Below, piece by piece: positions 1-64,000 of a stretch of 64,000 nt of DNA. Every line of letters starts with the position of its first letter. The first letter of the stretch is position 1. Origin of the DNA: Dendrobates tinctorius (Eukaryota); NCBI RefSeq assembly GCF_039654945.1, contig NW_027361671.1:103292001-103356000 (forward strand), in the 5' to 3' direction. Under the pieces are notes generated by a model. The model was given only the letters and a program-made list of their open reading frames with translations. It had not been told where the DNA came from and searched no databases. The position numbers were made by a program, and so were the translations under genes.

Positions 1-776
1 TTCACACAGCATTACATGTTGCAGGCACTACACACGCTAGTCCTCCTCTGACTAGCTCCCATGGGTGTCCTGCACCACTGCATCACTGTCTGTTTACTCA
101 CACAGCCGTACACAGTCCAGGATATCCTCCGGATCGCAGCTGGGCACCATATCTACCTGCTTTGCAATCGTTACGCACGCCAGTCTTCTTTCGGGCACAG
201 GACTGTCCACATCCAAGACCAGTCACCGTGGATGACTTGCATCTCTGTGTACACTAGGGGTTGCCAGGCCTATCTCTGGTCCTGACACACCTGAGACTCA
301 CTAAGCCCTCACTCAGCCCTACTCAGATCTCCCTAACCCTTTCCTGCAGGGCTTTTATCACAGAAACCTGTGGCTTTCAGCCACATGGAAAATCTGGATC
401 CAGAATGGAACAGCCTGCACAAACTACTATCATACTGCAATCTGTTTCAAACACAACATCCAGAGCAAGTTTTCCCTACCTCTGTCTTGGACACTAACAT
501 GTCCAAGACTAACACTTACTTTTTTTATCAGTCTGCATTGCAGTCACAGCTACGCCCGTGACTGCCATGCACACCTATGGCATTCATACACCTCCATGCA
601 TATCCTGGGTAGACTACACAGCGACCCCTACCTGTGACATCGGTCACTGCTTCCCCATTGCAACCCCAGCTACGCCTGTGAATGCAATGCATTCCCATAG
701 CCTCAATACGCCTCCATGCGTACCTTGGGGAGAACATACAGCGCCCCCTAGCTGTAACAGGGGTTACTGCCTCACA
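1..776 (-). mobile_element. 3' LTR (cut by window edge) of a Gmr1-like Ty3/Gypsy retrotransposon
   Basis: Direct repeat of 2691-2732 plus 13683-14394. Ends ...CTGCCTCACA at 776, next to a minus-strand polypurine tract (plus strand tatcccctcccctt). Confidence 0.85.
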
Positions 777-2412
777 TATCCCCCTCCCTTGTTCAAACCT
801 GTGGGGATGAACACTTGACTCCCCACATGGGCGTGAGACAGGGCATCTGCATGTCCCTGTGACATCCCCGCCTGACACTGCACTAAGAAACCAAAGTAGG
901 GTCTGGAACCATCGATCAGCGCATGCATCCCTCCCCTTTGCGTATCTCCTCCATACTTCCATTACGGGACCACCCACCTCGCCGTTCTCCATTGCAGACG
1001 CCACGCTCACTTTCACATTAAACTGTAGATTTGGGCCGATTTTGGGTCGTCTCTACTTTGTTTATTTTGGGTTCAGTAACCCCGCATCTCATTCTGTCAC
1101 CTTTGTACTTGCCTTCGGGCCTCTGGTACTATTTCCTCCGTACCCTTACCAGTGCCTCGGTGACTACGTCACACTGAAACGCAGTGGTCTGCGCTGGCAA
1201 CTCATAGTATCCATCTTTATCACATCGCACCCGAACCTGAGACTCCCGACACTGCTGTCTAGCAAGTGCTCTATTTTACCCTGATCCCCAGTCACATCCT
1301 TGGCAGGTGCCAGAGGGTTCCTCGTGCGCATGTCCCCAGTCGCCTCTGCGACCACACACTCCTGGTTCTTCCCGGCGTTCTTTCTAAACCTGCAGTTTTT
1401 ACACCAGTTTCTCTGCATGGGACCCTGGAACTGAGCTGTCCCAAACTTACCAGGGGACATTTCCAGCTCTGGGTTCAGTGGAGTCTCCACGCTCTCTACT
1501 GCAACAACCTCTAGGGGGAGCCTATCGGGGTTACACTCTGTACCTACATTGGCAACCCCTGAGGAAGATATCTCAACATCTTTGGGTTCTGCGCCCAAAA
1601 CAACCATTTTCATCTTCTCTTGCCAATACCTCTACTTTCCGTCGTTTGGGGTTGTCCCCGGCAACAATGTACCTATCGACCAACGTCACTTTGCTCTCTG
1701 AGTCCAGAAGAGCCTCTGTGCAGCACCCGTTCACAAGTGCCTGGCACAGTCGCTGTTCGCTGTGAGCAGTGCCCACAGTGGTGGTACAGACCGGCTGGGC
1801 ACTCAGATTCATGGCGAGTATACCCTCAGTCCATGGGCTCAGATGTCACAGAACAGTTACTAGCCCCATGTCCAGGCTCTGGTACAATGTCCTGTGTGGG
1901 TTTATACCGCTCAATCAATCCCATCAGTAGGTCCAGATTGCCCAGGACCCGTTGCCCGACCCAACGCTGCATGGCGTCAGGCAGAGCCCGCACCATCCGA
2001 TCAACCACAACTTTCACCATCATCTCGATTGGGGAAAAAAAACTCAGGCTGGAGCCACTCCTCCACCAACTGCAACAAGACATTTGCCTGAGACCTGGCA
2101 GGCCGAGACTCTACATATGTCCAAGGGTACACCAAATGATCACCCCTTACCTTTGGGGTCTCTTCATGACTCTGCTGATTGCCCCTCACCTTAGGGGTCT
2201 CCTCTTTACCCCACTGAAGCTCTGGTAGCTTCCACTGCAGCGCCTCTTGCTGCTGTAACTGCAGCTCCTGCAGAACCTCTTGCTGCAACTGCTGCTGACT
2301 GTGCACAAACTGCTCCAAAAGTTCCTCCATATTTCCAGCAGACATGCTCACTGATCTGCAGCACTCTTTGGGGTATGCCTCAGTTCACACTGCCTGCATT
2401 CTTTCCACCATA
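777..2412 (-). pseudogene. Internally deleted, decayed gag-pol of a Gmr1-like LTR retrotransposon
   Basis: Minus-strand remnants: gag N-terminus (MEELLEQFVHSQQQ), capsid/SCAN-like VVVDRMVRALPDAMQRWVGQ...LIERY, protease ALLDS, and RNase H end GHADALS at about 833-870 directly before the PPT. PBS at 2391-2410 resembles the tRNA-Ala 3' end. Confidence 0.7.
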
Positions 2413-2732
2413 TGTAAGGCAGCCGTAGCACCGTACGCAGTGAAGAGGCAGTGACCCACAAAATTCAAACACAAAAGTCTATTTAATATGTTTCCTCACA
2501 GCATTAAAAGTCCAATCCACACAAGTGCATATAATTTCAGTGCATGTATCTTCAGTGTATATAACTAGTATCCATTTCACCATTTGCAGAATATATATTA
2601 TACGACAACGTTCATTTTACAGATACTAAACACGCCAGTTTTCCTCTGACTAGTTCCCGTGGGAGTCTATGCGCCGTATCCAAGACTCTATTCACAGAGC
2701 ATTACATGTTGCAGGCACTACACACGCTAGTC

Positions 2733-3607
2733 TGTTATGAATGAGAAACCGTGGAGGAAAAAACAAGACAAAAGCTAAGTCTCAGAAAACCAGAGAAGTT
2801 GGTAACTATGCAGATTGCAGATTCTTGATCTTAACCGCACAACTAGAAGCAGTCGTGGAGCGTTCCTATGTTGGTCCTAGACGCCTCATCACAACCGGAG
2901 AACTACATAATCCTAAAGCAGGAAAAGAGGAAAACTAACTGCCCCAGAGCAGACCCCAAAGGAAAGACAGCCCCCCACATGTATTGACAGTGAAACAAGA
3001 TGAAAATACAAACAAAGGCAGGAAAATAGGCTGAGCAAACGATGGGGCCCGGCTAACTAAAAAGGACAGAAAAAGAAAGACACTGTCTGCAATCTGCCAA
3101 AAACAACCTACAAAAATATTGTCCAACACTTCTGATAGCAAAATTAACCCTGAAGTCACTAGACTTCTAAACCTATATCAGCACTCTGAAATATTCTGAG
3201 ACAGAGCAAAAAAGAGGCCAATCTAATAAGGGACAAAAAGCAGATTGGCAAATACTGATTTAAAGGAGTGGAATTTCAGGATAGCCCCAGCAGGGGCAGG
3301 CTGATTACACAACAAACTGAATTGACCAACAAGCGCAAGTGTGAACGATAGCAAAAAACAAACTTAACTTGAGAAGACTGGAAGAGAGCTGAAGTCCAGG
3401 ACCTAAGAAGCAGACTGAATCACCAGCACCCGGATAGGGCGTCGGCTGTCTTATATCCAGTCTGATACTCCAGAGATCCAATCGTTATCTTCCTCATCAG
3501 GTGGCAGATCACTACCACTTAAACCAACCGCACTACCTCCTGTCACCACCAGAGGGAGAACGGAAGGGGAACTCTCAACTGGTGGAGCAGAAAATGAGTT
3601 CATGACA
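2733..3607 (-). repeat. Gypsy LTR 1 (3' LTR)
   Basis: TG...CA termini with 9-bp inverted ends; repeats at 7770 and 12810. Confidence 0.95.
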
Positions 3608-6600
3608 TTACCCCCCCCCCCGAGGAGGGGTCACCGAACCCTCATCCATGCCACCAGGCTGATCAGGATGGGCCCGGTGAAAAGCACGAACCAATTTATT
3701 GGCATGAATATCAGAGGCAGAGACCCAAGAATTATCCTCCAGCCCTTAACCCTTCCATTTGACCAAATACTGGAGTCTCCGTCTAACCAAACGAGAATCC
3801 AATATTTTCTCTACCTCATATTCCACATTGCCTTTAACCAATACAGGATCAGGAGGTGCCGCCACAGGAACTACTAGCTCTACAAACCTCTTCAACAGTG
3901 ACTTGTGAAATACGTTATGGATTTTGAACGTAACTGGAAGAGCCAATCGAAAAGAAACAGGATTAAGAATCTCCAAAATCTTATAAGGTCAAATAAATCT
4001 TGGCTTAAATTTTGGAGATGCAACCTTCATAGGAATATTCTTAGACGACAGCCAAACCATATCACACACTTTAAACCGGGGACCAATGGTCCTACGCCGG
4101 TTGGAAAAACGCTGGGCCTTTTCCTGAGAGAGTGAAAACTTATCCACCACTTGGTCCCATATCTGCTGCATTCTCACAACCACAGTGTCCACACCTGGGC
4201 AGGACGAATATTCCACTTGCCCTGAAGAGAATCGAGGAAGAAACCCAAAATTACAGAAAAAGGGTGACATCAGAGTGGCAGAACTAGCTCTATTGTTCAG
4301 CGCAAATTCGGCCAAGGGCAAAAATGAGACCCAATCATCTTCATCAGCAGATATAAAACATCTTAAATAAGACTCCAGGGTCTGGTTTGTTCTCTAAGTC
4401 TGCCCATTGGTCTGGGGATGAAACGCGGAGGAGAAGGATAACTGAATTCCCAGATTGGAACAAAAGGCTTTCCAGAATCTGGAAACAAACTGGACCCCTC
4501 TATCGGACACAATGTTCTCAGGAATCCCGTGTAACCGAACCACCTGTTGTAAAAACAAGGGCACCAACTCAGCGGAAGATGGCAACTTTGGGAGTGGTAC
4601 AAGATGGACCATCTTCGAAAATCTATCACAAATCACCCACTCTGAGAGACAGGAAGATCAGAAATAAAATCCATTGAGATATGGGTCCATGGCCTCCTGG
4701 GCACCGGCAGGGGCATCAGCAACCCACTAGAACGAGAACAGGGTTTAGACCGAGAACAAGTCCCACAGGACTGTACAAAATTCCTGACATCACGAGATAA
4801 GGCAGGCCACCAAAACGACCGACTCACCAAATCTCTGGTACCAAAAATACACGGATGACCAGCCAATGCGGAGCAATGGACTTCAGACATCACTCTGTTT
4901 CTCCACTGGTCAGGAACATACAATCTTCCCATAGGGCAACGCTCAGGTTTATCCTCCTGAAATTCCTCCAGGGCGCGTCTCAAATCGGGCAAAATGGCAG
5001 AAAGAACTACCCCCTCACCTAGGATAGTAGTAGGCTGGGTCACATTAAGAGAATCAGCAAAGAAACTCCTAGAAAGGGCGTCTGCCTTTACATTCTTAGT
5101 GCCCGGAAGAAAAGAGACCACAAAATTAAAACGCGTGAAAAACAAGACCCATCTAGCCTGTCTAGGATTCAAGCGTTTGGCCGACTCCAAATAAATCAGA
5201 TTCTTGTGATCGGTGAGGACCACAAATTGATGTCTAGCTCCCTCCAACCAATGTCTCCACTCCTCAAATGCCCATTTCATGGCCAACAATTCCCGATTCC
5301 CCACATCATAGTTGCATTCAGATGGGGAGAACTTTCGAGAAAAGAAGGCACAGGGATTCATCTTAGAAGTCACAGGGTCTTTTTGGGACAACACAGCTCC
5401 TGCACCAATCTCAGAAGCGTCCACCTCCACTTGAAATGGAAGTGAGACATCAGGTTGCCGTAAAACTGGAACTGAAGTAAATCTCCGCTTAAGCTCCTGA
5501 AATGCTGAAACCGCCTCAGGAGACCAATTCAACACATCAGCTCCCTTCTTGGTCAGATCAGTCAGTGGTTTGACAATACTAGAAAAATTGCCTATAAATT
5601 TACGATAGAAATTAGAAAAACCCAAAAACTTCTGGAGAGCCTTCAAAGAAGTAGGCTGAACCATAAATGGCCTGTACCTTGGCCGGGTCCATTTCAATAG
5701 TCGATGGAGACAAGATAAATCCCAAAAATGAAATCCTATGTACACCAAAGAGGCACTTCAATCCCTTAACAAACAGGGAATTCTCCCTCAAAATCCGGAA
5801 CACAGTCCGGACATGTTACACCTGGGAATCCCAATCACTAGAAAAGATCAAAATATCATCCAGATAGATGATCAAAAACTTATCCACAAAGTCTCGGAAA
5901 ATATCATTCATAAAGGATTGGAAGACAGAAGGGGCATTAGTGAGCCCAAAAGGCATCACCAGGTACTCAAAATGTCCCTCCGGAGTATTAAACGCCGTCT
6001 TCCATTCATCCCCGTGCTTGATCCGAATAAGATTATACGCCCCCCTGAGGTCAAGCTTAGTAAACCAGCAGGCACTCTTAACACTGGAGAATAAATCAGA
6101 CATCAGAGGTAACGGGTACTGATATTTAACCGTCATCTTGTTAAGGGAACGATAATCAATACACGGTCTTAATGAACCATCTTTCTTGGCCACAAAAAAA
6201 AAACCAGCGCCTAACGGTGACGAGGATGGTCTAATATGACCCTTCTCCAACGACTCCTTAATATAAGATCGCATAGCATCATGTTCGGGTACAGATAAGT
6301 TGAAAAGCCGACCCTTGGGAAATTTACACCCAGGCATCAACTCAATTGCACAGTCATAACTCCTATGAGGAGGCAAAGACGCAGATTTACTCTCACGAAA
6401 TACATCAGAGAAATCAGCCAGATAATCAGGAATAACATGAGACTGAGGAGAGGTGGAGAAAACAGGGGCGTCCCTAAGAACACACTGACAACCCCAACTC
6501 ACCACAGACACAGATTTCCAATCCAAAACTGGGTTATGAGTTTGCAACCAGGGGAAACCCAGAACAATAGTATCATGCAAATTATGCAGCACCAAAAATT

Positions 6601-7645
6601 TACAATTTTCTTGGTGGTCTGGGGCAACTCGCATTATCACCTGGGTCCAAAACTTAGGTTTATTCTCCGCCAAAGGAGTGGCATCAATACCCCTCAAAGG
6701 AATGGGCGTCTGCAGAGGCATCATGGAAAAACCACAACGTTTAGCAAAGTCCAAATCCATCAGATTCAGAGCTGCTCCTGAATCCACAAAAGCCTTAGTG
6801 GAAAATGTGGACAAGGAGCAGATCAGAGTAATTGCCAAAAGGAACTTAGGTTGTATACTGCCCACAGCAAATGTGTGTGCAAAACATTTCTCTCGTTTAG
6901 GGCAGACAGAAATAGTATGAGAGGCGTCTCCACAGAAAAAACACAGCTTATTACGCCTTCTAAACTCCCGACGTTGTGCCCTAGACAAAACCCCATCACA
7001 TTGCATAGGTTCAGACATTTGTTCAAAAAGTGGCAGTGCCTCCCGTGTAGTTTTACGTTCATGTAAACGCCGATCAACTTGAATGGCTAATGACATAGAG
7101 CCATCCAGACCAGAGGGAACAGGAAATCCCACCATAACATCTTTTATGGTCTCTGACAAACCTTTCCAAAAGAGAGCTGCCAATGCTCTATCATTCCATA
7201 TAGTAAGGACCGCCCACTTTCGGAATTTTTGACAGTACAACTCTGCAGGATCCTGACCCTGGTTTAATGCCATCAGGGTTCTCTCAGCTTGATCAACGGT
7301 ATTAGGTTCATCATACAACAACCCCAAGGCCTTAAAAAATGCATCCACATTAGTCAGAATAGGATTTTCAGGTGTCAGAGAAAAAACCCAATCTTGGGGA
7401 TCGCCGCCCAGCAAGGAGATGACAACTTTAACCTGCTGCACAGAGCTCCCCGATGAGTTAGGCTTCAAAGCAAGAAATAATTTACAATTATTCTTAAAAT
7501 TCAGAAATTTAGACCAATCCCCAGAAAACACATCAGGAGTAGGAATCTTGGGTTCAGCAGCATGTGACTGAATAAGGTAGGTGGAAATTCCCTGTACTTC
7601 AGCAGCAAGTTGCTCCACACGATCAGACAGTTGCTTAATCTCCAT
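3608..7645 (-). pseudogene. gag-pol copy 1 (gag, CCHC knuckle, protease, RT, RNase H, integrase, chromodomain), disrupted
   Basis: ORF 5816-7645 has [20 protein letters not shown] and YLDD. ORF 4633-5748 has RNase H DAS...ELLA...TDH...ADALSR and the integrase HHCC. Integrase core SDRG...HPQTNGQT; chromodomain EYEVEKILDSR...YLVKWKG. Several stops and frameshifts. Confidence 0.95.
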
Positions 7646-7769
7646 TAGGAAAAAAAAATCCTCCTACAGCCCCTGAAAAAAAAAGGAAAAAATACATAGA
7701 AAAAAAGTGTCAGAATTTCTTTCCTGCTTTTGAGTACCCTAGAATCTGCGGTATGGGGGCTGGTGATTC

Positions 7770-8636
7770 TGTTATGAATGGGAAACCGAGAAGGAAAAAA
7801 CAAGACAAAAGCTAAGTCTCAGAAAACCAGAGAAGTTGATAACTATGCAGATCCCTGATCTTAACCGCACAACTAGAAGCAGTCGTGGAGCGTTCCTACG
7901 TTGGTCCTAGACGCCTCGTCACAACCGGAGAATTACATAAGCCTAAAGCAGGAAAAGAGGAAAACTAACTGCCCCAGAGCAGACCCCAAAGGAGAGACAG
8001 CCCCCCACATGTATTGACGGTGAAACAAGATGAAAATACAAACAAAGGCAGGAAAATAGGCTGAGCAAACGATGGGGCCCGGCTAACTATAAAGGACAGA
8101 AAAGGAAAGACACTGTCTGCAATCTGCCAAAAACAACCTACAAAAATATTGTCCAACACTTCTGATAGCAAAATTAACCCTGAAGTCACTAGACTTCTAA
8201 ACCTATATCAGCACTCTGAAATATTCTGAGACAGAGCAAAAAAGAGGCCAATTTAATAAGGGACAAAAGCAGATTGGCAAATACTGATTTAAAGAAGTGG
8301 AATTTCAGCATAGACCCAGCAGGGGCAGGCTGATTACACAACAAACTGAATTGACCAACAAGCGCAAGTGTGAACAATAGCAAAAAACAAACTTAACTTG
8401 AGAAGACTGGAAGAGAGCTGAAGTCCAGGACCTAAGAAGCAGACTGAATCACCAGCACCCGGATAGGGCGTCGGCTGTCTTATATCCAGTCTGATACTCC
8501 AGAGATCCAATCGTTATCTTCCTCATCAGGTGGCAGATCACTACCACTTAAACCAACCGCACTACCTCCTGTCACCACCAGAGGGAGAACGGAAGGGGAA
8601 CTCTCAACTGGTGGAGCAGAAAATGAGTTCATGACA
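7770..8636 (-). repeat. Gypsy LTR 2 (shared central LTR)
   Basis: About 4 differences from LTR 3. Flanked by a PBS-like sequence on the left and a PPT on the right. Confidence 0.95.
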
Positions 8637-11600
8637 TTACCCCCCCCCTGAGGAGGGGTCACCGAACCCTCATCCATGCCACCACGCTGATCAGGATGGG
8701 CCCGGTGAAAAGCACGAACCAATTTACTGGCATGAATATCAGAGGCAGAGACCCAAGAATTATCCTCCAGCCCTTAACCCTTCCATTTGACCAAATACTG
8801 GAGTCTCCGTCTAACCAAATGAGAATCCAATATTTTCTCTACCTCATATTCCACATTGCCTTTAACCAATACAGGATCAGGAGGTGCCGCCACAGGAACT
8901 ACTAGCTCTACAAACCTCTTCAACAGTGACTTGTGAAATACGTTATGGATTTTGAACGTAACTGGAAGAGCCAATCGAAAAGAAACAGGATTAAGAATCT
9001 CCAAAATCTTATAAGGTCCAATAAATCTTGGCTTAAATTTTGGAGATGCAACCTTCATAGGAATATTCTTAGATGACAGCCAAACCATATCACACACTTT
9101 AAACCGGGGACCAATGGTCCTACGCCGGTTGGAAAAACGCTGGGCCTTTTCCTGAGAGAGTGAAAACTTATCCACCACTTGGTCCCATATCTGCTGCATT
9201 CTCACAACCACAGTGTCCACACCTGGGCAGGACGAAGATTCCACTTGCCCTGAAGAGAATTGAGGAAGAAACCCAAAATTACAGAAAAAGGGTGACATCA
9301 GAGTGGCAGAACTAGCTCTATTGTTCAGCGCAAATTCGGCCAAGGGCAAAAATGAGACCCAATCATCTTCATCAGCAGATATAAAACATCTTAAATAAGA
9401 CTCCAGGGTCTGGTTTGTTCTCTAAGTCTGTCCATTGGTCTGGGGATGAAACGCGGAGGAGAAGGATAACTGAATTCCCAGATTGGAACAAAAGGCTTTC
9501 CAGAATCTGGAAACAAACTGGACCCCTCTATCGGACACAATGTTCTCAGGAATCCCGTGTAACCGAACCACCTGTTGTAAAAACAAGGGCACCAACTCAG
9601 CGGAAGATGGCAACTTTGGGAGTGGTACAAGATGGACCATCTTCGAAAATCTATCACAAATCACCCAGATAACAGTCATTCTCTGAGAGACAGGAAGATC
9701 AGAAATAAAATCCATTGAGATATGGGTCCATGGCCTCTTGGGCACCGGCAGGGGCATCAGCAACCCACTAGAACGAGAACAGGGTTTAGACCGAGAACAA
9801 GTCCCACAGGACTGTACAAAATTCCTGACATCACGAGATAAGGCAGGCCACCAAAACGACCGACTCACCAAATCTCTGGTACCAAAAATACATGGATGAC
9901 CAGCCAATGCGGAGCAATGGACTTCAGACATCACTCTGTTTCTCCACTGGTCAGGAACATACAACCTTCCCATAGGGCAACGCTCAGGTTTATCCTCCTG
10001 AAATTCCTCCAGGGCGCGTCTCAAATCGGGCAAAATGGCAGAAAGAACTACCCCCTCACCTAGGATAGTAGTAGGCTGGGTCACATTAAGAGAATCAGCA
10101 AAGAAACTCCTAGAAAGGGCGTCTGCCTTTACATTCTTAGTGCCCGGAAGAAAAGAGACCACAAAATTAAAACGCGTGAAAAACAAGACCCATCTAGCCT
10201 GTCTAGGATTCAAGCGTTTGGCCGACTCCAAATAAATCAGATTCTTGTGATCTGTGAGGACCACAAATTGATGTCTAGCTCCCTCCAACCAATGTCTCCA
10301 CTCCTCAAATGCCCATTTCATGGCCAACAATTCCCGATTCCCCACATCATAGTTGCGTTCAGATGGGGAGAACTTTCGAGAAAAGAAGGCACAGGGATTC
10401 ATCTTAGAAGTCACAGGGTCTTTTTGGGACAACACAGCTCCTGCACCAATCTCAGAAGCGTCCACCTCCACTTGAAATGGAAGTGAGACATCAGGTTGCC
10501 GTAAAACTGGAACTGAAGTAAATCTCCGCTTAAGCTCCTGAAATGCTGAAACCACCTCAGGAGACCAATTCAACACATCAGCTCCCTTCTTGGTCAGATC
10601 AGTCAGTGGTTTGACAATACTAGAAAAATTGCCTATAAATTTACGATAGAAATTAGAAAAACCCAAAAACTTCTGGAGAGCCTTCAAAGAAGTAGGCTGA
10701 ACCATAAATGGCCTGTACCTTGGCCGGGTCCATTTCAATAGTCGATGGAGACAAGATAAATCCCAAAAATGAAATCCTATGTACACCAAAGAGGCACTTC
10801 AATCCCTTAACAAACAGGGAATTCTCCCTCAAAATCCGGAACACAGTCCGGACATGTTACACATGGGAATCCCAATCACTAGAAAAGATCAAAATATCAT
10901 CCAGATAGATGATCAAAAACTTATCCACAAAGTCTCGGAAAATATCATTCATAAAGGATTGGAAGACAGAAGGGGCATTAGAGAGCCCAAAAGGCATTAC
11001 CACGTACTCAAAATGTCCCTCCGGAGTATTAAACGCCGTCTTCCATTCATCCCCGTGCTTGATCCGAATAAGATTATACGCCCCCCTGAGGTCAAGCTTA
11101 GTAAACCAGCAGGCACTCTTAACACTGGAGAATAAATCAGACATCAGAGGTAACGGGTACTGATATTTAACCGTCATCTTGTTAAGGGAACGATAATCAA
11201 TACACGGTCTTAATGAACCATCTTTCTTGGCCACAAAAAAAAAAACCAGCGCCTAACGGTGACGAGGATGGTCTAATATGACCCTTCTCCAACGACTCCT
11301 TAATATAGGATCGCATAGCATCATGTTCGGGTACAGATAAGTTGAAAAGCCGACCCTTGGGAAATTTACACCCAGGCATCAACTCAATTGCACAGTCATA
11401 ACTCCTATGAGGAGGCAAAGACGCAGATTTACTCTCACGAAATACATCAGAGAAATCAGCCAGATAATCAGGAATAACATGAGACTGAGGAGAGGTGGAG
11501 AAAACAGGGGCGTCCCTAAGAACACACTGACAACCCCAACTCACCACAGACACAGATTTCCAATCCAAAACTGGGTTATGAGTTTGCAACCAGGGGAAAC

Positions 11601-12686
11601 CCAGAACAATAGTATCATGCAAATTATGCAGCACCAAAAATTTACAATTTTCTTGGTGGTCTGGGGCAACTCGCATTATCACCTGGGTCCAAAACTTAGG
11701 TTTATTCTCCGCCAAAGGAGTGGCATCAATACCCCTCAAAGGAATGGGCGTCTGCAGAGGCGTCATGGAAAAACCACAACGTTTAGCAAAGTCCAAATCC
11801 ATCAGATTCAGAGCTGCTCCTGAATCCACAAAAGCCTTAGTGGAAAATGTGGACAAGGAGCAGATCAGAGTAATTGCCAAAAGGAACTTAGGTTGTATAC
11901 TGCCCACAGCAAATGTGTGTGCAAAACATTTCTCTCGTTTAGGGCAGACAGAAATAGTATGAGAGGCGTCTCCACAGAAAAAACACAGCTTATTACGCCT
12001 TCTAAACTCCCGACGTTGCGCCCTAGACAAAACCCCATCACATTGCATAGGTTCAGACATTTGTTCAAAAAGTGGCAGTGCCTCCCGTGTAGTTTTACGT
12101 TCATGTAAACGCCGATCAACTTGAAGGCTAATGACATAGAGCCATCCAGACCAGAGGGAACAGGAAATCACACCATAACATCTTTTACGGTCTCTGACAA
12201 ACCTTTCCAAAAGAGAGCTGCCAATGCTCTATCATTCCATATAGTAAGGACCGCCCACTTTCGGAATTTTTGACAGTACAACTCTGCAGGATCCTGACCC
12301 TGGTTTAATGCCATCAGGGTTCTCTCAGCTTGATCAACGGTATTAGGTTCATCATACAACAACCCCAAGGCCTTAAAAAATGCATCCACATTAGTCAGAA
12401 AAGGATTTTCAGGTGTCAGAGAAAAAACCCAATCTTGGGGATCGCCGCCCAGCAAGGAGATGACAACTTTAACCTGCTGCACAGAGCTCCCCGATGAGTT
12501 AGGCTTCAAAGCAAAAAATAATTTACAATTATTCTTAAAATTCAGAAATTTAGACCAATCCCCAGAAAACACATCAGGAGTAGGAATCTTGGGTTCTGCA
12601 GCATGTGACTGAATAAGGTAGGTGGAAATTCCCTGTACTTCAGCAGCAAGTTGCTCCACACAATCAGACAGTTGCTTAATCTCCAT
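8637..12686 (-). pseudogene. gag-pol copy 2, disrupted
   Basis: ORFs 12168-12737, 11197-12210, 10857-11234, 9422-10789 and 8774-9349 carry the same domains as copy 1, with shared and private lesions. Confidence 0.95.
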
Positions 12687-12809
12687 TAGGAAAAAAAATC
12701 CTCCTACAGCCCCTGAAAAAAAGAGGAAAAAATACATAGAAAAAAAGTGTCAGAATTTCTTTCCTGCTTTTGAGTACCCTAGAATCTGCGGTATGGGGGC
12801 TGGTGATTC

Positions 12810-13676
12810 TGTTATGAATGGGAAACCGAGAAGGAAAAAACAAGACAAAAGCTAAGTCTCAGAAAACCAGAGAAGTTGATAACTATGCAGATCCCTGATC
12901 TTAACCGCACAACTAGAAGCAGTCGTGGAGCGTTCCTACGTTGGTCCTAGACGCCTCGTCACAACCGGAGAATTAAATAAGCCTAAAGCAGGAAAAGAGG
13001 AAAACTAACTGCCCCAGAGCAGACCCCAAAGGAGAGACAGCCCCCCACATGTATTGACGGTGAAACAAGATGAAAATACAAACAAAGGCAGGAAAATAGG
13101 CTGAGCAAACGATGGGGCCCGGCTAACTATAAAGGACAGAAAAGGAAAGACACTGTCTGCAATCTGCCAAAAACAACCTACAAAAATATTGTCCAACACT
13201 TCTGATAGCAAAATTAACCCTAAAGTCACTAGACTTCTAAACCTATATCAGCACTCTGAAATATTCTGAGACAGAGCAAAAAAGTGGCCAATTTAATAAG
13301 GGACAAAAGCAGATTGGCAAATACTGATTTAAAGAAGTGGAATTTCAGCATAGACCCAGCAGGGGCAGGCTGATTACACAACAAACTGAATTGACCAACA
13401 AGCGCAAGTGTGAACAATAGCAAAAAACAAACTTAACTTGAGAAGACTGGAAGAGAGCTGAAGTCCAGGACCTAAGAAGCAGACTGAATCACCAGCACCC
13501 GGATAGGGCGTCGGCTGTCTTATATCCAGTCTGATACTCCAGAGATCCAATCGTTATCTTCCTCATCAGGTGGCAGATCACTACCACTTAAACCAACCGC
13601 ACTACCTCCTGTCACCACCAGAGGGAGAACGGAAGGGGAACTCTCAACTGGTGGAGCAGAAAATGAGTTCATGCCA
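12810..13676 (-). repeat. Gypsy LTR 3 (5' LTR)
   Basis: Third LTR copy. TATAAGA on the minus strand at 13524-13518. Followed by TSD ctagtc. Confidence 0.95.
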
Positions 13677-15010
13677 CTAGTCCTCCTCTGACTAGTTCCT
13701 GTGGGTGTCTTGCACTGCTGCATGACAGTCTCTTTACTCACACAGCCGTACACAGTCCAGGATATCCTCCGGTTCGCAGCCGGGCACCATATCCACCTGT
13801 TTTGCAATTATTACACACGCCAGTCTTCTTTCGGGCACAGGACTGTCCACATCCGAGACCAGTGACCGTGGAGGACTTGCATCTCTGTGTACACTGCGGG
13901 TTGCCAGGCCTATCTCTGGCCCTGAAACTCACTAAGCCCTACTCAGATCTACCTAACCCTTTCCTGCAGGGCTTTTATCACAGAAACCTGTGGCTTTCAG
14001 CCACATGGAAAACCTGGATCTGGAATGGGGAACAGACTGCATCACTATCATACTGCAATCTGTTTCAAACACAATATCTAGAGCAGGTTTTCCCTACCTC
14101 TGTCTTGGACACTAACATGTCTAAGACTAACACTTTCTTTTATTATCAGTCTGCATTGCAGTCACAGCTACGCCCGTGACTGCCATGCACACCTATGGCC
14201 TTCATACACCTCCGTGCATATCCTGGGTAGACTACACAGCGACCCCTACCTGTGGCATCTGTCACTGCTTCCCCGTTGAAATCCCAGCTACGACTGTGAC
14301 CGCAATGCATTCCCATAGCCTCAATATGCCTCCATGCGTATCCTGGGGAGAACACACAGCGCCCCCTAGTTTTAATAGGGGTCACTGCCTCACAAGTCAC
14401 ATATAATTACTGCAGACTTTTCTTCTGAGACCAGACAACTCATTTAAACCAGATTTAAGGGGTTGTCTCATCACCAACTCCTTGAAAACATCTAATTTTT
14501 CTGGGGGGAACCCAAGGTCAACCAAGCATTAGAGTGGTACAGTAGAAATATGGTCTTCTTTTTAATACAAGGACTGTTCAAGACCAACAGAACGGGAGCT
14601 TCTTATACAGAAAGCCTCTCCATTCTGGCTCATAGGCGGAAGTTCTTATGGAGACCTTCCTCTATGACATATTTGTGGGAAATAAGGTTTGTGGATAAGG
14701 AATATCTGCATGAACCAACCCTTTTACATTTTTATATCATAAGCAAGGCCACAATTTGCATTTTATAGACTGTTCGTGTCCCAGAGTATGTTACCCATTA
14801 CATTAACTTATCAGTTTATTATGACTCTACTGAGCGCTAGATTGAAGAGGCAGAAGAGGTCATCAGAACGTTGTGCTCCTTTAGCTCTGATTTTCTTAGG
14901 ACAATTTAATAAAAGCTTCTGATGGGTCTCTATGCATGACCTGGAATTTAGGAAATAATAGTTATCCTTCAAGCAAAACGAAAAATTCTTCTGGAATAAG
15001 TATAACTTAC

Positions 15011-15081
15011 ACCTTTTTCTAATGGGTCAAACCACAGCTCATCACCAATTCGTGAAAGAGAGTGAAGCGCTTTTCCAAACA
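15011..15081 (-). CDS. RAD9B: RAD9 checkpoint clamp component B, coding exon 2
   Basis: 71-nt exon, ttttcttAG...GTaagt, encoding [24 protein letters not shown] (Rad9 N-terminus). In phase with exon 1 (34+71=105). Paralogue B assigned from its head-to-head position with VPS29. Confidence 0.9.
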
Positions 15082-15330
15082 CTAAGAAAAGAGACAACAG
15101 AGTAGCTTGATGATATTGTATTAACCAAACAAAACATGCAGAAAACATATCACAGATAAAAACAATATTTATTTAATGTTTCACAAGTAAGCATTGTGAA
15201 TTTAATTAGGTAAAGCTGGCAGAGAATTCATACTGCATATGATTATATCATCCTAAAGGCCTATTACTAGAATCTGGGTGTCTAAACTGCCGGCATATTA
15301 GTCATTACAGAGTGTGCCGCTCAAGAATTC

Positions 15331-18043
15331 CAGTTGTGCTCAAAAGTTTACATACTAAGGCAGAAGTTTTGCTTTCTCTGCCTTTTTTTCAGAAAATATG
15401 AATGATAACACAAAAACTTTTTCTCCAGTCATGGTTAGTGGTTGGGTGAAGCCATTTATTGTCAAACTACTATATTTTCTCTTTTTAATTCATAATGACA
15501 ACACAAAACATTCAAATGACCCTGATCAAAAGTTCACATACCCCATTTCGTAAAGGGAACCGGTCACCTCGTTTTTCCACAATAAGCTGCGGCCACTGCC
15601 TTTCGGGGCTTATCTACAGCATTCTAGAATGCTGTAGATAAGCCCCCGATCTAACCTGAAAGATAAGAAAAACAAGTTTTATTATACTCACCCGGAGGCA
15701 GTCCGGTTCGATGGGCGTCACAGGTCCGTGTACAGCACCTCACATCTTCATGCGATGTCATCTTCCTTGTTTCCTGTCGTGGCTCCTGCACAGACATACT
15801 GATCTGCCCTGTTGAGGGCAGAGCCAAGTACTGCAGTGCGCAGGCACCGGGAAAGGTCAGAGAGTCCCAGCTCCTGCGCACTACTGTACTTGGCTCTGCC
15901 CTCAACAAGGTAGAGTAGTACGCCTGAGATACTTTGAAATAGGCGAGATACTTTGTGGCATTTACGCACTAATGGCTTTCTTCTGGCGACTTGACTATGC
16001 AGTCCATTTTTCTTCAAGTGCCTCCTTATTGTGCATCTTGAAACAGCCACACCACTAGTTTTCAGAGAGTTCAGTATTTCAGCGGATGTTATTTGTGGGT
16101 TTTTCTTTGCATCCCGAACAATTTTCCTGGCAGTTGTGGACAAAATTATTGTTGGTCTACCTGACCGTGGTTTTGTTTTTACAGAGCCCCTGATTTTCCA
16201 TTTGTTAATCACAGTTTGAACACTGCTGACTGGCATTATCAATTCCTTGGATATCTTTTTGCATCCCTTTCCTGTTTTATACAGTTCAACTACCTTTTCC
16301 CGCAGATACGTTGACAATTCTTTTGCTTTCCTCATGACTCACAATCCAGAAACATCAGTGGCAGGATGAAAGATGCAAGAGTCTGTCTGGATCCCAGAAA
16401 CTCACTCAGCCTATATGCACACACACACTTATTACAAGCAAACAGGTCACAGGTGAGGATGTTACCTTTAGTAGCCATTCAAACCCATTTGTGTCAACTT
16501 CTGTGCATGTTATCAGGCCAAAATCACCAGGGTGTGAACTTTTTGATTTGGAGAATCCATTTTGGATTTTAAGTTCAGGACATCTCCTTCAACTCCTGAA
16601 ATGTGCCCCCCTCCCTTGGCATCCCATCAAGGCCAAGTGTTTATCTTTAATTAAAAAGCTAGAAACAAACCCTTTGAAGCTCTTGATACAATGGTGTGAA
16701 ATATTCTGTAGCTGCAAGTCAGCTGGCCCCTTTGTGTGACTAAGCACATGGTACAAGTCGCAGCAAACTCTGAGGTATTGAATCTGGAAAATGACCTCTA
16801 ATACCAGAATGCAATATCTCTGAGACTAGCCGTGCACATAATCTGAATCGCCGTTCCTTTCCCCACGCGCTCATATTATTTAGCCACCTGTAGCACTCTG
16901 GATTATGGAGTTATAAAGCATAGCGAATAGGAATTACATACAGTAGGCTTATTTAGTCCCTATGCGCAGATAAAATCCAGTGGAACCCAGGGGCGGCACA
17001 ACCAACCCATTCAGAGCTTTGGGCGCAAAGTTATGGGCCATCCATGATTCTGGAGATAAAATCATATTCTCAGACATGGGAAGAGGGAGGTAGCACAGCC
17101 CAGGGGTGGCAGAAGACTGTGGGAGGGAACAGCCTATGAGATATAAGGCAGCCACTCATTTTGGACTGAGTTTTTCTAACGGCCGGCGGACACGTTTGCT
17201 GACGCAGCCAGGAAAGCCTGTAACTAAGATTTGGACCTGTGATCCATCAGCGCCTCCCTGTGGTCACATGCTACATAACACGGTAATTGCAACCTATCTA
17301 TACCCAATCCATTGTACTACACTCCTGACTGTATACCTGTATATTGTTCTGTAAATATATGCTTGTATATTTCTAGTGTGCCTTTTAGGCGATTAAATAT
17401 AAAATTAATCTTGCGTTGCGCTTTTATCTCGATTCATGAATACCCATGTCCGCATGCTCGGTTGGTTATATTATATTCTTCCCGGGTTGGTTTCTGATCT
17501 GATATAAGCCTGTTGTCGGACGGGGCTTATGTCGAACGAGTAACTGATGGCAGAATACCGTATTGTTTTAGTGAGGAACTGTGGCAGTGACTGCCGGGAG
17601 GTTTAAATATATATCCCCAGCCTGGACTGGTGATATATATCCCCCCTCACTGGGAGCGCCTCACTAACTCGTACCTATAAGGGAAGTCTTTCCGGCAAAT
17701 ATTTGCCCTCGGTGCAGTTCCCTGATTTACCTGGAGCAATTGGTGGAGCCAGAGAGCCGATCCCTGTGGGTCCTTCTCTCCCCTCCCCCGAGATGAGCGA
17801 AGTCAACGTCCCGCTTCCCCTGTGAGATACCTCACAGGGTCATTTGGATGTTCTGGATTGTCATTCTAATTTAAAGAGAAAACACAGTAGTTTGACAATA
17901 AATGGCTTTACCCAACCGTTGACCATGAGTGGAGAAAAAATGGTTTGGTGTTATCATTCATATTCTCTAAAAAAAAAAAAAAAAAAAAAAAGGCCAAGAA
18001 AGCAAAAATTCTGCCGCAGTATGAAAACTTTTGAGCACAACTG
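15331..18043 (-). mobile_element. Decayed Tc1-like transposon with long (about 210 bp) IR/DR-type TIRs and secondary insertions
   Basis: CAGTTGTGCTCAAAAGTTT...AAACTTTTGAGCACAACTG. Transposase N-terminus MRKAKELS...RSGRP...ARRKP at about 16335-15937; catalytic part missing. A MITE sits at about 15551-15930 and a 1.3-kb insert at about 16548-17835 splits the right TIR. Confidence 0.85.
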
Positions 18044-18700
18044 AAACTGGGCACGAGTCAGAGCTAGCGTCTAGAGAATTAATGAGATTCACATTAGGCT
18101 TGATGTAATAACGAGGAATCCTCGGTATTGGACCCATATGTACTTTAGGTGCAATAGAAATGTATAGATTGAAATGATATCCAAAGAGAAATGTCCTTCA
18201 CTCTCAGTAAGGTGACAATTGCTTTTGTGTTCTTGTCTTTACTCCCTCCCTCTTCCCTTCTCTTTCCCTTCTATGCAGCTTCTTTATTCAACATGTTTTT
18301 TTATTATACAGTACTTGTTTAAAAACTGTTGTAAATTTTAAATAAAAATATTTAAAAAAAAAGTCAACTGTACTGTGCTCGGGTGGTGACGAGTCACAAT
18401 GTCAGGGCTCTTAGCACACTGACCAACTTCTTTGATTTCCACTGCACATCTTATGCCATCACTAGCTGTGTCCAGAAAGATGTAAATCAAGCAAGAATAG
18501 TTGTACTAGCAGCCAGGAAACTGTGGTCCCGATTCATCAAGACCAGCTTTTGTCTGGCAGCTCCCAAACCAACCGCAAGATATAGCAAGCCATCACTGGG
18601 AACTACCCAAGCTAAGGCCATGTGCACACAATGCAGATTTGCAGCGTTTCCGCAGCGGATTTTACCGCGCAGAAACGTTGCATATCCGCATTGTGATGTA

Positions 18701-19918
18701 CACTCACTGGCCACTTTATTAGGTACACCTGTCCAACTGTGTGTTAAGACTTAATTTCTAATCAGCCAATCACATGGCGGCAACTCAGTGCATTTAGGCA
18801 TGTAGACATGGTCAAGACAATCTCCTGCAGTTCAAACCGAGCATCAGTATGGGGAAGAAAGGTGATTTGAGTGCCTTTGAACGTGGCATGATTGTTGGTG
18901 CCAGAAGGGCTGGTCTGAGAATTTCAGAAACTGCTGATCTACTGGGATTTTCACGCACAACCATCTCTAGGGTTTACAGAGAATGGTCCGAAAAAGAAAA
19001 AAAATCCAGTGAGCGGCAGTTCTGTGGCCGGAAATGCCATGTTGATGCCAGAGGTCAGAGGAGAATGGGCAGACTGGTTCGAGCTGATAGAAAGGCAACA
19101 GTGACTCAAATTGCCACCCGTTACAACCAAGGTAGGCAGAAGAGCATCTCTGAACGCACAGTGCGTCGAACTTTGAGGCAGATGGGCTACAGCAGCAGAA
19201 GACCACACTGGGTACCACTCCTCTCAGCTAAGAACAGGAAACTGAGGCTACAATTTGCACAAGCTCATCAAAATTGGACAGTAGATTGGAAAAACGTTGC
19301 CTGGTCTGATGAGTCTCGATTTCTGCTGCGACATTCGGATGGTAGGGTCAGAATTTGGCGTAAACAACATGAAAGCATGGATCCATCCTGCCTTGTATCA
19401 ACGGTTCAGGCTGGTGGTGGTGGTGTCATGGTGTGGGGAATTTTTTCTGGGCACTCTTTGGGCCCCTTGGTACCAATTGAGCATCGTTGCAACGCCACAG
19501 CCTACCTGAGTATTGTTGCTGACCATGTCCATCCCTTTATGACCACAATGTACCCAACATCTGATGGCTACTTTCAGCAGGATAATGCGCCATGTCATAA
19601 AGCTCGAATCATCTCAGATTGGTTTCTTGAACATGACAATGAGTTTACTGTACTCAAATGGCCTCCTCAGTCACCAGATCTCAATCCAATAGAGCATCTT
19701 TGGGATGTGGTGGAACGGGAGATTCGCATCAGGGATGTGCAGCCGACAAATCTGCGCCAACTGTGTGATGCCATCATGTCAATATGGTCCAAAATCTCTG
19801 AGGAATGCTTCCAGCACCTTGTTGAATCTCTGCCATGAAGAATTGAGGCAGTTCTGAAGGCAAAAGGGGGTCCAACCCCTTACTAGCATGGTGTACCTAA
19901 TAAAGTGGCCAGTGAGTG
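18701..19918 (+). mobile_element. Full-length Tc1/mariner transposon, DD36E (Incomer-like)
   Basis: Perfect 29-bp TIRs CACTCACTGGCCACTTTATTAGGTACACC, TA TSD on both sides, 1218 bp long. Confidence 0.95.
18849..19838 (+). CDS. Tc1-family transposase, 329 aa, premature stop 16 codons from the native end
   Basis: HTH N-terminus, WSDES, QQDNA and SPDLNPIEH, with 36 residues between the second D and E. TGA at 19836-19838 is followed in frame by RIEAVLKAKGGPTPY*. Confidence 0.9.
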   Translation: MGKKGDLSAFERGMIVGARRAGLRISETADLLGFSRTTISRVYREWSEKEKKSSERQFCGRKCHVDARGQRRMGRLVRADRKATVTQIATRYNQGRQKSISERTVRRTLRQMGYSSRRPHWVPLLSAKNRKLRLQFAQAHQNWTVDWKNVAWSDESRFLLRHSDGRVRIWRKQHESMDPSCLVSTVQAGGGGVMVWGIFSGHSLGPLVPIEHRCNATAYLSIVADHVHPFMTTMYPTSDGYFQQDNAPCHKARIISDWFLEHDNEFTVLKWPPQSPDLNPIEHLWDVVEREIRIRDVQPTNLRQLCDAIMSIWSKISEECFQHLVESLP

Positions 19919-20999
19919 TACAGTACCTTTAAAATGAATGTAAAAAAAAAAACGCTGTGCAGACGCTGCGGATTTTTCCGCGCGGTTTTCCTGCGGTACA
20001 AAATCCGCAGCATGTTGCTTCTTTTGTGCGGTTTTCTATCTCCCCTGTTACCAAATCCGCAGGGGGAAGACCGCAATGGAAAACCGCACAAAAACCGCAT
20101 GAAAACCGCGTGAAAAATGGAAGAAATCCGCAGGAAAAATGCAGGTCATTTGACCTGCGGTTTTCTTCCATTCTGCACGGAAAAATCCGCAGGGCTCAAA
20201 ACCCCGTCTGCACTCAGCCTAAGAGGTAAGCATTTATACCAGAGGGGAATGGAAAACTCTGAACAGCTGAGAACTCAGGACTGAGAGCTCTAGGAAACAA
20301 ACAGAACTGTTTATCCCTTGCAATAACAGAGCAAGAGAAATCTACACCACTTAACCCTTGCAACACCATAACAAGGGAAATCTGCATAGCTAACTGGAAG
20401 GCAAAGCAGATCCATCCAGTGCAGGAGCACTTGCAGCCAGACGCTGCGATCTGATTCCTCTCTGTCGTGGTATCCCCCTGACCAGCTATGTCTGCAGGCA
20501 ATTAGCGATTATTTTGATGATAAGTTCCCTTTAATAATGACAGAACTATTCCATGTACGTCACAACTTTTTGGCTGCCCGGATGACACTTCCTATAGAGT
20601 TGTGTCAGACACAAGAGTGGCAGTGGCACTGTGTTCATGGGGCACCCTAACTGATAATGGGGCTATAGTTAAGACAATTAAACATGTACCTGAGGGTGGA
20701 GATTAAACTGAGATTCTGTGGCATACAGCATTTATATTTCACCTTTTCCTTTTATTTTTACTTTCTGTAATGGTTGCAGAAGTAAAGTATTTTCTCCAGC
20801 TGTATAGAACAGATTGTACAAAGGGACCACAACAAAATGCTAACACAAAGTATATCATATACTGTACATCACTTTTTTTAAATGGGAGATTTAATCAAAC
20901 CATCATGGTGACAATGGATTAGTGTGGATATACAGCAACACATCTTATATAGCCACAAATGTGAAGCTGCAAGAAAAAAAAAAAAAAGTTGATCCTTAA

Positions 21000-21637
21000 G
21001 GCCGGGGTCACACTAACCGACGCAAAATACGGTCAGAATTTTACATGCGTAATACGGATGAATGGCCCCTAAACAGTGCTCCGTATGTCATCCGTAAGCA
21101 AGGTGTGTTCGCGTATTTTGCGCATGTAAGCATCCACATGTAATCCGTGTGGCATCCGTATGGCGAGATTTTCTCGCAGGCTTGCAAAATGGACATATAA
21201 TGGAGCCCTATGACAGGTTTTATAACACAAACCAAAGAATAGATATAGACACATAGAATACATATATATATATATGTGTATTCTACGTGTCTATAGCTAT
21301 TCTTTCGTTTCTTTATTAAACCTGTCAGTGTGAGTTTACTGTATAGCGCACTGAATTGCCGGCTTTGCTAAAAGACACCGGGTGCGTATTTCTCGCAAGT
21401 CACACGTGTGGTCCGTGTGTAATCCGTATTTTTTGCGCACCTATAGACTTGCATTGGCGTACTACGGCCGTAGTACGCTGACAATCGCAGCATGCTGCGA
21501 TTGGCACGGACCGTAGAATACGGATGAGAAATATACGCCTGGTGCGAGTGACCCCATAGAGAATCATTGATCCGTGTCTAATGCGTGCTTTTAGCGCCTC
21601 TCACTCGGCCGTATTCCTCGCCAGTGTGACCCCGGCC
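21000..21637. mobile_element. Harbinger-like MITE
   Basis: TIRs GGCCGGGGTCACACT / AGTGTGACCCCGGCC with TWA flanks. Confidence 0.75.
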
Positions 21638-21640
21638 TTA

Positions 21641-22251
21641 GGCCTGTTTCACACTTCAGTTTTTCCTTTCAGTCCGAATCCGCCAAAATAGCGGAAAACG
21701 GATCCACAGGAGGACTGACAGGAACGGGTGGCATTGGATCGGCGGATGTACGGATCCGCCGAAGTTGAAAAATTAAAGGAACCGCGCCTGTGAAAAAAAA
21801 AAAAAAATTAAAAATACCGGCGATGTAGCGCAGTCCGGGAGCGGGTATGGTGACGCGGGAGCTGTGGGCACGGCGGGATCATCAGCGGTGATGTAGCGGG
21901 AGCAGCAGCGGTGTCGTGGAGAAGGTGCCGTAAAGGAGTGACGATGTAGAGGGAGAGAGAGATTTATCCATCCATCCAGCAGCCAGATAGAAATGCGGGT
22001 TAATTTAGTAAATAGCGGATGCGGAGAACAAAATAACGTTACATGCTCCGTCCGGGCCGCTGAGCGGACGCCAAAATCTTGGCAGATCCATACAAAAGCG
22101 GATCGAACGGACGACCATCTGTCAAGATCCGCCGATAATGCAAGTCTATGAGGAAAAAAACGGATCCGTCAAGTAAAATGGCGGATCCGTTTTTTTTTTT
22201 CAAATTGGCGGATCTTGACTGAGGGTCACAAACGTAAGTGTCAAACAGGCC
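21641..22251. mobile_element. Harbinger-like MITE abutting the previous one
   Basis: tta-GGCCTGTTTCACACTT...AAGTGTCAAACAGGCC-taa with cggatccg internal motifs. Confidence 0.7.
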
Positions 22252-23843
22252 TAAAGGGATTGTTCACTACTAGGACAACCCCTTCTCACTCCCCACGCTT
22301 GGTCCCGATAAAATAAAAAAGGTTATACTCACCTCCCGTGCCTTTCATGTTCAGTTTGTCTGAAGGCGGAGACGGTGATGTCAGTGCTGATTGGGCGCTG
22401 GGCTCACGTATCACAACAACCGCACTGGAGCCCCGGGGAAAGCGAGTGGTGACACAGCGGGAGTGGTGACAGCGTGAGAGGTGAATTTAAGTTTTTATAT
22501 TTTATTGGGGCCAAGCGTGGGGTATGACAAAGAGTTGTAGTGGACAACTTCTTTAAGGGCTCACACTGGTGAGTTGCCAGCGTATAAGTCACACAACTGA
22601 TATCTGAAGTTTCATCAGATAGCACTCGCTTCAATGTTATACCATGGAGCATTCCCGACTAGCGTTTAGTTTCTCATGTCGGAGTCCGCATAAGAAAAAA
22701 AAGAATTGCTGCATGCAGAAATTGGCACGCATCCATACAAGTCTATGGGTGCGAGCAAAACATCGGGCAGCACTTGGATGCCATCTGAGTGCAGTCCAAT
22801 ATATGCTGACTCACAGACTGGATGAGATGGAGAAATGAAGTTGTCCATCTTCTCCGCACCTGTAATGTGATTCTCACATGCGAGAGAATTGGATCACAGT
22901 AAAATGACACTCGGATCACACTCGCAGCAGAGTTTCAGCCGAGGGTCATTTACATTTAGCCTCCTATGCTCTCGGGAGAGACAATCATCAGATGCTACTC
23001 GCCAGTGTGCGCAAACCCTTAATAAATTTGTGTGTGTATAAAAAATAAATCACAGAATCATGTCACAGGACATTTTTGATCCAAGTCAAAATTACCGGTC
23101 TATGATAAATTTCGGACAGCACATGGGGCCATCAGCAGGCTGTCTGTGATTAACACTGTACCATATAAAGCTTTAGGCTGGGGTAACACTTGCAAGTGCA
23201 ATGTGATAAACTTGCGCGAGTCTTGCGCATCAATACCCGGCACAGCCGCCGGCGGTTCGGACTGGAGGGTTCAGCTGCATAGAAAGACATAGGCGCACAC
23301 TCTGGTCCTGAGTGCCGGCGGCAGTGTCAGGCATTGATGCAAGTTTCTTGCAAGTGTGACCCCGGCCTTACAATTTATCTCACACTAATGTTAAAAAGTG
23401 ACACTGACCAAACACTGATCAAAATCAGACTCTTCTCTGTGTAAGAGAAAAATCATGGAGGTCTGAATGAGGTCTTATTCATGCATATCAGAGAACAGGA
23501 TGTAAGGAACGGCGCACCCAACGATGCCAGCTTCCCTAGTTTCGCAGATTAGTGCTAGAGGTGGGACCCTCGTCTAACGTACGTGTGGTGTACCCTGGGA
23601 TATGCCAGAAATTTCTCACAGACCATTTTCAGACCGCTCGGCACCATGTGAGACAAAGCCAACTACAGCTATCCAGGCTCCCAAACTGTTGTCAGACGCC
23701 ATCTTGGGCAGTCGCTGCCATAATTAGTCTTCTTTGATAGGTGACATCCTGATTTCTAGCAGCACAGGGGATCTTACTGTCAGACATTATTTCATCCTGA
23801 GTAGCCGGATCTGGGGTACGGCCGGCTGACTGGTTATAGAGCC

Positions 23844-24464
23844 CTAGATGGAGGCGCGATGCTCTCGCATCGGGAGGGCACAGTGCTCTGTACGCAGGAT
23901 TTCCATTACAGAGAGATATTCTCACCTTCCGACAGCCCCCGATCTGCTCTCCACACTCCCGGCATCTTCCGGTCCCAGTAATGCTTAGCGAGAAGGACCA
24001 GAGATGACGTCACTCTCGCGACAGCGCGACGTCATCAGCGGTCTTTCGCGCAAAGCATTACTGGGACCGGAAGAAGCCGGGCGCGTGGTAAGAGGAGGGA
24101 AAGAGTCCAGGGGCCGTCGGAAGGTGAGTATATCACTATTTTTTATTTTAATTCTATTTTTTTTTTACAGGTTTATAGTACCCAGGGCCTGGAGGAGTCT
24201 CCTCTCCTCCGGACCCTGGGTACCATCCGCACATTGAGCGCTGCGCCGGTCATCTCCCGGCTGCATCGCCGCTGACCTCAGTGTGGCAGATGACCCGCGT
24301 CCACCGCCGCAGATCTCCCGACGGTAGCGGTGGCGTGCATCGTTCAAATGCCGCACCAATTCACAGCTGGACTGTGCCTGTCGCTGATCGGTCGCGGCCA
24401 GCCGGGCGCGACCAATAAGCGACGGGGGATTTCCGTTACAGACAGAATTAGACGATTATATAGA
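23844..24464 (-). mobile_element. Non-autonomous Helitron
   Basis: Minus strand begins A|TCTATATAATCGTCTAA and ends with hairpin cgatgc-gaga-gcatcg followed by CTAG; no TSD. Confidence 0.7.
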
Positions 24465-24704
24465 TTAGAAAAACAGCGCCACTTCTGTCCACAGTTTGTG
24501 GGGGGTATTGCAGCCTAGCCCTAGAATAAGGCTACAGTTCCCTCACATTTGATCTAGGCGGTGTGATGTGAAAGAAGCCATCAGCCCAAACCGCACGCAC
24601 TGTGGACACAGAGACATTGGATATTATTGAGCCAATGGCCTAATTGTGCTCAGCTCAGGCAGGGTGAGATGGCGGCAGGGACTACTAGCCTTACACCTTG
24701 CTAC

Positions 24705-24738
24705 CTTTCAAGTGTCCTCCTGGAATGACACACTTCAT
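24705..24738 (-). CDS. RAD9B: RAD9B coding exon 1
   Basis: ATG AAG TGT GTC ATT CCA GGA GGA CAC TTG AAA G|gtag encodes MKCVIPGGHLK(V), matching the Rad9 start (human RAD9A MKCLVTGGNVKV); 34 nt. Confidence 0.88.
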
Positions 24739-25042
24739 GTTTACTGGCAATCACTGAGGTGGCCCAATCACTACAGTGACTCCTGCCCCGGTCTAATAGC
24801 TTCCTTCCTCGCCCTGTATAACCCTCTTATCCAAAAAGGCGGGAACATGTCACATGACATAAACAGTGAGGGGCTTCGGCATTCTCTTAGCTTTGGTACT
24901 TCCCGTGTGCCGTAGATACCTGGTCACATGCTCCCTCCTAGGCTGTTGACGCCATCTTGTGATTGGCATTGGTTGTTGCTCTCCCATTGGCCGAGGCGCT
25001 TTCTTGCTACTTCCATTCTGGCTGTCGGCCCCGGTCCGCAGG
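24739..25042. promoter_or_regulatory. Bidirectional promoter / 5' UTRs of RAD9B and VPS29
   Basis: 304 bp between divergent ATGs. CCAAT boxes at 24764, 24962, 24968 and 24986; E2F-like GGCGGGAA 24838-24845; E-box GTCACATGAC 24849-24858; YY1 CGCCATCTT 24950-24958. CpG-rich downstream. Confidence 0.75.
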
Positions 25043-25045
25043 ATG
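25043..25045 (+). CDS. VPS29: VPS29 coding exon 1 (ATG only)
   Basis: gcaggATG|gtaagc in a CpG-rich region. Vertebrate VPS29 exon 1 contributes only the Met; 3+192+236+118=549 nt gives 182 aa. Confidence 0.85.
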
Positions 25046-25989
25046 GTAAGCTCCTTGTTACCGGCGAGGCAGGACCGGGTGTCTTGCGTTGTACACGTAC
25101 TACTTCCTTGGCGGCTTCTCGCCTGCGGGGTACAGGGCGGAGCTGTGCAATGAGCCTCGTACTGTGGGCGCAGGTCGGCTCGGGGCCTGTGGCGCTCAGT
25201 GACTGCAGATGGGTGTTGGTGCTGTCATATGATCTCGGGCAGATGCCTGCGGTGCCGCAGTTGTCTGTACACACACCTTATAGATGATAGACCAGACTGT
25301 GCGACATTTATCATGTAGACATAATGGGCATCATCAGCCCGCAGGAAGGCAACAGATAACATATGCCACTTGGGGGTCGTTGCAGGGCCCTCGGCCGGGA
25401 CTGCAGGTCATGTGACCACTGATCGCACCCAGCTGTCAGTGATCGTCAACTCTTGCAATCTGGTTTAAACTGGAACCGTTTTGGGATCGGCACACCACCA
25501 CACATCTAGCTCCCGGAAATCTATGAAAATTCATGGGGTTTTCATGTTAACCCTTGTCCCTAAATTCTGATCTATATTTTTTTTTTTTTTTTTTAAAGAA
25601 AAAAACAAACTTTTCTTTACTCCCCCTCCACAGGTCCAGTGCTGATTGTCCAGCGCTACCCTCAGTATCTGTTATTGTCTGCAGCACTGATGACACGACG
25701 ACCGCGCTGCAGACAATCACTGAGCTCATCAGCTCTGCCTGAGTTGACGGCACAGTCACTGAGCTCATTGGCCGCAACGCCATCAATGTGACGTCAGTGC
25801 AGCAGACATCGGGAGCAGTGATGGAGACTCCGTGCTGGACCTGGGGACGGTGAGAAAAGGGCCTTTTTTTTTTTTTTTTTTAAACAAGCTGCTGTTGGCG
25901 AACAGGTTTTCTGAACCCAGAAAACCCCTTTAAGGGCGGTTTCAAAAAAATTCAGTATTTACCCTACGTGGGAAGATGGATTAAGGCCT

Positions 25990-27384
25990 ATTATTCCCTT
26001 TCCGACATCGGGCGTAATAATACGACGATGTGGACTCCGGTGGTGAGCCCACATCTTTCCTGGCACGTCAGCTGTTTTGAACAGCTGACATGTGCCCGGA
26101 ACAGTCGCAGGTGGAATCACGATCCACCTGCGGCTATTAACCCGTTAAATGCCACTGTCAAACTCTGACAGCGGCATTTAACATGCGCTTCCGGCAATCG
26201 CGCTGGAAATCCGCCCATCGGTGACCCTCATCATGTGAACGCGGGTCACCGATGGGTTGGCATGACAACCAGAGGTCTCCTGGAGACCTCTAATGGTTGT
26301 CACTGCCGGGGATTGCTATAAGCGCTCATAACAAGTCAAGCAATTCTGCTACATCCAGGCGATCTGATTATCGCCTGTATGTAGCAGAGCTGATCGGGTT
26401 ATGGCAGCTTCTAGTTTCCCATGGAGACTATGCCAAAAGTTAAAAAAAAAGTTTTTAAAAATGTTAAGAAATATATAAAAGTTCAAATCACCCCCCTTTC
26501 GCCCCATTCAAAATAAAACAATAAAAAAAATCAAACATACACATATTTGGTATCACCGAGTTCAGAATCGCCCAATCTATCAATAGAAAAAAGAATTAAC
26601 CTGATCGCTAAACGGCATAACCAGAAATAAAAGTAAAAATGCCAGAATTACGTTATTTTGGTCACTGCAACATTGCATTAAAATGCAATAACGGGCGATC
26701 AAAAGATCGTATCTGCACCAAAATGGTATCAATAAAAACGTAAGCTCATGACGCAAAAAATAAGCCTTCACTCAACCCAAGATTACGAAAAGTGGAGACG
26801 CTATGGATATTGGAAATTGGCACAAATTTTTTTTTTTTAACAAACTTTGGATTTTTTTTGTCACCACATAAATAAAAAAGAACCTACACATGTTTGGTGT
26901 CTATGAACTCGTAATGACCTGGAGAATCAAAATGGCAGGTCAGTTTTAGCATTTAGTGACCCTAGTAAAAAGGCAAAACAAAAAACAATTGTGGAATTTC
27001 ACTTTTTTTGCAATTTCACCACACTTGGAATTTTTTTCCCGTTTTCCAGTACAGAGTTCCCCAACTCCAGTCCTCAGGGCCCACCAACAGATATGTTTTC
27101 AGGATTTCCATGGTATTACACTGGTGAAGCAATTATCACCTGAGCAATACTAAGGAAATCCTGAAAACATGATCTGTTGGTGGGCCCTGAGGACTGGAGT
27201 TGGGGAACCCTGTTCCAGTACACTATACGTTAAAACAAATGGTGTCATTCAAAAGTGCAACTCGTCCCGAAAAAAAGCCCTCATGTGGCCATATTGACCG
27301 AAACATAAAAAAGTTATGGCACTGGGAAGAAGGGGAGCAAAAAGATGCAAAATCGAAAATACCTTCGGTCACAAATGGGTTAAA
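25990..27384. mobile_element. piggyBac-like non-autonomous element (decayed)
   Basis: tta(t)-(t)CCCTTTCCGAC...GTCACAAATGGG-ttaa termini; left end degenerate. Confidence 0.5.
27052..27212. mobile_element. Palindromic hAT-type MITE nested in the previous element
   Basis: Long TIRs CAGAGTTCCCCAACTCCAGTCCTCAGGGCCCACCAACAG; 8-bp TSD ttccagta at 27044-27051 and 27213-27220. Confidence 0.85.
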
Positions 27385-27696
27385 ATAGAAAATTTTAGTT
27401 CTGGAAGGAAGGACCCAACCAGGATGCTGTTTCTTTAATTAAAAGGCAACTGAGGATATTCATTATTTTTTTTTTTTACATTTCTGTTAGTCAATCGCCC
27501 TTATGTAAAACATTGCTTCTTCTTCATTTATTTTTTTATTTATAAATATTTTCTTTCCTAACATCCCAAGTCGATTATTATTATTTTTGCATTCATTTTC
27601 CTAATTTGTCACCCATTTCTTTTGCTTTCTTTTATTTAACATCGCTCATGTTTCACCCTTTCATACTCCCTTGTCTGCAATCAACTCCTCCATAAG

Positions 27697-27708
27697 CCCG
27701 GGCACAGA
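27697..27708 (+). CDS. VPS29: VPS29 alternative 12-nt microexon (PGHR)
   Basis: cataAG|CCC GGG CAC AGA|GTaagt preceded by a long pyrimidine-rich tract. Corresponds to the AGHR insert of the mammalian 186-aa isoform. Confidence 0.85.
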
Positions 27709-28208
27709 GTAAGTTTCCTCTAATCGCGCACTAACACTGGTGAGGTCGCAATGATTTGGGTTTCCGTGTCTCTACCTTTCTCTACAGTTTGATGGTCTAA
27801 CATTACTCATCGCACCGTTATACTGGACCTTTCCCTCAGCCCGATCTTTTTATTGTGAAAACTTCACCACTTAGAATTAATTTTCAATCTCAACTTACAC
27901 TTCAGAGGTTGGGGGAGAGGGTGTCGTTCACACTCCTGGGGGATTTTTGCCTGTTTTTTTTTTTTTTTTTTTTTTTTTTTGAACTTCTGAACCCTAAAAA
28001 AGCCTCTCTTCCACTCTAAGCCAAAATGGAGAGCTGCTAAGCAAGTAAACCCCCTCTCTGGCGCTGCCAGTGTATCCGTTAAAACAATTTATTCCAATGG
28101 GCCAGTCGGTTATACTGAGTGCGGTGATCGGCTGTCAGTCCCATAGACGTTCACAAAAGGGCGATATGGATGAGCAATAAGCTCTAATTATAGGACAACC
28201 CCTTTAAG

Positions 28209-28211
<3 letters not shown>

Positions 28212-28248
<37 letters not shown>

Positions 28249-28258
28249 TAGATAGATA
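28212..28258. repeat. (TA)n/(GATA)n microsatellite
   Basis: Read directly from the sequence. Confidence 0.9.
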
Positions 28259-28280
28259 ACTGCTTTAAGAAAACTGCCCC

Positions 28281-29049
28281 CGATGCCAGTTACCACAGGG
28301 AATGCTCTTCACACGATGCCAGTTACCACAGGGAATGCTCTTCACACGATGCCAGTTACCACAGGGAATGCTCTTCACACGATGCCAGTTACCACAGGGA
28401 ATGCTCTTCACACGATGCCAGTTACCACAGGGAATGCTCTTCACACGATGCCAGTTACCACAGGGAATGCTCTTCACACGATGCCAGGTACCACAGGGAA
28501 TGCTCTTCACACGATGCCAGTTACCACAGGGAATGCTCTTCACACGATGCCAGGTACCACAGGGAATGCTCTTCACACGATGCCAGGTACCACAGGGAAT
28601 GCTCTTCACACGATGCCAGGTACCACAGGGAATGCTCTTCACACGATGCCAGGTACCACAGGGAATGCTCTTCACACGATGCCAGGTACCACAGGGAATG
28701 CGCTTCACACGATGCCAGGTACCACAGGGAATGCTCTTCACACCATGCCAGGTACCACAGGGAATGCTCTTCACACCATGCCAGGTACCACAGGGAATGC
28801 TCTTCACACCATGCCAGGTACCACAGGGAATGCTCTTCACACGATGCCAGGTACCACAGGGAATGCTCTTCACACGATGCCAGGTACCACAGGGAATGCT
28901 CTTCACACGATGCCAGTTACCACAGGGAATGCTCTTCACACGATGCCAGGTACCACAGGGAATGCTCTTCACACGATGCCAGTTACCACAGGGAATGCTC
29001 TTCACACGATGCCAGTTACCACAGGGAATGCTCTTCACACGATGCCAGT
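28281..29049. repeat. 33-bp minisatellite, about 23 copies
   Basis: Unit CGATGCCAG(T/G)TACCACAGGGAATGCTCTTCACA, head to tail with no spacers. Confidence 0.97.
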
Positions 29050-29679
29050 GTACCAGTCAATGGGGTCTCCCAGTGTTTTGTTTTCCCCGTTTTCATATTA
29101 ATATTAGTGGTACAACAGGTCCTTGTACATCTTTTCCTGTCATCAGTCAGTTTTAGTAAATCCCAATATCTGTCACTGATGTGAACACATTTCTCCTGTC
29201 TTGTTTGCCTTGGGACTGGGTTGCTGTGTCCTGTGCTTGTTGTATGAAGCCATTGTGTGTGAACCTAGATGGATGCAGTAAAGGGGATGTACTGTATTGT
29301 GATATTGCTTTCTGTAGTACGTGATCTTGCCTCCATATAGGTGCCAGGGATAACTGTCACCGAGAGCGCACACTGACTGCAGTGTTGATGGGATGGTGAT
29401 GCCTATGTAAGGCCACGTTCACACAGTCAGTATTCGGGCATTATTTGTAGTGGCTGATAAATACAGAAGTGGTGACGTGTTTCTATTATACTTATCCTCT
29501 GACTGTTCCACTGCTGATTTTGGCTTAGAAATACTGAGGTAAAATACTGAACGTGTGAACGTGGCCTAAGTTTGCATTACTGCGCCTCATCTTTAGGTTA
29601 TGTTCCAAAATCCACATAAAAACACTTCAAATACACTTGAACACGCTTCCTGATACCCACATTACTGTTCATATAGCAA

Positions 29680-30870
29680 CATAGAACAAAACATACACAT
29701 TAAAAATGGTACATGATTAGACGCGTGGTACGTCCTTTTAAAGCATGGTATCAATTATACAGATTTTTCAGGATACGATTATCATCCTTAATTCAAATAT
29801 ATTAACCTCTAGAAATTATTTATCCACATTAATAGAAGGAAAAACCATATGCATTTTATAAATATCTCTAGTTATTTACATAGTTTTATTAAAAATTATT
29901 TTAAAAAATGCATCATAGTCTTATATTCTTTATTGTTATACTGCCACCTAGTGGTGCAAAAAATACATTATCCTTCTAAATTCATAAATATCCAACTTCA
30001 TTTATTTATTATCCTCATATATGAATTGTAAAGAGCACCGGGCACTACTCAATTGCATAAAAATAAAAAATCAATGAAGTGCATAATGCAAAAATAGTTT
30101 ATAGAAATGTGCATGCATAGTGCAGAAACGCTTATTATAAATAGCGCCAGGCAGTCTTCACAACACAAACATACATGAGCCTCAGAACAACATACCACAG
30201 GTTAAATGCTGAAGGACCACATGTAGGAATCCCCTTAACGTGCGTTTCGCGTTATTGCTTCTTCCGAAACGCGCATTAAGGGGATTCCTACATGTGGTCC
30301 TTCAGCATTTAACCTGTGGTATGTTGTTCTGAGGCTCATGTATGTTTGTGTTGTGAAGAATGCCTGGCGCTATTTATAATAAGCGTTTCTGCACTATGCA
30401 TGCACATTTCTATAGACTATTTTTGCATTATGCACTTTATTGATTTTTTATTTTTATGCAATTGAGTAGTGCTCGGTGCTCTTTACAATTCATATATGGG
30501 GATTATAAATAAATGAAGTTGGATATTTATGAATTTATAGAAGGGTAATGTATTTTTTGCACCACTAGGTGGCAGTATAACAATAAAGAATATACTGTAT
30601 ATACTCGTGTATAAGGACGACTTTATGAGACGATAATTGTGTCCTGAAGAAAATCTGTATAAATTGATACCACGCTTTAAAAGGACGTACCACGCGTCTA
30701 ATCATGTACCATTTTTAATATGTATGTTTTGTTATATGTCATATCAAATAAAGAATTGTGTTTTTTTTAATAGTTTCCGAAGTATTTTTTTTTTTTTTTT
30801 TTTTTTTTTTGTAGGATAGTTTTAAATATTGGTTGGGAAACTTCATATTTTTGTCCAAATTATCGGATAT
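29680..30870. mobile_element. Penelope-like fold-back insertion with 15-bp TSD
   Basis: Inverted arms about 29922-30249 / 30265-30594 and about 29680-29775 / 30640-30739. ctgttcatatagcaa duplicated at 29665-29679 and 30871-30885. Hammerhead-like GAAACGC motif at the axis. Confidence 0.65.
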
Positions 30871-31733
30871 CTGTTCATATAGCAAGCTGTTTTTTTTTTT
30901 TTTGTTTTTTTTTGTACCAATAAGATTTGTAAAACTACACTGAGGAAGAAAATGAAATGACTTGACACTTCAATAACCACCAAACCGTCTGCAAAAACAC
31001 ACAATGGGGAAAAAGAACGCTTAGTACTTCACACACAGCGTTTATGGAGCAAAAGCCTGCTCTCTTGGCAGTTAAAAAGATGCGGTTTGCTGCTTTTTTT
31101 TTTTTTTGCGGATTACTTGTGATTTGTCTGCAGCACCTGATAAAGTTTTATTCACCAAAAATGCAGCCAAACTTGTTTACTGTGGTGTTATATTTACTTT
31201 TTGCCGCATTTTTGCACTCTTATTTATTTTTATGGGTGACAAAAATGCTGAACAAGTTGATGTGTTACAGATTTAAAAAAAAAAAAAAAAAAAAGATCGT
31301 GCTCAAATTCAGTCGGCAAAAAAAAAAAATGCATGAGATTTCTGAAATCTCATAGCTATTGCTGGCATTGTAAAATATGGTACATCTTTTCTGTAGGGGA
31401 AAAAAAAAACAGCAACAAAAACGCTGCTTGTGAACTTAGCATTAGAGTATGTGCACACTGAGTTTTTGGAGCAGAAACTCTCCAAATCCTCGTCAAAATT
31501 GCTCAAAAATTGGGAGTTTATTCTCGGTGTGCACATAGCCCTAGAACCGAAAATCTGGTCAGAGTTAGATTTCTCTTGGGATTTTTCGACTTTAAGAAAA
31601 AAAAAAAAGCCTTAGTATGAACATAAATATACAGTGAAAGTATTCTTGGTTGCAAATTTTGATCTACCTTGACATTGCAGAAACTTCAGAAACTAATGAT
31701 CTGTTACGAAAGGCATTGCTTCTTCCACATGCT

Positions 31734-31972
31734 NNNNNNNNNNNNNNNNNNNNNNNNNNNNNNNNNNNNNNNNNNNNNNNNNNNNNNNNNNNNNNNNNNN
31801 NNNNNNNNNNNNNNNNNNNNNNNNNNNNNNNNNNNNNNNNNNNNNNNNNNNNNNNNNNNNNNNNNNNNNNNNNNNNNNNNNNNNNNNNNNNNNNNNNNNN
31901 NNNNNNNNNNNNNNNNNNNNNNNNNNNNNNNNNNNNNNNNNNNNNNNNNNNNNNNNNNNNNNNNNNNNNNNN
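31734..31972. other. Assembly gap (239 N)
   Basis: Run of n inside a VPS29 intron. Confidence 0.99.
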
Positions 31973-32652
31973 CATACACCACCTTAAAAATTAGGATTTC
32001 AGTTGCAGCCTTTTCTGCAATGGAAATCTGCCATATGTGAAGATACCCTTTGCATTACGGGCACTTATGTTTCTGAAAGCAATATCATATTTTTGCAGAG
32101 CCCCCTTCAATCCACCCCGCATTGATCTAGGTTTGCACACTGATGTTTACTATTGTTATTGTGATAGTCGCCTTGTGATTTATTTTCTAACTAAGGGAAA
32201 CCTTTCACGTCCAGAACTGATATTAAACCTGTAAGTACAGGGGTTCTCTGCAGGTAAATAGCATTTAAATCCTGTTTAGCTGGTTTATTGGATTACAGTG
32301 GCTACAGGGAAAAAAGTTTTATTCTCCCTGTAGTCCCCCTTCGCCCTGCCAATACACACTAGCACACACGCCTGTAGAATACTCAGGTGTTACCTCCATT
32401 CTCGTGAACTCATGACCATGTGGCCAAACGCAGAGAACACAACTTTACCAGAATCCATGCAAGTGGTGACCATACCCACCAGGCATCTATTTCATCCACC
32501 TGTATGTTACATGATCCTATATCCGTTGCATGTCCTCTAGTTTATTATAGGGATCCCAGTTTTGTGTGCATACTACACTAACGTTGTGATTGCTGCTCGA
32601 AATGATGCTCTGATTTCTAGCTAACCTCTTGTTCTACCCCACAACTCTGTAG

Positions 32653-32844
32653 TTGGTCTTGGTGTTAGGAGATCTGCACATCCCACATCGCTGTAACAGC
32701 TTGCCAGCAAAATTCAAGAAACTGCTCGTCCCTGGTAAGATACAGCATATTCTATGCACCGGGAATCTCTGCACCAAGGAGAGCTATGACTACCTCAAGA
32801 CACTGGCTGGGGACGTCCACATCGTCAGAGGAGACTTTGATGAG
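32653..32844 (+). CDS. VPS29: VPS29 retromer subunit, coding exon 2
   Basis: ctgtAG|...|GTtctc, 192 nt, [64 protein letters not shown]. Confidence 0.97.
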
Positions 32845-35800
32845 GTTCTCGTTTATTTTCTCTTGTTTGTTTCTTTGTGCATTACCATTTTGAATAATGT
32901 ACGTGCAGTGCACGTCTACACACTCCAAACTTCTCTACTAATTACGGTGATGCCTTATTTATGCCTTACACACATACGGAACATTGGAACACCTTGGGTG
33001 TTTGATATGTGCTCCCAAAAAGATTCTAGAGGGGAAAAATTCTTGCCCATGCCGTTTTTCTGCTCTCGTACGAAACATTGGGCGAATTGGCTGCAAAGTC
33101 AAAGACGGAATCTAAAATCAAGCTTTTGCTTTCTCTGCATGTATCTACTGCACATAGTTATATCCATTTAATAAGCTGCAGTATGTTGCTTGGACTCGCC
33201 ATAGTCTGACCTGAGACCACCACCATCTCTGTGTATAAATGGACCAACTGTGCTAATTTAGTGCTACATCCCTTTTGTGTGTGTTTTTGTTTTTCTTTTA
33301 TTTTCTCTTGTTCTTTTCAGCAGTATAATCCCTGAATTCTAAAAAAAAAACAAAAAAACTGCAAGCTATCATGTTGACTGTGTAGGATCTTTTTTTTTTT
33401 TTTTTCCTGTAGGTTACATCACAGTATTGTAATTCCAAAGTGAAATTTATTGGCACTGCACATCCAATTTGCGACCAGGGAAAAAGTCCAAACAATCAAC
33501 TAATTATAGGTGGCTGTCTACAATAATAGAAGAGTCTTAGGGTTCATGCAGAGGTCCGTGGGTCTCGGTCCGACCTTCATATATTTCTATGAAGCTGTCA
33601 CGCTCAGGTCAGGAGACCCGCGGCCACTCCATGCATTAGGGGTCTGTGCTTGGACCAATTTGCACGGACATCTGCATGAGCCTTTAGAGATCACTTCTTT
33701 AAAAGGAGTTTGGTTGCATAACTCGCTGATTACAGGCATGTAAACATTTGAAGCTCGCAAATAAGACAGGGAATACAAATGAACAGCACATGGCCTACGG
33801 CCTGTTCACATTCTGCATGAGGCTTCTTCAAGGCCTGATGAGCAGATGCCAGGGCACCCCATGATGCTTGCACAGGATCTGATGGGTAGAAACTAGAGCA
33901 GAAGCATCACGGGTGAACTGAAAATGCTGTAGGCCATGTGCTGTTTCTTTGTATTCACGGTCTAATTTACATGCTTCAATTAGAAGATTTATACACCTTC
34001 AGTCAGTGAGTGCCGCAGTTGAAATCATTTTAAGAAGTTACATTACATGTATGAGACCAAAGGGTGTTTAGCCTGCCAGAAATGCGTTGTATTTTAATTT
34101 CCCACCTTTCCCTTATGTGTTTTTTTTTTTTGTTTGTTTGTTTTTTAAATGGATCACTATTAAAGGATAACTGATATTTTAATATTACCAGATGAAAGTG
34201 TCAATGTATTATTAATTTTAATGTTTAATTATGATTATTGTAGTTTAGACCCATTCAGTTCTATGAAGCTGAGCAGCAATACCAGAAACGACATGTGGAC
34301 AAGTGTGGTGTTGTGCCTGAAACAAATCAGACCTGTATCTATAAGGCCCCCTTCACAAGTCCGTGTTTCTGGCATGTGTGGCGTCTGTTCTCACACTTAC
34401 AGAAGACACGTAAACGTGCACACCCATTATAATCTTTGGGGCTGCACCCTTGTCCGTGTCTTCTCACCGACTGTATGTCCATGTGACCCACACATAGACA
34501 TGTCTGGTTTTTTTTACCCCACCAGCACAGATGAAGATGCGTAGTGTATCATCCGTGTTCCACGCACTGGAATAGGAACTACAGATATTTTGGTGTTAAA
34601 GATGTGTAAAGGAATAGATTATAGATATCCGTGAGATATATAATTAGTGCCTTGCGTATGTAGTTTACTGTACATGTATTAACCTAATGAAGAAAAATGA
34701 TGTGGGATCCCCCCTATTTTTGGTAACCAGCAAAGGTAAAGCTGACAGCTGTGAGCTGATATTATTAGTTCGAGAAGATCCTTGGTTACTGGGCCTTTTC
34801 CAGCCTAAAAATACCAGCCAGCAGCCGCCCCAGAAGTGGAGACTTCACATTAGATCCGCAAATTCTGGCGCTACTTTTCGCTCTTCCTGTAAGTCCTGTT
34901 GCATTAGCAATCTGGGAGATGGGGCTTAAGAATGATGTCGTCTAACACAGCTGGTTTCAAGCCCTGGTGTTGGTAATGAAGAGTTGGCTATCAGGCACTC
35001 TCATTACTAACCCAGAAATAAAAAAAAAAAACACCCACAGAGAATACTTTGTTAAAGTATACACTCCCCGACACTTTACCTGGTTCACTACTTGATTAAA
35101 AAAACAACCCTACACAGGTCTGCCATAGTCCAGCAAATAGAAACCTGAAAAGGACATACACAGAGAAATGAAAGACATTCCCTTGTTCCCCACTTAACAA
35201 AAAAAAAAAAAAAGTTTGTACGCAGGTCCGACATTGTCCAAGCGAAGGCCATCGAATCCTCCATACAAAGCCTGTGGATCCTCGATCTGAGGCTCTATAG
35301 TCTTTACAAACGGCCACTGCCTGGTCGCTCTGCGCAAGACCCAGTGGCTCTGAACAGCGGTGACGTCAGTAGTGATATCAGCCCCAAGCCCCACATCATG
35401 TATTTATATATTGGGTTAATACATGTGCAGTAAGCTACACACAAGGCACTAATTATATATTTCACGGCTATCTATCTATGTATTTGCACATCTTTATCAC
35501 CTAAAAATCTTTCATTTTCTATTCCGGTATGTGGCACGTGGATAGTACAGACGGACGGCCAACAGAAAACGATACGGAAAGTAAAAACGGACAGTCTCAC
35601 GCTTTCAATTTTTTTAAGCCTTCAAAATGGCGATACACTTTACAGAGTAGTTTAGTTTCAAATCAACGTTTACTTCTGTTAACAAAATTGTTTGGATGTG
35701 TCTGAAGATAACGGCGCTTAATGTTTTTCATGGCCAAGCATTCCCTTCCTCCTGCTGATTTGTGCTCTGATCCCAATCAGTTTTACAGTCTGATATTGCC

Positions 35801-35869
35801 GTCTCTTTTAACCCTAAAGGATCGGTTACTTTTGCTCATCCTTTAATGTGATGTCTTCTTCTTCTATAG

Positions 35870-36105
35870 AATTTAAACTATCCAGAACAAAAGGTTGTGA
35901 CTGTTGGCCAGTTTAAGATCGGGTTAATCCACGGTCACCAAGTGATTCCCTGGGGTGATATGGCCAGCCTGGCTTTGTTGCAGAGGCAACTGGACGTAGA
36001 TATTATGATTTCAGGACATACACAAAAATTTGAAGCATTTGAGCATGAAAACAAGTTTTATATTAATCCCGGGTCTGCTACAGGAGCCTACAATGCATTA
36101 GAGAA
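35870..36105 (+). CDS. VPS29: VPS29 coding exon 3
   Basis: ctatAG|...|GTaagt, 236 nt, [30 protein letters not shown]...[14 protein letters not shown]. Confidence 0.97.
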
Positions 36106-36200
36106 GTAAGTACAGTAATTTGTTTCATGGTAAATTAATATTTCAAATAATTCAGAATTTTAATGGAAAGGTGGGCACATGATCAAAGATGGGTGTTTAA

Positions 36201-37851
36201 TAGTGTTGAGCATTCCAATACTGCAAATATCGGGTATCGGCCGATATTCGCTGTATCGGAATTCCGATACCGAGTACCGATATTTTTACACTATCGGATA
36301 CCGGAATCGGAAGTTCGCATAATGCAATGAGCCAGTGTTGTGGCTGTGATTAGCTGCTGAAATGATGTCCTCATGATGCGCGGGCCTGCCGGGGGTCTCT
36401 GCGGGCCTGCCGGTGGTTGTGTTTGTGTGCAGGCATCGTCCGATGGGACTACAAGTCCCTTTGTGCTATGCCTGCTACAATGACAGTGATTGACACATTA
36501 GCCAATGATGGGACAGTAGTAGTCCCATCATCTGGCTGTGTTGAATGTAAAAAAAAAAACAAAACAGCAAAAAACATACATACTACATATATACAACATA
36601 CATACTACATTCATACATCCATACTACATATATACTACATTCATACTACATACATACTACATATACTGCATTCATACAACATACTACATATATACTACAT
36701 TCATACAACATACATACTACATTCATACAACATGCACATACTACATTTATACATACATACTACATACATACTACATTTATACATACTACATACATTCATA
36801 CAATACATACATATAGACATACAGTACATATAACAGAGTACATACTCACCATCACTTGTCACTTTGATCCCCGAAGCCAGTGTCATCTCACTGTAAAAAA
36901 TATTAAAATAACAAACAAGCAATATACTCCCTGATCCGCAGAAATCCACGAGTGTCCCATGACTATCTTCTGCAGTGCATCACTGAGAGGTTACTATAGT
37001 TCACTGGTCTCACTTTATGGCAAAAGCTGCATGGGAACTTTCTCACACAGCAATGCCAAAAGTGAGACTAGGGACTATTTTTTTACAGTGGCGGAGGGAT
37101 ACAGTGCGGAAGGATACCTACCTCCCGTCATTGTATTCCTGGGGCCCCTAGATAGTGTTGGCATGAGCTGATGCTGCTGTTCTCCACAGGAGATAGTCGT
37201 GGGACACTCGTGGATTTCTGCGGATCAGGGAGTATATCGGTTGTTTGTTATTTTAATATTTTTTAAAGATGACACTGGCTTCGGGGATCAAAGTGACAAG
37301 TGATGGTGAGTATGTACTCTGTTATATGTATGTATTGTATGAATGTATTGTATGTTGTATGTCTGTAGCATGTAGTATGTATGTAGTATGTATGTTGTAT
37401 GTATGAATGTAGTATATATGTAGTATGTATGTGTTGGGTTTTTTTTTTTTTTTTACATTCAACACATTAGCTGGATGATGGGACTACTACTGTCACATAA
37501 TTGGCTAATGTGTCAATCACTGTCATTGTAGCAGGCATAGCCCGATGGGACTTGTAGTCCCATCGGACAATGCCTGCACACACATACAACCCCCGGCAGG
37601 CCTGCACAGACCCCCGAGAGGCCCGTACAGACCCCGCACACACACACGCACAGTATCCGCCCACACTCTCTCTCCCCCCCCCCCCCGAACTGGATGTACA
37701 AGTAAAGAAAGGGTTTTTTTTTTTAATTCCGATATTTCTGTCCTATTAACTTGAATGGGGTTTCCAGTATCGTAATCGGCGATACCCGATACCTTTTGGG
37801 TATCGATCCGATCCGATACTTCACGATATCGGATGGTATCGCTCAACACTA
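36201..37851. mobile_element. Non-autonomous hAT element with long internal inverted repeats
   Basis: TIR TAGTGTTGAGC / GCTCAACACTA; 8-bp TSD gtgtttaa at 36193-36200 and 37852-37859. Arms about 36410-36970 / 37190-37620 contain (TACA)n-like tracts. Confidence 0.88.
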
Positions 37852-39014
37852 GTGTTTAACAATCGCCAGAAGTTTTAAAATTTTAGCATAGCCTCTTAGT
37901 TGCGCCAAATTTATTCAACTTTTTCAAAGCTTTTTATGCGGGAATATTGTCTTAAAAGCTTTGATGAATCAGGTTTTATATCTTCAAATTTAGTTTACAG
38001 GGAACCTGTTACCTTCAGAAACGAAATTTACCTGCAGTGATGGGGGTAATCTGCTTTTAAATCCTGTTTAGCCAGCTTACTGGAGCAGCAGCTGCAGGGA
38101 GAAAATGAAGTTCTTTTGGGAGCAGTTGCAGTCACTGCTCACTACAGAGTCCTGTAATTTCTCCCCGGACCTTTGAGAGCTTGCTGTGCATCTTGTGTGT
38201 GGAGTGCAGACTGACAAAGTGCCGGGGAGTGATTTACTGTGCCTTCACTTCATTTTCTCCTTAGAGCTGCTGTTTCAGTACGCCGGCTAAACAGGATTTA
38301 AACAGTTTATACTTGCAGATTTCCCCCTTAAATATGAAGGTAAATTGCATTTCTGAACATAACAGGTTCCCTTCAAGGAGATCTGGACGTATATACGGCC
38401 CATTTCATTCAAGCTTTTCTGCCAGTATTCTGGCATAAAATGTTTTAAAAGCTGCATAATGTTGGCGCAACTCAAGTCTGTGCTACGATTTTGCACCTTT
38501 TTGGCTTTCTCGCACCATTTCCCCCTAGTTCTGACAAAGTGGGCAGGGAGAGAGGTGACCACTTCTCGTTAAATTGATAACGAGCGGCGATGTTCGATAC
38601 ACTTCTCATCTGTCTCTCCTACAGGCGTACACCAGCGCATCTCTTCATCTTTTCCGGCATGAATAATACCAGTCTTTGATTAATCGGGCCCACAATATTG
38701 TATACATATTTTTGCATGGCTCTGCTAGTAACTTGCCTCTGACAATGATGCACTGTTAACTACAGCTATGTATGTTATTTAGTTATATAAACTCTTACAA
38801 TGATCGAAAAGAGCTTCTGATTGACAGCCATCCTCTATTTTAGAAAAAAAAAAATATTTTGGTCCTCATTTAAATTGTCTCCTGCCAATAAAATCTTAAA
38901 ATCTAAGCATAGGTTTTACCTTGGGTTTACATGTGTCATTCTGTAGAAAATGCTATATTCTAAAAGCATGTAAGGGATAATTATTTATCATGAAATTTGT
39001 TTCTTTATTTTCAG

Positions 39015-39132
39015 CAACATCATTCCTTCTTTTGTTCTCATGGATATCCAAGCTTCAACCGTTGTCACGTATGTCTACCAGCTGATAGGAGATGATGTCA
39101 AAGTAGAAAGAATTGAGTACAAGAAGTCCTAA
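39015..39132 (+). CDS. VPS29: VPS29 last coding exon
   Basis: ttttcAG|C AAC ATC...; [38 protein letters not shown] then TAA at 39130-39132. Confidence 0.97.
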
Positions 39133-40501
39133 GACGAACCCTTTGAACTTTCCATTGCCTTGAACCTTCATATCCATGCATTATTTAATCAGTGAACATC
39201 TCTAGGCAGTTTCTGTAAGCTTTGTTACTCTGTTCAATGTAAAGTGATTGGTCACTTTCTGCTGCTTTAATGTTTGATGTAAACTCTCTAGTGATGATTT
39301 CTTAGTTTACATGTGTTATAAACAAGTGTGCCACATTGAATTAATACCCTGTATAAATAGCCTTGTACATATAACATAAAATGTTAACATTCACTGATGA
39401 TACAAAAGTAACAATACAGATTTTCATTTCCTATATGATCTGACTTTCATGTCCTTTTTGTGTTGTGTTTTACCTTCATGACTGCCTTGTGAAACTTGGG
39501 CTACAAGTCTGCAGTCACTCTTATGTTCACTGCACACTGTGAGGATTCTCCGGCGCTGGAAGTGGACGGTCATGTGTTTTCTTTGCATACTTCTGGCCAC
39601 ACTCCGACTTGTGTGTCTCCTCGCTCAATACATTTGCATTGAGTGTGGCTATGCTCAACTTGTCGGCACGTTACCACATGTATTCAAATACTTGCGGTCA
39701 CACGCCCAACACTGGAGAATTCTCAGTCTCTGCTTAAAGGGGTTGTCTGGCCTCTACAAGTCTGTGACTGCAGACTTGTGAATCCCTCACATCGCGAGCC
39801 CTGTTCTCTTTAAAAGGTGCTTTTGAGTCCCAGCACCCGCATGTCACGCAGCTGTTCAACAGCCGCAACACATGCATGGATTGCCTGTTTGTGGAATTGC
39901 GCCATTTGTTATGCTTAAATTGTACCAGAGGTTGAACTACCTCTGGTACAATTTAAGCATAACAAATGGAAAAATGTTAATAGGATATGGACACCTTAGC
40001 AGGCTCTTTCTTTTAATTGCTTGTGTTTTTGGTAATGTAGTTTCATTAAAGTGTTTTGCTGTTTTGCCTTCCACATCCTGTTTGTATCACATGGCAAAAA
40101 GCATATTGTACAGTGAGCAGTGGCTGAATTCTCCCTCTGCGCCGCCCCATTGACTGAAACCGTGCAGATCGCAAGAGGAAATAAGTTGTTGTTGTTTTGT
40201 TTGTTTTTTTTTCTCTCCCAATAGCCGTACGTTCAGTAGGGCAGCTGCAATGCCATTTATCTGCAAAATAACCTCATATCCACAGGTAAACCCCTTTCCA
40301 AGGTGACTGATTGCTTTTTAAGTAAATAAAAAAAAAAAAAATGCCCAAAGGCATTGACAATATGATCTGTTGCTCCTAAGCAAGTAACTGGCATTCACTC
40401 AGAAATCTTCTATTCTCATTTTTAGGTTTTTATTAAATAATACAGGATACAGGGGATGGTAAGGTGGTAAACTGTGTGGTAAAATACACACGTGTGTGTA
40501 T

Positions 40502-41525
<1,024 letters not shown>

Positions 41526-42014
41526 CATACACTATCTTGGTGATGCATGGTAGGAAGGTGATGTTTATACAATTAAGAGTAAGAGTTAAAAAAAAAAAAA
41601 AATCCCTTATAGCTTTTGCAGTGTTCTCAGCTGTTAGTTGGTCTCGTTCATGGAAAGAGCAGTGATTTGCTTACGCACATCCTCTATGGTCCTTGACACT
41701 TCAGTAGTTGTAGCTGCTGTATGTACTCTAAACGGTAATAAAAACATCAGTCAGTGACTCCCATCAAAATACCTATGGTAATATGAAAGCTATGTTCACA
41801 TAAGCTGCATGGAGGTAGACCGGATTCCTATACATCAGTACTACAGAGACAGGAGCTGCATGTGCTGCTATTGGTACCTTTTACTGGCTCTGTATTGTGA
41901 AGATATCCAATAGAAGCAATGTGCTATGGAAGAATTCCTCCATGATACTGTGCGCTACATCATAATAGCACTTTCTAAATACTAATTGTAAGACAAGGGT
42001 TAATAAAACTGTAC

Positions 42015-42087
42015 CTTCTATAATGTCCCATTATTTCCTTCTTGCTTTTTCCGGAAGCGGAATGATGCAATCGAGCTTTCTTTAAAC
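42015..42087 (-). CDS. FAM216A: Candidate FAM216A exon 5
   Basis: catAG|GT TTA AAG...TAT AGA AG|GTacag, open in the phase left by exon 4 (GLKKARLHHSASGKSKKEIMGHYR). Only weak similarity to mammalian sequence. Confidence 0.4.
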
Positions 42088-43589
42088 CTATGTACAGTAT
42101 AACACATCTCTAAGACACAGTGCAAAGCAACAAACCCACTCACATTTTCATTGTTTTCCAAGCTTAAAGGTGTTCCTATAAACATATATCAGCTATGATC
42201 ACTGAGGATTTGACTACAAGAACCTCCACATATCATAAAAAAAGGGGTTACCAAGGTCCACTGTTGGGATGGAGCAGTAGTGTACATTTGTGTCAACGGC
42301 TCCATTCAAAGTCAATGGGGTTACTGAAGATGGCTACGTAATAATGCTCGGCTCTTACCATCCTTCCTTTTGATAGTGATTGGAGCTATGGTCACATATG
42401 CGCACTACAGCCCTGATCTTGTGATGGTGGGGGTCCCAGTGGCATTTTTTTACTTTAGATAACATTTACCACTTGTCCAGGCTTGGGATGAAAGTGTGCA
42501 GTCACTCTATGTGACTGCAGACTTCTGGATCCTGAAAGGTGCGAATGCCATTAGTAGTCTCCATTTTACCCAATGGAGAATTTTTTTTCATTCATGCAAG
42601 AAAAACAGCGATTAATGCAGTTCTCCCAATTTCTTTTCTTCCTTAATGTAGTTTCTCCTGCCAAGCTTAAATCAACTCTTTTGTACAACCGAGTACTATA
42701 ACTGTAAATCCTAGTCTTTAAGTTGTTGTTAGGCCTCATTCACATGTCAAAACACAGAACATGTGTCAATCTTTGAATTATACTTTTTCTCTAAGTTCCA
42801 CTCCTGGCTTTGGCATACAAACACTGATGCAAAAATACAGAGGTGTGAATGAGATCTTGGAAACTGATATCTGCCACAATACAGGCAAAAAAAATTGCAT
42901 TCATGAAACTCATCAAACCAGCCTAAAATCACAAACCAGTCTTTTGTGCATCTTACAGCTATATTCATACATCTGTGTGCTGTCTACTTTTTTTACTGGA
43001 CAGCACGTTGACCTTCAGAGTTTCATTGATCATTAGGCACATCCGTTTTAAAAACTGGTCCATGCCCTGGCCCGTGAGACTCAGAGCATGTCATATACTC
43101 ATCTGCTTGGTGGATCAGACTTGGATATTAAAGTCAATGGGATTACATGTAAACAGATGAAACATGGAAGACATACTATTTCGTTTTTCACTGATTTATT
43201 GCTAAACGTAAATGGATAGAGAAAAGTTTAGACAGTCTACTTTAGTTTTTAAAAACAGATGAGAAAAAAATGCAACACGGAAGCAGTATAGATGCCATAT
43301 GGGAGAAAAAAGGATTCTGGGTACTTACCATAAAATCTTTCTCGGAGCCTTCATTGGGGGACACAGGAGACCATGGGTGTATGCTGCTGACAATAGGCAA
43401 AAAATGTTAGCTCCTCCTCAACATGCCACACCCACCAACTGGCATGAACAGGGCCGGCTTCAGTTTTTCGTGAGCCTCGGGCAAAAGAGTCTCAGTGGAC
43501 CCCTTTAACACACCACGATTTGTGATGCACAGATATGGCAGAGAAATATAGGTATAGTACATTGCCAAAGATTTTGCTATTTCCCAGCC

Positions 43590-44123
43590 TTACCCCTATG
43601 CCAGGCCCTTCACTGGCTTCCTATTGCCCAGAGGCTCCAGTTCAAAACCCTAACCATGGCATACAAAGCCATCCACAACCTGTCTCCATACATCTGTGAC
43701 ATGGTCTCCCGGTACCTACCCACACGCAACCTTCGATCCTCTCAAGATCCTCTCTACTCCCCCCTCATCTCTTCTTCCCACAACCGCATACAAGACATCT
43801 CCCGTGCCTCCCCCATACTCTGGAACTCTCTGCCGCAACATATCAGACTCTCACCAACAACGGAAACCTTCAAGAAGAACCTGAAGACCCACCTGTTCCG
43901 ACAAGCCTACAGCCTGCAATGATCCTCAGTCTACTGAACCACCGCATAACCAGCTCTACCCTCTCCTGGTGTATCCTCACCAATCCCTGTAGGCTGTGAG
44001 CCCTCGCCAGCAGGGTCCCCTCTCCTTCTTGCACATGTTTATTGTACTTGTCTATATTTCCCCTTTTCACATGTAAAGCGCTATACAATAAATGGCGCTA
44101 TATAAATGCATAATAATAATAAT
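43590..44123 (+). mobile_element. 5'-truncated L2-like LINE 3' end
   Basis: LHWLPIAQRLQFKTLTMAYKAIHNL...LWNSLP...FKKNLKTHLF followed by a (TAA)n tail. Confidence 0.85.
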
Positions 44124-44189
44124 CTCACCTCTTACATTAGTCATATCTATTGTAAATTCTATAATGGCTCAGAAACTGAACAGTGTAGT

Positions 44190-44820
44190 CCTCCATACAG
44201 TATTATGGGATATATTATTGCTCCATACAGAATAATGAGCCCCAAATGGTGCTCCATAAAGTATAATGGCCCCAAATATTGCTCCATACAGAATGGACCC
44301 CATATACTGCTCCACACAATATAATGAACTCCATATATTGCTCCATACAGAATAATAAGACCCATATATTGCTCCTTACAGAATAATGAGCCCCATATAT
44401 TGCTCTATACAGTATAATGAACCCCATATACTTCATACACTGCTCCATACAGAATAATGAACCCCATATATTGCTCTACACTGAATAATGAGCCCCACAT
44501 ATTGCTCCATACAAAATAATGAGCCCCATATATTGCTTTATACAGTATAATGAGCCCCATACAGTTTAATGAGCGCTATATATTGCTCCATACAGTATAA
44601 TTGGCCCCATATATTGCTCCATATATAATGGGCCCAATATATTGCTCCATATATAATGGACCCCATATAATCTTCCATACACAATGGGCCCCATATAATG
44701 CTCCATACATAATAGGCCTCACATTGCTGCATACATAATGAGTCGCATTTATTGCTCCATACAGTTATATGATGGGCCCCATATAATACTCCTTAAAAAA
44801 TGGGCCCCATATATTGCTCC
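44190..44820. repeat. Degenerate tandem repeat, unit about 30 bp (ccccatatattgctccatacagaataatgag), inside the hAT element
   Basis: About 20 diverged units visible. Confidence 0.85.
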
Positions 44821-47466
44821 AAACATTAAAAAAACATTAAAAAAAATAAATAATCACCTCTCCTCACAGGTCGCTGTTCTGCTCCGAACTCCTCAGCATC
44901 GGTTTCTTCCGGCTCTCTGCACTGTGACTGTTCAGAACTGAGAGCGCACTGTAGTGACGTCATTGTGCCCTCTGGCCTGAACAGTCATAGAGTCAGAAGA
45001 CACTGAAGGCGCCACAGCTGCAGGGGAAAGGTGAGAAGTAAGTATTGCAAGTACCGATGCAGAGTAAGTGGGGTGGGGGGGTCAACTCGTGAGCACTGGC
45101 ACCAGGCCACCATAGAGCGCCGGTGTTCCCGACGGCAAGTGCCCCCCAGCCTGCTCGGCACCGGTAGTTGCCTGGGTACGTCAGGTGCTGATGCCAGCCC
45201 TAGGCATGAAGCTGATCAGTTAGTGAGAAAGCAGTAGGAGGAGCAACATGAAAAACAACTTCCAACAGGCGCAATACAGGCACAAAAAGGGAGAGTGCTG
45301 TGCCCTCTATGAAGGCTCTGAGAAAGGTAAGTACCCAAAATTCTCTTTTCTCTATCTCTTCATTGGTGGACACAGGAGACCATGGGATGTCCAAAAGCAG
45401 TTCTACGGATGGGAAAAAAGGAAAAGGAATGCCAAGAACAGGTCTAAGTACAAGCAACTGCTGCTAGCAGACTATTCCTACCTAAACTTGCATCCTCCGA
45501 GGCATAGGTATGATCAAGTAGCAACCTTTCAGAGCTGCGACACAGAGACCTGATGATGAACGGCCCAGGAAGCCTTCACTGTAGAGCGAGCCTTGACCCT
45601 GGGAGGGGGCAGTCTAGTACTCTATATGCTTCCAGGATGGCAGAGTGGCTCCAAAGAGCTATTGTGACCCTGGAGACCCGAAGTCCTCTGCAGTAGCCCT
45701 CTGGAATCACAAACAAGGAGTTGGAGCATCTGAAGGATGTTGTTCTGGAAAGATAAAAGCAAAGAGCTCTAACCAGATCCAATCTGCGGAGGGGACCGTT
45801 CTCGAGGATGAACTGGGGATTGACTGAAAGATGGAATGACAATATCTTCGTTAAGATGGAAGGAAGAAACCACCTTAGGGAGAAAGGAGGGAACTGGTCG
45901 CAACACCGCTTTGTCCTGATGGAGGACAAAGAAGGGAGAATGGCAAGATAGGGCTGACTGTGAGACGCGCCTGATGGCGATTATCGCCACAGGGAAGGAA
46001 ACCAAGAAGAGACAAACTTCTCAAGTGGGATCAAAGCAGGAACCCTGAAGGACTTTCAGGATTGGATTGAGGTCACAAGGATCCACAGGAGGATGATATG
46101 GAGGATGTGAATGGGCAACTCCCTGCAGGAAGATCCTGACCTGAGAGTGAGAAGCCAGATACCTCTGAAACAGGATTGAAATGGCTAAGATCTGACCCAT
46201 AAGCAAGCTGAGAGATAGACTAGACTCGAGAATTGACTAGGAAAGCCAGTAGGGAAGGAAGAGAGAAGGCTATAGGGGTTATATGGTTAGCTTCGCACCA
46301 GCGAAAGAAGGCTTTCCATGTGTGATGATACTGTAGATGGGAGAAGAAGAGGGTTTCCTCGCCTTAAACTTTAAGTCTGCGGCTTCAACAGCCATGCCGT
46401 TAAATTCAGAGACTGAAATCTGGTGGAAGAAAGGACCCTTGGAAAAGAAGGTCTAGACAATCCGTGAGCTTCCAAGGGCATCTGCAAAGAGGTTGACCAC
46501 TTCTGCATACGAAGCTCTTCTGGGACAGCCGGGAGCCATGAGAATGACTGGTACTCCTTCCATTTTGATTTTATTGATGAGTCTAGGAATCAGCGGTAGG
46601 AGTGGAAATAGATATTGATGGTTGAACTGAGTCTATGAGAGAATCAGGGTGAGGGGGTACAGAGACCTGGACAGGAAATGAGTAACCTTGTTTCTCATTC
46701 TGGATGTCATCAAATTGATGTGGAGTGTGCCTGCCCCATCTTTGACAGATCTGTCTGAAAACCAATGAGTTCATGGAACTCGGAGGCCAAGTTGTCCGCC
46801 CCGGGAATGTGCATTGCAGATATTGCTGGCACTCTGTGTTTGGCACATGGCTGAATTCAAAATACTTCTGCCATGACTGATCCACTTCAGATCCCGCCCT
46901 AGTGATTGATGTGTGCAATGGCTGTGGCATTGTCGGACTGGAAGCAGTCATTCTAGAAGGTCCTGCCAGTGCAGGATTGTGAGATACATTGCCCTGAGTT
47001 CCAAGATGTTGATGGGAAGTGAGGATTCCTGAGCTTTCCAGCAGCTTTGGACTGTGAACTGATTAAACACTGCTCCCCACCCTAGTAGACTGGTGTCCAT
47101 TGTCACAATCTGCCAGTTTAACGGAAGAAATGAGCTCCCATTGCCAAAGAGGGGAAAGAAATGCAACCAGGTATGTCTTACAGAGGAAGGAGGATGGGAT
47201 AAACCTAGGATCAGATCTCCTTGTCCCGAAACAATATAAGTTGAAGGGGGTAAGGAAACCTTTCCTCGAGGAGAAAAAATATGGCGCCTGCTGTATCGAA
47301 AAGCATGCCTAGGAAGACTAGGTGTTGGACCGGGATCAGAGATGACTTTGCCCTGTTGATGAGCCAGCCCGAATAAGAAAGAATGTAGAGAGTAAGCTGA
47401 AGACTCTTGCAGCAGTCCCAATAGGACACAACATTGATTAGAAGGTTATCCAGGTAGGGAATAACT

Positions 47467-47835
47467 AGAATCATGGAATGTTAGAGTTGGAAGGGACATC
47501 AAAGGTCATCATGTCCAAACCCGTACTCAATGCAGCGCAGGATTCACTCAACCATCTCAGACAGATGTCTGTCCAGCCTCTGTTTGAAGACTTCCTTTGA
47601 AAAAGATCTCACTACTTCTCGTGGCAGCCTGATCCACTTATTGGTCACCCTCACTGTTAAATATTTTTTTTAATATCTAATCTGTATCTTATCTCTTTCA
47701 GTTTCATTCCATTGCTTCTCGTGTTTCCATGTGCAAATGAGAATAAGGATGATCCCTCTACATTGGGACTTCCCTTCAGATATTTGTAGATGGCTACTAA
47801 GTCTCCTCTTAGCCTTCTTTTTTGCAATCTAAAGA
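47467..47835 (-). mobile_element. CR1 LINE 3' fragment interrupting the DIRS RT
   Basis: LQKRRLRGDLVAIYKYLKG...TRSNGMKL; same family as 58510-59086. Confidence 0.85.
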
Positions 47836-50083
47836 CTAGGACGGCCGCCATGACCTTGAAGACCCTGGGGGGTGGAGACTAGACTGAAGAGGAGTGCTGT
47901 GAATTGGGAGTCAAAATCCTATACTGCGAAGCAAAGAAATCTTTGATGTGATGCGCACATTGGAATGTGAAGGTAGGCATCTTGAATGTCCAATGAACAG
48001 AGGAACTCCACGGATTCCATGTAGGCTATCACCGAATGGAGGGACCCCATCCTGAAAAGGCGAAGACGCTCTTGCCTGTTCAGGAGTATGATTTCCAGGA
48101 TAGGATGGAACCGTCCTTTTTTGGAACCACAAAAAAGTTTGAAAAGAAACCGGAAAATTATTCTGGAGAGGGAACGAGAATGATGGCGCCTAACTGGAGG
48201 AGGGAGGAGATGGCCTGAAAAAAAAACGGGAACTAGTGAGGGATTGCTTGGGAACTGGGACTCAAAAAAGCGATAATGGCGAAAAGATGAAAATTCTATT
48301 TTGTAACCGGTGGAGACAACCTCACTGACCCATGTGTCCTCGACTATAGAGGGACACGTGCCCCTAAATAAAAGAAGACGTTCACCAACCCTGGGGACAG
48401 TCCACAGGTGTGACCGACCCATCAGAAGAAAATCTGTTTGGATCAGGAGGGCTTGCTTTGTCGAACACATGGCTGCCAGGAAGGAGCCAGCTTAAACAAA
48501 GTCTCGTCTTCTCCTGGTCGGCAGCGGACCAGTTCTGATGGTTGGGTATTCCTGATGATGAAAATTGACAAAAGTAGCGAAATTATAGGGTACACTTCCT
48601 ACCAGGGGGACGCCTGGGTCTGTGTTGGGGAAGAGAGGTACTCTTCCCTTCAGTAGCATCTGAGATGACCTGATCCAGTCTGGTTCCGAACAGACAAGAG
48701 TCCTGGAAGGGGAGGCTGGGGAGAAATTCCTTAGAGTCCGAGTTTGCGCTCCACACCTTGAGCTGTTGGACTCCGCGTATGGCCATGATGTTGTTGAAAC
48801 CCAGGTGGAGGCAAAGGCGGAGCACATGGTTGTTCCCCCGGCTTTGAATGCAGACTTGGCCAGAGATTCAATATGTCTGTTGGTAGGGTCCTTGAGGGAG
48901 GCGCCATCATAAAGAGGGAGAATCGTGTTGGAGAACAGCCAGGATACCGGAAGGTCCACAACACGTGACTCAGCCCAAGATTTGAGCAGGTCGGAAGAAT
49001 ACAAAATATCTCCTTAAATAAAACATTTTTCTGGATTCTCCTACTCTTTGGAGAATACTTGTCAAACTCCTTATGGTTGGAAAACATCCGGGGATGGCGT
49101 TCCACCTTCTTTAAGGATACTGTCGGCTCCGTGGTAAGGGAGTCCTGTTCCTTGACATTGGGAGTCTGATTGATGGCTAATATCAAACTATTCATCAAGT
49201 CCCGAATCTTGGAAGCTTGGTCAGAATCGAGGTCCGATTCCATCACGGTGTGGCGGTGGGACCCAAGGGATTTCAAGGGGCTCAGGAGAGGAGAAGCGTG
49301 AGACAGAGGGCATCCTGGAGGATGTGAAGGGCGAAGAAGACCCAGAATAGGTGAAATGCTTCTGTTTCTTTTATCTTAAACGCGATCCACCATGATGGAG
49401 CAAATACGAGTTAAATCTGATCTGTCCCGTTCGGAGCACCAGGGGAGGCTGCTAGGACAGGCAGACCCACAATGACTGTAACAGGGGTTTGGGAAACCTT
49501 GGTTAGGTTAGCGATAGATTGTGATAGACCGTCAGACCACTCAGGGGGAAAGAGTGTGCTCTCGTCCCGGACAGGGGGAGGCTCCTGAGAGATCTGCATC
49601 CTGGAAGGGTTGGATAGAGGGCCGTATGTTGACCTGAGGGCAATTTTTTCTTGCAGGAGAAGCAAGAAAAGTGGAAAATAAGAGGGGGATGGGCATTAGC
49701 GAGTATTCCTAATATTAGACATAGAGGAAAGTACCAAGGAAGGACTGCTGAGGAGTGCCGGTGAGCCTGTGTGCCACAAGGACAGAGCCAACCTGGTCCT
49801 GAAGAAACGGTCTGTGAGGAAGCTGCCAGCAGGGAAGAGGAGATGTTGGTCGGCATTGAGCATGGCAATGGTGCTGAAGAGGAGAGGAGGGGACAGAATC
49901 CGGGAGCGTGCGCAAGGAATACATGCCAAGCACTGCACCCGTTATGAACAAGCCATCTGAATGTTTTCCAGGCAGAGCCAAAGGTAAAGAAGTGCGATGA
50001 AGCCCATGTTGGGCTGAAAGAGTAAGGTGGGAGTGGCTAGAGGGAAGTAGGAAGCTGGGGCCTGAATTTGACAACCTGGCTTG

Positions 50084-51398
50084 TGTCAAGCAGTGACTGG
50101 TGTCACAGTTAGGCTTCGCAGTGTGTTCTCCCCAGGATGCGCACGGAGGCCATGAGAGTGCATTGCAGTCACAAGCGTAGCTGTGATTGCAATACAGACT
50201 AAAAATAAGTGTTAAGCCCCCGTAACACAAAGCGATCTCGCTAGCGAGATCGCTGCTGAGTCACAAGTTTTGTGACTCACCAGCGAGATCGCTGTGTGTG
50301 ACATCTATCAGCGACCGGCCCCCCTACCGGGTATCGCTGATCGTGCTCGAATGACTTTTTTTGATCGTTGGTCTCCCGCTGGCCAGCACACATTGCTGCG
50401 TGTGGCAGGCGGGAGAGCAACGATCAGCGAGCTCCCAGCTCGTATCCAAGGTAAACAGAGGGTTTCTAAGCGCTGCGCTTAGGAACCCACTGTTTACCTT
50501 GGTTACCAGCTCCCTGTACCAGCGCACTGGTATCTAAGGTACATAGCGACGCCTGCGCTCGTCGCCGCTGGTGCTGATCGCTGGTGAAGTTGCCTGTTTG
50601 GCAGCTCACCAGCGATCATGTAGCGACACACCAGCGATCCTGACAAATTCATATAGTTGTCGGGATCGCTGGTGAGTCGCTATGTGTGACGGGGCCCTTA
50701 GTCTTGGGCATGCTAGTGTCCAAGGCAGATTTAAGGGAACACAAAAACATTTTTTTTTTCTATTTGTGAGATTTAAGGGAAACCTGCTCTGGGGTTTTTG
50801 TATTTTGAAACAGACTGCAGGATGGTAGTCTTGCAGTCCATTTCATTTCAGGCCCAGGTTTTCCATGTGGCTGAAGGGTGTGGGTGTTTGGAGGAGTACA
50901 GAGCAGTAGGCTCTGCAGCGCTCCACCTGTGTGAAGCAACACATGCCAGTGAAGCCAAACAGCCAGGAGAGCTGAGACGCCTGGCACCCACAGCTTGGTC
51001 TCGGAGGTGGATGTCTTGTGCCCGGCGGTGAAGCGGAGGTAGACGGTCCTGTGCCCGAAGGAGGACTAGCGTGTTTAGTGACTGTAATCTGAAGGATATC
51101 GTGTACTGTGGAAAGCTGTGAGTAAAAATACATTAACACGGCGGTGCAATAGCCCACGGCAACAGGTCATAAAGGTGGATCGGGGTGTTTAGTGACTGTG
51201 TAATCCAGAGAATATATGCCCGGCTGCAATCCAGAGGATACTGGGTACTATGTAGTGCTGTGAACTGAACATTAATACTATGCACGTGTGTGAATTGGAC
51301 ATTAATGCCGTGAAGTAACCGCATTAAAGAGACTTTGTGTTGGAACTTTGCTGGGTCACAGCCTCATCACTGCATAAGTGTGCTACCACTGCACTACA
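50084..51398 (+). mobile_element. Solo LTR related to the Gmr1-like LTR at 1-776 / 2413-14394, opposite orientation
   Basis: Reverse-complement similarity along its length (e.g. ccaggttttccatgtggctgaa; gggtcacagcctcatcactgc...ctaca); diverged. Confidence 0.75.
50215..50697. mobile_element. Harbinger-like MITE nested in the solo LTR
   Basis: TTA TSD at 50212-50214 and 50698-50700; removing it restores aagtgttagtcttgg of the LTR; cagcgat repeats. Confidence 0.8.
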
Positions 51399-51566
51399 CT
51401 GGTGAATTGATCCGAAGGAGAGGGAGCCATGAGGAATACCCCTGTACCGACTAAGATGATTGTGATCGCCGCACTAGGGAAAGAAGTAGGGATCACTAGA
51501 TGGTGAGGTTCCAGTAATCCTACATAACAGATAGTAATGTGCCCCAGGGACTAATTATGTCCATCT

Positions 51567-51596
51567 TTGACAAAGATCACGGATGTGAAACGCGTC
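51567..51596 (+). ncRNA. Degenerate minimal hammerhead ribozyme motif (U3-A8 variant) in a Penelope-like remnant
   Basis: TTGACAA, stem II AGATC acg GATGT, GAAA, then CGCGTC (palindromic stem III, GUC site). Stem I not evident. Confidence 0.45.
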
Positions 51597-52795
51597 GCTT
51601 GTCATCTTCTTGTCATCCGATCCTTCCCGGGGCAGTCATGTTTTAATTTAAGAATTCTTCAATAAAGGATTTGCATTTTATTCAAGGAGCTGGAACATTG
51701 CTATTTTTCTACTGGATCATTTACGTCTGACCAGGACGGAGTTCCGTGCACCTGCCATGAATCATTGGTGAGCTGGCTTTTTTCCTTACATTATAGCAAA
51801 ATCAGGAGTGGAAGAATCCGAAGAAAGTATAATGGAAACATGTTACCACTTCTGTATTTATCAACCACTCCTGGTTTTGGTCTACAAATACTGATGTAAA
51901 ATACTCACCAAATACTGAATGTGGAAAATCCCTCTTTAGGCTACATTCCCACAATGAGCTTTTGGTGAGTTTTTGATGTTGCAGATTTTCTTCACCATTT
52001 CTACACCCATTAAATAAAATAGGTTACTTGCATGCTTTTGGAAATACAAAGCGTAAAAGACTCATCATGGGAACGTAGCCCAAAAAATGCAGTGCATACT
52101 GAACACAGAAATATACTGCAATTACAATTCTCTTTTTTATTGAAAAAGCACTTTGCTACATTTTCCATTTTGGCAAAAATATAACTGCAGATATAAAAAA
52201 ACAAAATATAAGTAAAACAATTTCATTCATCATCATGGATAGGATACAGAGGTAACAACAAAGTACATCCAACTTGATAGGAAACCATACAAAAAATGCA
52301 AGAATCCGAGCATGAATATGAAATATTGCTATAGGAATATATCAATATATCATCAGACCAAACTCCATCTGCCTACCCACAATAAACAACCCTGAGCTGC
52401 AGAATGACGAAACTACATTGGGTTTCTGAAATTAGTCTACTCATCTAAGATTTGTGTTGGGAGTAGTGATGAGCGAATGTGCGCAGATAAGATGTTATCA
52501 GAGCATGCTTGGCGGTTATCCTAGTATCTTAGGCGTGCTCAGATAATACTGTACAGTATGTTCAAGTCCCTGTGGCTGAATGATTCGCGGATTTTAGACA
52601 GCCGCAACACATGTGGGGACTACCTAACAAACAGTAATATAGTAATTACACATATGGTTAAAAAGGGAAGATTTTCAAGCTAAGTTGTTGATAACAGTAG
52701 AAATAAACAATTTATAGAAATTTCCTTACATTCCATATTAACTGTGTATGTTAAGTATAATTGGATAAAAACATTTGTGTTTTAAGACGTCGTAC

Positions 52796-52910
52796 CACAT
52801 TGTATCTGTGAACGCAGATGTTTCTCAGTCAGGGCTCTCATGTTGCTTGTGCTGTAGATTTTGGCAATGCTGCATAAATATCGTTTTTGGCCCAAAGTAA
52901 GGTCTGCATG
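52796..52910 (-). CDS. FAM216A: FAM216A coding exon 4
   Basis: attttAG|HADLTLGQKRYLCSIAKIYSTSNMRALTEKHLRSQIQC G|GTacga; matches human HPDLTTGQKRYLCSIAKIY. Confidence 0.93.
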
Positions 52911-53525
52911 CTAAAATACAAAATGTACATGAAAAAAAATTTGCACCGATTAGTGGTTAACTTCATAGAGTTGTGATATTTATCTACAATATTATCTACA
53001 AGCCAACACTGCAGCTTGATATCCTCACTCCAGATGCCTCACTGGTTTTGGTGGAATGGACCAACCATCTAATGTATATCGGGGGGCCTTCTGACTTTCC
53101 CAGTTGGGGTGAAAAAATGATTGGTCAGTTGGAATTTCAACGGCTCATCCTTTGTTTTCAGGGGGAGATAAGCCACAGCAAGTGGAGTCTGATAGCACCG
53201 TTCTCCACTATCCCCGTTGAAAACACAAGACCACTCAGCCAAGGCATACTTCTGCAGAAGCAATTGTAGGGTGTATTGTCTGGGTATAAATCTTATGCAA
53301 TAAGCCTCAATATGAAACAAGAGGAATGTGGAGGTACAAAACGGCCCTACAGGATTTTATACACCTCATATTATCACCTCAGAAAACTTTGACCCTAAGA
53401 CCCCTTTCCATTCCCATCTCCAAAACCCCCACCCTCCTCAAAATCCACATTAGATAACCCCTACATTTTACTTTATTGTTTCTGCTATTTGTACACTAAA
53501 GTACCGCAAGTAAAAAAGACTCTAC

Positions 53526-53650
53526 CTTCAGATATGCTTCATTCTTCATAGTCCTTGGAATTTTGATGGTTTTAACCTGCTGTCTTAAAGGAACACTCTG
53601 CAGTCTGCATCCTTTCTGTGGTTCCTTTGAATTCATATTAGCAGGCGTTC
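53526..53650 (-). CDS. FAM216A: FAM216A coding exon 3
   Basis: 125 nt between AG and GT; ...QQVKTIKIPRTMKNEAYLK aligns with human QNQTIHLSKSMMEASFFK; phase 0 into exon 4. Confidence 0.82.
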
Positions 53651-54555
53651 CTTTAAAAAAATTGAAAAAAATTCTTCCACTACAATCTTTAATACAGTAA
53701 TTCTGCACATAAAGTTTACAGAGTTCACAGAAAAACCTATTTGCCATAAGAAGGAGATTCCCTTTGGATGTCCTAGAGGAAAACTGATTGAAGCTGCTTA
53801 AAACCAATCTACGGTAATACCCTCACTGCAAATATTAAAAGTTAGTCCAGTTGCCCCACTGCAATGAGAGGAATCCCCTGTCATTTATTTAATCGTTATA
53901 ACTCTCCCAAAATTAAGGTATTATAAGAAAAAAACATTATTTAAATCAGGCTTTTATTAGTAACATGTTTTTTATTAATCTGAAACATAAAAAAATCTAA
54001 GGAGTCAGAATAAGCTGACAATTTCATGTAGCTCGCTTGTCATCTTCGCTGTATAGACTGGGGCAGTATGAACACAGTCCTGTTATTATCATAAAAAGGG
54101 GTTTCCTGTGTTTTTTTGTCTTTTTTTGTTAAGTCAGTTATGGAAGGGAAGATAAAAAAGGCATGCTTACCCGGGAAACCTGCCCTTCCCTACAACTGTC
54201 TCTGCCAGACTCGAAGAGATGACATTGCGACTACCATTCACCTGACCCTGCAGCCAATCACTGGACAGGTGGTTATGATGTCATCTTTACTGGTCCAGGA
54301 GCAATGATTGGAGCAGCAGTGCTGGAGCGGAGGACAGATTCCTTGGACAAGTATGCTTTCTTTGTTTATTTTTTAAGCATCCCAACTCTCTATTGTATTG
54401 CTGGAGATCTAGATAAGGCAAGATAGTATCACTACAGTATTTACAAACAAACAGATGATTGTGGTCAGTCCTAAGGTCTGTTATTGGCTGCAGCGGTCAC
54501 TTGCACATGTATGGCATGTCATCACTGCAGGAACTAAGCAGACCAGGGACCATAA

Positions 54556-54899
54556 GGCTGTGTGCACACGCTGCGGATTCACCTGCGGGTTTTTCCGCGC
54601 GGATCCGCAGGTAAAACCGCAGGTAAAGTGGCCTGCGATTTTCCTGCGGATTAGCCTGCGGTTTTACACCTCTACTATGTTAAAGGTGTGAAACCGCTGC
54701 GGAATCCGCACAAAGAATTGACATGCTGCGGTTTGTAAACCGCAGCAAAACCACGTGGAAAAACCGCAACGTGAGCACAGCGGATTTGAAATGCCATAGG
54801 CTAACATGGTACTGTACCATGTCTGCGGAACTACTGCATTTCCGCAGGGCCAAAAACGCTGCAGAAACGCAGCAGAGTCCGCAACGTGTGCACATAGCC
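54556..54899. mobile_element. Harbinger-like MITE
   Basis: taa-GGCTGTGTGCACACG...CGTGTGCACATAGCC-taa. Confidence 0.8.
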
Positions 54900-56234
54900 T
54901 AAGAGTGACAGCCAGAGAAAGTGGGCAAGTATAAATTAATTATTTATATTATATTAATTCTTCCTCGTGGACAATTTATTTTTAAATAGAAGAAAACCTC
55001 TTTAGGGCATGTAAATTAATTAAAGAAGTAACTTTGGTAGTTAACGTGGAAGGAAACCGACCAGCCACATTTTTGGTAGGTAACCAGACATAGTGCAGGA
55101 CGTGGTAGTGTGCAACAGTTGCAAGGATACCTGGTTTGTTTGCAATCTGTTGCTCCTCACCAGCAAAATTTGTCTTTTTATTCGTATGCAAATTAGACTT
55201 CAAATGCACTTGGGATGTAATGATGCACTTGCAGTCCATAGCTCCTTTCAATTCTTCCCACCCGGCGCCGTGCTTTGCTACTTGACAGTGGAGACATAGT
55301 GTTTAATTCTTCACTTTCCTGATTTGTCAATTATCTTTGGTTGTTTTGTGACTTTTTAGGGCAAAAAGATAAACATTTTGCAAAATGGTGCAAAAATTGC
55401 ACAGGGATTTCAAGTGTACATAAAATATCTCTGGGACAGGGACTGGAGGATACTAGCAAAACAATTTTGCACCTTTTCGAAAAGTCACAATTAATTAATA
55501 GAAAACTTCTGGAAACCTTACACGTCATGTAAAGTAGCAAATTTAAAAAAAAAATGGCAAACACATTTAGAAAAGGTTTCATAAAAGTCACAAATGGAAA
55601 GATGAATATAGTGCAAACAAAAAAGGTAGAAATATGCTAAAAACTCAACAAGTGCAGTAATGAATTGGAGCCAAAGTCTCTGCTATATTACATCACCTTT
55701 GTCTCTGGTTGAAATATCTCACCCACGCAGAGCTTTTCTTTTGGCTGATGCATGTAAAATATGTTACTATGTGTTGCTCAAATCCTTATCTCATACTGCG
55801 CATGCCCCAGCCAATTTCATCCAAAGGGACGAGTGATGTTTTCCAGCTGAGACTCTCTCTACACTGTCATTCCATCAGCAGATCGCGCGCCACTGGGAGA
55901 GGAGAAGTGAAGAGGTACTATGGACGGCAGGTGCAGAGATACCTTCCCAATGCACCTGCAGTATAACTTGTATATGAATTTTGTTGCAATTGTTGCACAC
56001 CGTCCTATCCTGCACCACCTCTGATTGTCCACCAATAATGTTGCTGCCGTTTCCCTTTATCAGTGAGCTCAGCTTTTGTGTACTTGACTCATCCATGTAT
56101 TACAAGGAAAACCACATAGACAAAAGATGTCTGGCTGGTCACAGCTTTCACCAGTTAAATAAGTAACTACCAAAGTGGCTTGTATCTGGGAAGGAAAAGT
56201 CATTAATAGGACAGAAATCTGATCTCACACTCAC

Positions 56235-56269
56235 CTTCTTCAAGATCCTTGTGACTAATAGCCATGGTC
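56235..56269 (-). CDS. FAM216A: FAM216A coding exon 2
   Basis: ttttttcAG|G ACC ATG GCT...GAA GAA G|GTgagt, 35 nt; phases 2 and 1 link exons 1 and 3. Confidence 0.65.
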
Positions 56270-57251
56270 CTGAAAAAAAAAAGATGTAACTGTGTGTAAA
56301 GAATATAATATAGTACATAAGAATATATACTATAGCAATATAATATATAGTATATAACATACAGAATAATATATACTATATAATATACATTATAACAATC
56401 TATAGTATATAATATACAGTATAACAACAGAATATATAATATACAGTATAACAATATAATATATTGCATATCATATATTAACATACATTATAGCAATATA
56501 ATACTGTATGTAGTATAGAACATACAGAATAATAATATATAATATACATTATAACAGAATGTATAATATACAGTATAACAATTTAATACACAGTAAATAA
56601 TATACAGTATAACAATATAATATATTAACCAGACAGGCCTAAATGCATCTGCACTAATCCAGGGTGCAGTGGACCCAAGTAAAATGGCAGCTGCACAGGT
56701 GCATAAATACCAAATGAAACAGCCAGCCTACATTCAGGGATTGGCCGTGTGGTACACCAGTGCAGAAGAAATAATCCGCATGTGGCAGCGTTCACACAGG
56801 AAAAGCAGGGCTTCTGGTTCACAACCTCTTAGCAACACCATATAGGGGGGCTGCCCAGTGCCAACTAGAATGCATCCCGTGTGAACAGAGGCCACAAGTT
56901 TGCAGAAACATTTGGGCCCAACTGCACCCTGAAAGAAATATAAAACCCATCACTTGGGTTACTGGGTATTTCAATATGGCGGCTGGCGTACTTCCGGTCG
57001 ATGCAGTGGATTGTGGGATTCGAGGACCTCCAGACGGAAGTGGATGACGGACCATTTAAGGCAATTATATATATAGATAGTATATAGCTTACAGTATAAG
57101 ATCATTTAGAATATAGCAATATAATATATAGTATAACAATATAATAATATAACATATAAGAATATAATAATAATATGCTAATATGCCGGATAACAATATA
57201 ATATACAGATATAGTATGGCTCTCAGCATCATGCATGCACACTGACCTTAC

Positions 57252-57388
57252 AGTGACCTTCTTTTGGTCCAGCTCTGCTGGCATCTTCTTCCTCTTAGAG
57301 GCAGGGGCGCTGCAGGCTGCGTGTCCCTCCATCTTCTCGAGCTGCCTCTCCCAGGTACCAGCCTTCTAGGAACATGCCCGGTCTCCAT
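57252..57388 (-). CDS. FAM216A: FAM216A coding exon 1
   Basis: gtcaccATGG Kozak context, METGHVPRR...WTKRRS, donor GTaagg, ends in phase 2; divergent from GPN3 as in mammals. Confidence 0.6.
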
Positions 57389-57608
57389 GGTGACACGCAC
57401 ACTGTGGGATTCACATCTGTCGCCTCCTTGGATGCTCTTGGAGACAGAAGTCAATAAGTGCAGCGCATGCGCAGACATTACAGCTCTGATCCATTCTGCA
57501 TTCGCGGTTTGAGCAGTTGCGGCCTCCGTACTGTCCCGGAAGTAGAACCACGTGTAAACAATAGCTGTCGCTCCGCTTCATGCTGGCCCGGCGTCCAGTG
57601 CAGAGACC
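57389..57608. promoter_or_regulatory. Bidirectional promoter of FAM216A and GPN3
   Basis: 220 bp between divergent ATGs; NRF1 palindrome GCGCATGCGC 57463-57472; ETS/GABP CCGGAAGT 57536-57543. Confidence 0.72.
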
Positions 57609-57656
57609 ATGCCTCGCTATGCGCAGCTCGTGATGGGGCCGGCGGGCAGCGGGAAG
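57609..57656 (+). CDS. GPN3: GPN-loop GTPase 3, exon 1
   Basis: MPRYAQLVMGPAGSGK (P-loop) then |GTgagg. Confidence 0.95.
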
Positions 57657-58199
57657 GTGAGGGCTGCTGACATGGTGTCCCCGAGGATGGCTGCTAGCTG
57701 TGCGGACAGTGACGCTGACCGTACACTGGGCACAGACTGATGGCAGTGGAGGACAGTACAGCTAGAAAGCTTCATGCCCGCACATTACAGCTCCGCTGCT
57801 CTAGTTTCCCTGTGTTTTAGATCCGGGCTCGGGAGAGGACACATTCTTGTTTCTATTGAGAGGTTGAAGCTGACGTAATAGTCTCAGCAGGGAGTTTGCT
57901 CCAATGTATCCATGATGGGGAGCAATCACCTGGGCTATCAGCAGCACAGATCTGCCTGGCTGCGAGGTTTGCTACAATGTGTCAGAGAAGCCCCTACAGC
58001 CCACTCTGCCCAGAGGATTGTCCTAACTGGTATAAGCCGCAAAACCCTGGATTGTGTTCACTTTATATTCTGTTATATCAGGGCATGCTGGGAATTCTAG
58101 TTCTACAACTGGATATAAGCCGCAGAAAAGTAGATTTGAACCTTCTCACCCCGTGACACCTAATCACCTTTCCTTGTGACGTGTTTGTCTTTTCGGCAG

Positions 58200-58308
58200 A
58201 GCACCTACTGTTCTACCATGGTCCAACACTGCGAGGCTCTGAACAGGTCGGTTCAGGTTGTAAATTTGGATCCTGCAGCTGAATATTTTGACTATCCGGT
58301 CATGGCAG
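58200..58308 (+). CDS. GPN3: GPN3 exon 2
   Basis: ggcAG|[36 protein letters not shown]|GTaagc, 109 nt. Confidence 0.96.
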
Positions 58309-58334
58309 GTAAGCTGTGTCCCAAAATAAGTATA

Positions 58335-59470
58335 TTAAAGGGGTTTCCCAACAAGCAAAGTACATTTTAACCAAGAGATCTTGGTATAATAATTTAAATA
58401 ATTGGATGTGTTAAAAAATATGTTCCTGTGCTGAGATCTTATAAATGTGCCCCTGCTGTGTAATGGCTCTCTGACCGTACAGGGACGTTGTCTGATCATA
58501 CAGTCATAACAGATCATAACAGAAGCATACAGTCTAGATCACGTGAAGTCATTATTGCCCTCTACTCCTCTTTGGTCAGACCTCATCTGGAATATTGTGT
58601 CCAGTTTTGGGCGCCACATTTTAAAAAAAGACATCAACAAACTGGAGCAGGTTCAGAAAAGAGCGACCAGAATGGTGACCGGTCTGCAAACCCTGTCTTA
58701 TGAGGAAAGGTTGCAGGATTTGGGAATGTTTAGTTTGCAAAAGAGAAGACTGAGAGGAGACTTAATAGCTGTCTACAAATATCTAAAGGGCTGTCACATT
58801 GTAGAAGGATCAACTTTATTCTCATTTGCACAAGGAAAGACTAGAAGCAATGGGATGAAACTGAATGGGAGGAGACACAGATTAGATATTAGAAAAAACT
58901 TTTTGACAGAGTGATCAATGAGTGGAACAGGCTGTCATGAGAGATGGTGAGTTCTCCTTCAATAGAAGTCTTCAAACAGAGGCTGGACAGCCATCTGACT
59001 GGGATGATTTAGCGAATCCTGCTTTGAGCAGAGGGTTGGACCAGATGGCCCAGGAGGTCCCTTCCAACTCTGCGATTCTATGATTCATACCACAGCTCCT
59101 GGGCTGGGGAGGTAGCAAAAGAGACTGTACAGACATTACAGCACAGGATCACAGCTGATTTCCCCCCCCCCTGTTTTAAACTGTTTAAGGCATGGAAATG
59201 TTTTACCTCTCAGCAAGAATCGTCTGTGATCCTGCTGTCCTGTTTGTATAGTCTCTTTGCTTCCTCCCCTGCCCAGGAGCTGTGGTATGAGCAGACCATG
59301 TTCCTGAACGGACAGACACGGCCATTACACAGTACACAGCAGGGGCACATTTATAAGATTATCTCAGCACAGGAAAATAATTTTTAACACTTCAAATTGG
59401 AGAACTATTTTATTTATTTTATTCCAAAATCTATTGATTAAAATGTAGTTTATGGGAAAACTCCCATTAA
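58335..59470. mobile_element. Kolobok/T2-type palindromic MITE hosting a CR1 fragment
   Basis: ttaa-AGGGGTTTCCCA...TGGGAAAACTCCCA-ttaa with inverted sub-terminal arms (aaatgtgcccctgctgtgta / tacacagcaggggcacattt). Confidence 0.6.
58510..59086 (+). mobile_element. 5'-truncated CR1 LINE
   Basis: [20 protein letters not shown]...[12 protein letters not shown]...LRGDLIAVYKYLKG; 3' end attctatgattc. Confidence 0.92.
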
Positions 59471-59730
59471 CTACGCAAAGAAAAAAAAATACCAGAACTA
59501 TATTATTACGCTCAAGTAAATCTAGCTATAAGTCACAGACCATTTGGACAACCAAATGGCCACTTTAGACCATAACAGATGTTCACAAAACACAGATAAA
59601 TGTAAAATAGTTGATCTGCCAAGTTGGACTTTTACTTTTTTTTTCATTGAGACCGACAATATCTTAAAGGGTTTGTCTGGGCATATAATATATTTACGAT
59701 AGGTAATCCTTGTCAGATTGTGTGGTCTAA

Positions 59731-60079
59731 AGGGCCGTTTACATTTAGCAATGCACCAGCGATGCGACCAGCATCGCTAAATGATCGCTAGTGAGCTTCC
59801 ACACAGGAAGATCTCACAGCGATGCAGCAGCGACGCAGCGCACGATACTTACCTTTCACACACAGCGATGAAGACGTCCTCCCGCCTCCACGCGTCGCTC
59901 GTCGTCACAGCAGGAAGCTGACGACGAGAAATGGAGCCGGACATTATCGCGCGATCAGCGATGGACAGCGGGGGAGCCGGTCGGAGGTAAGTATCACACA
60001 TAGCGGTATCGCTAGCGATATCGCTATAAAGTCACAAAATCGGTGACGTTATAGCGATATTTCTATGTGTAAAACCCCC
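59731..60079. mobile_element. Harbinger-like MITE (cagcgat family); an inverted relative lies at about 61115-61438
   Basis: taa-AGGGCCGTTTACA...TGTGTAAAACCCCC-ttaa; shares blocks with the reverse complement of 61115-61438. Confidence 0.65.
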
Positions 60080-60193
60080 TTAACACTCGGTCACCCCCAG
60101 AGGAGCTAATTAGCAGCTGGAGTTAATAAAAGCCGATTAGTGGAGAATGCCAAGTGTCAGAGCCCAGTAAATCTAATATTCACTTATCTTAAA

Positions 60194-61083
60194 CTAGATT
60201 ATGGCCCGATGCTATCGCATCGAGAGGATGGAGGACGGAGGTATCACACATGGCGATATCGCTAGCAATATCGCTGCGGGTTAAAACCCCCTTAACTCAA
60301 AAAGCTCAAAAGGGTGAGATTCCATCTATAATAATAAATGCCCTAAGCAACTTCCGGTTGTAACAATTTCCGTCCAGTTGTAACCGGTGACGTCACCGCA
60401 CACCTCTTTCCATGTTAACCCTCAACACACACACTCCTCTCACCTTTCACCATCTCCACTCACTCTTTCACTCCACATACGACCCTTTCTCTCACTCCGT
60501 CTCTCATACTCACGCCGTCATCGCCGCTGATCCACGATCCCGACGTCGTCCTCGCCGGCGACATGTTCTTGCGGCGACGCCATCTTGAGTATCGCGGGAT
60601 TTCGCCGATCCAAAATAGCATCGGTACAGGAACATGTCACCGGCGTGGATGCCGTCGGGATCCAAAATGGCGTCGGCGAAATCTCGCGAGATTTTGCCGA
60701 CGCCATTTTGGATCCCGACGTCCTCCACGCCGGCGACATGTTCTTGCGGCGACGCCATCTTGACTATCGTGGGATTTCGCCGATCCAAAATGGCGTCACC
60801 GCAAGAACATGTCGCCGGCGTGGAGGACGTCTGGATCCAGGATGGCGCCGGCGGAAGAAGATGTCGGGGATCGTGGATCAGCGGCGATGACGGCGTGAGT
60901 ATGAGAGACGGAGTGAGAGAAAGGGTCGTATGTGGAGTGAAAGAGTGAGTGGAGATGGTGAAAGGTGAGAGGAGTGTGTGTGTTGAGGGTTAACATGGAA
61001 AGAGGTGTGCGGTGACGTCACCGGTTACAACTGGACGGAAGTTGTTACAACCGAAAGTTGCTTAGGGCATTTATTATTATAGA
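60194..61083 (-). mobile_element. Non-autonomous Helitron with an internal fold-back
   Basis: Minus strand A|TCTATAATAATAAA ... cgatgc-gata-gcatcgggccataat-CTAG|T, giving the canonical termini and A/T target. Confidence 0.7.
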
Positions 61084-61175
61084 TGGAATCTCACCCTTTT
61101 GAGCTTTTTGAGTTAAGGGGGTTTTAACCCGCAGCGATATTGCTAGCGATATCGCCATGTGTGATACCTCCGTCC
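60233..61175. repeat. 943-bp palindrome: 309-bp arms (2 mismatches) around a multi-hairpin CpG-rich core
   Basis: 60233-60541 is the reverse complement of 60867-61175. Confidence 0.95.
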
Positions 61176-62399
61176 AGCTCCCCCGCTGTCTGTTGCTGAT
61201 CGCGCAGCTCCATTTCTCCTCGGGCGCTTCCTGCTGGCGCCGACGAGCGACGCAGACGGGAGGACGTCAGGATCGCCTCGTCTGAAAGGTAAGTAACGAC
61301 CGCTGTATCGCTGCTGCATCGCTGTGAGATCTGCCTGTTTGGCAGCTCACTAGCGACCATTTAGCAATGCACCAGCGATCCTGACCGGGTCGTATCGTTG
61401 TCGGGATCGCTGGTGCATCAATAAAAGTAAAGGGGCCTTTAATGTGACCATACAGGTTGTATACAGCTGAAATTAGTCATTCCTGTATGCCTCCTAGATG
61501 ATGCCTTGTACAGTAAAAAAAAAAATCATCTTTTATAGCTTCGATCTGCCAGGCTATGGGGTGTAAAAAATCTTGTATAATGAAGACCAGAGGCAGTCTT
61601 ATCGTCCAGGAAGCGTACGTCCCATAACCTGAAAGAGCGAAACTGTGAAAGATTATTTTTGCTGAACAAAGCATCATCGAGGAGTCATACAGGTATGACT
61701 AATTTCACCTGTATACAATATTCACCTGCATACAATAGTCCATATTAATAACTCAAAAAGGTGACAGATTCCCTTGAAGGACTAGTTTTTAAAATTGTAT
61801 GCTCAGCCAACCCCTTTAGTTAGTGCAACACACCTTCAAAGTATCCTCTATTCCTTTGTTGTACGGATGATTGGAATTTATTGTTTCTAGTAATTTCTCG
61901 CTTAATATAGTCTGACTGTATTGTTCTTCAGGGTTAGGCCCTGTTGACATTGTGCATTATATTTTTGTTTTTGTTTTTTGGCTTCCCAGTGATTTCAACA
62001 GCAAGAATGGCACAGTTTGCATCAATTCTCTTGTTAAAAAAAAAAATCGCTAATGAGTCATTGATCCTAGTCGCAAAATTAATCAGTTGCAACCGATGTG
62101 GCTCCGTTAATATGTTATTATTTAGAGATATGAAACCATCATGAACAGAGCTTAACTGGTCAGAATTCTAGCAATATGTCTTTCACATGATCATTACTTT
62201 GTCTTGAATATATATTTTAGGTTGGCCATAGAGAATATTGTGTCCATCTTGTTAAAGGCATTTATTAATTTATTACAACAACGGTACCTGGGGGGGGGAT
62301 TGGTTCCGATTAAGAGAAATCTTCCTCATTGCATATGGCAAGATACTGTGCACAATTTTCCATGTTGCAGATGACTTTTTTTCTTTTATTTCATCTCAG

Positions 62400-62567
62400 A
62401 TATCCGAGAGCTGATTGAAGTAGACGATGTAATGGAAGATGGATCGCTTCGATTTGGTCCTAATGGAGGACTAGTGTACTGTATGGAGTATTTTGCTAAT
62501 AACTTTGACTGGCTGGAGAGCTGCTTGGGCCACACTGAAGATGATTACATACTGTTCGACTGCCCAG
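62400..62567 (+). CDS. GPN3: GPN3 exon 3 (GPN loop)
   Basis: ctcAG|(D)[30 protein letters not shown]...YILFDCP G|GTactt, 168 nt. Confidence 0.97.
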
Positions 62568-62880
62568 GTACTTGGATATTCTTTGTATCTTCAGGGTTAC
62601 ATTTTTCCACTGCAGCATCTAGACAAATAGATTAACTGCAATGCTTGATAAATATCTCCATAGAACATCCATTTGACATTATAGATTTTTAGGGATATAT
62701 TTCCATGATTAACCTCAAACTTTATTTGATTATGTACATTTTTGAATATAAATGTAAGAAAATGGATCACATACGGATGTCCATATAGATGAAAATTGTC
62801 TCATTTTCCTGGATGAAACTTGGTCGATCTCTCATACATTCATCTGGCTCTGGCCTTATAGTGGGGATGTTCTGAAGAGA

Positions 62881-63055
62881 GAATCATAGAATCATAGAGT
62901 TGGAAGGGACCTCCTGGGCCATCTGGTCCAACCCCCTGCTCAAAGCAGGATTCGCTAAATCATCCCAGACAGATGTCTGTCCAGCCTCTGTTTGAAGACT
63001 TCCATGAAAGAACTCACCACTTCTCGTGGCAGCCTGTTCCACTCATTGATCACTC
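62881..63055 (-). mobile_element. CR1 LINE 3' end
   Basis: gaatcatagaatcatagagttggaagggacc... is the reverse complement of about 58910-59086. Confidence 0.88.
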
Positions 63056-63251
63056 CAAAGACATACTGATTGGGAATTTTTTGGGGGAGTGTAATGTTGG
63101 TATAGCGCTGCAGAATATGATGGCTCTATATAAGTTAGTAAAATAAAAATGATGCGGGTTTACCAAGAGTTTGGAAAACTTTTAGCGCCTTATAAAGGTG
63201 GATTCATATGGATAATTCCAGTGTAACTGAGCTTCTGTGATTTTTATCTAG

Positions 63252-63376
63252 GTCAAATTGAACTGTACACTCATCTACCAGTTATGAAGTACCTGGTGGA
63301 TCAGCTTCAGCAGTGGGAGTTCAGAGTCTGTGGTGTTTTCTTGGTTGATTCTCAATTCATGGTGGAATCTTTCAAG
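63252..63376 (+). CDS. GPN3: GPN3 exon 4 (gene continues beyond the window)
   Basis: tctAG|[42 protein letters not shown]|GTaagt, 125 nt. Confidence 0.97.
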
Positions 63377-64000
63377 GTAAGTCTTACAGCCTAGCAGATT
63401 AGTATGAGCCATCGGAAAACATACCCTGTAGGTGACAGCTTTATCTTGTGATGGAAAACAAAAAGTATATGCAAAAACAGCATATCCAAAAAAAAGCAGA
63501 CTATATCATGGGGGAAAAAAAAGAGAACAAATCTAAAATGGTGATTAAAAACACCAAGGATATGTCTTAATATATCTCCTCCCAAGATTATGAGCAAGAA
63601 GAAACCACGTCCTCAAATGAAAATAATGGGTGCAGATATGTAGTTGACCTCACACACACCCAAAAAAAATTATACATAATAATGTAATACAGTTAAAAAA
63701 ATATTTGTACAATGGGTGCGTAATAAATGTTTCAAAGCCTATATTTACTACAAACTCCTTTTTCAGAGATTTTTTTTAAAACCGCAATACATTATTATAC
63801 ATTATTATTGGAGGTAATGTTTTCTTATATAATTTTTTTTTTGTGTGTGTGTTCTAATTACATATCTGTGCCCATTATTTTGATTTGTGGATGTGGTTAT
63901 TCTTACTCATTACTTTGAGCTGAGATGTTTTTAATCGCTGTTATTTTTGTTTGTTTTTTTTCATAAAATTATTTAATTTTTTTTTTTTTTTTTAGTCCAC

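Follow-up and report, generated by a model that had tools for sequence, protein, structure and literature searches.

The window analysed here, a stretch of 64,000 nucleotides from Dendrobates tinctorius, contains several transposable elements, among them a non-autonomous Helitron that runs along the minus strand from 61083 to 60194. Helitrons are rolling-circle transposons. Elsewhere in the window, long open reading frames on the minus strand at 4633-12737 encode gag, aspartyl protease, reverse transcriptase, RNase H and integrase, and belong to a Ty3/gypsy-type LTR retrotransposon; its RNase H-integrase part is present in duplicate and suggests that there are two copies, partial or in tandem. 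On the plus strand, an open reading frame of 329 amino acids at 18849-19838 carries HTH_Tnp_Tc3_2 and DDE_3 domains, as in a Tc1/mariner-type transposase. When the whole window was scanned against Rfam, no family reached the gathering threshold, and this includes 29665-30885, where an earlier note on this DNA, made from its letters, had claimed that the core of a hammerhead ribozyme lies within a fold-back element.

The Helitron is inserted at ...TTAAA|TGGAAT... in a 137-bp spacer of non-repeat DNA that separates two MITE copies. On the side of its 3′ end lie 108 bp of this spacer (60086-60193), which end in ...TTAAA and supply the minus-strand T that follows CTAG; on the side of its 5′ end lie the remaining 29 bp (61084-61112), beginning with the minus-strand A at 61084 that precedes the terminal TC. 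MITE copy A (59727-60085, plus strand) starts at its outer end with TAAAGGGCCGTTTAC and finishes at its inner end with ...AAAACCCCCTTAAC. Copy B (61113-61441, minus strand) is inverted with respect to copy A and about 80% identical to it. Once the Helitron is removed, the two stand as full, inverted copies only 137 bp apart. The possibility that MITE A, spacer and MITE B formed one palindromic MITE that the Helitron split was considered and rejected, since each half has the complete inner end ...AAAACCCCCTTAAC and the two are therefore full copies. Copy B is without a 38-bp central hairpin segment that is found in copy A and in most family contigs (contig joint 60275 to 61133). To the right of copy B, 61457-61522 and 61653-61718 form a 66-nt inverted repeat (88%) around a 130-nt spacer, probably another small inverted-repeat element.

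Both ends of the Helitron lie where the earlier note had placed them. On the minus strand, the element begins with TC at 61083-61082, opening with TCTATAATAAT, and its start reads TCTATAATAATAAATGCC directly after the host A at 61084. Its 3′ end, ...GCGATAGCATCGGGCCATAATCTAG|T, finishes at 60194, so that ...CGATGCGATAGCATCGGGCCATAATCTAG is followed by the host T, and the terminal CTAG (60197-60194, minus strand) conforms to CTRR. A subterminal hairpin at 60205-60224 has an 8-bp stem and a 4-nt loop (-6.6 kcal/mol, z = -2.7), the stem stopping 11 nt short of the 3′ end. Insertion occurred between A and T (minus-strand flanks ...CCA|TC ... CTAG|TTTA); these flanks are not repeats of each other, and the element has neither a target-site duplication nor terminal inverted repeats. 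Logan contigs from four public runs were placed on 59900-61400 at a likeness of at least 90%. The runs represent two samples and two studies, three of them coming from one sample and the fourth from the other study. Thousands of contigs fall on the Helitron body, in all four runs at no less than 90% identity, and on the MITEs, which makes both high-copy repeats. TC and CTAG at the ends, a subterminal hairpin, insertion between A and T and a body present in many copies together give the element the structure of a canonical Helitron, as far as sequence features can define one. Identity with the Xenopus family Heli1Xen1 was rejected: TC...CTAG is common to both, but the hairpin differs, that of Heli1Xen1 being CCCGTTA...TAACGGG (PMC12001565). 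Within the 64-kb window, no other family copies were found by blastn self-comparison or by using both termini as patterns with up to 3 mismatches, and scans of metagenome contigs for the 5′ and the 3′ terminal sequences each gave 0 matches.

The unusual feature of this Helitron is a long inverted repeat that crosses its 5′ boundary. An inverted-repeat search gives arms at 60233-60541 and 60867-61175, each of 309 nt, 99% complementary and 325 nt apart; when 60233-61175 is aligned globally to its own reverse complement, the arms are free of indels and have two mismatches, one at 60354/61054 and the other at 60367/61041. The repeat is thus confirmed as far beyond chance, and the two methods return the coordinates and the mismatch count of the 309-bp inverted copy first described. 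The right arm consists of 217 bp of the element (61083-60867) and 92 bp of flank (61084-61175), the latter made up of the 29 bp of non-repeat DNA and the inner 63 bp of MITE copy B; these lengths bear out the proposal that the beginning of the Helitron was copied together with outside DNA that includes the end of a MITE. The same is true of the two TC termini said to face each other. The 23-nt 5′ end TCTATAATAATAAATGCCCTAAG has two exact occurrences in the window, at 60325-60347 on the plus strand and at 61061-61083 on the minus strand, where none would be expected by chance.

Two further aspects of the structure had been missed. One, the part of each arm that is normal for the family, is considered below. 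The other is that the whole of 60233-61175 is nearly palindromic (87% overall), because the centre of the element is itself a tandem repeat whose units are composed of inverted halves. This CpG-rich centre (60542-60866; GC 0.59, CpG observed/expected 1.57) is an array of a 175-bp repeat in 1.8 copies (60536-60853). Each unit consists of two inverted halves of about 87 bp that are 79-91% complementary. A partial unit of 35 bp (60832-60866) lacks a counterpart on the left side. The array also contains GCCATnTT motifs, which appear YY1-like. The single strand of the entire region is predicted to fold at -440 kcal/mol (z = -35), so that snap-back of one arm onto the other would be highly favourable.

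The contigs allow the ordinary state of the family at this site to be read. In all four runs they join 60229/60230 to 60399/60400 and skip 168-169 bp, the insert at the joint being CGATATCAT or the 9-nt CGATAGCAT. Depths at these joints range from 4 to 168, most being 24-168, which points to many copies and not to an allele of the Helitron locus. Where contigs end loosely, they depart from the sequence of the locus at the same places: beyond 60230 one reads CGATAGCATCACACCTCTTGCCATGT (one run), and ahead of 60399 another reads ...GGAGGATGCGATAGCAT (another run). The alignment to family copies that the earlier note had called for therefore gives a normal joint that passes from 60230 through 9 nt to 60399, without the 92 bp. 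Because the joints skip 60231-60398, 143 of the 309 bp of inverted repeat belong to the normal structure of the element. Few positions vary among family contigs inside the arms and many do so in the array, from which near-perfect arms seem to be a family trait.

From these data we infer that the body of the family is already foldback, comprising a unique 5′ tip of 74 bp, an arm of 143 bp, the palindromic 175-bp array, the inverted 143-bp arm, 9 nt, and a 37-bp 3′ end with the hairpin and CTAG. This arrangement is pieced together from short contigs of about 80-135 nt, with the copy at 60194-61083, the only one in the window, supplying the arm length. In that copy the corresponding parts are the 5′-terminal 74 bp (61010-61083, minus strand), with the TC and an AT-rich start; the 5′-proximal arm (60867-61009, minus strand), delimited by the repeat search, the family contigs and the alignment; the 3′-proximal inverted arm (60399-60541, plus strand), which is 100% complementary to it; and the 3′-terminal 37 bp (60194-60230, minus strand), common to family copies and containing both the CTAG at 60194-60197 and the stem-loop. 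A perfect 12-bp palindrome, GGTGACGTCACC, with a CRE-like core TGACGTCA by its sequence, is present in the 5′ tip at 61011-61022 and again at 60386-60397, 2 nt away from the point where the unique 5′ tip gives way to the inverted arm of the family.

What is private to the copy at 60194-61083 is accordingly limited to 60231-60398. It comprises three pieces: 2 nt of filler, GA (60231-60232), absent from family copies and from the template, at the place where ordinary copies have CGATAGCAT; an inverted copy of the outside 5′ flank (60233-60324, plus strand), identical to 61084-61175 at 92 of 92 positions; and an inverted copy of the 74-bp 5′ tip (60325-60398, plus strand), with the second TC terminus at 60325. 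Within this stretch, the inner 63 bp of MITE copy B (61113-61175) correspond to 60233-60295, and the 29-bp non-repeat flank to 60296-60324. Taken together, 60233-60398 and 61010-61175 are identical at 164 of 166 positions, and the private DNA directly abuts 60399, the edge of the pre-existing 143-bp inverted homology. At the outer junction there are 0 bp of microhomology, the 2 filler nucleotides are present and 9 ordinary nucleotides are missing. In ordinary copies these 9 nt complete a 12-mer, ATGCGATAGCAT, that is an exact inverted repeat of 60209-60220. Their loss here places the break point in a hairpin-prone spot; this upstream partner of the 3′ hairpin is mostly gone, and the proximal, self-pairing hairpin is kept.

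The direction of copying can be read from the surroundings, in which the right-hand sequence runs on into the rest of MITE B; judged on this, 60233-60324 was derived from the right-hand copy, which is the original. Each arm has since acquired one private change, T at 60367 where the family has C, and A at 61054 where the family has G, essentially all family contigs agreeing in each case with the opposite arm. One change per arm fits divergence in vivo after copying. The two differences over 309 sites correspond to K of about 0.0065, and a substitution rate of 1-2.5e-9 per site per year, which is an assumption and not a result, would then date the extension to roughly 1-3 Myr ago, the Poisson range extending from about 0.2 to more than 10 Myr.

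We think it probable that this copy extended its own hairpin by about 166 bp through self-primed snap-back synthesis, followed by rejoining. The process would begin with a minus-strand DNA 3′ end near 60399, where the 3′-proximal arm has its outer edge, arising either from a break in the hairpin-prone region of the 9 nt and the 12-mer or from a stalled nascent strand. This end, lying in the proposed primer stem 60399-60541, would pair with the complementary 5′-proximal arm of the same strand, and its extension would copy first the 74-bp 5′ tip (61010-61083) and then, past the end of the element, 92 bp of flank (61084-61175). After about 166 nt the new strand would leave its template and be joined to the 3′-terminal 37 bp, with 2 filler nucleotides added and 9 nt lost. 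The hairpin stem would in this way grow from 143 to 309 bp, and the element would gain a second, inward-facing 5′ terminus together with host flank. A beginning of the private DNA at the end of the 143-bp homology is what would be expected if the arm primed synthesis, and a junction without microhomology, with a 2-nt filler and a 9-nt loss, agrees with that of foldback inversions at breaks. It is also because of this filler and the short loss of sequence that we somewhat prefer break repair to a template switch during replication. In an alternative sub-model, a primer in the array would have led to new synthesis of all 309 nt, and the old arm would have been deleted. The core of the original proposal, a recent in-situ fold-back or template switch that placed 5′ flank inside the element, agrees with the extra DNA being an inverted copy of adjacent sequence and with its absence from family copies. 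The part that has to be given up is the treatment of the 309-bp copy as a single new piece, for 143 bp of it (60399-60541) are a normal arm and the likely primer, and only about 166 bp and the 2 filler nucleotides are new.

The same product could have come from recombination or template switching between molecules, be they sister chromatids or homologues, or from a larger inverted duplication that a deletion afterwards shortened. For an inter-molecular exchange, ample homology would be available in the 143-bp arms and the array, and the 35-bp asymmetry at 60832-60866 is evidence of other rearrangements here. More steps are needed on such a route, however, and the combination of a seamless start at the arm edge with a short, filler-bearing second junction is most simply explained by one priming and one end-joining event, so that we regard this origin as unlikely.

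It is also rather improbable, to a closely similar degree, that the extra 168 bp are the product of a polishing error or of a read that was chimeric or folded back, and that the true locus has the ordinary family structure. Palindromes are prone to errors of this kind, and the unique spacer at 60104-60154 has a depth of 0 in all four runs, as does unique DNA generally, so that the contigs carry no support for the junction 60232/60233. Against this, a simple fold-back read would produce a perfect palindrome through the centre, with everything beyond it inverted, whereas the centre here is imperfect and asymmetric and includes a 35-bp indel. Past the 168 bp the sequence resumes with the 3′ end that belongs there and with MITE A, correctly oriented, and an artefact would thus need two precise switches. 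Each arm has, moreover, its own substitution relative to the family base, and the sole assembly gap in the window (31734-31972) is 28 kb from the Helitron.

A more far-reaching version of snap-back extension would make it recurrent and tie it to rolling-circle replication of Helitrons. A strand primed at the 5′ nick, still joined to the upstream flank, would fold onto the inverted arm and copy the flank, host DNA from upstream would be internalised, and some of the products would be mobile. We hold this to be doubtful. Were it true, it could explain an outward growth of the family's 143-bp arms from the palindromic array, and it would constitute a pathway of 5′-flank capture beside 3′ read-through.

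Least probable by far is that the 92 bp are ordinary element sequence in all copies, with the true boundary outside 61083 and nothing captured: the family body is indeed foldback and part of the inverted copy normal, but the contigs skip 60231-60398 in each of the four runs and so contradict it, depth in the bin 61073-61123, to which the 29-bp flank belongs, is 20-60 times below that of the adjoining bins, one family contig terminates at 61084, and the 92 bp continue into MITE B, which is an unrelated repeat, also present as a diverged copy at 59727-60085.

Read as self-primed extension followed by rejoining, the locus offers a clean natural case of a long palindrome growing in the vertebrate germ line, in which both junctions are readable and the ancestral state can be recovered from sister copies of the family. 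It suggests that transposition is not required for a foldback-bodied Helitron to take in its 5′ boundary together with flank from upstream. Later mobilisation of such copies would provide Helitrons with a second means of acquiring host DNA and would give rise to elements in which two 5′ termini oppose each other. As it stands, there is one copy without sign of movement, and the event looks like a one-off accident of repair or replication, of a kind of mutation that is already known. The suggestion that it represents a different route to sequence capture is not supported on these grounds, and the value of the locus is mainly that of a worked case.

Several known processes resemble what is seen here. 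Palindromes that form after a break, in yeast and in mammalian gene amplification, arise when inverted repeats anneal within a strand and prime synthesis, which lengthens the palindrome and yields hairpin-capped or dicentric chromosomes and large amplicons. At this locus, by contrast, synthesis would have halted after about 166 nt and the chromosome been resealed. A closer parallel is found in the foldback inversions at breaks in yeast, in which one end folds onto a nearby inverted homology, Pol delta extends it at this hairpin, and the DNA so made unwinds before NHEJ joins it to the other end (PMC11724301). The resulting insertions range from 2 to about 150 bp, most being below 34 bp, with 0-5 bp of microhomology at the junction and a primer of about 10 nt of microhomology (PMC11724301). 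They share with the present case an inverted duplication of adjacent DNA that starts at the edge of an inverted homology (PMC11724301). The difference is one of scale, since the primer here would be a 143-bp transposon arm and the insert, at about 166 bp, is at the top of the yeast size range (PMC11724301). In quasi-palindrome mutation, as described by the Ripley model, the arm identity of an imperfect inverted repeat is likewise extended with the other arm as template, but such switches change few nucleotides in short hairpins (PMC3820800, PMC7202029, PMC8794818). The extension here covers about 166 nt and crosses a transposon boundary, and its 2-nt filler and 9-nt loss are nearer to end joining than to the clean switch back of the quasi-palindrome model.

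Among transposons, the end bypass or 3′ read-through of Helitrons takes up, as the element transposes, DNA of the downstream (3′) side in direct orientation and gives rise to a new 3′ end (PMC4224331). In both cases, host DNA beside the Helitron ends up between its termini and could travel along (PMC4224331). The flank in the present copy is that of the upstream (5′) side, however; it is inverted and internal, the change took place at the donor site, and the old termini are preserved. End-bypass capture was rejected as its origin for this reason, the family 3′ end having been retained and the captured DNA being upstream, inverted and internal. The origin of Pack-TIR elements by transposition-independent gap filling, or FoSTeST, in which template switching, usually to a nearby source, mends a break or a stalled fork, similarly places non-transposon DNA between the ends of a repetitive, structure-forming DNA transposon (PMC8277862). 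It differs in that it concerns TIR transposons, including the foldback element FB4, and in that the filler is usually not an arm-primed inverted copy of the immediate flank (PMC8277862). The closest kinds of event are thus foldback templated insertion and quasi-palindrome extension and, among transposons, the gap filling of Pack-TIR elements.
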